From IMG/VR virus record IMGVR_UViG_3300005440_000008, positions 32,001 to 96,000 of that record: a stretch of 64,000 nt of DNA; one strand, given 5' to 3'. The stretch is from a virus (Duplodnaviria; Caudoviricetes). Of this stretch, positions 1 to 64,000 are shown in pieces. Under the pieces are notes generated by a model, which did not search any database, was not told where the DNA came from, and was given only the letters and a program-made list of their open reading frames with translations. Position 1 is the first letter of the stretch. Each line of letters starts with the position of its first letter. The position numbers were made by a program, and so were the translations under genes.

Positions 1-287
1 TCCGCCAGGAGCTCGCCGAGCCGGGCCTCCTTGGGCCGGACCTCGTAACCGAGGAGGTCGGCGAGCGTGAAGAGGACGGACGCGTTGCCGGTCACCCGCA
101 TCAGCTTGACCAGGTGCTCGTCGTCCGCCGGGAACGGCTTGAGGCTGTCCCCGCCGAGCGTCGTGCGGTGCGACAGCTCCGACGGGGACCAGTCGAGCTC
201 GGCGGCCAGGGCCTTCATGGGCTGCTGGGCGCCCGTGGCGGTCGCGTTGAGCGCCTCACGGATCGTCGGGAACACGTGCCCCGTCAT
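1..287 (-). CDS. CII-like phage regulatory protein (3' truncated by window edge)
   Basis: Manual translation from ATG 287: MTGHVFPTIREALNATATGAQQPMKALAAELDWSPSELSHRTTLGG...LVKLMRVTGNASVLFTLADLLGY; HTH followed by an L..LM..TG....L..LA..LGY pattern; directly downstream of the cro-like gene. Confidence 0.7.
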   Translation of the reverse strand, partial: MTGHVFPTIREALNATATGAQQPMKALAAELDWSPSELSHRTTLGGDSLKPFPADDEHLVKLMRVTGNASVLFTLADLLGYEVRPKEARLGELLA

Positions 288-368
288 CGCGGGCCCCCGG
301 ACGCCGGCAAGCCCGGGCAATTACTTGCCTGGACGTGCCCGGCCGAGTCGCGAAAGAGTGGGCCCATG

Positions 369-587
369 TCAGGCGGCCGCTTCCGCGAAGAAGCTCTCGA
401 GCTTCGCGCCGGTCACGTTCACCATCCGGAGGAGGTTCTCGATAGTCGGCTCCGTGGCGCCGCTCTCCCACTGAGAGACAGCCTGCTTGCTGACACCGAC
501 CCGCTGCGCGAACTCCTGCTGGTTGTCTCCGAGGCCTTCGCGCAGCGCTCGAATCTGATCGGGCTTGAAGGTCAGCACCTGATTCAT
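369..587 (-). CDS. Cro-like XRE helix-turn-helix regulator (72 aa)
   Basis: IRALREGLGDNQQEFAQRVGVSKQAVSQWESGATEP is a textbook XRE HTH; start moved to ATG 587. Confidence 0.9.
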   Translation of the reverse strand: MNQVLTFKPDQIRALREGLGDNQQEFAQRVGVSKQAVSQWESGATEPTIENLLRMVNVTGAKLESFFAEAAA

Positions 588-594
588 GGGCGTG

Positions 595-623
595 AACCTA
601 CCAAGTGCTTGGTTGGTTGTCAA
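595..623 (-). promoter_or_regulatory. Sigma70-type promoter of the cro-like gene with overlapping palindromic operator
   Basis: Minus strand: TTGACA (623-618), 17 nt, TAGGTT (600-595) preceded by TGn; palindrome AACC-T-ACCAAG-TG-CTTGGT-T-GGTT at 595-618. Confidence 0.8.
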
Positions 624-692
624 GACACTTTTTTCTGGCCAGTGTCCGCCCTTGACGCCGTGAAAAAGGTCCCGGCCGGACTCAGTAAGGAC

Positions 693-1073
693 ATGATGGT
701 CAAGCGCGTGGGCGCGTGGCTCGAGTACTATCGTCGCCAGCGCGAGACCGCGCGCAAGAAGCCCATTCCGCATAAGGCCATGGCGGCCGCGGCGGGTGTG
801 TCACCCCAGGCGTATAGCAATGTCGCGAAGGGCGGGACGGTCAGCTTTCAGTCGCTGTTCGCGTACCTCGAGTTCCTCGGGGTGGCGAAGCAGGAGGCGA
901 TGGCGATCCGGCGGCTCCTGGCAAGCTCGCAGATCGACGACGAAGACATCCGGCAGGAACTCGCGCAGGCGGCCAGTCGCGTGCTCGGGAATCTCGACGC
1001 GCCGGGAATCGATCTCACGGAGGACCGGCGGCTGGCTCGTCCGCGGTCGCGGGGACGCACAGCGCTTGGGTAG
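693..1073 (+). CDS. Putative immunity repressor (HTH, no S24 peptidase domain)
   Basis: HKAMAAAAGVSPQAYSNVAKG HTH; divergent from cro; AAGGA just upstream of ATG 693/696; start uncertain. Confidence 0.7.
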   Translation: MMVKRVGAWLEYYRRQRETARKKPIPHKAMAAAAGVSPQAYSNVAKGGTVSFQSLFAYLEFLGVAKQEAMAIRRLLASSQIDDEDIRQELAQAASRVLGNLDAPGIDLTEDRRLARPRSRGRTALG

Positions 1074-1209
1074 CGTGGCGTCGCCCGCTTGCGGCGGCCC
1101 CGGGGCGACGCGATCACTGGCCGCGGTGTACCACCGACGTGGGCGCCGCCGCTCGGTGTCGCCAGATCGTCAGGCGGATGCGCCTGTCGGTGCGGCTGAG
1201 GAGACTGGG

Positions 1210-1488
1210 ATGGGGACTCGTTCGACCCGAGCCGTGATACACGTCCTTACTGCTACCCTCGCGGTCGCGATCCTTCTCACCGCGACGGCAGCCGAGAGCG
1301 CGGGTGGGTACGTCCTTTGGGGCCGCGAGCGCGACACGGGCAAGATTGAGAAGAAGGCGTCAGCCTGGGACTCGATTCGGTGTCTCGAGCTCAAGCGGAC
1401 GCTCGAAGCGAGCGGCGCGCGCTACTGGGACTACGCCTGTGTCAAGGAAGGGCTGGATCCGAAGACCGAAGTCGCGAGGTGGAAATGA
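1210..1488 (+). CDS. Small exported protein
   Basis: Signal-peptide-like N-terminus (VIHVLTATLAVAILLTATAAESA), two Cys. Confidence 0.6.
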   Translation: MGTRSTRAVIHVLTATLAVAILLTATAAESAGGYVLWGRERDTGKIEKKASAWDSIRCLELKRTLEASGARYWDYACVKEGLDPKTEVARWK

Positions 1489-1557
1489 GTTGCGGCTACT
1501 GGTTCCGGCTTTCTACGGCTGACCGAGGCTTCATTCAATGAGATGGGATGCGAGCCG

Positions 1558-1803
1558 ATGCGACGCGTGATCCTTGCCATCGCAGTTGCCGTCGCGGTCG
1601 TCCAGGCTGGCTGTAGCAGGGTGGTCTATCGGAATCCAGATTACACGCCTCAGCTCTGGGCCCGCGACAGCTACGAGTGTGAGCGGGACTCGCGCCAGAG
1701 CGGCTACTTCGGCACCGGCATTCTAGGACAACTCAACATGCTGGAGTTCTATGACCGCTGCCTTGCGGCGCGGGGATGGACGAAGACCCGGGAGCCCAGA
1801 TGA
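1558..1803 (+). CDS. Small lipoprotein
   Basis: MRRVILAIAVAVAVVQAGC lipobox; D.YEC...Y.RCLAARGW motif. Confidence 0.75.
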   Translation: MRRVILAIAVAVAVVQAGCSRVVYRNPDYTPQLWARDSYECERDSRQSGYFGTGILGQLNMLEFYDRCLAARGWTKTREPR

Positions 1804-2591
1804 GGCACTATCGCGCGGCGCGAGTCGGGTTCATCGCGATCGCGGCGCTCACGACCGCCTGCATGTCCACGCCGACACGGCTCGACCCCGATCAGCTTGC
1901 GCGGCTTCGGCAGCTGCCGACGATTCACGTCATCCACTACGCGGCCGCGCCGCTCCTCGCCTTCGGACCTAACGACTTGAATCCTCGGTTCGGGCCAGCA
2001 CTTGCCATCCTGGCGGACAACATGATCGTCTACGAGCAAGCTCGATACCGTGGCGAGCAACTGGCGACCCGTCTAAGACTCGAGGATCCAACGGCGACGG
2101 TTGTGCAAACCGTCCTCGACGATCTCCGGCAGTACGCTGGTTTCAACAATCTTCGCCTAGCGTCCTCCCGATTTCCCTCTGATGCCAACACGTACATCCC
2201 CGATGTCATCGCGCGACTCCGCCAGGCACTGGGCCCAGTGACTGCCTTGGAGTTCACGGCGCCCACGTGGATCCTTGCCAGGGCAGCGCCCGACGACCGC
2301 ATACGGTACCGCGTGAACTACAGCATAGGCGCGCGCATTTGGGATTTGGCGGAGGGTGATCTTCTTTGGACCGGATCAACGCTGTGCGCCACATCCCCCG
2401 CCCTATATCAGGCCGAGGTTGATGGGCCGAGCCTCAGAGCGGAGCTCCTCGCCATGGCCGACCGGTGCAGCAGTGCCTTGACCCAGCAGATCGCGGCTCC
2501 CCTGATCCGCGGTCTAGCTCCCTCGGCCGCGTGTCCGATCGGCCGGTACTGGAACAGTGACGTTGGAGCATGTGTCCGAATCAGTCCGTGA
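1800..2591 (+). CDS. Lipoprotein, unknown function
   Basis: MRHYRAARVGFIAIAALTTAC lipobox; ATGA overlap with previous gene. Confidence 0.7.
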   Translation: MRHYRAARVGFIAIAALTTACMSTPTRLDPDQLARLRQLPTIHVIHYAAAPLLAFGPNDLNPRFGPALAILADNMIVYEQARYRGEQLATRLRLEDPTATVVQTVLDDLRQYAGFNNLRLASSRFPSDANTYIPDVIARLRQALGPVTALEFTAPTWILARAAPDDRIRYRVNYSIGARIWDLAEGDLLWTGSTLCATSPALYQAEVDGPSLRAELLAMADRCSSALTQQIAAPLIRGLAPSAACPIGRYWNSDVGACVRISP

Positions 2592-2597
2592 TCGGTC

Positions 2598-3314
2598 GTG
2601 GCGCTCTCGCCCGTCGCACCGACATCAACGCGGCCCATCGCTAACGTGCCCGTCTTCACGCTCACCTTCCTGAATTCCACGTCCTCCGCGTACCGGGACG
2701 CCGTCCGGCTCGCTCGGATGTTCCGATCGCACCAGGTGATACCCCGCGGCCGTCGGGTCGAGCACCAGGTGACCGTCCACGTAACGCCCGGCGAGCTCGC
2801 CTGGCTCACCGAGCTCTGGCGCCTGGTGGGCGCGTGGAAGGGCACGCTCCTCGTCCTCAACGGAGCGCCGCTCCCCCCGGCGCGCGGCCGCTGGATCCTC
2901 GACTGGCTCGGCTGCATGAGCCGCGCCGCCACCTTCGATCCACCACACCGCTACTGCCGGAGCGGGATCCCGTCTCTCCTCGGGACGGGCTTCGGCCAGC
3001 CGCGGGCCCAGCCGGACTGGTACCCGTGCCGGCTCTGGGCGGAGCGGCACGGCGCCTCGCCGGGCCGCATCAACTGGGCTGACCTGGAGCGCCGCCTCGA
3101 CCAGGTCCGGGCCGCCCTGACCGACCTGGGGCTCGCGGCGTGCCCGTTCCTCGACCTCGAGGCGTTCGCCCACGCGATCCGGGAGTGGGAGCCGGGCCTC
3201 GAGCTGGACGGGCTGAGCGCTGAGATGCCCGAGCCATCGGAGCCGCCCGTCTCGCCGGGCACCCTGGTGGACCTCTTCCTCCGGACCCTCGACGAGCCGC
3301 CCGAGCCCCGCTAA
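2598..3314 (+). CDS. Hypothetical protein with four spaced Cys (possible metal binding)
   Basis: 238-aa ORF in operon context; GCM, YCR, PCR, ACP cysteines. Confidence 0.55.
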   Translation: MALSPVAPTSTRPIANVPVFTLTFLNSTSSAYRDAVRLARMFRSHQVIPRGRRVEHQVTVHVTPGELAWLTELWRLVGAWKGTLLVLNGAPLPPARGRWILDWLGCMSRAATFDPPHRYCRSGIPSLLGTGFGQPRAQPDWYPCRLWAERHGASPGRINWADLERRLDQVRAALTDLGLAACPFLDLEAFAHAIREWEPGLELDGLSAEMPEPSEPPVSPGTLVDLFLRTLDEPPEPR

Positions 3315-3322
3315 ATCTCCGC

Positions 3323-3355
3323 TTGACAGGTTATAAGGCTAGTATTATACTAGCC
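3323..3355 (+). promoter_or_regulatory. TA operon promoter with operator palindrome
   Basis: TTGACA (3323-3328), 17 nt, TATACT (3346-3351); perfect inverted repeat GGCTAGTAT-T-ATACTAGCC (3337-3355) over the -10. Confidence 0.9.
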
Positions 3356-3384
3356 CCAACCTGAGCACGAGGAGAGCGACGGCG

Positions 3385-3741
3385 ATGGCAGACGAGCAGA
3401 GCGGATGGCGGATCGAGTTCTACGTGACGCGCACCGGCGAGACACCGATGAAGACCTTCCTGGTGGGCCTCGCCGGTGACCACAAGGCCCAGGCCGCCGC
3501 GATGCTGGAACGCCTCCGCCGCGAGGGCAATCAGGTGCAGCGGTCCCGCCCCATCGAAACCGGCCTCTTCGAGGTGAAGGGCTATCAGGTCCGGCTCTAC
3601 TTCGTCTATCGCCCGGGACGGCGCATCGTCGTGCTCGACGGTGACGTGAAGAAGCAGGACAAGATCGCCCAGGACGCGCTGAAGCGGATCCGGGCATATC
3701 GACGGGACCTGGAGGCGCGGGAGCAGCGCGGATCGTCGTAA
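3385..3741 (+). CDS. RelE/ParE-superfamily (HigB/Gp49-like) toxin
   Basis: WRIEFY...GETPMKTFL...GLFEVK..QVRLYFVY..GRRIVVLDG.VKKQDK; toxin-first order. Confidence 0.9.
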   Translation: MADEQSGWRIEFYVTRTGETPMKTFLVGLAGDHKAQAAAMLERLRREGNQVQRSRPIETGLFEVKGYQVRLYFVYRPGRRIVVLDGDVKKQDKIAQDALKRIRAYRRDLEAREQRGSS

Positions 3742-3782
3742 CTCGCCCGGACCTGGCCTGGCGGAGAGAGAGGAGAATGGGC

Positions 3783-4142
3783 ATGAACCTCAAGGTGAAG
3801 ATGAAGCGGCCGGAGAAGACCAACGCCGAGGAATGGCTGGATGAGCAGTACGCGAAGGATCCGGGGCTGCGCGATCGCGTCGAGCAGCTTCTGACTCAGA
3901 TGGACCTCGAGGATCAGCTCGTGGCGCTCCGCGAGGCGCGCGGGCTGTCGCAGTCGGCCGTCGCCACGATGATCGGCGTGAGCCAGCCGCGGGTCGCGCA
4001 GCTCGAGGCGGGGCACGTGAAGAACCTGGAGCTCCGGACGCTGCTGCGCTACGTCACCGCGCTCGGCGGGGGCATCAAGATCACAATTCAGAAGCACGCG
4101 CCTGGCAAGGTTGTGGGGATGCGCAAGCGGGCGACTGCGTAA
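3783..4142 (+). CDS. XRE-family antitoxin (HigA-like)
   Basis: LREARGLSQSAVATMIGVSQPRVAQLEAG...L.TLLRYVTALGG; AGGAG RBS. Confidence 0.9.
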   Translation: MNLKVKMKRPEKTNAEEWLDEQYAKDPGLRDRVEQLLTQMDLEDQLVALREARGLSQSAVATMIGVSQPRVAQLEAGHVKNLELRTLLRYVTALGGGIKITIQKHAPGKVVGMRKRATA

Positions 4143-4224
4143 CACGACAATGGCGATGGAACTGAACGCGTCCATCAAGCAGCTCGAGAGGGATCGTCAA
4201 CTGCCACGGACAACATAATCCTCC

Positions 4225-4848
4225 ATGGCCCGCCCCAACCCGCAGGCCGTCCTCGAGCACCTCAAGACGGCGATCCAGCTCCGCGCCACGGTCGTCATCG
4301 TCTACCACGGCGGCAGCCAGCCAGGGGCGAAGCGGAGCATCATCCCTCTTGAGATTCTCGGCCACCATGTTCGGGCGCACGATGTTGCCCGCAAGGAAGA
4401 CAGGACGTTCACCATCGCGAAGATCGAGCTGCCGGCCCAGGAAGTCGAGGCTCCCGTGTACGACCCGAGCCTCACGTCACCGGACGCCAGCGCCGGCAGC
4501 CACACGGTAGTCGAGGTCAATCTCCTCGGCGGTACCTCGATCACCCGACCGGCGCGGCCCGACGAAATCAAGGAGGCGACCGAAGCGCGCTGGGCCAGAC
4601 ACAGGGAGAACCTCGAGGACATCCGAAAGGCGCAGGAGGAGTTCGACCGGAAGCCGGGACCACGCATCACCCTCGAGCTACCTCCTGGGGATTACATCGT
4701 GAGCGTGAGATCCAGGGGCTCTCGGGTCTGGCAAATCTATTCGGACGGGAAGATCGTGGGACCGAGTAGCAAGTTGAAACGCGTCGCGGTGTGGGATGCC
4801 CTCAGCGAATTGACCCTGGCGGCAGAGGTCAAGGAAGGCCTTCAGTGA
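4225..4848 (+). CDS. Stand-alone WYL-domain protein
   Basis: AIQ...VVIVYHGGSQPGAKRSIIP...VRAHD..RKEDRTFTIAKI fits the WYL pattern; no N-terminal HTH. Confidence 0.7.
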   Translation: MARPNPQAVLEHLKTAIQLRATVVIVYHGGSQPGAKRSIIPLEILGHHVRAHDVARKEDRTFTIAKIELPAQEVEAPVYDPSLTSPDASAGSHTVVEVNLLGGTSITRPARPDEIKEATEARWARHRENLEDIRKAQEEFDRKPGPRITLELPPGDYIVSVRSRGSRVWQIYSDGKIVGPSSKLKRVAVWDALSELTLAAEVKEGLQ

Positions 4849-4931
4849 CCTGGCGCGACCTTCTCTTCGCCCTCGCCGTGGGTCTCGGCGGGGCGTGGAT
4901 GATCCTGGGCGCGCTGTGAGCTTCGCCGACG

Positions 4932-5231
4932 GTGGGTCATCGGAGGGCATCATTGCCGCCCACTGATTCCCTGCCGGACTGGTTCTGGTGGCACTACGGC
5001 ACGATCGGCGCGTTGCTCTGGGCCGCGGTCGGCGTCGTGTGGTGGTACGTCGGCGACATCGAGAGCGCGATGGGGACGGTGTGCCGAGCCGTCGGGTTCT
5101 ATGCGTCGTGGGCTGGCTTCGGACTTGCTGCGTTCTGGCTCGTCAGTACCGCCTTCGCGGCAGGAATCATCCTCCTCGTCCTTCCTATCGTGGCCGTCTC
5201 CCGGATGATCGAGCGGCGTAAGGCCAAATGA
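4932..5231 (+). CDS. Small membrane protein
   Basis: Two to three hydrophobic segments, basic C-tail; start uncertain. Confidence 0.55.
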   Translation: MGHRRASLPPTDSLPDWFWWHYGTIGALLWAAVGVVWWYVGDIESAMGTVCRAVGFYASWAGFGLAAFWLVSTAFAAGIILLVLPIVAVSRMIERRKAK

Positions 5232-5452
5232 GCCTCGCCGACGCGATCCTCTACGAGGCCAGCTTCCAGATCTGGCTCGAGGGCGACGCCTGCCACGACC
5301 GGCCCGACAACCGTGAGGGGTGGATCTACCGATCGCCCGAGGAGCGCGTCGCCCTGGCGCTCAAGCACGCGGCCGAGCGGGCAAAGGTCGCGGCGATGAC
5401 GATCCACCGAGGCCCACGCGACCGCCTGGCGGCCCGGAAGGAGCGCGGCTGA
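5228..5452 (+). CDS. Hypothetical protein
   Basis: ATGA and TGATG coupling to both neighbours. Confidence 0.55.
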   Translation: MSLADAILYEASFQIWLEGDACHDRPDNREGWIYRSPEERVALALKHAAERAKVAAMTIHRGPRDRLAARKERG

Positions 5453-5691
5453 TGCGCCGGCCGCGGCTGCCCGACCCTGAGCCCGCGAAAGCCAAGCCGA
5501 TCACCGCCGCGCAGATCCGCGCAATGGCGAAGACGGCGATCGCGCGGCGGGCGCCCGGGCAGGGGAAGAAGGTTACCCTCACCCTCCGGATCACCCTCAG
5601 CCGCGAGCGGGCGGAGCAGCTCTCGGAGGCGGCGATCCGGGAGGAGCGGAACCTCGAGGACCTGGTGGGGGAGATCGTGGAGGGGGAGTAG
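5452..5691 (+). CDS. Ribbon-helix-helix-like DNA-binding protein
   Basis: VTLTLRITLSRERAEQLSEAAIREERNLEDLVGEIV strand-helix-helix pattern. Confidence 0.6.
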   Translation: MRRPRLPDPEPAKAKPITAAQIRAMAKTAIARRAPGQGKKVTLTLRITLSRERAEQLSEAAIREERNLEDLVGEIVEGE

Positions 5692-5709
5692 GTGCGGAGC
5701 GGGGTGGCC

Positions 5710-5738
5710 TTGACCCCCGTGCAGCCGAAGCATAGGAT
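5710..5738 (+). promoter_or_regulatory. Sigma70-type promoter
   Basis: TTGACC (5710-5715), 17 nt, TAGGAT (5733-5738), 9 nt before ATG 5748. Confidence 0.65.
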
Positions 5739-5747
5739 TGGGCCCCC

Positions 5748-6011
5748 ATGGCGATCGGTGATTGGGTGGATGTGCCGACGATACGGTCAATCTGCTCGCA
5801 CGCCTCTGGGGCTGCGGTGAGCCTCCTCGTCTTCGCTGCGCTCGGCACGGTGGCGTCGCTCGCGATACAGAATGCCCGGCTCCGGGTGATCGTCCTGACG
5901 ATAGACGCCGTGGTGTTGGTGGGAATCCTACTCTGGCTAGCCTGGCAGACAGCAGTGCTACTCTGGAACAACAGGATTAAGATCAATGGCTTATCAATCC
6001 TTTGGGTCTGA
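5748..6011 (+). CDS. Two-TM membrane protein
   Basis: Two long hydrophobic stretches; own promoter. Confidence 0.6.
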   Translation: MAIGDWVDVPTIRSICSHASGAAVSLLVFAALGTVASLAIQNARLRVIVLTIDAVVLVGILLWLAWQTAVLLWNNRIKINGLSILWV

Positions 6012-6399
6012 CCTTCTCCGAATGGCGGGCCGGTACCTCCTCGTGGGCGGGTGCTTCGTTCCATGGGGCCTCGGTTACGCCATTGCTGAGCGGTACGGCT
6101 GGGACATCACCCCCGTGCTCCTCGGGACCTTGGCTGGCGGGCTCGTCACGAGCGGGATCGTCTGGGCACGCCTAGCGCCTGCGATCGCGAGTGCCCGTCG
6201 CCTCGGGGAGGGCCCCTCGATGACGGCGGACGTCGAGTTCGACGCTGGCGATAGACCCAGTCTCAGACTGGCCAAGTCGCCCTGGGTGAGTTCCGGAACG
6301 GAGTCGATGGGGGAACACCCTCGCCAATCCACCAAGCAGGTTGGCGGACCCTACATCAACCTGTCCCCTCGAATCCAGTTCGACCTTGCCCGGCAGTGA
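5986..6399 (+). CDS. Membrane protein
   Basis: Two hydrophobic segments; GTGA overlap with next gene; start uncertain. Confidence 0.5.
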   Translation: MAYQSFGSDLLRMAGRYLLVGGCFVPWGLGYAIAERYGWDITPVLLGTLAGGLVTSGIVWARLAPAIASARRLGEGPSMTADVEFDAGDRPSLRLAKSPWVSSGTESMGEHPRQSTKQVGGPYINLSPRIQFDLARQ

Positions 6400-6851
6400 G
6401 ATTCTGGCCGATCCTCGCTGATCACGCTCAGGCCCTCAACGGAAAGCTCTATCTGATGGGTGCCGGGTGGAACATCACCGGCCCTGACCCTACTCCGTTT
6501 GCGGTAGCCGGGGTGCTCGAGCTGGACTGGGATGAGGCCAATCGCCCACATACCCTGCGCATCGAGCTTCTGACGGATGACGGGCACCCGGTCCTCGTCC
6601 CAACGCCCGTCGGCGATAGGCCGGTAGACTTCGGGGGAAATCTCGAAGTCGGTAGGCCTCCAGGCAGCAGGCCGGGTACGTACTTCAACGTACCGATCGC
6701 GATGAACATCAACCCGATGCCAATCCCGCCCGGGGGCCGCTACGTTTGGCGCTTCTCCATTAACGGCGTGTCACAGGACGACTGGCGGCTGCCGTTCTCT
6801 ACGCGGGCCCCCGCACCAGCTCCGCCTCAGCCGGGAGCGCTGCCGGCGTAG
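6396..6851 (+). CDS. DUF6941-like beta-sandwich protein
   Basis: LADHAQALNGKLYLMGAGW...H.LRIELL..DG...GRYVWRFSING pattern. Confidence 0.65.
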   Translation: MRFWPILADHAQALNGKLYLMGAGWNITGPDPTPFAVAGVLELDWDEANRPHTLRIELLTDDGHPVLVPTPVGDRPVDFGGNLEVGRPPGSRPGTYFNVPIAMNINPMPIPPGGRYVWRFSINGVSQDDWRLPFSTRAPAPAPPQPGALPA

Positions 6852-6929
6852 TAGCTGTGGTGCCTACGGCACCACCACCCCGTTGACCTCGAGCTCCACG
6901 CCCGCCGGCACCGTCATTTTCACTCGCGG

Positions 6930-7106
6930 CTATCCGCCGCCGCGTGGCGCCTGAGCGGCCAGGACCCGCTCCGCCGCGTCGCGAACGTTCAGGGTGACCG
7001 TCACGCCCCGATCGGCCAGCGCGGCGCGCAGCGCGTCGACGATCGGGGTCAGCTCTTCGGTGGTCTCGGCTGTCCCCTCGACTACGAAGCAGAATCGCTC
7101 AGCCAT
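6930..7106 (-). CDS. Small hypothetical protein
   Basis: GAGGAGG RBS before ATG 7106. Confidence 0.5.
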   Translation of the reverse strand: MAERFCFVVEGTAETTEELTPIVDALRAALADRGVTVTLNVRDAAERVLAAQAPRGGG

Positions 7107-7132
7107 CGCGTCCTCCTCATGGCGCAGGCGGC

Positions 7133-7851
7133 TTACCGCACGAGCTCGCCGTTCCGCAGGAACCCGTGCCAGTCGCCGCCCTGGATCGAGCCGGCGCCGG
7201 CGGCGCACGTGGGCCCGCCCGACTTCCCCACGGTCACGTCCGGCGGCTCGCCGGTGCGCACCCAGCACCGATGCAGACGGTCATCCTTCAAAGCGCAGTT
7301 CCCCGCCCGGCTGTCGATGTCCCACGGGATCCCGTTCGGGAGGATCACGGACAGGTGCCCGCGAGGATCCACGCAGTCATCCCAGTAGAGACACGTGCGC
7401 GACCGCGGCGCCTCCCACGGCGGTTCAGTGGCCGCGTCCAGCGTCCGAATCGTCCAGTGCAGCCAGGCCGTCCAGTACATGTCGCCGGGCTCGAGGGCCC
7501 CGCTCGGGTCGGGGTGTCATAGCGGCGCTCCGGATGGACCTGGTAGATCGGTCGCTCCATCGGCTCGTCACTGCTCGTGTTGAGGTAGGCACCGTCCGGC
7601 ACCGCGAGCCCGCACTGGTCGCAGCGATCGGGCCAGAGGGTCGGTCGATCGGCATAGGCGTCCGGCCGGTCGTAGTCGCCGATCTGGATGATCGGCGGGA
7701 ACGGGTCGTCGAGCTCCTGGACTAACCGCCTCGCGTCGTGGAACGCCCGCCCGCCGTGGGTGGCCGCGTCGAGCGTGCCCCAGTAGATCCGGAGGAAGAT
7801 GCGCCGGCCGGTCTCCTGCGCGAGCCGCACGCGCACGGCGTCACTGGCCAT
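7133..7851 (-). pseudogene. Cys/His-rich phage protein split by a 5-nt duplication
   Basis: ORFs 7345-7851 and 7133-7480 join in frame (RYDTPSGALEPGDMYW) when one copy of TCGGG-TCGGG (7504-7513) is removed; C-terminus GSIQGGDWHGFLRNGELV. Confidence 0.65.
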
Positions 7852-8386
7852 GTGTCATCGCCTCCCGATGACCACGGAACAGACGGCGGAACCAACCTTT
7901 TCCGTAGACCACTTCCTGCGGGTTGATCTCATACCGCCACGCGCGCCGCGCCGCGTAGCAGTCCACGAGCTCGGCCGGGTTCTTCACAGCCCGTATCGCT
8001 CGGAGTGTCTCCGGCCCCAGGTCGCCGTCCTCGAAGATCCAGTGCTCGGGCGCGCGGTCATTGTTGAGCTCCTGCTGCAAGAGCTTCACGGCGGTGGCGA
8101 GCCCCTGGTTCAGGGCCGCCTCGAACACGAGCAGTCCGAGGCCTTCCGGCAGCTCGTCGCCGTGGATTGGCACCCAACGGTCGCGGTGATGGATGGCGAT
8201 CGCCTGGTCACGGGATGGTGGCCACGGGGAGAGGGTCGGGTAGAACGTCCGCGCGATCCCGTACCAGGTCTCCTTGCCCCGGTCCCGCGGATCGTTCGAG
8301 TGCGTGCCCTCGTGGTCCGGACGGAGCGCGAACTCGACGGCAGCCAGGAAGCGCGGAGTGAATCGAGGAGGCTGAATCGGAGGCAC
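7841..8386 (-). CDS. Endolysin, glycoside hydrolase family 108-like with peptidoglycan-binding region
   Basis: HEGTHSNDPRDRGKETWYGI, NQG...A.KLLQ, DGDLGPETL, YGKGWFRR; GTG start after AGGGG. Confidence 0.9.
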   Translation of the reverse strand: MPPIQPPRFTPRFLAAVEFALRPDHEGTHSNDPRDRGKETWYGIARTFYPTLSPWPPSRDQAIAIHHRDRWVPIHGDELPEGLGLLVFEAALNQGLATAVKLLQQELNNDRAPEHWIFEDGDLGPETLRAIRAVKNPAELVDCYAARRAWRYEINPQEVVYGKGWFRRLFRGHREAMTHGQ

Positions 8387-8513
8387 GCCCCTACCCTTTC
8401 TCGGACCAGCCGCAGCCCGGACAGGCCCAGGGCTGCGCGGGATCCGTCTTGCGGAGCACGGCACGACACGCCGGACATCGGCGCGTCCAGATCAAACCGA
8501 AGCGAATGCAGCC

Positions 8514-8554
8514 CAAACTGGCCAACCCTCCAAATTGATCAAATCGTCAAACTG
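8514..8554. repeat. Three CAAAYTG boxes at 17-bp spacing upstream of the endolysin
   Basis: CAAACTG 8514, CAAATTG 8531, CAAACTG 8548 in an AT-richer intergenic gap. Confidence 0.5.
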
Positions 8555-8584
8555 ACACGATGCGTGACCGCCAGCCGGTTGCGG

Positions 8585-9766
8585 CTACAGGAGCACATCG
8601 TCGGTCTCGAGCGCCTGGCCCGTGTCGAGCGCGGTCACGACGGTCCGCCCGCCGCGCATCGGATCGAGGCCGAGGTTGAGGAGCTGCAAGACTTGATTCC
8701 GATACGGGAGGTTGCCAGGGCGCCGGGGCCCGAACGTCCACGTGAAGCCGATGAAGTCGCCGACGCCCGCGTGCGCCAGCACCGGGCTCTCCACCGAGAA
8801 CTCGACCCGGGCCCCCGTCGTCCGCTCGGCGAAGCTCTGCCGTCGGTAGAGCACCTCCGACCAGGTCAGGAGATCGGCCGCGCGGCGCAGCCCCCGAAGG
8901 GTCATCGTCTTGCGCGCCTCGCCGTGGACGCCCCGGGAGACGACGGCCTCTCGCATGGCATCCCCGGTCGTCGTGATCAGGGAGGACGGCGTCCCGCCGG
9001 CCCAGTTCTGGAGGTAGAAGAGGTCGAGCGCGTTGACGAGGCTCTCGTGCTGCCCCGTGCAGGTGACGCCCTCGTCGCCGTCCACGCAGTCGCGCGAGGC
9101 GACCACGTGGGCGACCAGCGCGGAGGCGTCGGGCAGGGCGCCGCCATCGTCCACGCTCAGCACGATGGTCCCGTCCGCCCGCATGGCCGCCCGGCCCATC
9201 ACGTTGAAGAGGATCTCCTGGATCCAGGCGGCGATGTCCCGCTCGTCGTGGACTACCCAGGCGGTGCGGTAGTCGCGCCGCTCCACGATTTCCGCCGCCG
9301 CCCGCCAGGAGGGCAGATCCACCACGCTCAGCGGGAACGCCGCGCGGCTGAAGAGCAGATCCGCCAGCTGCGAGATGGCGTTGACGATCAAGGTCCCCTC
9401 GAGGTCGGGGAAGACCGCGTCATACAGCTTGCCGCGGCCGCGCCAGGTCACGGCGTCGTCGGGCTGCGCGGCAAACGTGATCGTGGCGATCTCGCCTTGG
9501 CCCTGGTAGTCGTTCGCCAGGTTGAGTGTGAAGCCCGTGCTCTGGAGCACCGGCCCGATGTAGACCGCGGTGATGGCGTCGACGGGATGGGCCGCGGCGG
9601 CGTAGGTGAAGGTCGCCTGGTCGATCAGCACCGCGGGGCACGGTCCGGCGATCCCACCGATGGTGAGGTCCCCATAGCAATCGCCGATGATGGCGGCCGC
9701 GTCGCCCGGATCCGTGTAGCGGCCGGCGCGCACGAGACTGAGCGGACGTCCGATCTCGATGGGCAT
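8585..9766 (-). CDS. Minor tail / tail-tip hub-like protein
   Basis: 393 aa; position at the end of the tail operon; beta-rich. Confidence 0.7.
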   Translation of the reverse strand: MPIEIGRPLSLVRAGRYTDPGDAAAIIGDCYGDLTIGGIAGPCPAVLIDQATFTYAAAAHPVDAITAVYIGPVLQSTGFTLNLANDYQGQGEIATITFAAQPDDAVTWRGRGKLYDAVFPDLEGTLIVNAISQLADLLFSRAAFPLSVVDLPSWRAAAEIVERRDYRTAWVVHDERDIAAWIQEILFNVMGRAAMRADGTIVLSVDDGGALPDASALVAHVVASRDCVDGDEGVTCTGQHESLVNALDLFYLQNWAGGTPSSLITTTGDAMREAVVSRGVHGEARKTMTLRGLRRAADLLTWSEVLYRRQSFAERTTGARVEFSVESPVLAHAGVGDFIGFTWTFGPRRPGNLPYRNQVLQLLNLGLDPMRGGRTVVTALDTGQALETDDVLL

Positions 9767-9769
9767 CGG

Positions 9770-10219
9770 TCAGAGCCGCGCGATCTCGAGACGGAGGGCC
9801 TTCTTCGTCAGCGTCCACTGCTGGATCTGGCCGCTGACCGCGAGCAGCGCGTCGTCGGGCGAGAGATCGGGGAACGTGACGTACACCTCGGCCGCTCGCT
9901 TGAGGAGGTATTCCTGGCCCACCAGCCGGCCCATCGCCAGGTCGGTGTTGTCGAGCTCGACGCTGACGTGGGGCAGCTCCAGCTGCGTCCACGCTCCGAG
10001 GACGGCCTGGCCGATCGGCTCGGCGCCCTGCTCGATCGGCGACATGGAGGTGATCCGCGCCCCCCGCTCGAGCACGGGCGCGTCGAACGCCCAGGCGAGC
10101 CCGGGCCAGTAGACCCCATAGATCCGATCGCCCATCGGCAGGTGAAGCACCACGATGGGGACGAGCGCCGCGCGCGCCTCGAGCTGGTCCAGCCATGCCG
10201 GGGTGATCGGCTCGCTCAC
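9770..10219 (-). CDS. Minor tail protein
   Basis: GTG start overlapping upstream TGA; VSVELDNTD...SGQI..WTL hub-like N-terminal pattern. Confidence 0.65.
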   Translation of the reverse strand: MSEPITPAWLDQLEARAALVPIVVLHLPMGDRIYGVYWPGLAWAFDAPVLERGARITSMSPIEQGAEPIGQAVLGAWTQLELPHVSVELDNTDLAMGRLVGQEYLLKRAAEVYVTFPDLSPDDALLAVSGQIQQWTLTKKALRLEIARL

Positions 10220-11394
10220 GCCGTCTCGTCCCCCCGCGTGCGCGGGCGCTCCACGAAGCTGACGTCGACGCGGCGCTGCTCCGGGACGCTGGGCAGGTTC
10301 CGCGAGCTGAAGTCCCCCGCCCACTCGCAAAGGCGCACGGAGCCAAGGTCGCCCGGCTTCCGGTGCACCCAGATCGGGCGAACCGCGCCGTCGGATGCGT
10401 GGAGCCCGCGATAGGCGGCCTCGAGGGCCGTGTCCTGGGCGGCCGCGAGCGGGCCGAACGCCCAGTCGTAGCGACGGAGGCCGTTGATGATGAACTCGGC
10501 CGGGCTGGTCGGCTCGACTACGGTCGCGATCGTCTGGAACCCGAGCGGGAGCCGCACCATCGCCCAGGGGGACCACCGCTCAGCGAGCACCTCGGCCGGC
10601 GTGAGGGGGCGATTCCACGCCTTCATCCACTGCCACGTGCCGTTGATGTTGAAGCCGAAGTCTTCACCGAAGCCCCATTGCAGTGCGGTCGCGTTAGGGA
10701 CTGGAAGATCGAGGGTCCCAGTGACCGGGTCTCCCAGCTGAAGCCCGTCGACGAAGAAGGTGTACACCTTGCCCGCGGTTCGCGTGACCGCCACCGTATA
10801 GAATCGGTCGTCGGTGAGGGTCTGACCGACCGTTGAAATGGCGTAGTCGTTTACAAACGGAGCGGGGTGGATCTTGAAATAGAACCGATATTGAGATGTC
10901 GCGCCGGCCAGGGCCGCGTAGTTCCAATTCCATCGAACGCTGACGTTGGACCCCCCGTCGGTGCGACCGCAAAACGTCCGCTGGGACGCATCCGCCGTGA
11001 TCAGCGTGTTGATCCGCACCGCACACATCAGGGTGAACTCGCCCGACGCGAAGTCCCAGTCACTGATGCTGTACTTGTGGTTGACGCCGAAGTTGCCGTA
11101 CTGGCCCCCGCCCGATCCAATGTAAAACCCCGGTCCGTGGGGGGTACTCACGAATGCGCCGAGCGACTGCCCGCCGCCCACGTTGAACACCGCCGGTCGG
11201 TTGTAGCGGGACAGGTCCGGAAACCGAACGGCCGCCCCGCTTGGCGTGCCCGAGTCGCCCAGGAAGCCGATCGCCGACGGCCACCAGAACCCGAGGAGCC
11301 CACGGGCACGCGGGTGGTGTTCATCGAGCACCACACCGGGGATGGGCGGGTTGCGCCCGTTCCAGAGCGGACCGAGCAGAAGCGGCCGGATCAT
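10216..11394 (-). CDS. LamG/concanavalin-A-like lectin domain fused to the C-terminal part of a distal-tail-like protein
   Basis: GLLGFW...DLS, FTLMCAVR, FYTVAVTR...FFVDG, WNRPLTPAEV LamG motifs; last ~90 aa resemble the C-terminus of 12830-13903. Confidence 0.8.
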   Translation of the reverse strand: MIRPLLLGPLWNGRNPPIPGVVLDEHHPRARGLLGFWWPSAIGFLGDSGTPSGAAVRFPDLSRYNRPAVFNVGGGQSLGAFVSTPHGPGFYIGSGGGQYGNFGVNHKYSISDWDFASGEFTLMCAVRINTLITADASQRTFCGRTDGGSNVSVRWNWNYAALAGATSQYRFYFKIHPAPFVNDYAISTVGQTLTDDRFYTVAVTRTAGKVYTFFVDGLQLGDPVTGTLDLPVPNATALQWGFGEDFGFNINGTWQWMKAWNRPLTPAEVLAERWSPWAMVRLPLGFQTIATVVEPTSPAEFIINGLRRYDWAFGPLAAAQDTALEAAYRGLHASDGAVRPIWVHRKPGDLGSVRLCEWAGDFSSRNLPSVPEQRRVDVSFVERPRTRGDETA

Positions 11395-11984
11395 TCGTCG
11401 AAGGTCTGGGCGCTGGCCTCGACGCGAACCGAGTCGCCGGTGCTCTGGGGGCCGTAGTCGATCACCACCTCGGTGAAGGAGCCGCCGACCACCCAGATCG
11501 GATCCAGCTCATCGGCCTTACTGGTCACCGGGTCCGCCTGTCCCGCCGTGTGGGTGAAGGTGAGGGGGCGATCCAGCGTGATGACGGCGGCGGCGACCTT
11601 GGAGACCTTGCCCCATTCCTCGCGGGCGGTCCCGGGGGCGATGAGAATGCGGTCCCCGGCCAAGAACCCAGCCCCTGAGGCCAGGGTGAGCACGTTCTGG
11701 CCGGCGGCGCTATCAGACGCCACCGTCGTTGATCCCGCCGCGATCGACCCGGAGTTCCCAAAGAACACGTTCCCCCCGTAGGCGATCGCGTCGGCATTCA
11801 GCGTCCGTCTCACGGACACGTCGATGACGGGGGCGATCACGGCCGTCCCGGTGCGACCGATCCGAATGAAGATGTAGGCCGCGACCTTCTCGGTGAGGTC
11901 GATCACCCCTCGGGCGACGCTCCCCCGGGCGAGGGTAGCGGACGGGATGATTGGGACGTTGTCTGTCCAGACCGGCGTGGGCAT
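11391..11984 (-). CDS. Virion structural protein (beta-rich)
   Basis: AAAGGAG RBS; LTLASGAGFLAGDRILI...EWGKV..V....ITLDRPL motif common in tail proteins. Confidence 0.7.
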   Translation of the reverse strand: MPTPVWTDNVPIIPSATLARGSVARGVIDLTEKVAAYIFIRIGRTGTAVIAPVIDVSVRRTLNADAIAYGGNVFFGNSGSIAAGSTTVASDSAAGQNVLTLASGAGFLAGDRILIAPGTAREEWGKVSKVAAAVITLDRPLTFTHTAGQADPVTSKADELDPIWVVGGSFTEVVIDYGPQSTGDSVRVEASAQTFDE

Positions 11985-12008
11985 AGGTGGTGTGCGCTCC
12001 TTTCGTGT

Positions 12009-12830
12009 CTACAACCCCGCCCACCGCCCGGACGCCATCCGACGTCGCGGCGATGCGCGGTCGATCGATTCGCGGTCGCCCAGCTCGAAGGGCGGCTCGA
12101 GGTACGGGCCGAGATAGGCCTCGCTGATCCGGATGAACCCGTCCGGGTTTGCCGGGTCGGTGATGTCCAGGCCCCAGTAGCGATGGGTCCGTGCCGGGGG
12201 CCCCAGGTAGTGGACGAGCTGCCCGGTCGGCGCGCCGTCCTCGTCGAGGGGGATGGTCACCGGGTCGCTCACGGTGAGCGGGGTGTAGGTCGGGCTCGCC
12301 GACGCCAGCAGGCGCACCACGGCGGCAGCCGTCAGGTTGTGGTCCAGGAGCGCGAGCACGGTGGGTGTCTTGGCCGCGCCGAGGTCGGCCCGGATCCGCA
12401 CGGTTGCCGTCACGTCGAGCGAGCGGAACTCGGTGTCCCGGTCGCCGTCGAGCAGCTGCTCGATGCCGTGCGGCCGCACGCCCCGGAAGCGGAACCGGTC
12501 GGGGGGCTCGTAGACGTCGCCGGACGGGAAGAGGGCGCTGACGCCGTCCGTGAGGAGGATGGCCGACGACGTCGTCAGGAGGATCGCGCTGCTGCTGAGG
12601 ACGTCCGCGTCGGGCGACCAGTAGAACGTGGCCACGCCGGAGACGCCCGGGAGATCGATCTGGATCACGTACTCGCGCTCCTGGAGGCCCGCGAACACGC
12701 CGGCGAGCTCCACGTCGCCGTCCCGGCTCTCCTTCTGCACGGCGCTCAGGACGCCGACCGCTTCCGGGCTCGCGGTCAGCACCGCCTCGAGGAGATAGTT
12801 GTCGTGGAAGAGCCGCGGGCGGATGGGCAT
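12009..12830 (-). CDS. Distal-tail-like protein, paralog 2 (C-terminally truncated)
   Basis: Shares LD.DRDTEFR, TPTVLALLDHNL, RYW, NP.NPDG..R.SE.YLG.YLE with 12830-13903. Confidence 0.75.
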   Translation of the reverse strand: MPIRPRLFHDNYLLEAVLTASPEAVGVLSAVQKESRDGDVELAGVFAGLQEREYVIQIDLPGVSGVATFYWSPDADVLSSSAILLTTSSAILLTDGVSALFPSGDVYEPPDRFRFRGVRPHGIEQLLDGDRDTEFRSLDVTATVRIRADLGAAKTPTVLALLDHNLTAAAVVRLLASASPTYTPLTVSDPVTIPLDEDGAPTGQLVHYLGPPARTHRYWGLDITDPANPDGFIRISEAYLGPYLEPPFELGDRESIDRASPRRRMASGRWAGL

Positions 12831-13903
12831 CAGAGGGTCCGCGGCACCTCGGCCAGGCGCGCCTCCACCGCGTAGCGCTCCGGCGAGCCGGGATGGTTCG
12901 CGCTCGGCGCGGCCGGCGACCACTCCACGAGGACGAGCATGTCCGGATCGGCGCTGTCGAGATGCAGGAGGCCGGGCTCGGTGCGCGCCCGCGCTGCGTC
13001 GAAGAGCCCCTCGAAGATCGCGAAGAGCGCGTCCCGGTCCTCCTCGAGGAGCTGGTCCCAGTCGACCGTCAGATTCCGCGCCAGGACGGGCACCGCGACC
13101 AGCCACCGCCCGGTGACCGCGCGATCCCGCTGGACGACCCGCTGCCACTGGCGCACGTCGCCGAGCTCGACCCGGCGCCGCGTCTCGAGATAGGTGCCGA
13201 GGTAGAGCTCGCTCCAGCGGAGGTACCCATCCGGATTCCCCGGGTTCGACACCGCCACACGCCAGTAGCGATAGGTGCGAGGCGGAGCCCCCAGGTAGTG
13301 TACGAGGGGCGACCCGGGCACGACGGGGATCGCGTCGTTCACGGCCACCGAGGCGAAGGCGTCCGCGGAGGCCTGGAGCCGGAGCGAGGCGCCGGCGACC
13401 AGGTTGTGGTCGAGCAGCGCCAACACGGTGGGGGTCACGGCCGCCGTGAAGTCCAGCGTGCAGGTCACCGGCCCGGTCCCCGCAGTCCGGAACTCGGTAT
13501 CGCGGTCGGCGTCGAGCATGCGCGCCGGGCCCCAGGGCAAGTACGCGCGCCAGCGCCACACGTCGCCCGCCTCGCAGTCGGTGCTCACCCCACGGCTGAA
13601 TCGGATCGTGAGCCCGAAGGACAGCGCGACGGGCAGCTCGCTCGTCAGCACGCCCGTGGCGACGAAGGTGGCGCCGTCGTCCTCCGACCACTTGAAGGTC
13701 GCGACGCCCACGTTCCCGCTGACCTCGATCTCCACCAGGTAGTCCCGGGCGACCAGGCCGGTGTACGCGCCGGCGACCACCACGATCGAGGAGCCGAGCC
13801 CGTCTTTTCGGAGGGCGGTGATCCGCCCCGTCGCGGCTTCCGAGACCGTCAGGAGCGCGACGTCGCTGATGAGATTGTGGTTGAGCCAGCGCGTCGGGCC
13901 CAT
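12830..13903 (-). CDS. Distal-tail-like protein, paralog 1
   Basis: First gene after the tape measure; 357 aa. Confidence 0.75.
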   Translation of the reverse strand: MGPTRWLNHNLISDVALLTVSEAATGRITALRKDGLGSSIVVVAGAYTGLVARDYLVEIEVSGNVGVATFKWSEDDGATFVATGVLTSELPVALSFGLTIRFSRGVSTDCEAGDVWRWRAYLPWGPARMLDADRDTEFRTAGTGPVTCTLDFTAAVTPTVLALLDHNLVAGASLRLQASADAFASVAVNDAIPVVPGSPLVHYLGAPPRTYRYWRVAVSNPGNPDGYLRWSELYLGTYLETRRRVELGDVRQWQRVVQRDRAVTGRWLVAVPVLARNLTVDWDQLLEEDRDALFAIFEGLFDAARARTEPGLLHLDSADPDMLVLVEWSPAAPSANHPGSPERYAVEARLAEVPRTL

Positions 13904-16900
13904 CAGAGCCGCGGGTCTCCCGCCGTGAAGCTCCGGCGGTTCCGACGCCGCAAGATCTCGTCAAACTCGCGCGCGACCTGCTCGGCGAGCCCCCGCGGAT
14001 CCTTCGCGTCGCCCTGGATGGTGATGTTCACGGTGATCGCGGTCCCGCTGCCGTCGCGCCCCTCGTTCCACGCCATCAGGTCGTCATAGTGAAGCGCGGC
14101 CGCGCGGCGGTTCATGACGATCTCGCCGCCCTCCGCGAGGACAGGCACCTCGCCGCTCCCCCGGACGAGACCACCCTCGTGATACAGGCCGAGCCCGCTC
14201 GTCATGTCCGTCAGCCCGGGCGCGACGCGGAAGAGGTCCTCCGTCGAGATCCCGTGCGCGCTCATGTACGCCTGGGCGAAGCCCGGCATGCCGATCCGCA
14301 TGAGCGCCCCGATGTCCCCCTGCCGGACGATGTAGTCGACGAGCTGCTTGCGCCCGTAGACGTCCTCGGCCATGAACTCGGCGAGCCGGGCCTGGAGGTC
14401 CCCTGCCCGCGCCGTGCCGTAACCCTGCGCCATCGCGTCGAGCGCGGCCTGGGTCGTGCCGGCCGGGAGGGCGATCTGGGGGAGCGCGCTCCCGATCACG
14501 GCGGCGTCCGAGCTCGCGAAGCCCGGGTTCATCGCGCCGAACAAGCCGAGCGCGGACCGCTCGAGGTTGCCCGGCCCGATCAGGTCGTAGAGCCCCGAAT
14601 GCGAGCTGACCCAGTCGAGCGGGTCGAAGCCGGCCGGCAGCCCCGCGTACTGCTGGAGCTGGCGCACGAGCCCGAGGAAGTCCTCGTTCGTCCCCGCGGG
14701 CTGCGCGGGCAGCATCACGCCGCGCGCCGCGAGCGCGTCCGCGACCCGCATGTAGCCGAAGACGGAGGCGACCTGGAGCGGGGCGATCTGCTGCTGCAGC
14801 GTGGCGATCACCTCCGGACCCAGCTCCTTGATCTGTGACGCGGCGCCGCCCGTCCCGCCCGTGCTCAAGAGGTTACTGATCGGGCTAATGGTCGCGATGC
14901 CCGCCTGCATGATCGGGAACGCGGCCTGGAGCGCGCGGAGCTGCGCGTCCGGGGCCATCGCGTTGATCTCGCCGAGCCCCGCCGTGACGGCCGCGGCCAG
15001 CTGGAGCTTCGGAAGCGCCTCGTCGAAGGCGCGCCGGATCTCGGCGCTCTCCTGGGTCTGGTTGATGACGCGCTCTTGCTCTTTGTGCAGCATGTTCATG
15101 AACGCGATCGCGCCCACGGCGGCGATGGGGGCGAGGGTGATCCCCACGCCGCTGATCACCCCACCCGCCGCGGCGAGGCCCGTCGCCGGGACGAACCCGG
15201 CCGCGCCCGCCGTGCCGACCGCCGCGGTGCCGCCGAGGAGGCCCGTCGAGAGCAGCGCTCCGGTTCCCGCCGCGGCGCCGAGGGTGCCGAAGGCGATCTG
15301 GCCCGCCCCGATCGCCCCGCCGGTCTGGATGCCCTGGTAGATGCCGTAGAGCCCGGCCAGCGCCCCGGCGGCGCCCCCCACGGCGGTCAGGGCGGTCCCC
15401 GCGCCCCCGGCGAAGCCGAGTGACGAGAGTCCCGATGACGTCTGCTCCGGGAACGTCGACGCGAGGGACGAGATCCCGCGGATTGCCTGAAGCGTCCCGA
15501 GCCCGATCCCGGCCGGGTTCCCGGACTGGCTCCCCTGGTAGATCCCCGCGAGGCCACCCCCGACATTCGCCGCGCCCGCCGCGCCGCTGAACAGACCGCC
15601 CGCGCTGTCGAGCATCCTCGACGAGGTCACGGTATCGTTGAGCCCAATCCAAGGCCCCGCCCCCGTTGGGACGTCGCCGCCGAAGACGCCTCCGTAGGTC
15701 GGATCTGCCCCCGCGCTCAGTGGCATTGCAACCGTGGTCATCCCGCTGTAATCGATGCCGGCGCCAACAGACCCGAAATCGAAATTCCCAAAGTCAAACC
15801 CGCTCGTATCGAGCGACGTGCCGCCGAGCGTCGCGCCACCCCAATCGAAGCCGCCGGTCGTCCCGCTGAAGTTCCCCGCGGCGTCGAAGATGCCCGGGGC
15901 GCCCGTATTACCCCCGACAATCGTCCCGCCCGCGGACGTATTTGGCGTCACAAACGCTCCAGAGCCGTTAGAACCGCCGCCAAATACCTTGAGGACCCCA
16001 CCGAGAAGTCCTCCGGCTCCACCGATCGTCGAGCCGTCGACGCTGAATCCGCCGCCGCTCCCGCCGGTGCCGCCGATGGTGATCCCGCCGCCCCCGCTTG
16101 AGCCGAACAGCACGTTGGACAGGAAGCCCAGGAAAGCCTTCACCGCGGCCGACGCCAGGAAGTCCGTGATCGTCCGCAGCATCGACTGGCCGAGCTGCTT
16201 GAAGACGTCCATCAGGCTCTTCGTCTCGCCGGTGATCACGTTGAAGAAGAGGTCGGACAGCGAGCGCGTCATGGACGAGGCAATGCCCCGGAGCATCCGG
16301 TCGATCCCTTCCCAGACCGTGTCCATCTCCGCGCCGATCAGGCGCACCGTGCCGATCACGAAGCCGGCGTAGTCGCCGACGAACTGGGCCCGCTGCTGAT
16401 AGGTCGCCGCCTCCTGGATGGCGAGCGCCTTCTGCATCCCGTTCAGCGCCCGGAGCGCGTTCAGCTCGCGGTCGCGCTGCCGCAGGATCGCGTCTGCCGT
16501 CTTGGCGGCGATCTCGATCTCGCGGATGCTCGCGTCCTCGAACCCCTTCAGACGCTCCGCCGCGATCGCGGCGGCATTGTCCATGTCCTGCTCGCGCAGC
16601 GCCTGCAGCTTCTGGATGGTGCCGGCCTCGATGGCCAGGCGCTTGCGCTCCGTGTCGTCCCAACCCTTCAGCTTGGCGAGGTTCGCGTCGACGGTGACCT
16701 GGACCTCGGCCTGCCGGGCGGACTCCTCGGCCGCGAAGCGCTTGCCGGTGAGCCGCTGGATCGCGGCGTCGTACTCCTCCTGCGAGAGGCGCCGGCGTGA
16801 GAGCGAGTCGTCCAGGAACCGCTGAAGCGCGTCGTAGTTCTTCTTGGTTCGCTCCTCCTCGGACTCCCAGAAGGGCCGCGACAGGTCCCGGACCTGAACG

Positions 16901-19875
16901 TAGTAGAGCGCCCACAAGGCGGCGTCGGCCTCGAGCGCCTGGGTCAGCGTGATGTTCCCGTCCTCGAGGTCCTTGGCGAAGCCGGCTGCGGCTTGGTCCC
17001 GCTTCTGCTGGAGGGCATCAAGCGCCGTCGTGATGTCCGGCTGCCCGATCGCCGCCGCGTCCCGGCGGAGGGTCGTGATGCCGTCCGTGACGCGCTGCTG
17101 GGCCTCGAGGCTCTTCGCGCCCCACTCCGCGACCATGGCGAGGGACTGCTTGAACATCGCCAGGTCGAGGTCCCCCCACTTGGCCGTCAGCGCCTCGCGG
17201 CCCATGAGGATCTGGTGGTTGGCGGTCTCGTGCTCCTTGGTCACCTTGGCGCGCATCTCGATCTCGTCCTTGCCTGCCTTGGAGGCGAGGAAGAGCCCGC
17301 GGCCGTAGGCCTTGTCCGCGATGCGCTGGCGCTCGTCAAACAGCGTCGCCTCGTTCGCGAGGAGCGCCATGTCGCGGGTCTGGTCGCTCAGGATCTCCGC
17401 CTTGGCCGCGCGCTCGAACTGCACCCGGAGGAGATCGACGCGATTGGTGGCCAGGCGCGTCGAGCGCTCGAGCGCCGCCTCCTCGCGCTTCATCTGGGCC
17501 TCGGAGAACACGATGAGGTCGGTCTGTCGCGCGCCGAGCTGTCGCTTGAACGTCTCGTTGTCGAGCCCCTGCTGCTTGGCCATCTCGTCGCCGAGCGCGC
17601 GCTGCTGCGCGACCGCCTGCTCGCCCGTGGCCTTCTGGGTCGCGAGCGCCTGACGCCCCCGCTCGCGCAGGTAGTCGATGAGATCGAGCGGGACGACGAA
17701 GCCCAGGAGGAAGCGGGCCACCTTGGGGCCCGTGGTCTTGGCTTCCTCGAGGAGCCAGCTGAAGAGGCTCGTGATCTTTTCCTTGAAGAGGTCCTGGAGC
17801 TCGGCGGGGACCAGGCCCAAGAGGGCGCTGCCGAGGTCCATGGCGCCGGCCTTCACGGCCGCCCAGACCTGGCCGGCCACGGATCGAATCGACTGGAGCG
17901 CCGTCGTTGCCGACCCCGCGATGGCGGCCCACGCATCGCCGCCCACCGCCTTCAGACCTTCCCAGACCTCGAGCACGGTCTGCTTGAACGCCACAAAGGC
18001 CTTGGCGCCGGCCTCCGTGCGCGTGATGAGGAGGTAGAGGGCGGCCCCCGTCGCTGCCAGGCCGGCCACGAACAGAAGGATCGGGCCAGCCCCGATCGCG
18101 GCTAGCGTGGCGCCGAGCGCCTTCAGGAGCCCGCCCACGAGGCCCAGGCCCGGGATCCAGGCGCCGATCGCCCGGCTCCCGGTCAGGAAGGCCTCGACGA
18201 GCACCAGGACGGCCCGGGACCCCACGAGCTTGGCCAGGACGTCGGCGAGCCCCGTGAAGCCCGCCATGGCGCGGAAGACCAGGCCGGACAGCAGCGTGAG
18301 GCCGCCACCGATGGCGAGGAAGGACCCGGCGGCGGCCACCGCCACACCCCCGATGTCGAGCGCCAGCGGGAACTGCCGGGCCGTGTTCACGAAGGTCTGC
18401 ATCGCGCTGATCGCGATCTTCATGGGGCCCAGGAACATGGTGCCGATCGTGATGCCCACGTCGGTGAGGCCGGCGAGGAGGATCTTGAACTGCTGCGCCG
18501 TCGTCGCGATGCGCTTGTTGAACTCCTCCGTCGTGGCCCCCCCGGTCCGGAACTGCGCCATGGCGAGCTGGGTCTGCTCCCGCAGCAGGCCGATGTCCTT
18601 GTTGAGCACGCCGGTCGCGTTCGCGGACGAGAGGAACGCGCGGCCCATGCGGGCGCCGTCGAGCCCCATGGCGTCGAGGATCACGGATGCCTGCTTGCCG
18701 CTCTTGCCCAGGCCCTCCACGAAGAGGATGAAGGCCTCGAGCGGGTCGGTGCTGAACAGGTGCTTGAAGTCCTCCGCCGTCTTGACGGCCTGGCTTCCGG
18801 TGAGCGCGGCCGTCTTCGCGAACACGTTCAGCATGCCGCTGCCGGACTGCACCGCCTGGTGCATCTGCAGGAACATTTCCTGGACGGCGGTGCCGCCGGC
18901 CTCCGCCTGGATGCCCGTCGACGCGAACGCGGAGGAGAGCCCCATCAGCTGTGCCGACGTCAGGCCGATGACGCCGCCCGCGCCGGCGATGCGCTTCGTG
19001 AACTCGAGGATCTGGCCCTCGTTCGTCTTGGACTTGTTGCCGAGCTCGACGAGGACGTCGCCCATCCGGTCGATGCTCTTGATGGGCTCGTTCAGGATGC
19101 CGGCGATCTGGGCGAAGCCGGTGGCGATCTCCTCGGTCGTGAGTCCGGTGGCCACGCCCACCTTGGCCACGGTCTCGGCGAACTTCGTGAGGTCCTCGAC
19201 ACCGCGCACGCCGAGCTGGCCGCCAATCTGCCCGATGCGGGCGAACTCGGTGGCCGCGATGCCGGTCTCCGTGGCCAGGCGACGGAAGCTCGTCGCGAGC
19301 TGCCCGAAGGCCTCCTCCGATTGCTGGGCCGAGAGGCCGGCGAACTCGACGGTCTTCCGGACGCCGGCGAACGCCTCCTCGAACTTGATCACGTCCCGGA
19401 TGGCCAGCACGATGCCGCCGGTCAGGGCGGCGCCGACCGCGCCCACCGCGATCCCCACGGCCGTGAGCGACCGCCCGATCTGATACCACCGGCTGCTGAA
19501 CTGCTCCGCCGCGGCCCCCGCCGCCGTGAGGGCCCCCACCCAGCGCTGCTGGAGGAGGGTCGCCTGCTCGCGGATCACCTCCTGCATTGGCCGGGCGGCC
19601 GACATGAACATCCCGATGCTCGACGCGTAGCCGCGCGCGCCGGCGACCATGCTCAGCGCGAGCTCCTGGTTCCGGCGCGTGAGCGCCTCGAAGCCCTCGG
19701 CGCCGCCGGCACGCTGGAACTGCGCGAGCGCCTGCCCGTAGCCGCTCGCGGCCTGCGTGTAGAGCTGCTGCACCTGGCCGAGCGACTGCTGGGTCAGGGC
19801 CTTCATGCGGCCCATGGCCTGCTCGTAGGGCGTGAGGTCCGCGCCGATGCGGACGTTCATCTCCCGGTCGGCCAT
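13903..19875 (-). CDS. Tail tape measure protein (TP901-like core)
   Basis: 1990 aa; FEEAFAGVRKTV, IGGQLGV, AEAGGTA; helical Ala-rich body; C-terminal YHEGGLV..GEVP.LA..GE.VMN and TVNITIQGD. Confidence 0.97.
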   Translation of the reverse strand: MADREMNVRIGADLTPYEQAMGRMKALTQQSLGQVQQLYTQAASGYGQALAQFQRAGGAEGFEALTRRNQELALSMVAGARGYASSIGMFMSAARPMQEVIREQATLLQQRWVGALTAAGAAAEQFSSRWYQIGRSLTAVGIAVGAVGAALTGGIVLAIRDVIKFEEAFAGVRKTVEFAGLSAQQSEEAFGQLATSFRRLATETGIAATEFARIGQIGGQLGVRGVEDLTKFAETVAKVGVATGLTTEEIATGFAQIAGILNEPIKSIDRMGDVLVELGNKSKTNEGQILEFTKRIAGAGGVIGLTSAQLMGLSSAFASTGIQAEAGGTAVQEMFLQMHQAVQSGSGMLNVFAKTAALTGSQAVKTAEDFKHLFSTDPLEAFILFVEGLGKSGKQASVILDAMGLDGARMGRAFLSSANATGVLNKDIGLLREQTQLAMAQFRTGGATTEEFNKRIATTAQQFKILLAGLTDVGITIGTMFLGPMKIAISAMQTFVNTARQFPLALDIGGVAVAAAGSFLAIGGGLTLLSGLVFRAMAGFTGLADVLAKLVGSRAVLVLVEAFLTGSRAIGAWIPGLGLVGGLLKALGATLAAIGAGPILLFVAGLAATGAALYLLITRTEAGAKAFVAFKQTVLEVWEGLKAVGGDAWAAIAGSATTALQSIRSVAGQVWAAVKAGAMDLGSALLGLVPAELQDLFKEKITSLFSWLLEEAKTTGPKVARFLLGFVVPLDLIDYLRERGRQALATQKATGEQAVAQQRALGDEMAKQQGLDNETFKRQLGARQTDLIVFSEAQMKREEAALERSTRLATNRVDLLRVQFERAAKAEILSDQTRDMALLANEATLFDERQRIADKAYGRGLFLASKAGKDEIEMRAKVTKEHETANHQILMGREALTAKWGDLDLAMFKQSLAMVAEWGAKSLEAQQRVTDGITTLRRDAAAIGQPDITTALDALQQKRDQAAAGFAKDLEDGNITLTQALEADAALWALYYVQVRDLSRPFWESEEERTKKNYDALQRFLDDSLSRRRLSQEEYDAAIQRLTGKRFAAEESARQAEVQVTVDANLAKLKGWDDTERKRLAIEAGTIQKLQALREQDMDNAAAIAAERLKGFEDASIREIEIAAKTADAILRQRDRELNALRALNGMQKALAIQEAATYQQRAQFVGDYAGFVIGTVRLIGAEMDTVWEGIDRMLRGIASSMTRSLSDLFFNVITGETKSLMDVFKQLGQSMLRTITDFLASAAVKAFLGFLSNVLFGSSGGGGITIGGTGGSGGGFSVDGSTIGGAGGLLGGVLKVFGGGSNGSGAFVTPNTSAGGTIVGGNTGAPGIFDAAGNFSGTTGGFDWGGATLGGTSLDTSGFDFGNFDFGSVGAGIDYSGMTTVAMPLSAGADPTYGGVFGGDVPTGAGPWIGLNDTVTSSRMLDSAGGLFSGAAGAANVGGGLAGIYQGSQSGNPAGIGLGTLQAIRGISSLASTFPEQTSSGLSSLGFAGGAGTALTAVGGAAGALAGLYGIYQGIQTGGAIGAGQIAFGTLGAAAGTGALLSTGLLGGTAAVGTAGAAGFVPATGLAAAGGVISGVGITLAPIAAVGAIAFMNMLHKEQERVINQTQESAEIRRAFDEALPKLQLAAAVTAGLGEINAMAPDAQLRALQAAFPIMQAGIATISPISNLLSTGGTGGAASQIKELGPEVIATLQQQIAPLQVASVFGYMRVADALAARGVMLPAQPAGTNEDFLGLVRQLQQYAGLPAGFDPLDWVSSHSGLYDLIGPGNLERSALGLFGAMNPGFASSDAAVIGSALPQIALPAGTTQAALDAMAQGYGTARAGDLQARLAEFMAEDVYGRKQLVDYIVRQGDIGALMRIGMPGFAQAYMSAHGISTEDLFRVAPGLTDMTSGLGLYHEGGLVRGSGEVPVLAEGGEIVMNRRAAALHYDDLMAWNEGRDGSGTAITVNITIQGDAKDPRGLAEQVAREFDEILRRRNRRSFTAGDPRL

Positions 19876-20447
19876 CAGGCCACTCCGCGGCGCTGGCGGA
19901 TCTGCGCCTCGAGCGCGCCGCGCATCTCGACGAGCGAGACCGAGACCATGCCGGCGGGCGCCTGCCGCGAGCTGCCGGCCTCGAGGTACACCATGTAGGC
20001 CACGTTGGTGCCGACAACCGCCTGGAACGGCCCCGGCGGCGTGATCGTTCGGAGCATCCCGTCGAAGCTCTGCCCGTGACTATCGGTGTACGTGTAGCTA
20101 TCCGGCTGACCCGGCAGGACCACGTGCCAGGAGTTCCGGGCCCGCCCGGTGTCCACGGGCGTCCGCATCTGGATCCGTGCGAGCAGCTCGAGGCTGACCG
20201 TGACCACCGCGTCCTGCACGTCGCGCCCGAGGGCCTCGGCCCACCGGGCGAGCGTCTCGTTCAGCCCGTCGATATTGACCTCGACCCAGATCAGGCCGGA
20301 GGTGGACCGGGCGATGGCGGCGCCGGACCAGAGTCGAGCGGGCGCGCCGACCTTGATCCCGGGCACGGTCGCGAACGGGCGCGCGGCGGAGACGAAGCGC
20401 CCGCTGAAGGGCGATCGGCCCGCCGGCATCGACACGAGCGCGGGCAT
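19875..20447 (-). CDS. HK97 gp10-like tail completion protein
   Basis: RTPVDTGRARNSW...VGTNVAY..YLE.GSSRQAPAGMV. Confidence 0.85.
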   Translation of the reverse strand: MPALVSMPAGRSPFSGRFVSAARPFATVPGIKVGAPARLWSGAAIARSTSGLIWVEVNIDGLNETLARWAEALGRDVQDAVVTVSLELLARIQMRTPVDTGRARNSWHVVLPGQPDSYTYTDSHGQSFDGMLRTITPPGPFQAVVGTNVAYMVYLEAGSSRQAPAGMVSVSLVEMRGALEAQIRQRRGVA

Positions 20448-20449
20448 GG

Positions 20450-21276
20450 TCAGCGGCGCCCCGCGGCCGCGCGCGCCTCGAACTCCTGCTGCTGCCGCCG
20501 GAGATTCGCGCGTGTCAGCCGCCACCGGTAGAACGCGTCCATCTCTCTCCTGACGTCGGGCGGGACCAGCTGCGCCAGGGCGAATCCCTGGCGCGTGCCG
20601 TCCGCCGTGACGAGCTCGAGGCGCACCGTCCGGCCCTCCACCCAGTGGGGCGGCAGGCCCCACGCGAGGCACATCTCGAGAAAGAGGAACCGCTCGGTGA
20701 GGGTATCGGTTACTTCGCCCGACTCGATCCCGAGGGCGGAGTCAAAAAACGCTCCCGCTCCTCCTCACTCCAGGCCGTGAGCTCCATGATCGTCTTCGCG
20801 AGCTCGGCGAAGTGGAGGCCCGACAGCCCGTTGGTCTCGAGCGCCGCGTAGAGCTCCTCGGAGGTGGTGGCGGGGCTGCCGTCGGGCTGCTGCAGCTTCG
20901 ACGCCACGCCCCGCCCGACAACCTCGCGACGGAAGTCGAGCTGGTGCCGCTCCTCCTTCTCGAGGTAGTCGGGATCGCTGTAGTCGGGCATGATCACCCG
21001 CTGCCGTCCCTGCCCCTGGAGATTGAGGCGCCGGCCCTCGTCGCTGGTCGCGTCGATCATCAGGGTCTTGGCCGGCGGCCGCGGGGCCCGCCGGTTCAGC
21101 GTGTCGATCAGCTCCTGCGGGACCGAGACAACCTTGACCCGGATCGCGATCGTCTCGTCGCCCTGCTGGACCTTCAGATAGCAGTAGCCCCACGCGTCCA
21201 GCGCCTTGGTCGGGCCGCCCGGGAGGCTTGCGACCTCCTCGATGTCCACGATCCGCACGTTTCGTTCGCTGCTCAT
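20450..21276 (-). CDS. Tail assembly chaperone GT (programmed -1 frameshift extension)
   Basis: Slippery T TTT TTG at 20749-20743; the -1 frame reads RFFDSALGIESGEVTDTLTERFLFLEMCLAWG into ORF 20450-20674. Confidence 0.8.
20710..21276 (-). CDS. Tail assembly chaperone G
   Basis: Follows the major tail gene; PRPP...PDYSDPDY motif; AGGAG RBS. Confidence 0.85.
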   Translation of the reverse strand: MSSERNVRIVDIEEVASLPGGPTKALDAWGYCYLKVQQGDETIAIRVKVVSVPQELIDTLNRRAPRPPAKTLMIDATSDEGRRLNLQGQGRQRVIMPDYSDPDYLEKEERHQLDFRREVVGRGVASKLQQPDGSPATTSEELYAALETNGLSGLHFAELAKTIMELTAWSEEERERFLTPPSGSSRAK

Positions 21277-21297
21277 CCGTCCGCTCCTGATATTCCC

Positions 21298-21418
21298 GGG
21301 GAGCGCCGACCGGAGACCGGCAGCGACGCCCTCAGTACGCCGTCACCAGCCCCCAACCGACACTCCCCGAGCTGAGGTGTGCATCCCTGTGGTGCGGTCC
21401 AGGCGCGACGGACTGAGG
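21298..21418 (-). ncRNA. Candidate cis-regulatory RNA structure (long G.U-rich hairpin)
   Basis: 23-bp uninterrupted stem (21368-21346 with 21320-21298) containing 8 G.U pairs that forms only on the mRNA strand. Confidence 0.55.
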
Positions 21419-21450
21419 CCGCAACGCGCCCGCGATCTGCTGCGCCGGCG

Positions 21451-22062
21451 TTAACTCTCGACGCCGGCGGTGAAGGCCGTGATGGGCGTGATGGATCCGT
21501 AGATCTCCCCGTTCAGGGCGACCATGACGCTGTCCACACCCTCCGTGAGCTGCTGGTTGGGCGGGAAGTAGACCTCGTTCCAGCGGATCCCCTTGTCCTG
21601 CGTGTTCTGCGGGTCCTCCCACAGGAGCTCGACGTTCACGCAGTGCTTCTCCGAGTCGGAGAACGCGGGCGTGGTGAAGAGCACCTGGCCGAGCGGATCG
21701 TTGTTCTGGAGCTGGGTGGTGCCCTTCGATGAGATCCACGCCCGCCCACCGATGTTCTTGGTCGCGGCCCCCCGCGGGGCTCGGATGATGGTCAGGATCT
21801 TCGAGAAGTTGGGCTCGGTGTTCATGAGCCGGAAGTTGCAGGTGAGGGACTCAGGATTCATCAGCGGGTCGTCCGGCGGCGACACGTAGTGGGCCGTCTC
21901 CGTCGCCCGCCCCCGGTCGAGGACGAGCACCTCGGGCGGCCGCGCGCGATCGACGGGCGCGACCACCGGCCCCCGGAACGGGACCTCGAAGAAGTAGGGC
22001 GTCGGGTTGCCCGAGTAGAACCGGAGCCGGCCGACCTTGATGTAGAAGCTCGATGGGGGCAT
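21451..22062 (-). CDS. Major tail (tube) protein
   Basis: Strong GAGGAGG RBS; 203 aa; between the terminator-like gene and the chaperone. Confidence 0.75.
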   Translation of the reverse strand: MPPSSFYIKVGRLRFYSGNPTPYFFEVPFRGPVVAPVDRARPPEVLVLDRGRATETAHYVSPPDDPLMNPESLTCNFRLMNTEPNFSKILTIIRAPRGAATKNIGGRAWISSKGTTQLQNNDPLGQVLFTTPAFSDSEKHCVNVELLWEDPQNTQDKGIRWNEVYFPPNQQLTEGVDSVMVALNGEIYGSITPITAFTAGVES

Positions 22063-22112
22063 GGCGCACCTCCTCTAGTGGTCCGTGAGAAGTGAATGGC
22101 CTGCGTGGGGGT

Positions 22113-22631
22113 TCATCGACTCACCACCCACGTCTCCGCCCAGCGCAGGGCGAACGCTAAGTTGTGCTGCAGCACGTCCGGCCGATCCGGTGCCGCGACC
22201 GGCTGGTCCGCGAGGATCTCGTCTACGAATAGGTAGCCGATCGTCTCCGCCTCGCCGGCGTGGTCCTTCACGGCGATGCGCGTGCCGGGCATGAGCGGCG
22301 CGGCCGCCAGGTCCCGAATGGTCCAGAGGCGCAGATTGTTGGGCGGGCTCATCTTCGCGGGCCGGACGAAGCAGTTGACGTTCAGGAGCCAGAACATCTC
22401 GCCGCCGCGCGCGTCGGGATCCTGCTCCCCGCCGCGGCCGGCATACGGCCCGGCGAGCACGGCGGGCCGCACGGGCTCGAGGGCCCGGATCTGGAGCCAC
22501 TCCGTAAGATCGCCGTCCTGGAACGGGATCCCGCCGCCGAAGTCGAGGCTGAACGCCGCAAGCTCGGCAGTAAGGTAGACCTGGAGCGAGCCCACCACGT
22601 TGGCCGTCTTCGCCGATTCGTGGAGCGGCAT
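22113..22631 (-). CDS. Tail terminator-like protein
   Basis: Position before the major tail gene; WLQIR, LLNVNCFV, QHNLAFAL. Confidence 0.65.
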   Translation of the reverse strand: MPLHESAKTANVVGSLQVYLTAELAAFSLDFGGGIPFQDGDLTEWLQIRALEPVRPAVLAGPYAGRGGEQDPDARGGEMFWLLNVNCFVRPAKMSPPNNLRLWTIRDLAAAPLMPGTRIAVKDHAGEAETIGYLFVDEILADQPVAAPDRPDVLQHNLAFALRWAETWVVSR

Positions 22632-22912
22632 CAGTTCGCGTCCTCGCGAACTTCCACGGTCACGTCGAGCTCGAGGATGTCGCCCTGCGCCGTGTTCACT
22701 CGGCACGAGACGAGGTAGTCCGTGCCGGCGGCGCCGCTGCTGATCTGGGCGCTCACCAGATTGCCCACGAGCGTCCCGGCGCTGATCGTGAGCCCGGTGG
22801 CGGCCGCCACGCTGGCGATTGTCGTCACGGAGTCGCCCGAGGCGAGTTTCTCCGTGAAGTCGAACGTGAGCGTCCGCTTCTCGGTCGGCTGCTTGCGCCG
22901 GGCTGGGATCAT
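22631..22912 (-). CDS. Small fibre/tail adaptor-like beta protein
   Basis: KQP.E...LTFDF...L..GD.....ISSG..G..Y.V.C.V.T..G pattern. Confidence 0.7.
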   Translation of the reverse strand: MIPARRKQPTEKRTLTFDFTEKLASGDSVTTIASVAAATGLTISAGTLVGNLVSAQISSGAAGTDYLVSCRVNTAQGDILELDVTVEVREDAN

Positions 22913-22915
22913 CGC

Positions 22916-23815
22916 TCATGGCCTCCGGTCGCCCGGCCACCGGCGTCCCGTCACCCGGAACCAGGTGGTGCCCATGACGCTTCGCCACGCTCGGCCGCGG
23001 ATCCACTCGACGACGGGCGCCGGCAGAAGGGCGCCGGCTAGCTCGAGGCCGAGGGCGCCTGCGGAGCCGATCGTGCCGGCGAACCGGAGGAGCGCCACCC
23101 GGAGGAGCGTCCCCGCGGGCACCACTGTGCCGCTGAGCGCCTTGTGAACGACGCGCACGAGCGTCCCGGTCAGCACGATGGTCCCGGCCGCATTCACGAC
23201 CCGCGTGGTCAAGGTCGTGAGCGCGCCCGCGAGGCTGACGGTGCCGGCCGGCCGGAGCTGGGGCACCTTGGCCACGCTGCCGCTCGAGGCGACCGTGCCG
23301 GCCATGGACCGGTTCACCTGGTTCGCGTCGCTGCCCGCCACGCCGACCGTGCCCCCGAGCCCCTTGTTCGCCTGCTTCACGAGCGTGCCCGTGGGCGCGA
23401 TCGTGCCGCCGAAGAGCGTCGTGAGGAGGGTGCGGAGGCTGCCCGCGATCGCCACGCTGCCGCCGTGGAGGAGCTGCGGAACCCGCGTGAGGGCACCGGC
23501 CACCGGGACCGTGCCGGCGAGCGACGTGTTGACCTGGCTCGACTCGGAGCCGCTCGAGGCGACCGTGCCGCTGAGGCCCTTGTTCACCTGTCGAATCAGC
23601 GCGCCACTCGGGGCGACGCTGCCGGCCTGGCTCAGGTTGGGACGACGGATCAGGGCGCCGGCGATCGCCACCACGCCGGCGTAGGTCGTCTGGGCCTGCT
23701 TGGTCAGGATGCCGGCCACCGTGATCGTGCCGCCGACGTCGAGCGTATAGACGGTCGCCCCGCCCAGCGCGGCGCCGGGGATGCCCATGACCGTCAGCCT
23801 GGTGATGTCCGCCAT
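22916..23815 (-). CDS. Fibre protein with ~13 tandem 18-aa repeats
   Basis: GT[VI]xxxGxLx[RK] units, e.g. GTVASSGSESSQVNTSLA / GTVPVAGALTRVPQLLHG. Confidence 0.75.
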   Translation of the reverse strand: MADITRLTVMGIPGAALGGATVYTLDVGGTITVAGILTKQAQTTYAGVVAIAGALIRRPNLSQAGSVAPSGALIRQVNKGLSGTVASSGSESSQVNTSLAGTVPVAGALTRVPQLLHGGSVAIAGSLRTLLTTLFGGTIAPTGTLVKQANKGLGGTVGVAGSDANQVNRSMAGTVASSGSVAKVPQLRPAGTVSLAGALTTLTTRVVNAAGTIVLTGTLVRVVHKALSGTVVPAGTLLRVALLRFAGTIGSAGALGLELAGALLPAPVVEWIRGRAWRSVMGTTWFRVTGRRWPGDRRP

Positions 23816-23818
23816 GCG

Positions 23819-24424
23819 CTACACGATCACGAAGGTGTCCCCGTTCGACGGGGACTCGCCGGTCGGGGTCGCCGAGTAGGTGAGCCGCTTGCTGGACCCG
23901 AGATAGGCCGTGATCGACTGGGCGGAGTCCTTCAGGACCCCGGACGTCCAGAGGATCGCGCGTCCCTTGTAGTGGTCGTCGGTCGCCTCGGTCAGGTTCG
24001 TCGTCGCCTGGGTCGAGGAGAGTGTGCCGGTCACGGCCGCGCCCTCCACGACGGTCCGGGCCGCGTTGGCGGGGACGCGGTTCTCGATCGAGAACTCCGC
24101 GACGACTTCGGCGACCGTCACGCCGTCCACCGTTTCATCCGGGTAGAGCACGACCTGGTAGTCGTGCCCGCTCGCGTAGAACCCGGCATCGGTGTTGTCC
24201 GCCAGGTCTATGGTCACGTGCGTGATGCCCGTCATCGAATCGAAGGGCCCGGTGATCGTGAAGCCAGCCGTCGAAGACCGTTCGGTCGTGCCGTTGTCTT
24301 TGTAGACGCGCAGGTCAGCGGCTTCCCACGCAGACGATTGATCGACGCGCCCGCCACCGAGCTTCCGCGTCGCGAACTTGAAATTGACCGCCGCGCCGAC
24401 CCTGAAGTCTCCGCGATAGCTCAT
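23819..24424 (-). CDS. Virion structural protein
   Basis: Beta-rich; C-terminal TDDHYKGRAILWTSG.L....ITAY.......T..P..GDTF.I module. Confidence 0.7.
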   Translation of the reverse strand: MSYRGDFRVGAAVNFKFATRKLGGGRVDQSSAWEAADLRVYKDNGTTERSSTAGFTITGPFDSMTGITHVTIDLADNTDAGFYASGHDYQVVLYPDETVDGVTVAEVVAEFSIENRVPANAARTVVEGAAVTGTLSSTQATTNLTEATDDHYKGRAILWTSGVLKDSAQSITAYLGSSKRLTYSATPTGESPSNGDTFVIV

Positions 24425-26544
24425 CCGACGAGGACCCCCCCGCCGACGAGGCGCGTGGCGTCAGGCCGCGCCCACGTATAGTCACCCCCAGAGATCAACC
24501 GTTGCCGACCGCTCGGGCTGATCGCCAGGTCCACCGGGTCCGCCCACAGCTCGGTGACGCTCGGAATGGCGACCGCGATGCGGACGCGGACGGGGCCGGG
24601 CTCTTGCGGCGTGAAGGTCACGCTGATCGTCTGGGGCGTCCCGGCGGTGTTGCCCGCTAGCTCCCAGGTGGCGGACGACGATGGCCAGTTGGCGGCCGTC
24701 CCTAGAAAACCGACGCGGCTGGTCGCCATCGCGGCGTTCGTCTGGCCAGCCGTGTTCTTGTACACAGCTTCCAACCAGATGTCGCTGTTTTTGAGCAACG
24801 TCGCGCTGTCGATGTAGACTTCTACGTTGACCGTGACGGGGCTCCCGACCTGATCTTGCTGGAAGACCATCCACGGGCAGTAGAGCGGCGTGGTCAAGCT
24901 GACACCCGCGCCGGACTGGATCAGCCACGAGGTCGGCGTCGTTCCGTCCGCCGACGCGCCCCCGGTTCGGTAGACGTTGGGGTCGAGGTCGCTGACGGTT
25001 CCTTCGTAGGAACGGCGGTACATGTTGTTCGCGCCGCCCAACCCCTGACAGTTGTCGAACCAGGCGACCACGCCGCCCGGGCCGCTCCCGCCGCCGAACA
25101 GCGTGACCGCCCCGTTGACGAGGCAGTCTTCAAACTTGAACTCTCCCAAACCTGCCGCGTTCTGGAGGATGAATTTCCCTGACCCCCAGAGCGAAAGGTC
25201 CACCGCCCGGAAGAACGCGATGGTGGGGTTCGCGGCGGTGGCCTTCATCGCGCCGCCTGGCGTCGTGCTCGTGATGAAACTACCGCCCTCCATGATGAGG
25301 CGCAGCTGGCCGAGCGTGAGCGAGGCGTTCGCGTGACCCGGCAACCGTATCGTCGTGTCCTTGAGGAACAACTGGCAATCGTCCGAGGATGTGCCCGTGG
25401 GACCGAAGGCGATCACCGCGCCCGATCCTGTAGCCGGATTGCGGAGCGAACAGTTGTCGAAGTAGAGCGCCCAAGGCGTGGTCGCGGTGAGCGTCATCGC
25501 GTTTGAGCCCGACCCCGTGCTCGACGAGAAGATGATGCCGTAGAAGTAGCAGGACCCAGACGTCCAGGTGATGCTGAACGCGCCCGTCGTCGTGACCGTC
25601 GCCGTGATCGCAAGGACGGTCGGCGTCGCGGGATCGCCGGTGTCGTCCACGCAGATCACGCGGGTCAGGTTCCCCACCGTGCCGCTAGGAGCGAGGGCCA
25701 TTCCGGACGCCTGCGTCTCGGCGTGGTTGTCCGAAACGTAAATCGTATCGCCCGCTGATTCGTCCGCGAACGCGCCGACCAGCGTGGCGTTCGCCAACGC
25801 CCAGGTGGTCCCGTTGTCCGCGTCGCTCCCGTCCCCGCTGCGGAGATACTGGACCGCGCCCATCAGCGGGACCGCGTCGGCGAGTGAGCTGAGCGCCATC
25901 TGGCCGAGCAGCGAGAGCGCGGCGAGCCCGGCGACGCGACGAAGCTGCGCCTGCCTGCGCGCCGCGAAGCGGGCGCGAGCGTGCCCCGCGCTAAGGTAGT
26001 GGACCCCCGCAGGGGTTTTGCGAACGGCGGGGCTGACATAGGGAATGCCGAGCTTCATGCAGAGTTGCTGAGTCCGCTGCGCCCGCTCGATGAACGCGAA
26101 GCCTTCCGCGAGCGCCCAGGTGAGCGCCTGGAGCCGATCCCCGCCGCACGCCTGGTTCGCGACGGCCTGGAGCCGGTCGGGGACTTCCGGGAGGACGGTC
26201 AGCGACGCGCTGGAGTTCTGCCAGTACCACTGCGCGCCCTGGAGCTTCATCGGTGGGGCCGCTTCTCCGCGCGCCGCCTTGCCTTCGACTTCGCAGAGCC
26301 CTTCCGAGAGCGCCCATGCCCAAATGTTCGTCCGCTTGACGTTGGGCCGCTTGTGCCGCGCTTCCCCCTGCGCCCGCCACGCGACTTCTCCGGCGACGGC
26401 TCCCGCGAGGCGCTCGCTCAGTCGCTCGATCCGCGCGAGCGCGGGTCCGATGACGAGATGATGACCGAGCGTGGTTAGTTCCCACTTGATCTTGTGACGC
26501 TTGCGCCAATCCACGCGGTCGGAGTCGAGGCAGGACAGGTTCAC
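24421..26544 (-). CDS. Beta-helix (tailspike-like) protein with an unusual ~225-aa N-terminal extension
   Basis: YLRSGDGSDADNGTTWALA..TL..A.....AGDTIYV beta-helix cap and FDNC/FEDC rungs; N-terminus has two RHH-like units and a hydrophobic segment. Confidence 0.7.
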   Translation of the reverse strand: MNLSCLDSDRVDWRKRHKIKWELTTLGHHLVIGPALARIERLSERLAGAVAGEVAWRAQGEARHKRPNVKRTNIWAWALSEGLCEVEGKAARGEAAPPMKLQGAQWYWQNSSASLTVLPEVPDRLQAVANQACGGDRLQALTWALAEGFAFIERAQRTQQLCMKLGIPYVSPAVRKTPAGVHYLSAGHARARFAARRQAQLRRVAGLAALSLLGQMALSSLADAVPLMGAVQYLRSGDGSDADNGTTWALANATLVGAFADESAGDTIYVSDNHAETQASGMALAPSGTVGNLTRVICVDDTGDPATPTVLAITATVTTTGAFSITWTSGSCYFYGIIFSSSTGSGSNAMTLTATTPWALYFDNCSLRNPATGSGAVIAFGPTGTSSDDCQLFLKDTTIRLPGHANASLTLGQLRLIMEGGSFITSTTPGGAMKATAANPTIAFFRAVDLSLWGSGKFILQNAAGLGEFKFEDCLVNGAVTLFGGGSGPGGVVAWFDNCQGLGGANNMYRRSYEGTVSDLDPNVYRTGGASADGTTPTSWLIQSGAGVSLTTPLYCPWMVFQQDQVGSPVTVNVEVYIDSATLLKNSDIWLEAVYKNTAGQTNAAMATSRVGFLGTAANWPSSSATWELAGNTAGTPQTISVTFTPQEPGPVRVRIAVAIPSVTELWADPVDLAISPSGRQRLISGGDYTWARPDATRLVGGGVLVG

Positions 26545-26547
26545 GAC

Positions 26548-27003
26548 CTACTCCCCCACCGCCGCGACCAGCGCGGTCCACTGGGACGCCTTGGCCTGGA
26601 GTCGCGTCCTGAGCGACGTGAGGGCGGCTCCGCTGACGCCGAAGAGCGTCCCGAGTTGGTTGTTGGTCAGCGTGTTCAAGAAGGCTCCGAGCGCGCACGC
26701 CTGCTCCCGTGTCGCCGTCCGGTACGCCTCGCGCAGCGCATCGCGGACCTCCGCGATGGTCACGTGATTGGTGGTGACGACGGCCTGGTCTCCTGCCGCG
26801 TAGATGGATCGAAGGTCCTCGGCCAGCTCCTCGCGGGCGAGCCAGCCGATGACAATGGTGATCCGGGCGGCCAAGTTCGCGTCCGAGGCCAACGCCTCGA
26901 TGTCCCGCTGCTGACCCAGGTGGTCGGTGTGCCGCTCGCGGTTGACGACCACGCCATTGGCGAGCCGCCGCGTTGACACCACCACCGAGGATACGATGGG
27001 CAT
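26548..27003 (-). CDS. Hypothetical virion-associated protein
   Basis: 151-aa ORF tightly packed in the operon. Confidence 0.6.
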   Translation of the reverse strand: MPIVSSVVVSTRRLANGVVVNRERHTDHLGQQRDIEALASDANLAARITIVIGWLAREELAEDLRSIYAAGDQAVVTTNHVTIAEVRDALREAYRTATREQACALGAFLNTLTNNQLGTLFGVSGAALTSLRTRLQAKASQWTALVAAVGE

Positions 27004-27005
27004 GC

Positions 27006-28214
27006 TTACGCGTCCTGGAGCACCGTCTCGACTGAGTCCCAGGACGGGATGCCCGGCGGGGTCACGTCCGCCGACGAGCGCAGGGGACGGTAGGCGAACA
27101 CGGCCCCCTGGACCCGATGCACGACGATCAGGAGGTCGTCCTGGATCGAGTAGCCGCCGCGGTTGTAGGTGCCGTTCCACCCCACTCCGGCAACCTCTGG
27201 CGAGTCCGGCGTCACGCCCTCCGTCGGCGCGATGTCGGTGATGGCGAACGTGTCGGGGTTCATTGAGTAGAGCGTGCGGCCTCCGGAGGGGTGGATCCAG
27301 TACACCCCGCTTATCGGATCGCGGACCACGAGGGGCGCGTTCCCGAGCGAATATTGCGCGTTGTACGGCGCGGCGAGCGCCTGCACGCGCCGCTGGTACT
27401 TCCCGCTCGGGAGCGCGTCCCAGACGATGCAGTTGACCGAGGCCGAGAACGGGCCGAAGCCGACGACGCGATCCCGGACAGGATCGTGGAGCAGGCTCAT
27501 GTAGATGTACTGGTTGCTGTTCTCCTGCCCGTCGTCGATGATCTTGGCCTTCTGACCGGGCGGCAGGCGGTGGTCGTAGCTCCGCAGCCGCCCGTTGCTG
27601 CAATAGATGACGCGATCGTGGAGCGTGTCGAGGCAGGCCGAGCATGCCGTGTGCGGAGTGGTCCCGCCCGGCCAACCCAGCATGAAGCTGTCGCCCGCCG
27701 CGCAAATGCCGGTGACCGCGTCGGTCTCCCACGAGAGCGCGCCGCAGCCCGAGCCGTCGTACCAACGCACCCCGCCGAACTGGATGATCTTGCCGGCGTG
27801 GTACACCTGGCCCTGGTAGTTGTGCCGGCTCGCGTAGATCAGGTTCCCCGGCGGCCCGTAGAGCCCGGTCGGGTCCGAGTAGTACGGCAAGCTCGGCTGG
27901 GTCGGGTTGTAGCGCGACGGGATCAGGTCCACCGACGGGCCGCGCAGCATCCGCCAGAGCCCGTCGGCGAGCGTGAACGAGTCGGACTCGTTACTGGCGC
28001 TGCTCCCGTGGCCACCGCAGGCCGCAAGGTAGAGCTTCCCCGCGACCGGGTCCATCGCGCCGCCGCACCAGTCGAAGACCTTCTCCGCCTGGTTGACCCC
28101 CTTGACGGCGGTGATCGTCTTGCCGGTGCCGGGCTGTCGCCAAAGGGTCGCGCCGACGCTTTGGCCCGGCTGCGAGACAACGCCCCACTGGCCTGCGGTG
28201 ACCGGAAGGGTCAT
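27006..28214 (-). CDS. Kelch-like beta-propeller with C-terminal DxxPPxxPxW strand
   Basis: W.GGAMD...GKLYL..GGH....NE; SRHNY; repeated D....V blades; ends DVTPPGIPSWDSVETVLQDA. Confidence 0.75.
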   Translation of the reverse strand: MTLPVTAGQWGVVSQPGQSVGATLWRQPGTGKTITAVKGVNQAEKVFDWCGGAMDPVAGKLYLAACGGHGSSASNESDSFTLADGLWRMLRGPSVDLIPSRYNPTQPSLPYYSDPTGLYGPPGNLIYASRHNYQGQVYHAGKIIQFGGVRWYDGSGCGALSWETDAVTGICAAGDSFMLGWPGGTTPHTACSACLDTLHDRVIYCSNGRLRSYDHRLPPGQKAKIIDDGQENSNQYIYMSLLHDPVRDRVVGFGPFSASVNCIVWDALPSGKYQRRVQALAAPYNAQYSLGNAPLVVRDPISGVYWIHPSGGRTLYSMNPDTFAITDIAPTEGVTPDSPEVAGVGWNGTYNRGGYSIQDDLLIVVHRVQGAVFAYRPLRSSADVTPPGIPSWDSVETVLQDA

Positions 28215-28216
28215 CG

Positions 28217-28540
28217 CTAGTTGTCCTGGAAGACCCCGACGATGGAATCCCACTGCGGCATATCCGGCGGGATCAGGTCCACCGACGGGACGGTGACATC
28301 GCGCTCGGCCGGGAGACTCGCGTTGCCGGCCGCGTCGACCGCGACCAGCCCGAGCCGGACCACGTAGGCGGCCTCGGTCGTCGGGAGCGGATCGTAGGTG
28401 AAGCTCGCCTTGCCGTCCGCACCCTTGGGCCGCTCGCCCTTGAGGTCGCCGTCGAGGAGAAAACGGAAGAGGGCCGTGTCGGTGTCGGCCGCGCCGAGCG
28501 CCGCGAGAGCGTTAGCGGTAATGACAAAGACCTTGGCCAT
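28217..28540 (-). CDS. Circularly permuted single FN3-like domain (candidate fibre shaft subunit)
   Basis: FRFLLDG, SFTYDPL, LVAVDAAGNASLP FN3 motifs; ends DLIPPDMPQWDSIVGVFQDN. Confidence 0.75.
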   Translation of the reverse strand: MAKVFVITANALAALGAADTDTALFRFLLDGDLKGERPKGADGKASFTYDPLPTTEAAYVVRLGLVAVDAAGNASLPAERDVTVPSVDLIPPDMPQWDSIVGVFQDN

Positions 28541-28543
28541 TGA

Positions 28544-30922
28544 TTAGCCCTCCAGGTGGGCCTCCACCAACTCCCAGGTCGGAGCCAACGGAGGCGTGGT
28601 GTCGGCCGGTGGTGTGGTGGTCAGCGGGACGACGCGCGTATTCCAGCGGATGTAATAGATGATCGCGGCGCACTCGGCATCGGTGAGATTGCGCGGGTAG
28701 CCGCTGCCCGCGCCCGCGCGAAGGAAGGCCGCGAGATCGCCGTCACGCAACTCGGCCAGGTCATCGAAGTTGGGGAGACCGAGGTGTCCCTGCCCGTCCT
28801 CGCCGTGGGTCAAGGCAAAGGCCGGGTACGGGTCGGCGGCTCGCCCTTGCCACAGACCCTTCCCGGTCTGATACAGGCTCTTGTTCACGGCCGGATCTGT
28901 CGGGAGCCGGCGCGTCTGCACCCAGAGCCCCTGCATCGTGCCGGTGCCGACGATATACACGCGGCCCATCCCTGACGCGACCATCGTCGGGTAGTGGCAG
29001 CTCGTGAGGTTCCGGTTACTCCCTTCGACCAGGAATCGGTCTAGGCTGCTGGTGTTCGGGAAGAAGCTCCCGAGCCAGGCCGTCATGTCCTTTGAGTAGA
29101 TCCGCGCCGAGTCCTGTGTCCACTGGGTGGTGCGGATGCAGTCTTTCGGCCCGCACGTGCCGTCCCAGTTGATGTCGATGCAGATGTCCCGCGTGTTGAA
29201 GCCGGTGGCGAACGTCGGGAGCTTGCCGAGGAAGCGGCCGGTCTGGGTGCGGAAATCCCACTTGAACAGGCCGTCCAGGTAGCGGCAGGAAAAGATCAGG
29301 TTGCCCTCGGAGTCAAAGCGGACGCTCTGGGGGAAGGCGAAGCCGAACGTGCCCCGGCCGCCGTCGCGCCGGAACCGGGTGAGCAGGGCGTCCTGGGAGA
29401 AGGACGACCGGCCCATGCCGCGCCCGTTCACCCGGACATCGGGATGTTCGAGGGTGATCGAGGCGTCGGCCGTCGCGGACTGAATCCGGTCCATCACCAC
29501 GCCCGTCTTCGCGTCGATCAGCAGGATCGCGTGGTGCATGAAGAGCGGGAGCCACATCTCGTCGGTGTTCCAGATGCGGCAGGGATCCCAGGGCTCCGAC
29601 CCGTGGTCGAGCGGCGTGAACATCGTGATCTCGGGCGGGCGCCCCGGGGCCTCGTGGCACGGCCGGTGGTTCGCCTTCTGGATGCAGTAGCCGAGGGTGT
29701 TGCTGATGAGGTGTTCCTCGTGATGCACGTCGGCGGCCGGCGTCGGGTAGGGGCCGAACGGGACCGCACCCCACGGCTCGATCAGCTTCGGCCGGAAGTC
29801 CCCCACGGTCTGCATCTGGCCCTCGCGCACAGGCCCCCAGGTGTCCGGCCCCGGGAAGTAGCCGGTCGTCCGCGACGAGGTGGGATGCGCGGTGAAATCA
29901 TCCTCGGCCCGCAGGCGACGACCGGCGACCGTCGAGAGCCGCCCATCGAAGCGGTGGGCGAACGCGAGGCGCCCGTTCGTGCAGGTGATGAAACAACCGC
30001 CCGCCCTGGCCGGGTTCTCGTGCCGCGCGACCCAGCCCGACCAGCCGTGCCCGAGTTGGCCGCTTCCGCGAGGGCCGTCCACGAGCGGCACCCCGTCGAG
30101 CGGGCTCAGGACTGACGGGTCGGGCGGGATGACGTTGCTGTGCACCCCCTGGAAGTAGTCGTACTGCTCCTTCCCGGTGATGACGATGCGCGGGGTGCCC
30201 GGGCGCTTCTTGCTCTCGATGACGCCGATCCGGCGCGCCATCGCCTTGGTGGACACGCTGCCAAGGCGGGTGTAGTGGAAGAAGTCCTTGGCCGCCTCCG
30301 TCGTGTAGAACGGAATCGTCGTGTACGGCTGCGCGGTGGGGCGCAGCTCGTCCGGTCCGGGGCGGAACGGCACCACCACCCGGCGGTTGATGGGCTCGCC
30401 CGGGTGCCAGATCATCGCCGGCATCTGGCCATTGACGACGTACCAGATCCCGTCCCACTTCGTCGGTCCGGCCCAGCACCAGCCCGCCTGGGTGAGCGGC
30501 AACGGCTCGCCCGTCGTGAACTTGCAGGTCGCCGCCCAGAAGTTGTCGGTCAGAGGGCCGCCCGTGAAGCGGGCCCAGAGGACGTGCTGAAGGGTCGGGC
30601 CCGTGCGCGGGAGTACCTGGCGATCAGTCACGCACCAGCGGTCAGCGGTGCGGGGGGTCATCTGGGCCACGGCGAGGGCGTCGAGGTCGATCTGGAAGCG
30701 GTAGGGCGGCGCCAGGATCGGCGAGCCGAGCGGCTGGTCGTCGAGGAAGAACTGGACGGTCGGCCAGGGGCTCATCGTGACGGCCGCCCCGCTCTCGGTC
30801 AACCACTGGAACTCGAACGAGAACAAGCCCGACAGGTCGTGGACGTGCTCCCCCCGGTAGTAGCGGGAGCCGAGCGTATTGTCGCCCTCGGCGGGAGTCT
30901 TGACGACGAGGTAGTGACGCAT
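28544..30922 (-). CDS. Ig-like + NHL-type beta-propeller protein with C-terminal DxxPPxxPxW strand
   Basis: VQFFLDDQPLG...APPY Ig motif; LIEPWG, SEPWD, FAFPQSVRFDSEGNLI NHL-like blades; ends DTTPPLAPTWELVEAHLEG. Confidence 0.75.
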   Translation of the reverse strand: MRHYLVVKTPAEGDNTLGSRYYRGEHVHDLSGLFSFEFQWLTESGAAVTMSPWPTVQFFLDDQPLGSPILAPPYRFQIDLDALAVAQMTPRTADRWCVTDRQVLPRTGPTLQHVLWARFTGGPLTDNFWAATCKFTTGEPLPLTQAGWCWAGPTKWDGIWYVVNGQMPAMIWHPGEPINRRVVVPFRPGPDELRPTAQPYTTIPFYTTEAAKDFFHYTRLGSVSTKAMARRIGVIESKKRPGTPRIVITGKEQYDYFQGVHSNVIPPDPSVLSPLDGVPLVDGPRGSGQLGHGWSGWVARHENPARAGGCFITCTNGRLAFAHRFDGRLSTVAGRRLRAEDDFTAHPTSSRTTGYFPGPDTWGPVREGQMQTVGDFRPKLIEPWGAVPFGPYPTPAADVHHEEHLISNTLGYCIQKANHRPCHEAPGRPPEITMFTPLDHGSEPWDPCRIWNTDEMWLPLFMHHAILLIDAKTGVVMDRIQSATADASITLEHPDVRVNGRGMGRSSFSQDALLTRFRRDGGRGTFGFAFPQSVRFDSEGNLIFSCRYLDGLFKWDFRTQTGRFLGKLPTFATGFNTRDICIDINWDGTCGPKDCIRTTQWTQDSARIYSKDMTAWLGSFFPNTSSLDRFLVEGSNRNLTSCHYPTMVASGMGRVYIVGTGTMQGLWVQTRRLPTDPAVNKSLYQTGKGLWQGRAADPYPAFALTHGEDGQGHLGLPNFDDLAELRDGDLAAFLRAGAGSGYPRNLTDAECAAIIYYIRWNTRVVPLTTTPPADTTPPLAPTWELVEAHLEG

Positions 30923-30968
30923 GGTCAGTCTCTCGTGAGCTCGATCAGGATGCCGAGGGCGAAATGAA

Positions 30969-31541
30969 TCATCCGAGTCGCTCCTGGTTCCCGAGCCGCA
31001 CATAGCGCTCGGGCCCGCTCGTCCAGTGGGGCTCCCCCTGGGTGCGGACGGTCTCGTACATCTGGAAGCGCCGCCACCGCTCGAGGTTCTTGAGGATCAT
31101 CAGCTCGAGGAACACGAGGTCCGCGGTCGCCTGGTCCGCGCACAGGTGGGTCTGGTAGAGGAGATCGTGCCCCGCCCCTTCCTTGTTGCAGATCCCGCCG
31201 AAGCACAGGTAGACGAGCGGCAGCCGGGGTGTCGAGGCGAGATCCGTCACGAAGCCGATGGGGAAATTGACGCGCGCCCGCAGGACCGCGCTATCGAAGG
31301 CGAGCTCGCCCATGATCTCCCACGTTTTGTCCGGAACCACCTCGCCCACCACGAAGCGGCCATGCCACGCCGGCTCGATCGCGGTCTCGCGCAGGTTGGT
31401 GAACCCGGTCGGCCACTCCGCGAGGGCGCCATACTCGGCCATCATCTTCGCGTCCCGCTCGGCCGGGGTCGTCCAGCCGAAGACGAGGCCGGTGCGCTCA
31501 CCGCGGCGCGCGTCCTGGTAGGTGAAGATCGCCGTCGTCAT
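30969..31541 (-). CDS. DUF1353-family protein
   Basis: PIGFVTDLASTPR...HDLLY...AD.VFLE.M......R...MY..VR. Confidence 0.85.
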   Translation of the reverse strand: MTTAIFTYQDARRGERTGLVFGWTTPAERDAKMMAEYGALAEWPTGFTNLRETAIEPAWHGRFVVGEVVPDKTWEIMGELAFDSAVLRARVNFPIGFVTDLASTPRLPLVYLCFGGICNKEGAGHDLLYQTHLCADQATADLVFLELMILKNLERWRRFQMYETVRTQGEPHWTSGPERYVRLGNQERLG

Positions 31542-32215
31542 TGCCTCGCCGGCAGCCCCTCTAGCGCGGGCGGCACCGCCTTCCCACACGTCGGCTCGAG
31601 GGACTTCAAGTTGGCGTAGTTGGCGACCTCGCCGGCGAGCTCCTGCAGCGCCGGCGCGTTCCCCGGCCCGATGGCGCGGAGGCGGTCCGCGATGTGCTGC
31701 GGGTTCAGCATCAACAGATGCTCGGTCACGCGCGCGTCGATCGTGGCGAGATCTCGCCGGAGACACAGCGCCTCGGTGTCCAGGGAGCTGTTCGCCCAGA
31801 CCATGCGCTCGTCGCTGTGGCCGACCACGGTGATGGTCAGGAGCGCCGCGCGCATATAGATCGTCGCCTTGGGCTCGTTCTGCATCACCGCGGCCGTGCC
31901 CGCCGCGAGCCCGCCCCCGATGGGGATCAGCTGCATGGCGATGGACGTCGGCGCAAAGAAGCTGAGCGCCGCCATCGCGGCGACCGACACGCCCGCGGTC
32001 AGCGCCCCCGCGTAGAGCGCGTCCCGGTTGATCCGGCCGCTGACCAGGTAGCCGTCGATCTGCTGGTAGGCCAGCTCCTTCACGTCGGTGTAGGAGGGCC
32101 GCAGGACGTCGGTGCGCTGGGTCATGGCCGCGGGCGGGACCACGCGGGGCACGTGGCCGAGGCTCGTACAGCCGGTCAGCAGGACCGCCAGAAGAACGAG
32201 AAGGGGGCGGCGCAT
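31538..32215 (-). CDS. Lipoprotein with hydrophobic hairpin
   Basis: MRRPLLVLLAVLLTGC lipobox. Confidence 0.75.
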   Translation of the reverse strand: MRRPLLVLLAVLLTGCTSLGHVPRVVPPAAMTQRTDVLRPSYTDVKELAYQQIDGYLVSGRINRDALYAGALTAGVSVAAMAALSFFAPTSIAMQLIPIGGGLAAGTAAVMQNEPKATIYMRAALLTITVVGHSDERMVWANSSLDTEALCLRRDLATIDARVTEHLLMLNPQHIADRLRAIGPGNAPALQELAGEVANYANLKSLEPTCGKAVPPALEGLPARQ

Positions 32216-32218
32216 GGC

Positions 32219-32440
32219 CTATCCCTTCCCCGGCGGGATGAGCGGCGGAGTCGGGATGCTCCCCGCCAGCCAGAGCAGGACAATGAGGATCAGGATCACG
32301 GCGAGGCCCCAGCGGATCCAGCTGTTCCACGGCTCGGCGAACTTGGCCTTCTCGTGGAGCCAGAACAGGATTCCGCAGACGACGAGGAACAGGCCGATGT
32401 AGATGATCGCGTTGACGAGCGTGATCAGAGCGGGAGCCAT
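32219..32440 (-). CDS. Two-TM small membrane protein (holin-like candidate)
   Basis: LVVCGILFWL...EPWNSWIR..LAVILILIVLLWL; AAGGAG RBS. Confidence 0.75.
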   Translation of the reverse strand: MAPALITLVNAIIYIGLFLVVCGILFWLHEKAKFAEPWNSWIRWGLAVILILIVLLWLAGSIPTPPLIPPGKG

Positions 32441-32489
32441 GGATGACTCTCCTTTCCTCGAACGAGGGCGGCCGTCATCGCGCGCCCGA

Positions 32490-32687
32490 TCATCCTTTCA
32501 ACCCGATGGGAGCCCGCTCGCTGTTGTCGACGCCCCGAAATCCGCGGAGGAGCTCGACCGCGTGGAAGCCCGGCACCGCGAAGAGGGCGTACCAGGGGGC
32601 GATCCCCTTGATCACGGCGTACCCCAGGAAGAACGTGCCAACGAACAGGGGGGCCTGCTTGAGCGCGAGGAGGATCACGTCCTTCAT
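32490..32687 (-). CDS. Small membrane protein
   Basis: Two hydrophobic segments; ATGA overlap. Confidence 0.55.
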   Translation of the reverse strand: MKDVILLALKQAPLFVGTFFLGYAVIKGIAPWYALFAVPGFHAVELLRGFRGVDNSERAPIGLKG

Positions 32688-33184
32688 TGCGGCCTCGGCT
32701 CTTTCGTGAGCACGAGGATCGGGACCTCGCGCAAGGCATAGCTCACGGTCTTGAGCGGGTTCACCCGCGCGTTGGCGACCCAGACGCGGAACAGGTACGG
32801 GCCCGGCGGGAGGTCCTCCGGGATGTAGGTTGGGAAGCTCCGCGCATAGCAGCCGACCTTGAGCTCGGAGAGGGCGCGCGTCTCGCCGAGCCGGTACTCG
32901 AGGCTGTTGCCGAACGAGCGGTACACCATCCCGGAGACCTGGCGGTGGTAGCAGAAATGCCGCCAGACCGCGGCGCGGGAACCCGCCGGCCAGGCCCGCA
33001 CCTCCACCGGCTTGGGCTCGTTCGGCTCGCCGACCCGGTGGAAGATCGGCGTCCCGATCTCCTCGAACGGCTGATCGAGGTCGAGGACGAGCCAGTAGAA
33101 GGCCAGGCACGAGAAGCCCACGATCAGCGTCAGGGCGACGTTGATGAGCGTGTTCTGGACGCGCGGCCACGTCGGCCAGATCAT
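32684..33184 (-). CDS. N-terminally anchored membrane protein with beta-sandwich ectodomain
   Basis: TM LINVALTLIVGFSCLAFYWLVL; IPEDLPPGPY...NPLK. Confidence 0.65.
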   Translation of the reverse strand: MIWPTWPRVQNTLINVALTLIVGFSCLAFYWLVLDLDQPFEEIGTPIFHRVGEPNEPKPVEVRAWPAGSRAAVWRHFCYHRQVSGMVYRSFGNSLEYRLGETRALSELKVGCYARSFPTYIPEDLPPGPYLFRVWVANARVNPLKTVSYALREVPILVLTKEPRPQ

Positions 33185-33933
33185 GGGAGCGACGCGCCTT
33201 TCAGGAACCAGCCGAAGAGCGTGAAGACCCCGATGAGCCCGACCCAGAGAAGCCCGATGGTCGCCTTCCGCATCGGCTTGACGTAGCGCTCGATCGTGTC
33301 GAGCTGCGTCGTGATCGTGCCGACCGACGTATCGAGGGAGGTGACCCGTCCCGCGAGCGCGTTGACCTGCTCGCGAAGCCCCTTGCACTCGTCGAGCACC
33401 GAGGTATCGAGCCGGCGCCGCTCCTGCCGGAGCGACAGGACCCAGTACTTCTGCGGGTAAGTCCACCCCTTGAACAGGGCCTCGGCCTCGTGGAAGAGCT
33501 CGCGCAGCGGCTCGTGATCGACCAGGGCCTCGTAGAGCCCTTGATTGATCGCAATCCCGCGCACCGCCTCGGGGAGGTCCCGGAGGCGCGCGGCGAAGTT
33601 GATGACGCTCCCGCTGGGCCGCGCGGTCGGCTTCCACGCCTGCGGGGCGGGCCACCAGGTCAGATCCCCGATCGCCATGCTGATCCGCAGCTCGAGCCCA
33701 TCCTGGAGATGCGCGTCAATGGCCGCTCGGACCAGCGGCCCGGCCAGTTCCGAATGCCCGACGAGCAGATGGCCGTCGCCGATCTGCGGCCCCACCCACA
33801 GGTCCGGGTCGGTGGCCTTGAAGAGGGCGATCGCGCGCGCCAGGCGCTCGTCGATCTCCGGCTGGAGAAACTGTGCCCCCGTGCGCTCGGCCTTCGCCGA
33901 GCTGTTGACGACGTCGACATACGTGACCGGCAT
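33181..33933 (-). CDS. Class III nucleotidyl cyclase fused to a coiled coil and C-terminal TM
   Basis: YVDVVNSS, IGDG, LRISMAIG, GSVINFAARL, FKG motifs, then heptads and TM IGLLWVGLIGVFTLFGWFL. Confidence 0.85.
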   Translation of the reverse strand: MPVTYVDVVNSSAKAERTGAQFLQPEIDERLARAIALFKATDPDLWVGPQIGDGHLLVGHSELAGPLVRAAIDAHLQDGLELRISMAIGDLTWWPAPQAWKPTARPSGSVINFAARLRDLPEAVRGIAINQGLYEALVDHEPLRELFHEAEALFKGWTYPQKYWVLSLRQERRRLDTSVLDECKGLREQVNALAGRVTSLDTSVGTITTQLDTIERYVKPMRKATIGLLWVGLIGVFTLFGWFLKGASLP

Positions 33934-33939
33934 CGCTCC

Positions 33940-34695
33940 CTAGCCGCCGGCTGAGAACGTGCCGTCGTAGGTGGACTGCAGTCCGTCACCCGAGACCAGC
34001 GTGATGGCGCCATACACCGTCCGGTCGAAGAGCACGCCGACGGCGTCCGCCGAGAAGAGCCCGTGCTCGCGGAGCGCGGCCCCGGGCGTCCCGTCGAGGG
34101 TGTTGGTGGCCACGGTCCGGTAGACCGTCGCGCTCGCCTCGGCGGTGGTGCCGGTCGCGCGGACGTTGCCGGTGTACTCGGTCATCAGCTCGGTGACGAG
34201 CGCGGTGTCGCCCGCTGCCTCGGCCGTCGAGCCCGTGCCGAGGCCGTGATACTTCTCGGTCTCGAGCTCGACAAGGTTCTGGAACGCGTCGACGATGAAG
34301 CCGACGCCAACGGTGGTGACAACCTTGAGCCCGACCAGGCCGAGCGGGATGGCGCGGCCACTCGCCCGGAAGATGGTGAGGTCGAGCGCGCCCCAGAACG
34401 TCGGGATGCCGAGCGTCTGCGCGATCTGGATCTTCGGGATCCCGCGCAGGAGCAGCCGGCGGTTGGCCCGACGGAAGCGGTTGATCTCGTCCCGGATCTC
34501 CGGGTACGGCGAGTCCGACGGCGCGAGGCCGCGGCGCCACACCTCGGCGAGGGAGAACCGCGCCGCGCCACGGCCGCTGCGGAACTCGGGCGGCTTCCCT
34601 TCCTGCGCCATCCGCTGCCGGACGATCGTGAGGCCGACAGCGCCCGAGGCGCCGGTCCGGCCGCCCACCGCTTGAAGCGCCGCGCGCGGGCTCAT
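33940..34695 (-). CDS. Virion structural protein (collar/fibre-base-like)
   Basis: VVTTVG...YHGLGTGSTAEAAGDTAL.TE...EHGLFSA..G.LFDR.V...I....GD.L. Confidence 0.7.
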   Translation of the reverse strand: MSPRAALQAVGGRTGASGAVGLTIVRQRMAQEGKPPEFRSGRGAARFSLAEVWRRGLAPSDSPYPEIRDEINRFRRANRRLLLRGIPKIQIAQTLGIPTFWGALDLTIFRASGRAIPLGLVGLKVVTTVGVGFIVDAFQNLVELETEKYHGLGTGSTAEAAGDTALVTELMTEYTGNVRATGTTAEASATVYRTVATNTLDGTPGAALREHGLFSADAVGVLFDRTVYGAITLVSGDGLQSTYDGTFSAGG

Positions 34696-34991
34696 CGGCC
34701 GTCTCCCATCTCCCCGCGCGCGTACGCGACGGAGCGTGCCGTGTGGATCGCCTGGGCGAGCGCGGGGCCGGCCAGATCGGCGGCCTGCGCGAGCGCGCGG
34801 CCGAGCGCGTCCCGGATCGGCGCCAGGAGCGCGGGGTCCGTGACCTCGATCGTGACCGAGGCCGTGAGGTCCTCCCCCTCGGGCGTCACCCGATAGGGCG
34901 ACGCGCAGACGAGCTTGAGCGCGACCTGGCCGTCCTCGGTGAGCGTGGCCAGCGCCTTCGCCGTCGCGTCGATGGTCGATCGGATCTCCAT
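34692..34991 (-). CDS. Hypothetical protein
   Basis: GGAGAG RBS, coupled to next gene. Confidence 0.6.
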   Translation of the reverse strand: MEIRSTIDATAKALATLTEDGQVALKLVCASPYRVTPEGEDLTASVTIEVTDPALLAPIRDALGRALAQAADLAGPALAQAIHTARSVAYARGEMGDGR

Positions 34992-35002
34992 GGGCTCTCC
35001 CC

Positions 35003-35266
35003 CTAGGGCACAGCGACCGGTTCGGCGAGCGCCGGGGCGGGGACCACCAGCCCCTCGGCGGCCGCGATCGTGGCCGTCCGGAGCTCCGCCGCGCGGATCC
35101 AGTCCTGGAAGCGCTCGTACTTGATGCCGAGGAGCTCGGCGGCCTGCCGGTGGTTCCCCTGGGCCGCCCGGAGCGCGGTCATGACGTACAGGTTCTTGAG
35201 CGCCGCGAGCTCGGCCTCGACGTTCACGGGCACGCGGATGCGGAGGGCGCCGACGAGCTCGGACAT
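35003..35266 (-). CDS. Fis-type HTH protein
   Basis: ALRAAQGNHRQAAELLGI matches the Fis/NtrC C-terminal HTH. Confidence 0.8.
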   Translation of the reverse strand: MSELVGALRIRVPVNVEAELAALKNLYVMTALRAAQGNHRQAAELLGIKYERFQDWIRAAELRTATIAAAEGLVVPAPALAEPVAVP

Positions 35267-35952
35267 CAGCGGGCGCCCTCGGTCAGGGTGACCAGCTCGG
35301 CCGACTCGGATCCCGGCATCTCGATCGGGATCCGGACGTCGACGGCGGCCAGGTACTGCATGTAGAAGCGCCCGTCGAGCCCGGGCCAGAGCGTCGAGCC
35401 GACGACCTTGTGGCCGACGCGGACATCGCAGTCGAGCGCCGGCGCGTACCCGGCGGCCGCGGCGCGGAAGCAGAAGTCGAAGTCCTCCTGGAGCGCGTCC
35501 ATCTCGATCTGGCCGCAGCGGAACCAGGGCGGCGTGAGCGCCTCCCAGACGCACCGGCGGACGAGGAGGCAGCCGGTGCCGACGGCGGGCACGTCGAGGA
35601 GCCCCGTGCGCGGCAGATCGGCCAGGAGCCAGCGCGCCGGGTGCGGCTCGAGGCTCCGGACCGCCGAGGTGCGGAAGGGCGGGAAGCGCTCGAGCACGAC
35701 GGCGGACACGAGGGGCAATTCGCGCGCGAGGAGCCGCGGGAGCATGGTCGTCGTCGGAATGCAGTCCGAGTCGAGGAACAGGACCCAGTCCCCGATGGCC
35801 GCCGCGAGCCCGAGGTTCCGCTGCCGCGGGATCTGATTGCCCTGGACGTCCTGGAGCTTCACCGTGCGCGGCAGCGTGCGCGTCCAGTGGAGCAGCTCGG
35901 TCGCGACCGTCCCCTGGTGGAGGATGACGACGGTGCCGCGCTCGTCGGTCAC
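35266..35952 (-). CDS. GT2-like glycosyltransferase
   Basis: RN.GL.....DWVLFLDSD, VGTGCLLVRR.V, EDFDFC, D.DVRVGH. Confidence 0.9.
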   Translation of the reverse strand: MTDERGTVVILHQGTVATELLHWTRTLPRTVKLQDVQGNQIPRQRNLGLAAAIGDWVLFLDSDCIPTTTMLPRLLARELPLVSAVVLERFPPFRTSAVRSLEPHPARWLLADLPRTGLLDVPAVGTGCLLVRRCVWEALTPPWFRCGQIEMDALQEDFDFCFRAAAAGYAPALDCDVRVGHKVVGSTLWPGLDGRFYMQYLAAVDVRIPIEMPGSESAELVTLTEGAR

Positions 35953-36347
35953 GCGACCCTCCGCGCCACGACGTTCCAGAAGGCGCCGACCGGGTCGGTG
36001 TCCCAGGTCCGGGGCTCGTACGTCACCCCGCCGTGGACGATCCGGTCCTCGCGCGCCGGCGTGATCGTGAGATCCGAGCGCGCGAAGAGAAAGCGCACGT
36101 CGCCCGCCTGGTAGAGCCCCTCGGCGAGGGCGAGCTCGCGCTGGGACAGCACGTTGCGCACGGCCCGGATCGCGAGGTCGCTGTAGGTCTCGGTGTAGGC
36201 CCCGGTTGCCGGCGTGAGCGCCCGGCTCACGAAGTCGCGGTACGTCACGGCGACCGAGAGCTCGGTGTCGTCCATGAGGGCGGCGACGTCGGCGCCGATC
36301 AGGCTCCGCTCGCCCGCGGTCAGGAAGTCGGGCGTGGGAACGTTCAC
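35949..36347 (-). CDS. Head closure / stopper-like protein
   Basis: GLYQAGDVRFLF...P..EDRI..GG..Y pattern; position. Confidence 0.75.
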   Translation of the reverse strand: MNVPTPDFLTAGERSLIGADVAALMDDTELSVAVTYRDFVSRALTPATGAYTETYSDLAIRAVRNVLSQRELALAEGLYQAGDVRFLFARSDLTITPAREDRIVHGGVTYEPRTWDTDPVGAFWNVVARRVA

Positions 36348-36721
36348 GGCTCGGTGTCCTGGTAGACGCTGCGATCGACGCCCGCCTCGTCGACCACGTG
36401 GTCGAGGACGGACTCGAGCTCCCACGGCGTCGCGAGGACGCGCGCCTCGAGCTTGTCGGCGAGGTCGGTCAGGTTCTTGGCGACGCCCCGGCGGTCGAGG
36501 CTGAAGCCGTTGACCTGGTAGTAGATGGCGAACTTGGCCTGGCTGATCGCGATCGCGCGCAGCGCCTGCGCGGCTGCCAGGTGGAGGTCGCCCGGCCAGG
36601 CGTCGAGGAAGAGCTGGAGCTCCTCGTCCTCGAACACGTACTGGGCGGCGTTGGTGTCCGAGATGAACAGCCGGAGCCGATCGCGATCGGTCGGGCTCGC
36701 CGGCGTGTAGGTGAACGTCAC
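36344..36721 (-). CDS. Head-tail adaptor protein
   Basis: MTFTY.....RDRLRLFISDT.....FEDEEL..FL. Confidence 0.8.
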   Translation of the reverse strand: MTFTYTPASPTDRDRLRLFISDTNAAQYVFEDEELQLFLDAWPGDLHLAAAQALRAIAISQAKFAIYYQVNGFSLDRRGVAKNLTDLADKLEARVLATPWELESVLDHVVDEAGVDRSVYQDTEP

Positions 36722-37401
36722 GCGGCCGCTCCCGTGAGGCGCGCTATCGCGGCGATGCCGGCCAGGCTGTCACGGTAGGGCACGCGGCCGCCCTGCCGGT
36801 CCTCCCACTGAGCGAGGAGCGTCCCCGTCTGGCCCGGCCACAGGAGCACGCTCGCCTCGTGGCCGACCCGCACCGCCGTGTCGAGGTGCGCCGGGAAGCC
36901 GACCGCGGCCGCCCGGAGGCAGAAGTCGAGGTCCTCGCCAAGGAGATCGGGCGCGCCCGGGAGCTGTCCGCAGCGGAACCAGGGAGCCGGCAGCACCTCG
37001 AAGACCCGGCGCCGCACGAGAAGGCACCCGGTCCCGATCGCGGGCACCGGCAGCGTGCTCCCGTCGTCGGGCAGCTCCTCGAGGGCGAGGCGGGCGAACG
37101 GCTCGAGCGACTTCACCGCGCACACCTCGAAGGGCGCGCGCCGCTCGACGACGACACCGCCCACGAGCGGCAAGCCACGATCGAGGAGCGTCGGGAGCGC
37201 CGGCGCCGGCGGCACGCAGTCGGCGTCGACGTAGAGGATCCAGTCGCCGACCATGCGCCGTGCGCACTCGTTCCGCGCCCAGGCGATCTGGTTGGTCCGG
37301 AGCCGGAGGATGGTGACCTCGGCGGGTTGCGCGGCGAGCCACGCGTCGAGCTCGTCGCAGGCGGGGCCCCGCCCGGTCAGGACTGCGATCGTGCCGTGCA
37401 T
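36718..37401 (-). CDS. GT2-like glycosyltransferase (paralog of 35266-35952)
   Basis: ARNE, WILYVDAD, IGTGCLLVRRRVFE, PWFRCGQ, GEDLDFC, VRVGH. Confidence 0.9.
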   Translation of the reverse strand: MHGTIAVLTGRGPACDELDAWLAAQPAEVTILRLRTNQIAWARNECARRMVGDWILYVDADCVPPAPALPTLLDRGLPLVGGVVVERRAPFEVCAVKSLEPFARLALEELPDDGSTLPVPAIGTGCLLVRRRVFEVLPAPWFRCGQLPGAPDLLGEDLDFCLRAAAVGFPAHLDTAVRVGHEASVLLWPGQTGTLLAQWEDRQGGRVPYRDSLAGIAAIARLTGAAA

Positions 37402-37491
37402 GCCTGCCGCGTGGCCCCCTCTGAGGTGGAGCCACGGAGCCCGCCCGGCGGCGAGCCCCGTGGGTCAGGTGTCCGCGAGTTGCGTCGCGGC

Positions 37492-38730
37492 TTAGGCCGC
37501 GTTGACCTTGATCAGCTGGACGGTGTCCAGCGCGGCGATGCCGCCGTAGTACCGCGCCTTGAACCGCGCCACGACGTCGCGCCGGAACTGGGCCTCGTCG
37601 TCCTGCCGCGCGCGGAAGGTCTGGAGCGGCCAGATCTCCTGCCAGATGAACTGCGCCTTCGGATCGCCGATGAACCAGTCGGAACTGTCGTTGTACTGGC
37701 TGCCCGACAGGGAGGCGAGGTAGTCCAGCAGCGGGCTCGAGAGCGGCTTCAGCCCCGGGGCCAGGGTGCCGAGCGGATTGGCCGTATCGAACTGCATGCC
37801 GGTGCCGGCGGTGATGTCCCCGCTCCGGACCGTGATCGCGTTCGCGATCCGCGCGGCCGTCCCCCAGAGCTTCCGGGCCACGAGCAGGACCTTGGGCATC
37901 CAGATGATGGGCAGCTGCTCGTCGGTCCGCGCGCGGTCGTCGCGGACGGTCGTCGCGTGATACTGGAAGACCTCGTCGAGGTCGGTCCAGTCGACCAGCT
38001 GGATGGGGCCGGCGGCGAGGTTCTTGTTGGTGGCCGAGTAGAGCGCGGCCGCCGTGCCGTTCGGCCGGTACACCGACCGGTACTTGATCCCGTTGGCCAC
38101 GAGATCGGCGGCGCCGGCCACGTCGACGATGCCGCCGAGGATGATGAGCTCGCGCTCCTGGCGGGTGGCTTCCCCGAGCCGGCTCGCCCGCAGGAGGATC
38201 TGGCCGGTCTGGTCGTGGAAGATCGCCTCCTCGGTGATCTCGAGGATCCGGCCCTTCTTCGCCGTTTCCGTGGTGACGTACTTCTCCGCGAAGCTCGACT
38301 CCTCGTAGGGCATCCCCTCGGGCACTTCCTTGGGGCCTTCCAGCGAGGTGAAGCCGACGATGCGCTCACTCTTGAGCCGCGACTGCATGACGGTGACGAG
38401 CTGGTCCCCGATCGCGCCCTCGAGGCCGTAGTAGCCTTCGATGATGCGGCTGGCGATCAGCATGCCGGTGGCGCTCGGGAAGACCGTGGACTCGAGCGCC
38501 TCCTGCATCTCGATGTAGTTGAAGCGTCCGGGCGAGCGCTGGGACGGGAGGGTCTGCTCGCAGGGGCCGACCGTGGCTTCCCAGAGCGCGCGCAGCGGGA
38601 ACTCCTCCGCGCGATGCTTGCGGATCTCCTTGCCGGTCTCGTCGCGGCCTTCCAGCAGGAGCCCGATGATCTCGACGAACCCGGCCGGACCGACCCGGTT
38701 CAGGATGCCCTTCATCTCGTCTCGTCGCAT
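37492..38730 (-). CDS. Major capsid protein (Mu gpT-like HK97 fold)
   Basis: 412 aa; V.EG.PY.E....E......KKGR...IT.EAI..D.TGQI...A..LG; strong RBS. Confidence 0.9.
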   Translation of the reverse strand: MRRDEMKGILNRVGPAGFVEIIGLLLEGRDETGKEIRKHRAEEFPLRALWEATVGPCEQTLPSQRSPGRFNYIEMQEALESTVFPSATGMLIASRIIEGYYGLEGAIGDQLVTVMQSRLKSERIVGFTSLEGPKEVPEGMPYEESSFAEKYVTTETAKKGRILEITEEAIFHDQTGQILLRASRLGEATRQERELIILGGIVDVAGAADLVANGIKYRSVYRPNGTAAALYSATNKNLAAGPIQLVDWTDLDEVFQYHATTVRDDRARTDEQLPIIWMPKVLLVARKLWGTAARIANAITVRSGDITAGTGMQFDTANPLGTLAPGLKPLSSPLLDYLASLSGSQYNDSSDWFIGDPKAQFIWQEIWPLQTFRARQDDEAQFRRDVVARFKARYYGGIAALDTVQLIKVNAA

Positions 38731-38809
38731 CGACGCCCCTCCTCGTCAGAAGTTGAAGAAGTCGGTTCCTGGCTGGCGCGCCGCTGAGGGGCGGCGCGAC
38801 GCGCGCGCC

Positions 38810-39316
38810 TCAGCTCGTCAGGTAGTTGCGCACCCCGCCCCCGGCGGCGATGCGGGTGAAGATCTCGAACTCGATGAACGCGACCGCGCTCGCGTAGCGC
38901 TTCTGCGCGCGCCCGATCGCGAAGCTCTCGTTGCTGACCTTGTCGACGACCTGGGCCTGCAGGAGATTGCTCGAGGGGTGCTTGCTCGGCCCCACGAGGT
39001 CGCCCACCTCGAAGGCCGCCGCCGTCTGGAGCGGGAAGCCGTGCGTCCCGCGCGTCGCCACGCGGATGGTCGTCACCAGCGCGTCGCCCGCGACGTGCGC
39101 GCTATGCGCCACGCCGGCGAACTTCTCGGCCGCCTTGCCCTGGCTGCCGGCGGCGGTCCCGGTCCACAGGCCGGCATGGCTGAACGGCTTGGCGTCGTCC
39201 GTGTCGAGCCAGATCAGGTCGCCGGCCTCGACCCCGACGGCCGCATCGACGGCCATCTCGACCAGCCCGTACGGATTGGCGTCCCCTGCGTTCCACCGCT
39301 CGCGGTGCACGTTCAT
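38810..39316 (-). CDS. Head decoration/cement protein
   Basis: VEAGDLIW, FAGVA, RVAT.G...F, FEVGDLVG, AIG motifs; precedes MCP. Confidence 0.75.
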   Translation of the reverse strand: MNVHRERWNAGDANPYGLVEMAVDAAVGVEAGDLIWLDTDDAKPFSHAGLWTGTAAGSQGKAAEKFAGVAHSAHVAGDALVTTIRVATRGTHGFPLQTAAAFEVGDLVGPSKHPSSNLLQAQVVDKVSNESFAIGRAQKRYASAVAFIEFEIFTRIAAGGGVRNYLTS

Positions 39317-39385
39317 GAGCCTGCTCCCTCTCTCGGCTGGCGGCCCGGCGGGCCGCGCGGTTCAAGGCCTGGTGTGCGCCGCCGC

Positions 39386-41380
39386 TTACCGCAGGGCCGC
39401 CGACATCTCCGCGCAGATCCCGGTCGGCAGCTTCACGCCGCCGTCCCGGTGCTCCTGGAGCGCTCCGTCCGCCTTCCGCTGGGACTCGGCCGGCTGCCCC
39501 GTGCGCGTGCCCGCCGCAGCGTCGAGGCTCGCGAGGCGGTCGTCCATCAGCCCGGTCCACTTCGCCTCGTCGGCCTCCATGAGCGCGCCCCGGAAGACAT
39601 CGGTGATGGCGCCGACGGTCTTGCCGTACTTCTTGCCGAGCGCATGCTCGGCCAGGACCGTGTCGAGGCGGCCGCGCTTGGCGCCGACGGCCTTCTCGGA
39701 CTCGAACGTGTCGAGCTTGGTCTTCGACTCGGCGAGCGCCGTGCTGGCCGTCTTCAGCTGCCCCTCGAGGGCCGCCTTCTCGGTCGCGGCGGTCGCGAGC
39801 GCAGCCTGGGCCTCGCCGAGCTCCTTCAGCTCCTTGGCGGCGACCCGCTGCTTGATCCGCTCGGCCATCAGCTCGTCCTTGTCCAGCGCCTCGGTGATCG
39901 TCTTGAGATCCATGGGTTCCCCCTGAGAAGTGATGGGGCCTGCGGGTGCGGCGTGGGTCGCGTCCCAGGCACTGCGGTGCTCGAAGAGGCCCTTGGTGGT
40001 CGCGGGATCGCTGACGAGGTCGCCCGAGCGCACCTGGACGATCTCGTCGACGTACTCGATGCCGTCCTGCAGGCGCACGCGGCCGCGGCTGACCAGGCTG
40101 TTGCCGACCTGGTCCCCGAGGTCCTCGGCGAGCGCGAAGACCCAGGGGGCCTGGTGCTCGAGGATGTGGAGGTCGCTCAGCACCCGCGCGCGCGGCGCGT
40201 CGTACCGCACGTTCCGGTGTCGGCCGATCAGCTCCTGCACCGCGCGCGGCTTGAAGGCGAGCTCCTTCGTCGTGTGGTTCGCGTACGCCGGGAGCCCCTC
40301 GCTGAGCCGGGCGGCCTGCTGGAGCGCGGCCTCGGTGTAGATCCGACGGCCGTGTTCGCCATTGGCGCTCGTCGCGTTCAGCAGCACGGTGTTCCGGATC
40401 ACGCGCTGCTCGCGATCGATCTGCCCTTCGCGGAGGATCCCGGCCGGCTTCTGCTCGGCGAGGAGGGCGAGCGCTTCCTGGTGCGTCACGGCGGGCGCGC
40501 CGGCCGGGGGTGCGACCGCGGCTGGAGGTGCGCCACCCCCCGGCTGAATCCGGACCTCGGTGAGCGGGCCACCTTCGCCCCGGACCTTCGTGAACTCGGC
40601 GGTGACTTCCTCGGCCGTGCCGGCCAGCAGCACCGTGGTGCCGTCGATCCGGTAGCCGTCCTGGTAGAGCTTCCCCTGCATCTCGTAGACGACCGCGTCG
40701 GGGAAGGTCGCGACGACGCGGACCGAGCAGTCGTACGGGTGCGTGCCACCGTACGGCCCGTGGCAGCTCTCGTGCCACTCCTGCAGCGCCGCCTGGGCCG
40801 CGCAGATGATCGTCTCGAAGCTGAGCACGCCCTCCTGCATCGCGGCGAGCATCTGGCCGTAGTAGCTCGCCTCGCGGAGCGTCTCGAGGTCCTCGAGGAG
40901 CTCCGGGCGCATGGCCTCCGGCACCGCCCCCGCCTCGAGGAGGTGGCGCGCGCTCCGGCGCAGCCGGCGGGTGGCCACGGTGTACGCCGCGGCCTGCAGC
41001 ACCGGCGGCAGCTCGTCGCCCGTGACGCCGGCGGTCTTGTAGAGCGTCCGGAGCTTCCGGAGCGCGGCCGCGCGCTGGTCGGGGGAGAGCTGGACGGTGC
41101 GCCCCCGGAAGCCCTTGCCGAGCGCTGCGGCCGCGCGCCCGAGCTGGGCCTTCGTCACCTTCGCGGTGGGCGACTCCCAGATCCGGAGCTTCCACGTGCT
41201 GGGCTGGGCCGCGTCCGGGACGACGAGGTAGGCGGCCGCGGGGAACGCCTCGCCGCCCTCGGTCTTCATCGCCTCGGTCAGGATCTCGGCGGCGCCTCCG
41301 GCGGCCTCGAGGAGTGTCACGATCTGGGAATGATTCAGCGTCTGCGGATCATCGACGACTAATACGCGGTGCGTGAACAC
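39386..41380 (-). CDS. Prohead protease-scaffold fusion
   Basis: S.NG..RRIY...AL, YANH, NSLVSRG, DLVSDPATT.GLFE protease motifs; helical C-terminal scaffold; internal start MDLK at 39913 with GGGGGA. Confidence 0.85.
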   Translation of the reverse strand: MFTHRVLVVDDPQTLNHSQIVTLLEAAGGAAEILTEAMKTEGGEAFPAAAYLVVPDAAQPSTWKLRIWESPTAKVTKAQLGRAAAALGKGFRGRTVQLSPDQRAAALRKLRTLYKTAGVTGDELPPVLQAAAYTVATRRLRRSARHLLEAGAVPEAMRPELLEDLETLREASYYGQMLAAMQEGVLSFETIICAAQAALQEWHESCHGPYGGTHPYDCSVRVVATFPDAVVYEMQGKLYQDGYRIDGTTVLLAGTAEEVTAEFTKVRGEGGPLTEVRIQPGGGAPPAAVAPPAGAPAVTHQEALALLAEQKPAGILREGQIDREQRVIRNTVLLNATSANGEHGRRIYTEAALQQAARLSEGLPAYANHTTKELAFKPRAVQELIGRHRNVRYDAPRARVLSDLHILEHQAPWVFALAEDLGDQVGNSLVSRGRVRLQDGIEYVDEIVQVRSGDLVSDPATTKGLFEHRSAWDATHAAPAGPITSQGEPMDLKTITEALDKDELMAERIKQRVAAKELKELGEAQAALATAATEKAALEGQLKTASTALAESKTKLDTFESEKAVGAKRGRLDTVLAEHALGKKYGKTVGAITDVFRGALMEADEAKWTGLMDDRLASLDAAAGTRTGQPAESQRKADGALQEHRDGGVKLPTGICAEMSAALR

Positions 41381-41387
41381 GACGCTG

Positions 41388-41463
41388 ACGTTACGGTGCG
41401 CGCGGCCTGCGGCGCACCGGTGAAGTGTTTCCGGTTACGCCCCTTTAGGACTGTTTAGGACAG
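41388..41463 (-). promoter_or_regulatory. Candidate activator-dependent late promoter
   Basis: TAACGT (41393-41388) 7 nt before GTG 41380; tandem TTTAGGACTG/TTTAGGACAG at 41444-41463. Confidence 0.45.
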
Positions 41464-41742
41464 TTTTGTTGGGCGACGCGACCCCGCGCGGGCCGAGACG
41501 GGCGCGCCGAACACATCGCGGAGCTCGCGCTCGGTCGAGCCGCGGGACCGGAGAAAGTCGAGCAGGTTGTCGCGGTAGATCAGGTAGTGGGGCTTCCGTC
41601 CGGTGCCGATGTTCAGCGCCGGCAGGTGGCCGTTCCGGATCCAGTAGCGCACGGTCCGGGTATGCACGTGGAGGTGGCGCGCCACCACGCTCGGCTCGAG
41701 GTGCCGGCGACGATCCATCCGATGGGACCGCCGGCGCGTCAC
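41455..41742 (-). CDS. Excisionase/MerR-like (HTH_17) DNA-binding protein
   Basis: VARHLHVHTRTVRYWIRNGHLPA......YLI...L..FL. Confidence 0.85.
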   Translation of the reverse strand: MTRRRSHRMDRRRHLEPSVVARHLHVHTRTVRYWIRNGHLPALNIGTGRKPHYLIYRDNLLDFLRSRGSTERELRDVFGAPVSARAGSRRPTKLS

Positions 41743-42089
41743 GGGGCCGGCTCCACCACGTAGCCCGTGGTCGGGACCAGGCCGACGCGCCGGCCGCGCC
41801 CGTGGGCGTCGCTCCACTCGATGAGCTGCACGAGGTCCTCGGCGATGGCCGCGGCGAGGTGCTCCGTCGGCACCGCGCCCAGACTGACGGCCGGGCCCGG
41901 GCTCAGCGGGCATCGGTAGAGCTCAACCCGCGCCGGTGCGGCGGCGCCGGAGGCCAGGGCGGGCGTGGGCACCAGGGGGCGGACGAGCCGGACAGTGGGC
42001 CGGAGCGCGGTCGGTGGATTCGCGCGGCAGTGGGGACAGCTATCGCGCCGGCGCCCGTCCGCGCCGCAGCCCGAGCAGCGGTAGCTCAT
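41739..42089 (-). CDS. Zinc-ribbon protein
   Basis: CSGC...CPHC; overlapping start/stop with both neighbours. Confidence 0.55.
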   Translation of the reverse strand: MSYRCSGCGADGRRRDSCPHCRANPPTALRPTVRLVRPLVPTPALASGAAAPARVELYRCPLSPGPAVSLGAVPTEHLAAAIAEDLVQLIEWSDAHGRGRRVGLVPTTGYVVEPAP

Positions 42090-43246
42090 GCCGTTCGCCC
42101 GGCCACGCGCGCCACCACGTTCTTCACGTCGCGCACACCGGCGGCCGTCGCGAAGTCCTTCAGCTGGGCCTTGCCCGCGGCCCAGAGTTTGTAGCGGGTC
42201 GGGCCCAGGACCTCGCGCTGAAAGGCGGCGTCCTGCTGCCGGAACCACTCGGCGTACTTCTGCGTGGCGGGCACCTGGCCGTTAAAGCTCGCGCGCGTCG
42301 CTCCCGGAAGACCCAGCTCCGAGGCGGCCTTGAGGACGGGCACCAGGCTACAGCGACAGTTCGGATGCGTGTCGATCACCGGTACCTTCGCCTTCTTGAT
42401 GTCGGTAAAGAACTTGCCGTCGAGCTGGGCACACTGCAGACAGCTTCTCCGATCGAGCGTGGCGACCCACCGCACGCCCTTCAGGTACTGGGCGTTCCGA
42501 TCGAACGTCAGGATCGCCGCCTGGTTGGCGACGCGCACGAACTCGCTCCGGACGACGCGCTCGCTCTGCCAGCGCGCGCCCCCGAGGACGCTCTGGAGCG
42601 CGCGCGCCACCGTGGGCACGCCCTGCCCCTGGAGCAACCCGCCGACGAGCACGGTCCGCGCCTGGGCCAGCAGCGTCTCCGCCATGCGCTCGAGCGTCGT
42701 CGCCACCGTGCTGCCGCCGGTCGCGCTCGCCAGCAGCTGGGCGACCTGCGCCTCGGGGACCGCGGTGAACACCATCTCGATGGACGGCTCGTCGAGCGGC
42801 CGGGCGGTCTCCTCCTGGAGGACCGCACCCCACGGCTCCTCGAGGTGCGGCCAGGCGAGGGCCTCTGTCGTCGTGACCGGGGTGTGGAGCGCCGCGTCCA
42901 CCTCGGCTTGCACTGTCTGTGGCAGGTCGAACAGCTCGAGGCGGGCGAGCGCGAGGAGATCGCCGATGATCGTCCGGCTGACCTCGGTGAGCTGCTCGCG
43001 CACGGTGGCTCGCAGCGGGGCGAGGACCTCGCGCTCGAGGCGACCCGTGCGATCCGGATCCGGCATCCCGGCCGCGGCGCGCTCGCCCTTCACAAAGAGA
43101 TCGGTGTGCCGGCGCACGTGCCAGACGGCCAGGCGCGTGAGCATGGCGAGGGAGCGCCGGACCGCCCGGAGGCAGCCGTTCTCGAGGCGCGTGTTGAGAG
43201 CCGCCCGGCGCAGCAGCCGGCGCTGGAGGCGCTCGTTGACCGTCAT
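42086..43246 (-). CDS. Head morphogenesis protein (SPP1 gp7 / MuF)
   Basis: ERVVRSE, WVATLDRRSC.QC..LDG, HPNCRCSL, Y.EWF..Q....Q..VLG. Confidence 0.92.
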   Translation of the reverse strand: MTVNERLQRRLLRRAALNTRLENGCLRAVRRSLAMLTRLAVWHVRRHTDLFVKGERAAAGMPDPDRTGRLEREVLAPLRATVREQLTEVSRTIIGDLLALARLELFDLPQTVQAEVDAALHTPVTTTEALAWPHLEEPWGAVLQEETARPLDEPSIEMVFTAVPEAQVAQLLASATGGSTVATTLERMAETLLAQARTVLVGGLLQGQGVPTVARALQSVLGGARWQSERVVRSEFVRVANQAAILTFDRNAQYLKGVRWVATLDRRSCLQCAQLDGKFFTDIKKAKVPVIDTHPNCRCSLVPVLKAASELGLPGATRASFNGQVPATQKYAEWFRQQDAAFQREVLGPTRYKLWAAGKAQLKDFATAAGVRDVKNVVARVAGRTA

Positions 43247-43497
43247 TCGCCGCTCGGGGGGCGGGACCCGCGCGAGCGGCGCCGCAGGAGCTGGGCCCAC
43301 TGGCGGTTCGTCTCGGGATCGATCTCCGTCGCGCCGCTGAGGATGCAGGCGCCGGCGCTCCGGGCGTCGTCGAGGCCCGCCGTCGGGGCGTGATGCGTGG
43401 CGCACCACCGCTCGATCACGAGCTCGCGGAGGGGATCCACGTCGGGCTGACAGCCCGGGCACCAGTCGCGCGTGACGATCGGGGTGTCCATGTCCAT
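43243..43497 (-). CDS. Small Cys/His protein
   Basis: CPGC...WCATH. Confidence 0.5.
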   Translation of the reverse strand: MDMDTPIVTRDWCPGCQPDVDPLRELVIERWCATHHAPTAGLDDARSAGACILSGATEIDPETNRQWAQLLRRRSRGSRPPSGE

Positions 43498-43575
43498 TCA
43501 GGCCGGCCCCCCGGGACCGGCCGAGCAGAGGACCGGCGCGACGATCGGGCCGGTCCCCTGCCCCGCCAGCATCGG

Positions 43576-44043
43576 CTACTGGTTCTCGGGCGCGCCCGCG
43601 CTGATGGCCAGCGCGACGGCCTCGCTCGGGTCGACCTGGAGATCGAGCGCGCCAGAGATCGAGCGCACGCCCTCGCCGAGGTCCGCGTCGGCGGTCACGT
43701 TGATCTGGCACGCGCCGGGGACGAGCGCGACGACGGTCGCGGACAGCCCGTCCTCGGCGACCTCGAGCGTGGCCACGGCGGGATCGGAGGCGGCCCACTG
43801 GGGCACCCCGTCCACCCGGGCCGGCCGGCCCTTCACGTCGACCGGCTGAATCGCGAGCGCGCACTTCTGTGTGTCCTGCAGGATGAGCTTGGCCATCGGA
43901 CCCTCCTGGAATCGTTCGCACGTGGTGATGGGCCCGATGACGAAGTCGAGCCGGCCGGTCGGGCCCGAACCCGGCGGGCGACGGGGACACAGGACGCGAC
44001 GGAGCCAGCATCGGAGCCAGGCAAGCTGCGCGCGGCGGCGCAT
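43576..44043 (-). CDS. Ig-like (Big_2-like) protein with two possible starts (44043 and 43896)
   Basis: QWAASDPAVATL, G.CQINVTAD; AGGAGG RBS before the internal ATG 43896. Confidence 0.75.
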   Translation of the reverse strand: MRRRAQLAWLRCWLRRVLCPRRPPGSGPTGRLDFVIGPITTCERFQEGPMAKLILQDTQKCALAIQPVDVKGRPARVDGVPQWAASDPAVATLEVAEDGLSATVVALVPGACQINVTADADLGEGVRSISGALDLQVDPSEAVALAISAGAPENQ

Positions 44044-44044
44044 G

Positions 44045-45904
44045 TCAGGCGACCTTCCGGCGCCGTGGCCGCGCGGCCGGCGTCCGTTGGCGATACTGGG
44101 CCTGCGTGGCGAGTGCCTCGATGAAAGGGCGGAGCCGCTGGACCACGGCGCCCAACTGCGGCGAGATGGCCGTGGCGCCCTGGGCGAGCGCGTCGAGCTC
44201 CGCGAGGGAGGCCAGCGCCTCGGTGCGCGTGTCGTTCACCGGGTCCGGCGCCGCCGGATCCCGCGCGGGATCCGTCTCGTCGTCGGCGAGCGACCGGCCC
44301 TCTTCCTCTGCCTCGAGGCGGAGGTTCTCGCGCTCCGCGTCCCAGACGAGGTCCTCCTGGGCCGCCCAGGTGGTCTTGCTGAGGAGGCCGGCCCCGTGGA
44401 GCGCCACGCGCCGCTCGGTCTCCTTCAGCGCGTCCTTGGCGATCAGCGTCGGCCACTGGATCGTGATGCCGGGGTTGGTCTCACGGGGCAGCCCGAGCGA
44501 GCGGATCGCCTCGACGCGCACCCACTCCCAGATCCGGACGATGGCGTCCTCGAAGTAGTCCTGCCAGTCCTCCCACTCGCGGACGGCCGGGGTGCGCGCC
44601 TCGACGGAGCTCGAATACGACGCGTTGCTCCAGTCCCCGGTGACGAGCATCTCGGGCAGGCCCAGGCCCGCCGCGATGGTCATGAGGAACCGCCGCCCGT
44701 CCTCGCCGGCATCGCGCGCGTCGAGCTTCGGGCTCAGGAAGTCGTACGAGACGCCGGGCCCGGGCGTGAGCGTCGTGCCGGGCCGGAACATCGGCTCCCG
44801 GCGCCCGCTCGTCGTCTGGGGCTCGCGCCCCTGGGGGTGGACGGCGCCGCTCGCCCGGCCCTGGACGATCGCGGCCCCTTGCGTCGGGGTGCCCTCCACC
44901 TTCCGGACGAGCGCGACGGCGGCGCGCACCTTGTTCAGCACCATCCGGTACTCTTCCCACTGCGCGTAGTTCGTGAGGTTCTTCAGCACCACCTCGAGGA
45001 TCGGAAAGCCGCGGAGATCGTTGCTGTCGGCAAGGGGCTTCCGGTGGATCATCTCGTGGGCGGGCACGCGCGTCGGCGTCCCCCCGGGCGTGGCGGGCTT
45101 CAGCCAGTACGCGACAACGGTCTCGACGTCGTTGGCGAGGTGCTCGATGCCCTCCTCGAGGGCCGTCGACTCGCCCAGGAGCTCGCGGGGGAGCTGTCCG
45201 TCATTCGGCTCGTCCCGATCATCGGGCACCACATCGACGTCGAGGACCTTGCCCACGAAGCCGGGCGTGGTCTTGCCGTCGCCGGCGACGCGATCCGGCT
45301 CGACGAAGCGGAGCAGCACGCGGCCGCCGCCGGGGCGAAACCGCCGCAGGAAGGCCTCGCCCTCGCGGAAGGCGCGGAGCACGAACTCCTTCAGGCGCTC
45401 GCGCATCCGGTTGTTCTTCGACGCGTCCTCCCACAGCTCGCGGACTAGCAAGGGCGCGTCGCTGTCGGCCTCGGCCACAACCAGCTTGGCGTGCCGATCG
45501 TCCGCCCACGTGCCCTTCTGCTCGTCGGCGAAGTCGATCGTGAGCTCGCGCCCGATGATGAACTTGACGAAGTTCCGGAGGATGCCGCGCGCGTGGGGAT
45601 CGAGCCGCCATGCGCGATAGCTCTGCTTCTGGCTCGTGGTGCGCTCGACGCTCGTCGGGAGGCTCTTGCTCGAGTCGAGGGATCCGCCGCTCGAGAGGAG
45701 CGACCAGTTCGCCTCGTCGCGATCTGGACGCGCCTCGGGCCCCTCCTGCAGCAGGAGGCCGCTCATGAGGCGGCGCGTGTACCTGGCCTCCTCGAGGGCG
45801 AGCTCGAGCTCGACGTGCGCGAGCTCTTGCTGGAGGGCGCGGGTCGTGGGGCGCTTGGGGGACTCGGACGACGCGGCGGCGGGCGCGGACTTGCTTCGAG
45901 CCAT
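44045..45904 (-). CDS. Portal protein
   Basis: DP.ARG, REGE.F.R, RG.PIL, IAAGLGLPE..VTGDWSNASYSS; follows TerL. Confidence 0.93.
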   Translation of the reverse strand: MARSKSAPAAASSESPKRPTTRALQQELAHVELELALEEARYTRRLMSGLLLQEGPEARPDRDEANWSLLSSGGSLDSSKSLPTSVERTTSQKQSYRAWRLDPHARGILRNFVKFIIGRELTIDFADEQKGTWADDRHAKLVVAEADSDAPLLVRELWEDASKNNRMRERLKEFVLRAFREGEAFLRRFRPGGGRVLLRFVEPDRVAGDGKTTPGFVGKVLDVDVVPDDRDEPNDGQLPRELLGESTALEEGIEHLANDVETVVAYWLKPATPGGTPTRVPAHEMIHRKPLADSNDLRGFPILEVVLKNLTNYAQWEEYRMVLNKVRAAVALVRKVEGTPTQGAAIVQGRASGAVHPQGREPQTTSGRREPMFRPGTTLTPGPGVSYDFLSPKLDARDAGEDGRRFLMTIAAGLGLPEMLVTGDWSNASYSSSVEARTPAVREWEDWQDYFEDAIVRIWEWVRVEAIRSLGLPRETNPGITIQWPTLIAKDALKETERRVALHGAGLLSKTTWAAQEDLVWDAERENLRLEAEEEGRSLADDETDPARDPAAPDPVNDTRTEALASLAELDALAQGATAISPQLGAVVQRLRPFIEALATQAQYRQRTPAARPRRRKVA

Positions 45905-46004
45905 CCTCAGATCTCCGCCGAGGTGTGACGAAGGCACAGCACCTCAACGCCCGGTGTCTGAGGACGGGCGAGTCGCGAGCCAGTATAGCGCAGCACGAGC
46001 CGGC

Positions 46005-47429
46005 TCACAGGAAGCTCCCCCCGAACTCGTCGTCGGGGATCTCGCCCTGGAGCTCGGACTCGTCGAAGGGGGGCACGACGATCGCGCCGGCGAGCTTGTT
46101 GAAGGCCCCGCTCGCGCCGTCCACCTGGTCGTCCTGGGGTCCAGTGGGGAAGCCATGCAGCTCGTCCAGAAACGCCTTGTTCCACGCGCCCTGCACGAGC
46201 AGGACGTTGCCGACCTCGGCCTGGGCCGAGAGCGGCTGGGCCCGCGTCACCTTGTCGCCCGTCGGGCGCTCGGCGTGGACGTTCCAGCCGGCGAGCATGC
46301 GGATGGTCGCCTCCGCGCTTTCCTTCCCTCCAGAGCCCGGCTCTTGCTCAGACCAGATCGCGCAGCCGAGGCCGTCCGTCTGGGCGGTCTGCTTGATCAC
46401 TTCGTTGCGCCGCGCGCTCGACCACTGCCCCCGCACGACGTCCTCGACGAAGTAGAGCCCCTGCTCCGTCCGGGCCATGCGCACGCCGGCGGAGTACGAC
46501 CCGCCGCCCTCGGTCCCCGCCTTGTCCCAGTACCGGATGCGGGCGATGACGTCGGTGGCCACGGCATCGACGATCCGGAACCAGCCGCGGTTGAAGACGA
46601 GGCCGGCCTCGGGGCGGATCTTCCAGTTCCCGCCAAGCAGGCGCGCGCGCTCGACCGGCGGCAGCGCGTACAGGTTGGCCAGGTACGAGGGGTCCCGCGA
46701 CAGCAGGGCCGGGTTGTCGTGCACCAGCGCCGGGACGAACGTCATCGACTTCGGCGGGATGTCCGGGTGGAGGACGGCCAGCTCCTCGGGGGTGTCGGCC
46801 CACACGAGGGTGCCCTCCACGCGGATGAACCAGCGGAGCTGCCCCGCGCGCGCCGGGATCGGAAAGCCGGTGTCCTGGTCGATCCACCAGGTGATCAGCT
46901 CCGCCACCCACGAGTCGGCATCCGGGTTCGTCGTCGCGCGGATGTACGGCCGCACCCCGCACGTCGAGCGGCTCCGGGAGAACATGTAGAAGAACTGCTC
47001 CTCGGTGAACCCGGTCAGCTCGTCGAACCCGATGAACGGGATCTGCGAGCCCTGCCAGTCGAAGCGGTTCTTCTCGTGCTCCATGTGGGCGAAGCGGAGT
47101 CGGTTGCCATGGGGCGGGAAGTACCACTCGAGCGTGCTCTCCTTGGGCACGGCGCCGAGCGCGGGGTAGATCAGGTAGGACTCGTCCCAGAGCCCGCCCT
47201 CGTTGGTGATCTGGGGGCTCGTCCGCCGGAAGACGACCGCGCCGAATCCGTTCACCGTGCGCATATAGCGGAGGGGTTCGAGGAGGAGCGCGAAGCTCTT
47301 CCCCGACCCGGCGCCTCCGCCGTAGATCGCGACGTCGGCGTGGGTTGACAGGAATAGCTCTTGGGGGCCCCTTTGCGGACGGAGCACGCGCGGCGCCGGC
47401 GCGGCTTGAGCCGGAGCGGTGGCGCTCAC
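46005..47429 (-). CDS. terL: Terminase large subunit
   Basis: Walker A YGGGAGSGKS, Walker B IGFDELT, ATTNP, RYWDKA, EQEPGSGGK, DDQVDG. Confidence 0.97.
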   Translation of the reverse strand: MSATAPAQAAPAPRVLRPQRGPQELFLSTHADVAIYGGGAGSGKSFALLLEPLRYMRTVNGFGAVVFRRTSPQITNEGGLWDESYLIYPALGAVPKESTLEWYFPPHGNRLRFAHMEHEKNRFDWQGSQIPFIGFDELTGFTEEQFFYMFSRSRSTCGVRPYIRATTNPDADSWVAELITWWIDQDTGFPIPARAGQLRWFIRVEGTLVWADTPEELAVLHPDIPPKSMTFVPALVHDNPALLSRDPSYLANLYALPPVERARLLGGNWKIRPEAGLVFNRGWFRIVDAVATDVIARIRYWDKAGTEGGGSYSAGVRMARTEQGLYFVEDVVRGQWSSARRNEVIKQTAQTDGLGCAIWSEQEPGSGGKESAEATIRMLAGWNVHAERPTGDKVTRAQPLSAQAEVGNVLLVQGAWNKAFLDELHGFPTGPQDDQVDGASGAFNKLAGAIVVPPFDESELQGEIPDDEFGGSFL

Positions 47430-48049
47430 GAGACTGGCCGCCCGTTGTCGGGGAGGTAGATCACCACGCTCTCGCCGGGCACCTCGGCCAGGGGCTTGCC
47501 GTCGCGCCCGAAAACCTTCGTGGTGGGGAACACGCCGAGGTGCTTGCCGAGGAGCTGGAGGGCCTCGGTCTTGTCGTAGAGGCGGATCCGCTTGGCGGTG
47601 CCCGCCGGCGTGTCGTGTGACGAGACCTCGGCGACGCAGGCGGCGTCCTCCAGGGTGGCGCTGTCCTTGAACAGCACCCCCGTCGGGCCCCACGACGTGA
47701 ACGTGCGGATGTCGGAGAAGCCGATCTTGACGAGCTCGGCCACGACCTGGTCGGCGCTGACCTCGAGACGCTGCGCACGCGCGGCCATCCGGGCCTGCAG
47801 GGCCGCCTGGACGGTAGCATTCGCTAGCAGCCGGACGCCCTGCACGTTGGCCCCGCGTCGGCTGTACCCGGCACGGATGACGGCCTGGGTGGCGTTGAGA
47901 TCCTTGAGGTATTCGGCGACGAAGGCCTGGCGACGGGGGGACAGCGTGGACGCCGACTTCCGAGCGGGTCGGGCGGGAGGCGACGGCGGGGGCGAAACCG
48001 GAGGCGCATGGCGGCCGTGACGTCGCGCGCCTTTCCGTTTCGCGGTCAC
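47426..48049 (-). CDS. terS: Terminase small subunit
   Basis: FVAEYLKDLNATQA.IRAGYS, V..EL.KIGFSD, LYDK..AL.LLGKHLG. Confidence 0.95.
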   Translation of the reverse strand: MTAKRKGARRHGRHAPPVSPPPSPPARPARKSASTLSPRRQAFVAEYLKDLNATQAVIRAGYSRRGANVQGVRLLANATVQAALQARMAARAQRLEVSADQVVAELVKIGFSDIRTFTSWGPTGVLFKDSATLEDAACVAEVSSHDTPAGTAKRIRLYDKTEALQLLGKHLGVFPTTKVFGRDGKPLAEVPGESVVIYLPDNGRPVS

Positions 48050-48118
48050 TCGGTCAGGATTGCGCTCTCCTCTCTGATGCTGCGGGGGTATCGGGTGGTT
48101 ACGTCACGCTGCCCTGCG

Positions 48119-48135
48119 AGGATACCACTGCCCCT
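48119..48135 (-). promoter_or_regulatory. Extended -10 promoter candidate for the packaging operon
   Basis: AGGGGCAGTGG-TATCCT; near copy AGGGGTCAGTGG-TACGTT at 49005-48988. Confidence 0.5.
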
Positions 48136-48956
48136 TACGACAGGAGCTCGCGAGCCCGGGTTCGCCAGTCTCGGAGCTGCTGCTCGTGGGCCGCCCGGAG
48201 CGAAATGTTCATCAGCCCCTCGAAGCCCGTGTCCATCGACTTGAGCCGCCCCAGTCCCATCGACTCTGGCCCTTGGCCCGCTTCCGCACCGATCGTCTCG
48301 TCGACGAGCCGCTGCCCCTCCTCCAGCAGTCGCCACATGTCGAACCACGACTTGCCGTGGAGCCACGCTCGGAGCTCGGTGTCCGCGAGCACTGACGCCC
48401 GGTCCGGCGGCGTCAACGCCTCGATGGCGGCGACCGTCCAGAAGCGAGTCCGCGGGTCCGTGTTCGTCAGAAGTGGGACCCGACGGAGCTGTCGGAACAC
48501 GGGGGCTGCCTCGACCGGCTGGCCGTGAACACTCGACACGAGATCGTGCTGGTTGAATTGATGCCGTGTCCCCACGCACAGCACCCGCGCGATCCGTTCC
48601 TGCTCGCCGGGATCCCGACCGACGTAGTAGTCGTAGGCCCACGAGTCCAGCTCGACGAGGGGCCCGCCGTGGGCCGTGAACACGGCCGCTCCATCCTTCG
48701 TTTTCCCCACGAACGCCCACGGGGCGGCGCCCTGCGTCGCCGGTGTCGGCACCGGTTGAGCCGGCCTGAGTTTCAGGATGCAGGTCAGACTCCACGCCGT
48801 AACTCCAAACGTCCCGATGCAGATGAGGGACACCGCCCATGGCGCAAGCCCCTGCGTGGTGAGAAATGTTGCCCCGCCCGCCACGCCAGAGATGACGAGA
48901 ACGACGAGGCCATACCAGTTCATGACCCATCCGGCCCACCCATCGCGTCCGTCCAT
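48135..48956 (-). CDS. Moron-like membrane protein
   Basis: Two N-terminal TM segments; own promoter-like motif and AAAGGGG RBS. Confidence 0.6.
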   Translation of the reverse strand: MDGRDGWAGWVMNWYGLVVLVISGVAGGATFLTTQGLAPWAVSLICIGTFGVTAWSLTCILKLRPAQPVPTPATQGAAPWAFVGKTKDGAAVFTAHGGPLVELDSWAYDYYVGRDPGEQERIARVLCVGTRHQFNQHDLVSSVHGQPVEAAPVFRQLRRVPLLTNTDPRTRFWTVAAIEALTPPDRASVLADTELRAWLHGKSWFDMWRLLEEGQRLVDETIGAEAGQGPESMGLGRLKSMDTGFEGLMNISLRAAHEQQLRDWRTRARELLS

Positions 48957-49022
48957 GCCCGTCCCCTTTCGACGTAACTCGGGCAGGAACGTACCACTGA
49001 CCCCTCCGCAAGGAAACGGCCC

Positions 49023-49562
49023 TCACGCCTTCACCCGCTCCGACCGCAGGCGCGTCACGGTGCCGCTCCACAGCTCTTCGAGCTGCTCCCCCGGGACGCC
49101 GACGCTCCGGGCCAGGTCCTTGAAGGTCGCCTCGTCACCGGCGCGCGCGAGATCGAGCAGCACGGGCACGTGCTCACCCGCGAGGCGCGACTCCGGCTCA
49201 TCGGGGGGAAAGTCCCGCATCGACACGCTATCCGCACCCGCCCGGAGCTGGATCGGCTGAGCCAACTCGACCAGCGCGAAGGTCGGGTACAGGCGCTCGG
49301 CGTGCGGCAGGACCGTGCCCTCGGCCGGGGCCAGGATACGGCCGAGCCCGGACGTGATCCAGATGCGGCCGCGCGCCGTGACGAACCGGGGCAACGGCCG
49401 CGCCAGGGACGCATCCGGGAAGATCTCACAGACCCCGACCAGCTCGAGGACCGCGCCAACGCGGACGCGCGGCCGGGGCCGGTAGCGGGCCCAGGCTTGC
49501 CGCGCCAACACGCCCACGATGAGGCCCACGAGGAGCGCGAACCTCCGGGCGCGCCGCCTCAT
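49023..49562 (-). CDS. Hypothetical protein with N-terminal TM/signal segment
   Basis: MRRRARRFALLVGLIVGVLA; ATGA overlap. Confidence 0.5.
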   Translation of the reverse strand: MRRRARRFALLVGLIVGVLARQAWARYRPRPRVRVGAVLELVGVCEIFPDASLARPLPRFVTARGRIWITSGLGRILAPAEGTVLPHAERLYPTFALVELAQPIQLRAGADSVSMRDFPPDEPESRLAGEHVPVLLDLARAGDEATFKDLARSVGVPGEQLEELWSGTVTRLRSERVKA

Positions 49563-50716
49563 GAATTCTCCCGCTCGATCGCGTAGAGCCGGCGCAGGTT
49601 GCGGTCGATCGAGTCGCCGGTGTGCACGCCTCCGCGACGCTCCACCTCGTCGCGCAAGGGGAAGCGATCCGGCACGGTCGCGTTCGACTCCAGGTACGTC
49701 CGCCGCGGCCGCAGCTGGTCGACGAGCCGCCACAGCGATGCCTCCCCGCCCGCGAGGTGCTTGGTCATCGACAGCACGAGCAGATGGTCGATGCGGTCCG
49801 CGCAGACCGCGGCCAGCCACGCGGCCAGCTCCGGAAGGTCGGGGCCGTCCACGGCCGCCTGGCGATAGCACGCGTTGATCCCCGCCTGCCGGGCCAGCCG
49901 GCGGGCCAGTTTCACGAAGTCGGCGTCGTGGTCGATCCCGATCAAGCGCCCGAGGTTCGGCCCCTGCCGGAGCGCGGCGTACGTGAGGAACCCGCCGAGC
50001 TGCGACCCGATGTCCACCACCGACTCCCCGGCGATCGGGAGGAACCTGAGCGCCATCGCCCGCTCGCGCACGCGACGCTCGCCGGGCACCCATCCCTGGT
50101 GGATCCAGACGTCCTGGTACGGCACGTTGCGCGCGTGCGGCGGGAACTGACCGTCGGTCAGGAGATCCGTCTCGAGCGCGTCATCGACCGGAATCGGCGG
50201 GACACGCTCGGCCGGCCCGGACCAGCGGAGGCGGTCCCAGCCCGAGCGGCGCACGTCGATCAATCGGCCGCCGATGATGTTCCCGGGCTTGTGGAGGTCG
50301 TTCCACGCGCCCGGCGTGCCCGTGACGGCTCCGCTCGCGCGGAGCGCCTCCGGCGTGAAGGTCCCCGGCTCGAGCGTCGTGGCGTCCGCCATCTCGTAGC
50401 CGAAGGCGCCACACGGATCCGCCCACCACCCGCCCGGGTGCTCGGAGATCACCGTCTGGACGTACACCCAGTCCCCGATCGGCGGCGCCCACGATCGCGC
50501 CGCGAGCCAGCGCAGGAGCGCGACCTCCTCGCCGATCAGCGACCGCGGGTAAAGTCCATCGCCCGGCATCCGGTACTTCTGGAGCATCCCCCCGAACTGA
50601 AAGGGAATCTTGCAGCCCAAGGCGCCCGGCTCGCGGGGCGGAATCCACACGCTGTGCTGCCCGACCACCACGCCCGGCTTCGTGAGATCCAGCTCGTCGA
50701 TGATGTGCACGGTCAC
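49559..50716 (-). CDS. Kinase-like + class I SAM methyltransferase fusion
   Basis: GCKI...EE...NDLHKPGNII..RLID kinase-like motifs, then GESVVDIGSQLGGF and IGID. Confidence 0.7.
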   Translation of the reverse strand: MTVHIIDELDLTKPGVVVGQHSVWIPPREPGALGCKIPFQFGGMLQKYRMPGDGLYPRSLIGEEVALLRWLAARSWAPPIGDWVYVQTVISEHPGGWWADPCGAFGYEMADATTLEPGTFTPEALRASGAVTGTPGAWNDLHKPGNIIGGRLIDVRRSGWDRLRWSGPAERVPPIPVDDALETDLLTDGQFPPHARNVPYQDVWIHQGWVPGERRVRERAMALRFLPIAGESVVDIGSQLGGFLTYAALRQGPNLGRLIGIDHDADFVKLARRLARQAGINACYRQAAVDGPDLPELAAWLAAVCADRIDHLLVLSMTKHLAGGEASLWRLVDQLRPRRTYLESNATVPDRFPLRDEVERRGGVHTGDSIDRNLRRLYAIERENS

Positions 50717-51336
50717 TCCCTGCACGGTTCGGTGTGGTGGGGGCTGCCAACCTTGGTGCGCGTCAGCTGGAGCGGCGCGTGGTAGAGGCTCGTCTCCACG
50801 CGGATGATCGTGAGCCCGAAGGCGTAGGGCAGCGTCACCCGGCTCGTCTCCACGCCGAACTCGGCGGCGGCCTCGAGGGCGGCGCGGATCCCAGCGCGAA
50901 CCCCGGGCCCGCTGTAGGAGTGCGCGCTGTCGTGGACGAGGACCAGCCCAAGCGGGCGGACGCGCGGCAGGACCCACGCGAGGTCGGCCGCCACCGTCTC
51001 GGCGTCATGCGACCCGTCGTGGAGCACCAGCTCGAGCGGCGGGATCCGTCGGTGCTCGTCGACGTGAGCTCGCGCCGCCTCCGAGGTGACCGGGAAGTGC
51101 GTGTGGCGCGGATGCGTCGTCTCCCATGGCTTGGGCGCACACGAGAAGAGGTGCCCCTGCGTCTCCTCGAGGGCGAGCAGGATGGTCTCGGTCGAGCGCC
51201 CGACGCCGAACTCGAACACCGCCTGCGCCTCGAGGCCGCGGACGGCGCTGTAGAGGAAGAGGTAGTGCGGCCCGAGCCCGCTCGTGAACGCCTCGAGCTC
51301 CTGGCCCAGCATGATCGCGACCGCGGTGGCCCTCAT
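50713..51336 (-). CDS. Class I SAM methyltransferase (Methyltransf_24-like)
   Basis: VFEFGVGRST, LVLHDGSHD...V..D, GLVLVHD. Confidence 0.85.
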   Translation of the reverse strand: MRATAVAIMLGQELEAFTSGLGPHYLFLYSAVRGLEAQAVFEFGVGRSTETILLALEETQGHLFSCAPKPWETTHPRHTHFPVTSEAARAHVDEHRRIPPLELVLHDGSHDAETVAADLAWVLPRVRPLGLVLVHDSAHSYSGPGVRAGIRAALEAAAEFGVETSRVTLPYAFGLTIIRVETSLYHAPLQLTRTKVGSPHHTEPCRE

Positions 51337-51974
51337 GTGGGGAGCTCCTCGATCCGCCGCTTGCAGCCGGTGCACCGCTTCTCGGGCGCGAGGCTCCGCT
51401 CCCGACACGTGCGGCCATCGTGATCGGTCTCCTCGCAGGAAAAGGTCAGGGCGAGAACCGCTTGGTGAGCGGGCGGGGCCGCGAGCCACAGCGTGCGCTT
51501 GCTCTTGTCCAGCAAGGGCATCGGGAAGCCCCGGAAGAAGGTCTCGACGGCGGCAGGCCGCGTCGGGTGGATCAGCCGTTCCCAGACCTCGTCGTACATG
51601 ACCACGCAGCACTCGATGAGGTCGATAGTCCCGGTGACCTCCCGGCAGAAGCGGAGCGCGGCGTACTGGTGACTCAACTGGAGCGCGTCACATAGCTCGA
51701 CGCAGACGCGCCAGAGGGGGGCCCCGCCGAATCCGCTCTGGAGCTGCTCGAGGTCCCACACCCGATCCGGACGGAGGGCGCCGGCCGACAGGGCGGCCCG
51801 GATCCGGGCGCGCGCCGCCGTCTCCCGCTGGCTCTTCTCCCAGCCCGTGGAGTGGGCCATGTAGATCGGCTGCACCTCACGACCGTCCCGCAGGTGTTCC
51901 AGGATCCGCGCCGTCGAATCGAATCCGCCGGTCCACAGGACCGACACGGGGATCGTCGCGCTGTCGGCCGTCAT
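51333..51974 (-). CDS. QueC-like PP-loop ATPase
   Basis: VLWTGGFDST, PLL..SK, TFSC...C...CTGC.RR. Confidence 0.75.
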   Translation of the reverse strand: MTADSATIPVSVLWTGGFDSTARILEHLRDGREVQPIYMAHSTGWEKSQRETAARARIRAALSAGALRPDRVWDLEQLQSGFGGAPLWRVCVELCDALQLSHQYAALRFCREVTGTIDLIECCVVMYDEVWERLIHPTRPAAVETFFRGFPMPLLDKSKRTLWLAAPPAHQAVLALTFSCEETDHDGRTCRERSLAPEKRCTGCKRRIEELPT

Positions 51975-52888
51975 GGCGCCAACCCCACGGCCTGCAGCGC
52001 CTGGCGGACGCGCGCCACGCTCGAGTGCTCGGCTTGCACGTACTGAAAGGCGCGCGCTCGGATGCCGGGCCCCTCGAGCGTCGCCTGGCGCAGCGCCGCG
52101 CGAAGATCTCCCTCCTCGGGCCGACGCGGTAACAGCACGTAGTGGACGCCCGGCTCGAGGAAGCCCTGGACGTCGTCGTGGAGGAGCACGCCGCCAGCGC
52201 CCGGCAGGAGGAAGACGCGCACGTCCGTCCAGCCCGGCGCGTCGGGTCGACCGAATCCGAGCATCGCGGACGCGGATGCCGCCAGCTCCGGGGTGCGAAA
52301 GAGCGTATGCGCACACGCGGCATTCGGGAACAGCTTGAACCGGTCGCCGAGCCACGCCTGGCAGCGGCCGAGCAGCTCCGTCCGCTCAGCGTAGATCCCC
52401 GCGCCAAGCCGCCCGGCGAAGGCGAGGTCGCACGTGAACTCGGGGACGGCGGGCGCCCGCTCGCTCTGAGCGAAGGCGAAGTACGGCCAGCGCACCTGCC
52501 GGATCCCCCATGCCGAACGGTCGGCGGTGTGGTTGCAGAGCGCCAGATCGACCGCGGCCGAGATGTCGTGGGGCCAGCGGGTCTCCAGACGAGCGTCGCC
52601 ATCGTGGAGGAAGACCACCGCGCCGCGGCGGCGCCATCGCTCGCAGAGCTCGAGTAACGCGAGCGTGTGGGACGGCCCCCCAGGGGACCAGAGCATCATG
52701 TGCATCCAGAGGACCTGGGGCTGGATCACCTCGCACATCCGGTCGATGACGTCGATCGGCTGACGCACGTCGAGGTCCCGGTGAAAATGTCCTAGCAACG
52801 TCATCGCCTGCGCTGCGCCAAAGCAAAACTCGCTGGGATAATTCGAGATGTCGCCGATAAGGACCGAGCGGAGCGGCCGGCGCATCAC
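51971..52888 (-). CDS. GT-B glycosyltransferase (CgeB-like)
   Basis: DLAFAG....Y.ER..LL, W.DVRVF...GAGG.LL, EPGVHY, IR.RA...V..EH....RV. Confidence 0.8.
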   Translation of the reverse strand: MMRRPLRSVLIGDISNYPSEFCFGAAQAMTLLGHFHRDLDVRQPIDVIDRMCEVIQPQVLWMHMMLWSPGGPSHTLALLELCERWRRRGAVVFLHDGDARLETRWPHDISAAVDLALCNHTADRSAWGIRQVRWPYFAFAQSERAPAVPEFTCDLAFAGRLGAGIYAERTELLGRCQAWLGDRFKLFPNAACAHTLFRTPELAASASAMLGFGRPDAPGWTDVRVFLLPGAGGVLLHDDVQGFLEPGVHYVLLPRRPEEGDLRAALRQATLEGPGIRARAFQYVQAEHSSVARVRQALQAVGLAP

Positions 52889-53142
52889 GGCGCGATCCTC
52901 CGCGGGATGATCAGCCCGTACGTCCCGCTGCCGGGCAGGCGCGCGAACGGGAGCCCGTCCCGCCGGTCCTTGTGCCGCTTGTTCCCGTGGTGCAGCGCCA
53001 CGACTCGCTTTCGCTTGTCGCGGTCGCGCCCGTGGCGGCGGTCCGCGACCACCACGACGTCCTCGCAGCCGGCGAACAGGGACCGGAGCCGCTCCTGGAG
53101 AGCTTGATTGAACCGGGGCACGACGACCAAGATCTCCGTCAT
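52885..53142 (-). CDS. Small DRR-repeat protein
   Basis: LVVVPR....L.ERL...F.....V.VV.DRR....R...DRR. Confidence 0.6.
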   Translation of the reverse strand: MTEILVVVPRFNQALQERLRSLFAGCEDVVVVADRRHGRDRDKRKRVVALHHGNKRHKDRRDGLPFARLPGSGTYGLIIPRRIAP

Positions 53143-53981
53143 GCGACTCCGCCCGAGAGGAACCGGGCCCGGGCCCGATGCCACCGCGCGAAGGCGGCCG
53201 CGCAGGCCTCGGGAGTGCGCTCGTCTCCGTGCTCGGCCCCGTACGGGCGCGTGCCCAGGAGGAGCGGCAGGCAGCCTTTCAGGTGGAGGATCCCGACCGT
53301 CGCGAGGTCCGGCGGACAGCGGTCCTGGTTCCAGACGTCAGCCGCCAGCCGGTGCGTGCGGATCCCGCCCGCCTCCTGGATCACGGCCAGGCGCTCGACG
53401 AGGCCGGCCTGGTCCGGGGCGCCGTAGGCATCGATCGCCTGCTTCGTGCGCTCGGGCGTGGTCAGCCAGCGCTCCGTCGCGCGCGCCCAGTCGGCCAGCT
53501 CACGGATCGCGCGCGGGCTCGTCTCGAGGAAGAGGACGCCCGTGTTCAGCGGCCAGCGGCCGGCGCGATGCGTGTAGCCGAGCTGAAAGCCGCCGGGCAC
53601 GCCCGCCCAGGCCTCCGCGGGGGGCCGGAGCACGAGCGTGTCCGCATCGAGGCAGACGACGCGGAGCCCGGGCGCAAGCGGCGCCACGGCCTCGGTCCAG
53701 ACCCATACCTTCCGGGCCACCCGCCGCGCGCGATCCGGCTCTCCCTCGAGGAGCGCGCGCACGGACTCGCCGACGATCGGGGCCCAGACGACGTCCGGGC
53801 CCGCCGCCGCCTGCCAGGTTTCGAGGCGCGGCGCTGGCACCTCGGCGTGGAGCACGTGCACCGCGGCCAGCGCGGTCGGCTGGGCTTCGCGGAGCTCGAG
53901 GAGGCTTCCGAGCAGCGCCTCGAGGTACGGGCCGTGCTGGTCGCCATAGATTGCCGTGACGATGTGGATCCGATCGCTCAT
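53139..53981 (-). CDS. GT-A nucleotide-diphospho-sugar transferase
   Basis: VCLDAD, LNTGVLF, DQAGL, WN, ILHLKG. Confidence 0.85.
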   Translation of the reverse strand: MSDRIHIVTAIYGDQHGPYLEALLGSLLELREAQPTALAAVHVLHAEVPAPRLETWQAAAGPDVVWAPIVGESVRALLEGEPDRARRVARKVWVWTEAVAPLAPGLRVVCLDADTLVLRPPAEAWAGVPGGFQLGYTHRAGRWPLNTGVLFLETSPRAIRELADWARATERWLTTPERTKQAIDAYGAPDQAGLVERLAVIQEAGGIRTHRLAADVWNQDRCPPDLATVGILHLKGCLPLLLGTRPYGAEHGDERTPEACAAAFARWHRARARFLSGGVA

Positions 53982-54709
53982 GTCGTCCTTTCTCGCTGTG
54001 CGCCCTGCCAGTCGAAGCGGTCGCGCTCCAGGTAGACGCCGCGCACCCAGTACGTCCCGGTCAGCTCCGGCGGGAGCACCGGCGACGTGAATTGGGCGGG
54101 CCAGCGCTGCTGCCAGCCCTGACCATCGAGATCGTTCGGCTCGACGCCGACGGCACCCGGACGGCCGACGTCGAGCGTGGCCACGAACCAGCCGCCCGGC
54201 ACGACGACGCGCGCGAGCTCTCGGAGCCACGGCACCACCTCGAGGGCCAGGTTCTCGAGGACCGAGATGCAGAAGACGCCGTCGAACGTCGCGTCCTTGA
54301 ACGGCAGCACGGGTCCGCGGAGGTCGGCCTGGACGAGCGCGAACCGGCCGCCGGGATTGGGCCACCGGCCATCGCCGTAGGAGCGCAGCGACGGCGGCCC
54401 GGCGACCACGTTCCCGACGTCGACGCCCACCACCTGGCAGCCGCGCTGCGCGAGGACCACGGGCAACGGCGAGCCGCCGCACCCGAGATCGAGCACGCGC
54501 TGGCCGGCCCGGACGCCCGACGCCAGCAGCGCCCAGGGGTACTCCCACTCGCGCGACCAGTGCATCCGCACGGAGCCAGGATCCCGGGCGCCGGCTGGGT
54601 GCGCGCGGCCGCCGTTCTGCCGGTACGCCGCGAAGATCTGGTCGGCCAGGATCTGACAGTCCACCCGCTGCCAGTCGGCCGGCCAGCACCAGCGGCTCTC
54701 AGCGCGCAT
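53978..54709 (-). CDS. Class I SAM methyltransferase (Methyltransf_11-like)
   Basis: SREWEYPW, VLDLGCG, LPF.D.TFD.VFCISVLE, RVVVPGG. Confidence 0.88.
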   Translation of the reverse strand: MRAESRWCWPADWQRVDCQILADQIFAAYRQNGGRAHPAGARDPGSVRMHWSREWEYPWALLASGVRAGQRVLDLGCGGSPLPVVLAQRGCQVVGVDVGNVVAGPPSLRSYGDGRWPNPGGRFALVQADLRGPVLPFKDATFDGVFCISVLENLALEVVPWLRELARVVVPGGWFVATLDVGRPGAVGVEPNDLDGQGWQQRWPAQFTSPVLPPELTGTYWVRGVYLERDRFDWQGAQRERTT

Positions 54710-55448
54710 CGGTGGCCGTCCGGCCCAGGAGGAAGAGGAGCGTCGGCCCGTAGCTCGGCATCGCCTCGTGCCGGCCGTCGGGAAAGACGCGGGTGTACGG
54801 CAGCTTGCCGGCGCCGCGCTGGTCGAGCCAGGCGGCATGGTGCCCCGTGTCGAGCGTGGCCATCACCGCCTGATGCACCGGCCTGTCTGTGTCCCAGGTG
54901 CGAAAGCGCTGCTCGGCCTCCACGCGCGCCGGCGCCCCCTGGTACATGTCGTGGACGGCCACGAACGCGACCGCGCCCGTCTCGAACGCGACATCGGCCA
55001 GCGCGAGCGCCGCATGATCCTTGGGCCCGTCGAGCAGCAGGGCGCACGAGGCAGACGGACGGTTAGCGAGGAGGATCGGGACGGCGTGCTCGGCCGAGGC
55101 CTGGAGCAGGAGCCCGTGAGCCGATTGGACTCGCACGCGGGTGGCCTCGCTCAGGGCATGATCGAGGCTCACCACCGTGGTGCCCGGCGTCTCGGCGGCC
55201 CAGCGGTAGAGGCACGCCGTCGACTGCCCCTGATGGATGCCGCTCTCGATCACGGTGCGCACCGCGAACACGTCCAGCCAGGTCACGAGGGCGGCGAGCT
55301 CCGAGTACCAGATCCCGCGCGGCCGCGGCGCCAGGTCGCCTCCCGGCTCGGCGATCCAGGCCTCCAGGCGCGCCCGGGCCCGGCGCAGATGCGCGACGAT
55401 CACGCGCGGATCGAGCGGGTCCGCGATGCGCACGCCGTTGCCGCTCAT
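54699..55448 (-). CDS. Methyltransferase-like protein
   Basis: VIESG...GQST, LLLDGPK, VAVHD. Confidence 0.7.
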   Translation of the reverse strand: MSGNGVRIADPLDPRVIVAHLRRARARLEAWIAEPGGDLAPRPRGIWYSELAALVTWLDVFAVRTVIESGIHQGQSTACLYRWAAETPGTTVVSLDHALSEATRVRVQSAHGLLLQASAEHAVPILLANRPSASCALLLDGPKDHAALALADVAFETGAVAFVAVHDMYQGAPARVEAEQRFRTWDTDRPVHQAVMATLDTGHHAAWLDQRGAGKLPYTRVFPDGRHEAMPSYGPTLLFLLGRTATDAR

Positions 55449-57250
55449 CGGCCCTCCAGAAACAGGATCGGCTTGGCCACCACGGAGCGCGCGTCGGGGT
55501 AGTCGATGAAGCCGAGCGAGCGGAGGCGACCCATCGCGTTGACGAATCCCTTGCTCCGGAGATTGCCGTATCCGGCCTTGTCCGCGACGACGTCCTTGGC
55601 GAGCGCTTCCGGATACGCGTCAAGCAGGGGCTGGAGAATGCGGCCGCTCGCGCCGCCCAACAACTGAAGGACGCGCGCCTGCAGCTCGGCCGGCGAGCGC
55701 GGCATCGGCGGCGGCTGCGCCTGTTGGCGACCGGTCGCGGTCAGCACCACGTGGTCACTGTCGGGATAGTCGATCAGGCCGCTCGAGCGCAGGGCCCCGA
55801 GCGCGTTGACGAGGCCCTTGCTCCGCAGGTTGGTGTAGTCCGCGAGGAACGCCACCATCTCCCGCTTGGGCCGATTGGCGCCGAGCTGCTCGAGCTCGGC
55901 CAGCGCGTTCAGGATGCGCTGCTCGACCGGCTTCGGGCCGTCCGGATCCATCGCCCGCACGGCGGCACGGGCCATCTCGGCGACGGCTCTCTGCGTTCGC
56001 GGGGCGGCGCTCGGCGCCACATGCGCGGCCACCACCGCGGGGGGCCGCGGCGCCGGGCCCGTCCGCAGCCGCACCAGCGCGTCGGTGATCGCATTCGCGC
56101 GCCCCATCATGCCAGCGGCAAGCTCGCGCCCGGCCTTGGAGACCGCCTCCAGCCCCGTCGTCGCGAGCACAAATCGTTCGGCGGCCCGCTCGATCCGGAT
56201 CGCCGCGGCCTCCACTGCCTTGATGTCCTTCCCGCTGAGCACGGGGATCTCGACCGGCTTCTTCTCGTTCAGTGAACGAGACGGCGCCGCCTTCAGCCTC
56301 GCGAGCTCGGCGCGAACCTCACCCAGCTGGCGCCGGAGCTCCCGCGGATCCTCGGCCTTGGCCTTCTCGATCGTGGCCGCCATCTCCTTCCGGAGATGCT
56401 CCAGGTCGATCGGCGAGAGCTCACGCGCCGCCGTGTGGTGCCCCACCTCCGGCGTGCTCGAGGAGTCGAACGTCTCGCGGCGCGCGATCGTCACCACCTT
56501 CGAGACCTTCAGCCAGGCCGGCGACCAGACATGCGGATGCCCGACCGTGAGCTTCGGCAGCTCGCCGCTGATGTCCTCGTCGAGCCCCTTGTCGGCGATC
56601 CACCCCTCGACCGTCTTCCGCTCCTGGGGCCCCGTGAGCTGGAACGCGAACAGCAGCTCGGTCAGGTTCAGGACCTTCTTGTTCACCTCCTGCGGCCGCT
56701 GGGAGATGAGGGACACGCCGATGCCGAAGTTCCGCCCGATCTTGACCAGCCGCGTGAACGCGTGGAGCATCCGCGCCTCCTCGCGCTGCGGGTTCTGGGG
56801 GACGAACTCCTGGCACTCCTCGATAAAGAGGTGGACGGCCGAGGGCGCGGCCTTCTTCCGGAAGAAGAAGCGATCGGCAAACGCGTGCGCGAAGCGCGCC
56901 TTGTCCGCGTCCGACTCGAACTGGCTCACGTCGAGGACGATCGAGGTGCCCCGGTCCACCACGAGGTTGGCGATGAGCGCGCCCCCGGTGGGCTCGAGCG
57001 GGATGTCGCCGTGCAGCCCGCCGAGCACCGGGATCGGCAGGCCTGGCCGCTTCCCATCGGCCGCCAGGCGCAGGCCGTACCAGATGCCGACGGGATCGAG
57101 CACGACGAACTGCGCTGCGGCCGCATGCATGACCTCGGCGAGCTTCATGGCGGCATAGCTCTTCCCGCTGCCCGTGCGGCCGATGAAGCCGAGCTTCTCG
57201 GTGACGACGCGCGAGGAGAGGGGGAGATCGGGGGAGAGCGGGTACTTCAT
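55445..57250 (-). CDS. HerA/DUF87-like P-loop ATPase with duplicated C-terminal winged helix
   Basis: GRTGSGKS, LDPVG, FIEECQEFVPQ, GRNFGIG...ISQRP; repeat Y.NLRSKG.VNA.G.LRS.G.IDYPD twice. Confidence 0.88.
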   Translation of the reverse strand: MKYPLSPDLPLSSRVVTEKLGFIGRTGSGKSYAAMKLAEVMHAAAAQFVVLDPVGIWYGLRLAADGKRPGLPIPVLGGLHGDIPLEPTGGALIANLVVDRGTSIVLDVSQFESDADKARFAHAFADRFFFRKKAAPSAVHLFIEECQEFVPQNPQREEARMLHAFTRLVKIGRNFGIGVSLISQRPQEVNKKVLNLTELLFAFQLTGPQERKTVEGWIADKGLDEDISGELPKLTVGHPHVWSPAWLKVSKVVTIARRETFDSSSTPEVGHHTAARELSPIDLEHLRKEMAATIEKAKAEDPRELRRQLGEVRAELARLKAAPSRSLNEKKPVEIPVLSGKDIKAVEAAAIRIERAAERFVLATTGLEAVSKAGRELAAGMMGRANAITDALVRLRTGPAPRPPAVVAAHVAPSAAPRTQRAVAEMARAAVRAMDPDGPKPVEQRILNALAELEQLGANRPKREMVAFLADYTNLRSKGLVNALGALRSSGLIDYPDSDHVVLTATGRQQAQPPPMPRSPAELQARVLQLLGGASGRILQPLLDAYPEALAKDVVADKAGYGNLRSKGFVNAMGRLRSLGFIDYPDARSVVAKPILFLEGR

Positions 57251-57753
57251 GATGGCTCCGGGAGCAGCCCGGCGGCCCGGGCGCTGGTGAGGACGTCGTG
57301 GAACGCGGCCTCCGCCGTCGTGAGGGCCTGGTGATGCCGCGCCGCCTCCTCGAGCACCGCGGCGCCCGTGCGGCCGAGGTCGGCCACGACGGTGCGGAGG
57401 TTGGCCACCTCCCGCTCGAGCTGGGACGCGCGAAAGGCGTGGAGCATCGTGCGCAGGCTGGCGGGGAACGGGCCGGCGGCCGTCTGCCACTGCTCGATCC
57501 GTCGGGCGATCTCCACCTGCTTCCCGGCGAGGCGTTCGGCCTCCTGGCACCGGTGGTTGAGCCGGGCATTGGTCTCCCGCGCGGCGGCCAAATCCCCGGT
57601 CAGCCGCTCGACTTCCGCCTCGAGGTGGCCGCGGGCGTCGAGGCCCTCGGCCAGGAGCAGCATGTCCTTCGCGACGCGGAGGACGTCCTGCTTGAACTCG
57701 GCCTCGCTGGCGTCGTCCGGAGGCTGCGGGATCAGCTCGTGGTCGGTGCTCAT
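57247..57753 (-). CDS. Coiled-coil hypothetical protein
   Basis: Heptad-rich; coupled overlaps. Confidence 0.6.
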   Translation of the reverse strand: MSTDHELIPQPPDDASEAEFKQDVLRVAKDMLLLAEGLDARGHLEAEVERLTGDLAAARETNARLNHRCQEAERLAGKQVEIARRIEQWQTAAGPFPASLRTMLHAFRASQLEREVANLRTVVADLGRTGAAVLEEAARHHQALTTAEAAFHDVLTSARAAGLLPEPS

Positions 57754-57899
57754 CGGAGCACGTACCCCGCGAGCGCGTGCATCCAGAGGATGATGGCAAT
57801 CGTGTGGGCGACGATCCAGACGCTTCGTTCCTCCGGAGCATCCACGAGGGTCGTGAGCGCCAGGATCGCGCCGTAGAACAGCACAAAGATCTGGTCCAT
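57750..57899 (-). CDS. Tiny membrane protein
   Basis: 49 aa, hydrophobic; GGAGG RBS; TGATG/ATGA overlaps. Confidence 0.5.
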   Translation of the reverse strand: MDQIFVLFYGAILALTTLVDAPEERSVWIVAHTIAIILWMHALAGYVLR

Positions 57900-59644
57900 C
57901 ACCGCGCTTCCTCCAGCAACGGCTCTGCCGCTGCGAGACGGCCGCGTCGAGTCACACCCCGGCGCTCGAGGTAGAACTCCGCCAGCCGCCGCACGCGATC
58001 CCCGCCGCTCTCGAGCGTGTGGGCGAGGTCCTGGTCCGGATCCCGGATGCCTTCGACTTGCTCGCGCTTCAGGCCGAGCGTCTCTGCGACGACGGGATCG
58101 GAGCCGGTCTCCGAGACGAGGAAGTAGGCGACGACCGGATCCGGCTGGCCGTCCCGATGGAGGCGCCCGACACACTGCTCCATGACCCCCGGGCTCCAGT
58201 CGAGCTCGCCGAACACGATGACGCGGCCCCCTTTCTGGAGCCCGTCCATGCCGGCACCGGCGCGCAGGGAGAGGAGCAGCACCTTCACGCCGCCGTGGAT
58301 GAAGGCCTGCTTGGCCGACTCCTTCTCGGTGACCGACTCGCTCCCGGTGAACATGGCCACGCCGAGGTCCTGGAGGCGCTCGCGCCATACGTCGTAGCAG
58401 GCGCGGTGCCAGCCGCAGAGGACGACCGACTCGCCGGACTCCACGAGCATCCGGACGAAGTCCGCGACGTAGGGCGCTTTCGCGATCCCCGTCGCCTGGC
58501 GGAGCACCATCGAGAGCTGCTCGGAGGCCTGGAAGGCGGCACCTCGCTCGAGGGTGGCGCCCGTCTGCCCGAGGATGATGCGGGCGAGCTCGGTCGCCGT
58601 GCCGTCCACCTCCTCGAGGCGCTTGGCGTCGGCCTCGATGGTGTGGGTCACCCGGATCACGTCGGGCAGCTCGCGACCGACGTCCGCACGGCGGTGGCGG
58701 ATGATCAGGCACTGCTCGCGCGCCCAGCTGCCGAAGGCCTTGGGATCCCGGAGCGCGCTCTTGCCCGCGCGGAACGTGCACCACTCGCGCTCGAACTCCA
58801 CCTTGCTGCCGAGGACGTCCGGCTTGAGCACGTTCAGGACGTTGTAGATCTCGCCGCCGAAGTTGTAGATCGGCGTGGCGGAGAGCGCGATCCGGAAGGG
58901 CACGGCGCCGGCGAGATGCGCGGCGGCCGCGTACTTCTGCGTCAGCTCCGACCCCGAACCCTTGGCGGCATGGCGCAATTCTTGGACTTCGTCGAAGCAC
59001 GCCGATTTCGCGTAGGCGGCGAGGACCTGGGCCCACCCCGAGAGCTTCGCGTAGTTGACGATCACGACGTCGGGCCCGCGGCCAAAGAACGTGGGGAGCG
59101 CGTACGGCGTGCCGCGCTTCACGATATGGGTGGTCAGGCGCGGCGCGAACAGGCGGATCTGCTGCTCCCACTGGGCCGGGAGCGCCGTGAGCGTGACGAC
59201 GACGGCCGGCAAGGTGCGCGGATCCGTGAAGCTACAGATCGCGCTCGCGGTCTTGCCGAGCCCCACTTCGTCGGCGATCAGCAGGAACCCCTGGGCGAGG
59301 TAGAGCGCCGCCTCCCGGGCCTGATAGCTCCGCGCCGGCAGCGCGAGCTCGAACGTCGGCGGCACGTAGTCGGGATCGATCAGCTCCTCGAGGCGCGCGA
59401 TCGTGTCCCGGTGGGTGCGCGCCCCCGCCTCGAGCTCGGCCGGGTGCGTGACGGCGAGCGGGTACCGATCGCCGAACCACTGGAGGTCCCGGCACATCTC
59501 GGGGGTGTGCGGGAGCACGAGCGTCCCCACGTGGCCGCGGCTGATCCGGGCGAACATCCGCTTGGCCCGGAGCATGAGGTGAGGCTCGAGGGCGAGGTGC
59601 CAGCCGTCCTTCGCGAGCCAGAGCCGCCCGTAGGTCCGGGGCAT
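57899..59644 (-). CDS. SNF2-like SF2 helicase
   Basis: IADEVGLGKT, FDEVQELR, LSATPIYN, GAGMDGLQ, ELDWSPG..EQC.GRLHRDGQ. Confidence 0.95.
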   Translation of the reverse strand: MPRTYGRLWLAKDGWHLALEPHLMLRAKRMFARISRGHVGTLVLPHTPEMCRDLQWFGDRYPLAVTHPAELEAGARTHRDTIARLEELIDPDYVPPTFELALPARSYQAREAALYLAQGFLLIADEVGLGKTASAICSFTDPRTLPAVVVTLTALPAQWEQQIRLFAPRLTTHIVKRGTPYALPTFFGRGPDVVIVNYAKLSGWAQVLAAYAKSACFDEVQELRHAAKGSGSELTQKYAAAAHLAGAVPFRIALSATPIYNFGGEIYNVLNVLKPDVLGSKVEFEREWCTFRAGKSALRDPKAFGSWAREQCLIIRHRRADVGRELPDVIRVTHTIEADAKRLEEVDGTATELARIILGQTGATLERGAAFQASEQLSMVLRQATGIAKAPYVADFVRMLVESGESVVLCGWHRACYDVWRERLQDLGVAMFTGSESVTEKESAKQAFIHGGVKVLLLSLRAGAGMDGLQKGGRVIVFGELDWSPGVMEQCVGRLHRDGQPDPVVAYFLVSETGSDPVVAETLGLKREQVEGIRDPDQDLAHTLESGGDRVRRLAEFYLERRGVTRRGRLAAAEPLLEEAR

Positions 59645-60003
59645 CAGAGGACCCCCGCCGAGATGTAGGCGCCGGCGATCGGCTTGCCGTGGAGGACCGC
59701 GACGGGGGGCAAGAGCGCCCGCCGGCGTGTCACGAGGACGAGGCCGGCGACGCTCGGCTGCTGGAGGTACCGGGAGCACTGGTGGAGGACCGCGGCGGGC
59801 CCGCCGGCCACCTTCACCTCGATGCCGATCTGCTCCGCCTCGAGGTAGAAGTCGAGGCGGCCGCCATCCGGCAGCCGGTGCTCGCGAACGTGGGCCAGGC
59901 CGTGCTCGGTGAGGACGCGGGCGAGCGCCTCGTGAGTGGCCGCTTCCTGGGTCAGCGGGTACCGGTACCCGGCCAGGAGTCGCGCGAGATCGGGAACGGT
60001 CAC
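59644..60003 (-). CDS. PD-(D/E)XK nuclease
   Basis: RE.RL...GRLDF.....IGIEVK.......Q..RY. Confidence 0.8.
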   Translation of the reverse strand: MTVPDLARLLAGYRYPLTQEAATHEALARVLTEHGLAHVREHRLPDGGRLDFYLEAEQIGIEVKVAGGPAAVLHQCSRYLQQPSVAGLVLVTRRRALLPPVAVLHGKPIAGAYISAGVL

Positions 60004-60006
60004 ACC

Positions 60007-60675
60007 CTATCCCTTCATCGCCGTACCGAACTGTCCGAGGTACCGGTGGCGGAACTCTTCGTACAGCGGCCCGCGTCCGGCGACGTACCCGAACCGCGTC
60101 TTCCACCAGCCATCGTTCTCGGGCTGGGCGTCGGGCTGCTCGAGCGAGAACCGATCGGATCCCACGCCCTCGATGGCCGTGATGATGTTCATCGGGATGA
60201 AGGCCTTGAGGTGGCCGTCCACCGTCACGATGTAGATCGCCGGCGCGCCGTACACGACCACGCGCCCGGCCGCCCCGACGTGGCGCAGGATCCGGGCGAA
60301 GAGGGGCCGCGGGATCTGCCGCGGGCGGGCGTGTTGCAGCGTCTGGAGCAGGAACTTCTCCGGAATGCTCGGCTGCTGCTCGCTGTTCAGGCGCTCGCAG
60401 GCGGCCAGGAACGCGGCGAGCACGCCCGACGTCGCCGCCTCCTCGAGGAACGCCCGCTGCGCGGGCGATCGAGCGGCCAGCCAGGCCGCGCGCCGCGCCG
60501 CATGACGCGAGACGGGAGCCTCGGGCGGGGCATCGGACCGCTCGATCTCGCCGTTGACGGTCACGATCTTCACCCGCGTGGTGAACTGCACCTCACCGCC
60601 GCAATGGGGGCAGGCGATGGCGTTGGTCGTCCGGCTGATCTCCGTCACTGAGGGCTCCACCGTGAGGTCCTCCAT
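60007..60675 (-). CDS. Hypothetical protein (CPHC motif)
   Basis: ATG 60675 in ORF 60007-60942. Confidence 0.55.
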   Translation of the reverse strand: MEDLTVEPSVTEISRTTNAIACPHCGGEVQFTTRVKIVTVNGEIERSDAPPEAPVSRHAARRAAWLAARSPAQRAFLEEAATSGVLAAFLAACERLNSEQQPSIPEKFLLQTLQHARPRQIPRPLFARILRHVGAAGRVVVYGAPAIYIVTVDGHLKAFIPMNIITAIEGVGSDRFSLEQPDAQPENDGWWKTRFGYVAGRGPLYEEFRHRYLGQFGTAMKG

Positions 60676-60676
60676 G

Positions 60677-61009
60677 TCAGCACCCGCCCCGCATCGAATA
60701 CCACTCGTGCAGCAGTCGATCGACCATCTCCGGCGGCCCGCCCGCCTGCCGCCCGGCCTGGATCTCCCGCAGCTTGATCGCGAACGCGACGCGCTCGTCC
60801 CACGTCGTCGGCGGCGGCGTGTATTCATCGCTGGAGAGCGTGCCGCCGCAGAGCGGATGCTCCCACCGGACGATCCGGCCGAAGCGCCGGACCTCCACCA
60901 GGTCCCGATGAAGGACCTCGCCGCAGCAACAGCGGTTGCCAATCCGCAGGATGGACGGCTGTGGCGTTCCGCCCTGCAGCTCGACGAAGGCGTCCTCCCT
61001 ACGAGCCAT
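60677..61009 (-). CDS. Small Cys-containing protein
   Basis: RCCCG...HPLCG; GAGGG RBS. Confidence 0.5.
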   Translation of the reverse strand: MARREDAFVELQGGTPQPSILRIGNRCCCGEVLHRDLVEVRRFGRIVRWEHPLCGGTLSSDEYTPPPTTWDERVAFAIKLREIQAGRQAGGPPEMVDRLLHEWYSMRGGC

Positions 61010-61217
61010 GGCGTCCCTCACCGCGGCCGCAGCTCGGGCACCGACGCTCCGTGCGGTTCTCCTTCGAACGCCACCGCTTCCACCAGCCCTCCGAACTCGC
61101 GCCGGCAGGCTTCACGGCGCCACACCACGAGCACTCCATCTCGCGGGGAAACCACTTGTCTCGGTAGGGGTGCCATTCCGTGACCGGACCCTTCTGCGCC
61201 GCCGGCTGGACGGTCAT
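60999..61217 (-). CDS. Zinc-finger-like small protein
   Basis: CSWC...CPSC. Confidence 0.55.
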   Translation of the reverse strand: MTVQPAAQKGPVTEWHPYRDKWFPREMECSWCGAVKPAGASSEGWWKRWRSKENRTERRCPSCGRGEGRHGS

Positions 61218-61639
61218 GCCAGCACCCACGCCATCCAGGCGCCGCCGGCGAGGAGGTACGCGCCCAGGGCGACAAGCGCCCATCGACGGACGCGCCGCCA
61301 TGGCGCCTCGTCGAGCTGCTCGAAGGCCCTCGCAATCCGCGCGAAATCGCCGGCGGTCCTGTTCTCGGCTCGTAGCCGCAACCGGATCGTGTCCGTGACC
61401 GCGCTGGGCAATGGCAGCGTGACATCTGGCACCTTCTCGGCTTCGCGAACAACCGGGAGCCGCTCCCCGGTCGTGTCTTCGATCATGACCAGGAGGTCCG
61501 ACGATCGCTCCCGATAGGCCATGACGTCTCGCTCTTCGACGATCTTCCTGACGCTGACTCCCTCTGGGAGCGCGAATGTCTTTGTCAACATCTCAACGAA
61601 CGTCGCCTCCGTGATCCTCACGATTCCGAGCCGTTTCAT
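61214..61639 (-). CDS. Hypothetical protein with C-terminal TM
   Basis: C-terminal hydrophobic anchor; ATGA overlaps. Confidence 0.55.
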   Translation of the reverse strand: MKRLGIVRITEATFVEMLTKTFALPEGVSVRKIVEERDVMAYRERSSDLLVMIEDTTGERLPVVREAEKVPDVTLPLPSAVTDTIRLRLRAENRTAGDFARIARAFEQLDEAPWRRVRRWALVALGAYLLAGGAWMAWVLA

Positions 61640-62331
61640 GGCGCCGCCGAAGCCTTGGTCACGCGGATGCTGTGCACGCCGCCCTTACACGGCTGCCCGT
61701 CCCCCTGCGTCCCGCGACGCGCTGTGTGCTCGGTCAGGATGATCTGCGCCGCGGTCATCACGTCGGTCCCCTCGCGAATGCTCGTCACGCCCTCCGCGAA
61801 GCAGCGGTCGCACCGCCAGGACCAGGACGGGCCCGGCTCGTCCTTGGGAATGATGGCGAACGGCGTCCCCGCTTCGGCCGCCTCGACGTCGGCGAGCGCC
61901 ACGCAGACCGCATCGAAGCCTTTGCCGTCGTGCCCTGCTTCCCGGACCGCGCGCATCAGCCGCTCCCGAGCCGCCCAGCGAGCCTCCGCCACATCGGCCT
62001 TGTCGAGGATCCACCGGAGCAGCTCGCCGTAGTCCGGGAGCGTGTTCGCCCGGGCCGGATCCTCCCGACGCCATCGCTCGATCCAAGGCGTCTCCCGCCG
62101 GCGCTGAAGGTCGAACGTCCCCTGGAGCTCGTCGCGATCCGCCGCGAGCGCCGTCCGGCCGGCGAGGAGCGGCCGGACGACCTTGGCCAGGAGGAGCGCC
62201 AGGTCGCCGGCGTCGACTTGCTTCCGTTCGACGGCGCGCTCGAAATACTCGACGTCCCGGTCGATCTGCGCCAGCTGCGCGGCCGTCAGCTCGCTAGCCT
62301 GTCTCCCCTCCTCCTGGCTCGCGGCGCTCAT
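61636..62331 (-). CDS. Hypothetical early protein
   Basis: FDL..RRE...IERWR...P......PD...LL.W..; CxxC near the C-terminus. Confidence 0.55.
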   Translation of the reverse strand: MSAASQEEGRQASELTAAQLAQIDRDVEYFERAVERKQVDAGDLALLLAKVVRPLLAGRTALAADRDELQGTFDLQRRRETPWIERWRREDPARANTLPDYGELLRWILDKADVAEARWAARERLMRAVREAGHDGKGFDAVCVALADVEAAEAGTPFAIIPKDEPGPSWSWRCDRCFAEGVTSIREGTDVMTAAQIILTEHTARRGTQGDGQPCKGGVHSIRVTKASAAP

Positions 62332-62558
62332 CGGGGCCTCGGCTCATAGCTGACCTGGATCACCCGCACGCGCCGGAGCTTCATCAGTCGCAGGATCTTC
62401 GGCCCCGGCCATCGCTTCCCGTGCCGCACGGCCGAGATATAGGCCGCGCTCACGCCGAGCGTCCGGGCGATCGGCCGAACACCGCCCGCGTCGGCAATCA
62501 GCCGTTCAAGATGACGATGCATCTCGATCTCGCTGATGGAGCCGGGCCCGTTCTTCAT
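62328..62558 (-). CDS. Small HTH protein
   Basis: GGVRPIARTLGVSAAYISAVRHGKRWPG.KIL. Confidence 0.8.
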   Translation of the reverse strand: MKNGPGSISEIEMHRHLERLIADAGGVRPIARTLGVSAAYISAVRHGKRWPGPKILRLMKLRRVRVIQVSYEPRPR

Positions 62559-63004
62559 GGCGCGCACCCCTCCGGCGCGTCGGTGACGAGCGCGAGCGCA
62601 GCCACGCCTGCGACATAGAGCGCATAGCCGTCAGGGTCCGCCTCCTGCCAGATCTCGTCGTTCCATACTTCCTGACCGCCCATCAGGTGGCTGAAGCTCG
62701 TGCGCGCGGTCTCGACGGCGTCCTCCATGAACCCTTCAAGCGCCTGCCGTGTCGCTCGCAGCGCCGCGACCATGGCGGGCACATCGACCCGCGCCTGGGC
62801 TATAAAGTCGCTGTCCCGCTTCCCGAAGAAACGGCTCGAACCGCCGAGCGATCCGCCGCACCCCTTACGGCCGCACGAGCACCCGGTGTTCGTGGATTCG
62901 TGGATCTCGAAGCCACCGGCCAGACGCTCCACTGGGACCCAGGGTCCGGCGGTTGCCGCCTGGGCGCGTGCGTCGATTGCGACCAGGTCCACCGGCTCAG
63001 CCAT
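62555..63004 (-). CDS. Ead/Ea22-like early protein
   Basis: ARAQAATAGPW...D..FIAQAR.DVPA.V. Confidence 0.7.
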   Translation of the reverse strand: MAEPVDLVAIDARAQAATAGPWVPVERLAGGFEIHESTNTGCSCGRKGCGGSLGGSSRFFGKRDSDFIAQARVDVPAMVAALRATRQALEGFMEDAVETARTSFSHLMGGQEVWNDEIWQEADPDGYALYVAGVAALALVTDAPEGCAP

Positions 63005-63239
63005 CGGTGCTCTCCCGGTGGCCGGGACATCCCGATGTCGGGTCGAAGGCGTCGCACTTCGGGCCGACTGGGAGGTACCGGATCCCCAGACCGAGCAACT
63101 CGAGAAGCTCGGCCTTCGCCTCGCCGTTCGCCATCGGGCGACCCTCGCCATCGGTCAGGCCGTGGTGGCTAGTCCGGGACCAGTTCAGCAGGGCGCTCGC
63201 GACGTCCAGGCCCACGTGATACGTGGTCGTGGCGCTCAT
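62997..63239 (-). CDS. Small conserved-looking phage protein
   Basis: YH.GLDV...DG.G....EAK..L..LL..G...LP....CD.FD...GCPGH. Confidence 0.6.
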   Translation of the reverse strand: MSATTTYHVGLDVASALLNWSRTSHHGLTDGEGRPMANGEAKAELLELLGLGIRYLPVGPKCDAFDPTSGCPGHRESTDG

Positions 63240-64000
63240 CGGGGGAACTCCCTGACTTTCAGATCCTCGGGCCACTCGGCCATTTCGCCGCCCTTGCGGT
63301 CGTGGAAACGCACTTCGTTACTGCCGTCCTGGGCCTCACGCGTGTAGGCACCGAGGTGGCCGAAGTCGGAATCGGCGACGATCGGTCGCGCGCCGAGCTG
63401 CTTGACGAAGCACGCAACCCCCGCCGCCCGGCACTGCGCGATAGTCGAGCGTGCCCAGGCGAGGTCGAAGTGGCGCGCGCCGGGGCCGCTCTCGCCGCCG
63501 ACTACGATCCAGCGAATCCCCGGCTTTCCGTCGCAGGACGGCGTGCACTGGTAGTGGTGCTCGTGACAGGCCCAGGCGTGCGCCTGCTGGAAGTCCACGG
63601 GACCCAATGCCGGTTCGTACGAAACCCACCGAACCGACGCCGGCGTCTGGAGCAGCAGCGGGATCCGCTCGTCAGCGGTCGCCTGGTTTTCGACGGAGAC
63701 GGCTAGGTGGACGTTAGGGAGGGGCCACGTGAGCTCTCCCACGTCGACATCATCGAGTGTGCCGACTGCCAAGCGCTCGGCGGGGTGCTCGCGGTACATC
63801 GACCCTGCGAGTCGACGCGATCTCTGGCGCGGCGTCAGTGCGGCCATCGCCGCGCAGTAGGCCAGCATCCGCTGCGGGCGCTTCGTCGGCCACAGGTGAG
63901 TGTGGTGAGGCGTCTGCGCCATGATCGCGAACATCTGGTCTATCCACGTGTCGGGCACCCACGCCCCCCAGAAGTCGGTCATGTCGCACCAGAACCAGCG
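63236..64000 (-). CDS. DUF5131 (Gp37/Gp68) family protein, 5' end outside window
   Basis: DMTDFW, TKRP.R, VSVENQ, ERIP.LL..PA.VRW.S.EP.LG, WIVVGGESG. Confidence 0.92.
   Translation of the reverse strand, partial: RWFWCDMTDFWGAWVPDTWIDQMFAIMAQTPHHTHLWPTKRPQRMLAYCAAMAALTPRQRSRRLAGSMYREHPAERLAVGTLDDVDVGELTWPLPNVHLAVSVENQATADERIPLLLQTPASVRWVSYEPALGPVDFQQAHAWACHEHHYQCTPSCDGKPGIRWIVVGGESGPGARHFDLAWARSTIAQCRAAGVACFVKQLGARPIVADSDFGHLGAYTREAQDGSNEVRFHDRKGGEMAEWPEDLKVREFPR

Follow-up and report, generated by a model that had tools for sequence, protein, structure and literature searches.

The three genes described here, A, B and C, adjoin one another on the minus strand among the late genes of an uncultured phage, whose contig comprises 104,033 bases (104 kb); all three lie within the 64,000-nucleotide stretch that was analyzed (the window), and their positions are given in Table 1. 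The genes around A and B are of phage structural or lysis type, and from this gene position alone we infer that the assembly sits on the virion. Searches of Pfam (E up to 0.1), PHROGs, NCBIfam and PADLOC gave no match for A, B or C, and a sequence search of solved structures returned nothing meaningful for A or C. Signal or lipobox sequences were absent from the N-termini of the three proteins.

Table 1. The three adjoining genes and their C-terminal tails, in positions of the window.
Feature	Position	Strand	Description
Gene A	28544-30922	-	792 aa; open reading frame whose start (MRHYLVV) is fixed by the relative L001; from N- to C-terminus: beta-sandwich, probable NHL/SGL-type propeller, small helical domain, proline-rich linker, donor tail
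Gene B	28217-28540	-	107 aa; FN3-type domain with strand B as its first strand (domain, residues 1-85; linker, 86-96; tail strand, 97-104)
Gene C	27006-28214	-	402 aa; start MTLPVT; probable Kelch-like propeller and donor tail
A tail	28547-28603	-	last 19 residues, linker and donor strand; matches the motif
B tail	28220-28279	-	motif common to the A and C tails
C tail	27009-27068	-	same motif; closest in sequence is the B tail

As noticed in a preliminary description of this DNA, the three consecutive proteins end in the same motif. In the six-frame translation of the whole contig, the pattern D..PP..P.[WYF][DE] occurs 3 times, only in the tails of A, B and C and each time 8-9 residues before the stop, against 0.02 copies expected from the residue composition. 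Among 60 first-order Markov contigs, the mean was 0.03 copies and the maximum was 1. Since the DNA of the three tails is only ~60% alike, it is the peptide that is conserved, and a recent DNA duplication or gene conversion was rejected as the origin of the shared tails. The boundary ...VDL.PP..P recurs between the repeats of tandem FN3/Big_13 proteins, in agreement with the earlier statement that DxxPPxxP normally opens strand A of bacterial FN3 domains. Likewise, the linker and tail of B align with the stretch where one repeat of tandem FN3 proteins passes into the next. At the level of sequence, these alignments support the assignment of the B tail as a canonical FN3 inter-domain linker followed by strand A of a next domain.

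The body of B was analyzed as a putative FN3 domain. The B frame opens one codon after the A stop, so that an N-terminal strand A is impossible in B, and the protein begins at strand B in all five lineages described below. The AF2 model of B alone (pLDDT 71.5) contains strands at residues 4-11, 22-29, 44-49, 58-69, 78-85 and 97-104 and aligns with solved FN3 domains over 71-75 residues (Z 6-7.5), starting 15-20 residues into the target and past its strand A. Residues 3-88 of the model correspond to residues 15-90 of 3pe9_D (Z 7.5, rmsd 2.0, 71 aligned), and residues 4-84 correspond to residues 573-644 of 1k85 (Z 6.3, rmsd 2.6, 71 aligned); the best Z was 7.5, and no chain was found at Z >= 8. 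The phmmer/HMMER matches of B are repeats of tandem fn3/Big_13/Big_7 proteins, and no Pfam fn3 (PF00041) or Big_x profile matched above threshold. A search of the entire contig, in 1,099 stop-to-stop segments, with an HMM of the B family recovered only B. In these terms the 107-residue protein, as had been proposed, is predicted to be an FN3 domain starting at strand B, its model aligning only beyond strand A of the targets; unlike a regular FN3 domain, B does not have all strands on one polypeptide.

In the same model, the tail of B is a strand in cis with a pLDDT of about 61. A tail that folds back into its own domain as a stable monomer had been named beforehand as an outcome that would speak against strand donation, and it is seen here at the level of the AF2 model of B alone. 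On this model, B might complement itself to a stable monomer, closed to the A tail.

For the prediction of a complex, the last 100 residues of A were combined with two copies of B and the A-B interface was scored. A score of 0.62 was obtained, compared with 0.26 for the best of three controls, which were unrelated proteins and not other strand-A-like peptides. In the calibration of the tool, 58 of the 80 solved complexes attain the mark for this score, as do 2 of the 110 mismatched pairs; our run differs from that calibration in its self-made alignments and its three chains. At least 76% of the contacts agreed among the runs, and the pLDDT of the partner was at least 81. The predicted interface joins residues 82-100 of the A fragment, which are its last 19, to residues 1-15, 63-69 and 73-85 of B in an antiparallel register, with A 91 beside B 9-12 and A 96 beside B 7. 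FN3 is a very familiar fold, and the score shows likeness, not binding; it may mean only that the A tail resembles a strand A.

A second model was generated with AF2 from the last 100 residues of A read through the stop into B. Its residues 83-186 align with whole FN3 domains from the first residue onward, with the A tail forming a strand at 90-103, and 108 chains were found at Z >= 8. These matches include 1k85 (chain residues 557-644; Z 9.3, rmsd 2.3, 84 aligned), 3pe9_B (chain residues 1-90; Z 9.4, rmsd 2.5, 84 aligned) and 4u3h (Z 9.2, rmsd 2.1, 85 aligned). When the A tail precedes B in this way, the tail of B itself is unstructured (pLDDT 28-40). The covalent link between tail and B favours a hairpin in this model, and the pLDDT of the junction is 46-57. 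All of the structural results are predictions; the underlying alignments have 5-7 rows, and the pLDDT of the models is 62-72. The A tail is thus modelled in the vacant strand-A groove of B, where it had been placed before, by both the complex prediction and the read-through model, suggesting at the level of two independent predictors that a C-terminal extension of A may complete the B beta-sandwich.

The A-B pair is conserved in five lineages, namely the window with L001, L002, L003, L004/5/6 and L007/8. The A homologues of L002, L003, L004 and L007 are 28-49% identical to A, and the adjacency of A and B is kept in all lineages, though the flanking genes differ. Within each lineage, the A and B tails share a lineage-specific sequence (P.W[DE] in the window, L[IV]..FSW in L004, LRVAK.LTL in L003 and APTL[KR]L[IV] in L007) that has no other copy in its locus. 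When the within-locus scores between A and B tails were summed, the true pairing scored higher than each of the 119 remaining permutations (120 in all) for tail lengths of 12-20. Homologous loci, in which a loss of the shared tails had been expected to count against the proposal, therefore keep these tails, and the tails co-vary across the five lineages.

C was found only in the window and in its close relative L001 (85% identity), where the C tail is kept with conservative changes. The family is rare, with about six loci in very large sequence collections. In word-based protein searches, B and C each had a single close relative, and three more relatives of A were recovered. None of 50,697 phage records matched C in a tblastn search, and nothing was found in a profile search of genome contigs with A or in a search of viral contigs with C. 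The sole match of a narrow B profile, L009, was rejected, as it is an ordinary 953-residue fibre with an internal, complete FN3 domain that is not split.

The assignment of the large domains of A and C was also assessed. The ESM Atlas neighbours of A carry NHL/SGL and cytochrome-c families at scores of 0.79-0.83, which lie below the 0.9 line and provide a lead only. The ESM Atlas model of A itself is poor (pTM 0.48), and no CxxCH haem site was seen in the C-terminal 100 residues of A. For C, the ESM Atlas model has a pTM of 0.80, and the structural neighbours are Kelch clusters or unnamed phage proteins (TM 0.69-0.75). The terms "Kelch-like" for C and "Ig+NHL" for A, as used in the preliminary description, have these neighbours as their sole basis, against the lack of a match in Pfam, PHROGs and NCBIfam. 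The accompanying idea of two interchangeable tips has become weak, C being confined to the window and L001; the conserved core is the A-B pair.

We propose that strand complementation of a split FN3 domain joins the late phage proteins A, B and C noncovalently, a reading to which we give about an even chance of being correct. It builds on the observed tails, their co-variation and the strand missing in B, and takes its docking geometry from the predicted models. B would be made as an FN3 domain without its first strand, and the missing strand, together with a proline-rich inter-domain linker, would come from the final ~19 residues of A and, judging from their likeness, of C. The A or C tail would insert antiparallel to the first strand of B and complete the fold in trans. 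In free B, its own C-terminal strand probably fills its own groove as a placeholder, like that of a self-complemented type V pilin monomer. An incoming A or C tail would then displace the B tail from this groove, and the freed tail could enter another B or stay free. Since the B tail would be displaceable, 1:1 joints or short chains are expected, and not a proven long fibre. The polarity may be the reverse of the one originally described: A or C would then form the root, B would be attached at the distal end, and a base acceptor would be unnecessary.

The original proposal was a head-to-tail FN3 filament of B that assembles without a chaperone, with A and C as alternative caps at the acceptor end and the donor end docked to an acceptor on the virion. 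B combines an acceptor groove with a donor tail whose sequence agrees with that of the A tail in every lineage, and its linker of 8-11 residues equals a normal FN3 inter-domain linker, which suits a head-to-tail arrangement. In L003 the linker before the tail is only 2-3 residues long, which by geometry would be too short to bring the tail back into the canonical strand-A position in cis. Moreover, the B tail is freed in the model once the A tail fills the groove, and type V pili assemble in this way (PMC13655056). However, AF2 puts the tail in cis in B alone, C is absent from 3 of the 5 lineages, and no base acceptor was found, as the contig has no other B-like domain and no other protein with the motif. 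We therefore consider such a filament unlikely. To the same low degree, B might propagate itself in the cytoplasm without chaperone, usher or protease, giving a phage FN3 filament or whisker that carries plugged propellers (A everywhere and C in one lineage).

Matching tails in each locus are equally expected if all of them bind one outside site. Where a phage has several receptor-binding proteins, these often use a single docking module in common, and this counts for the possibility that all of the tails serve to dock their proteins to a third partner, e.g., a virion protein. B would then be a circularly permuted, self-complemented FN3 passenger; in the AF2 model of B alone, the tail is a strand. 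This explanation appears doubtful, since it accounts neither for the agreement of the tail, in sequence and length, with the strand missing from B nor for the complete FN3 model obtained from the A tail and B together. In addition, no candidate for a third partner was found on the contig, and A and B stay adjacent in all lineages despite their differing flanking genes.

Very improbable is a relic of gene fission, in which a stop codon in the A-B loop would have divided an ancestral A-FN3-FN3 fibre gene and the product may be a covalent A-B fusion from occasional read-through, with tails that have no role in trans. The tail is indeed a canonical inter-domain boundary, and in 4 of the 5 lineages (window, L002, L003, L007) B lies in the A frame after a single stop and 1-7 codons (~0.045 expected by chance), but B is out of frame with A in L004, and the stops (TAA or TAG) have no sequence context in common. 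B also has its own ATG and a good Shine-Dalgarno sequence (GGAGGG 7 nt upstream in the window, AAGGAG in L002 and TAGGAGGA in L007), and the A/B split is kept down to 28% identity of A. The B tail, with no further domain after it, is conserved and tracks the A tail, which would not be expected of a relic. Faulty sequencing or assembly was rejected as an explanation of the split, as the split recurs in five lineages with a start codon of its own for B, a ribosome-binding site in at least three of them and differing frames in L004.

The closest precedents of the proposed split-FN3 joint are BppU-BppA of phage Tuc2009 and the type V pili. In the Lactococcus phage Tuc2009, BppU carries a C-terminal extension by which a beta-sheet in the beta-sandwich of BppA is completed (PDB 5e7t; PMC4742702). 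As would be the case here, a short C-terminal extension thus completes an incomplete Ig/titin-like sandwich on a separately encoded protein and fastens both. However, the Tuc2009 extension is a 25-residue hairpin on a baseplate protein, and the acceptor, domain 2, ends the large carbohydrate-binding BppA, whereas here a single strand is found on large proteins and the putative acceptor is a free-standing 107-residue FN3 domain with the same donor strand. The tag is moreover common to two or three proteins. No sequence relation to BppU or BppA was detected in the PHROGs search.

In the type V pili of Bacteroidota (FimA, Mfa1), the C-terminal donor strand is self-complemented in the monomer and then fills the vacated N-terminal-strand groove of a neighbour, a principle of strand exchange shared by tip, stalk and anchor subunits (PMC13655056). 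Type V pilins are exported lipoproteins with pilin folds whose groove is opened by gingipain cleavage, whereas A, B and C lack a signal peptide, B is made without strand A from the start, and the domains are predicted to be of FN3 type. Chaperone-usher pili (Fim/Pap) likewise have an incomplete Ig-like fold completed by the strand of another chain, but these pilins lack the C-terminal G strand, receive an N-terminal extension as the donor and need a periplasmic chaperone and an usher; none of these features is seen here, where strand A is missing and the putative donor is C-terminal. In the cohesin-dockerin system of cellulosomes, unrelated proteins also dock to a common module by one C-terminal tag; however, the dockerin is a folded calcium-binding domain on the intact cohesin surface, whereas here a single strand would complete the fold. 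No paper on donor-strand complementation in phage fibres or virions was found in the open-access literature.

Should the joint prove real, a one-strand plug would allow phages to attach binding or enzymatic heads of unrelated origin to a small Ig-like socket, and plug and socket would co-evolve as lineage-specific pairs. The exchange of accessory virion proteins between phages that have no folded anchor domain in common would thereby be explained, and donor-strand complementation, known from pili, would also operate in viral assemblies of cytoplasmic origin. The five sequence variants would represent natural orthogonal peptide-domain pairs, possibly usable as noncovalent connectors. Since the acceptor B itself carries a donor strand, the question of a chaperone-free FN3 polymer is directly testable with a 107-residue protein. 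If the filament reading were true, a pilus-type assembly principle would be used by a virus, with lineage-specific plug-and-socket pairs.

The three adjacent minus-strand genes A, B and C are tightly packed (see table), and the C-terminus of each product consists of D..PP..P.W[DE] and, after it, a few residues with a hydrophobic pattern. In a six-frame translation of the whole contig this motif was found exactly three times, each copy 8-9 residues ahead of a stop codon; composition alone would give 0.02 copies, and simulation of 60 Markov contigs gave 0.03. The common C-terminal motif of three consecutive proteins reported in the preliminary description is thus borne out, and shared tails are seen in relatives too. 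Since the tails are only ~60% alike at the DNA level, the peptide is the conserved entity. The Shine-Dalgarno sequence of B is built from the last codons of the A tail (..L-E-G), which places the end of the A tail under two simultaneous constraints. A 28-nt stretch coding for PSVDLIP in the B linker recurs inside the C gene and, less perfectly, in the linker of the C tail; the copy inside C may be a recombination scar from the joining of C behind B, or chance.

Coordinates of the A-B-C genes, their junctions and neighbouring features
Feature	Locus	Position	Strand	Remark
Gene A	window	28544-30922	minus	792 aa; start at 30922 fixed by L001
Gene B	window	28217-28540	minus	107 aa
Gene C	window	27006-28214	minus	402 aa; start at 28214 fixed by L001
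Shine-Dalgarno of B	window	28546-28553		GGAGGG, 7 nt before ATG
PSVDLIP stretch, B linker	window	28265-28292		28 nt
Copy inside C	window	27915-27942		93% identical; C residues ~93-100
Copy in C tail linker	window	27054-27081		75% identity
Helical domain of A, with tail	window	28547-28846		A residues 693-792; domain precedes the tail
A/B junction	window	28538-28549
A/B junction	L002	2343-2369
A/B junction	L003	619-627
A/B junction	L007	3397-3411
A/B junction	L004	10314-10321
Lysis-type neighbours	window	30969-34695
Lysis-type neighbours	L001	5786-7602
Lysis-type neighbours	L004	10606-12331
Lysis-type neighbours	L007	4109-4570
151-aa protein and 707-aa ORF	window	26548-27003 and 24421-26544	minus	directly downstream of C
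Big_2-like small protein	window	43576-44043	minus	between portal and Mu F-like genes

The family is rare. In a close relative, the 28.5-kb JGI contig L001, A, B and C are all present, each with its tail. When B was the query of a full HMMER search, the hits were mostly single repeats within giant tandem FN3/Big_13/Big_7 proteins, together with one free-standing 98-aa protein (L002), just upstream of which a 748-aa homologue of A (28% identity) is encoded. Profile searches with A added three further lineages (L003, L004/5/6 and L007/8), and in every lineage a B of 94-110 aa directly follows A. C was present only in the window and L001, and no relatives of C were found elsewhere. The helical domain of A that precedes the tail is kept in all lineages (HGE[DE].QG ... 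IY.[IT]RW); its ESM Atlas neighbours carry cytochrome-c families, but no CxxCH haem motif was seen in it. A degenerate fold of the cytochrome-c type is possible.

The tails of A and B are more alike within a lineage than either is to the tails of other lineages. The shared sequence is P.W[DE] in the window and L001, a hydrophobic.[VI]....W in L002, LRVAK.LTL in L003, L[IV]..FSW in L004 and APTL[KR]L[IV] in L007, and each of these motifs is confined, within its own locus, to these C-termini. The true pairing of A and B tails exceeded the other 119 of 120 permutations in summed within-locus ungapped BLOSUM62 score at tail lengths of 12, 14, 16 and 20, 1/120 being the lowest value that the permutation test can reach with five lineages. 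At the sequence level, this co-variation is the strongest evidence for a common job of the tails, namely binding to one and the same site or to each other's partner.

Modelled alone with AF2 on a five-row alignment, B forms a beta-sandwich (pLDDT 71.5) with strands at residues 4-11, 22-29, 44-49, 58-69 and 78-85 and an additional tail strand at 97-104. The top Foldseek matches of this model were bacterial FN3-like modules (3pe9, E 5e-3), and VIA-align placed residues 3-88 on 3pe9_D 15-90 (Z 7.5, rmsd 2.0, 71 aligned) and residues 4-84 on 1k85 573-644 (Z 6.3, rmsd 2.6, 71 aligned). Both alignments begin 15-20 residues into the targets, past their strand A. The A stop lies only one codon before the start of B's open frame, so B cannot extend farther at its N-terminus. 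In tandem FN3 proteins, the aligned counterpart of B from its strand F through its tail is the F-G hairpin, then the ...VDL.PP..P boundary and the first part of the following repeat; the tail therefore corresponds to a normal FN3 inter-domain linker plus strand A without the following domain.

In the window, one TAA and one further codon separate A from B, which is in the same frame. Translation with table 6 was run from A's C-terminal 100 residues through the stop into B, likewise for three other lineages, and the resulting alignment was modelled with AF2. In this read-through model the A tail forms a strand (90-103) paired with the first strand of B, while B's own tail becomes unstructured (pLDDT 28-40). 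Over residues 83-186 the model matches complete FN3 domains, starting at their first residue (1k85 557-644: Z 9.3, rmsd 2.3, 84 aligned; 3pe9_B 1-90: Z 9.4, rmsd 2.5, 84 aligned; 4u3h: Z 9.2, rmsd 2.1, 85 aligned), and 108 chains were matched at Z >= 8 compared with none for B alone, although the covalent A-B link biases the model and its junction is of low confidence.

We also predicted the complex with A's C-terminal 100 residues and B (two copies) as separate chains, each supplied as a six-row alignment. The A-B score was 0.62, compared with 0.26 for the best of three controls, and it passed a mark that 58 of 80 solved complexes and 2 of 110 mismatched pairs also reach, although a job with custom alignments and three chains differs from the conditions of that calibration. 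Contact agreement between runs was at least 76% and partner pLDDT at least 81. The confident interface comprised exactly the A tail (residues 82-100) against B 1-15, 63-69 and 73-85, in an antiparallel register (A 91 with B 9-12, A 96 with B 7) like that of FN3 strands A and B. By this score the model supports A-B binding; FN3 being a well-known fold, however, a likeness of the peptide to strand A may be all that the passing score reflects. The idea of strand donation in the preliminary description is supported by tail co-variation and two structure predictors.

The frame of B suggests that the pair could be a relic of gene fission with a read-through A-B fusion. In A's frame, B comes behind a single stop plus 1-7 codons in four of the five lineages (window/L001, L002, L003 and L007), which by our calculation has a probability of ~0.045 by chance. 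However, such a relic fits poorly with the out-of-frame B of L004, with B's own ribosome-binding sites and with its conserved, co-varying tail. The in-frame arrangement fits an origin in which a longer A-FN3 gene underwent fission, and a small amount of read-through fusion product is possible. A common third partner bound by the tails is also possible, but would not account for the tag being exactly the strand that B is missing.

Returning to strand donation, B's own tail must matter, because it matches the A tail in every lineage. It could be a placeholder in B's own groove in cis; it forms a strand in the AF2 model of B alone, and type V pilin monomers are self-complemented in a like manner (PMC13655056). 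Alternatively, it could insert into the next B and form a chain, or bind a virion protein. The linkers of 8-11 residues have the ordinary length of FN3 inter-domain linkers and would be barely enough to span a domain in cis, and that of L003 has 2-3 residues; by this purely geometric argument, linker lengths lean towards trans. No further B-like domain was detectable on the contig, and the tail motif was found on no other protein. The filament with A and C as two alternative tips, as first proposed, is unproven. Polarity could also be reversed: if the opposite end of A or C were what anchors it to the virion, B units would join on the distal side and a base acceptor would be unnecessary.

The window is part of one 104,033-base contig (G+C 66-73%) from a tailed phage. 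Genes for a large terminase, a lambda-type portal, a Mu F-like protein and a capsid protein lie on the minus strand, and those for an HK97 gp10-like protein and a 1,990-aa tape measure protein lie farther along. Between head and tail genes there is a block with membrane, lipoprotein and DUF1353-like genes, then A, B and C; the position of this whole block between head-completion and tail genes is odd. In every lineage, the A-B module is located at the end of the tail/structural genes, adjoining lysis-type genes (GH108, Hydrolase_2, DUF5675, DUF1353 and small membrane proteins). The 151-aa protein and 707-aa ORF downstream of C both lack the tail motif, and neither is present after C in L001. 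The C-terminal stretch of the Big_2-like small protein is unlike the A, B and C tails.

Searches of the open-access literature turned up no account of phage fibres assembled by donor strands. The nearest solved case to the proposed A-B joint is BppU-BppA of phage Tuc2009, in which a 25-residue C-terminal BppU hairpin completes a sheet of the BppA beta-sandwich to give a composite titin-like domain (PMC4742702). Type V pili are alike in their C-terminal donor, N-terminal-strand groove and self-complemented monomer, but require export and a protease (PMC13655056). Chaperone-usher pili differ in the missing strand, the donating end and the machinery. Particular to A-B-C are a socket protein, B, that would bear the plug itself, a plug common to two or three unrelated proteins, and plug sequences that co-vary across five lineages.
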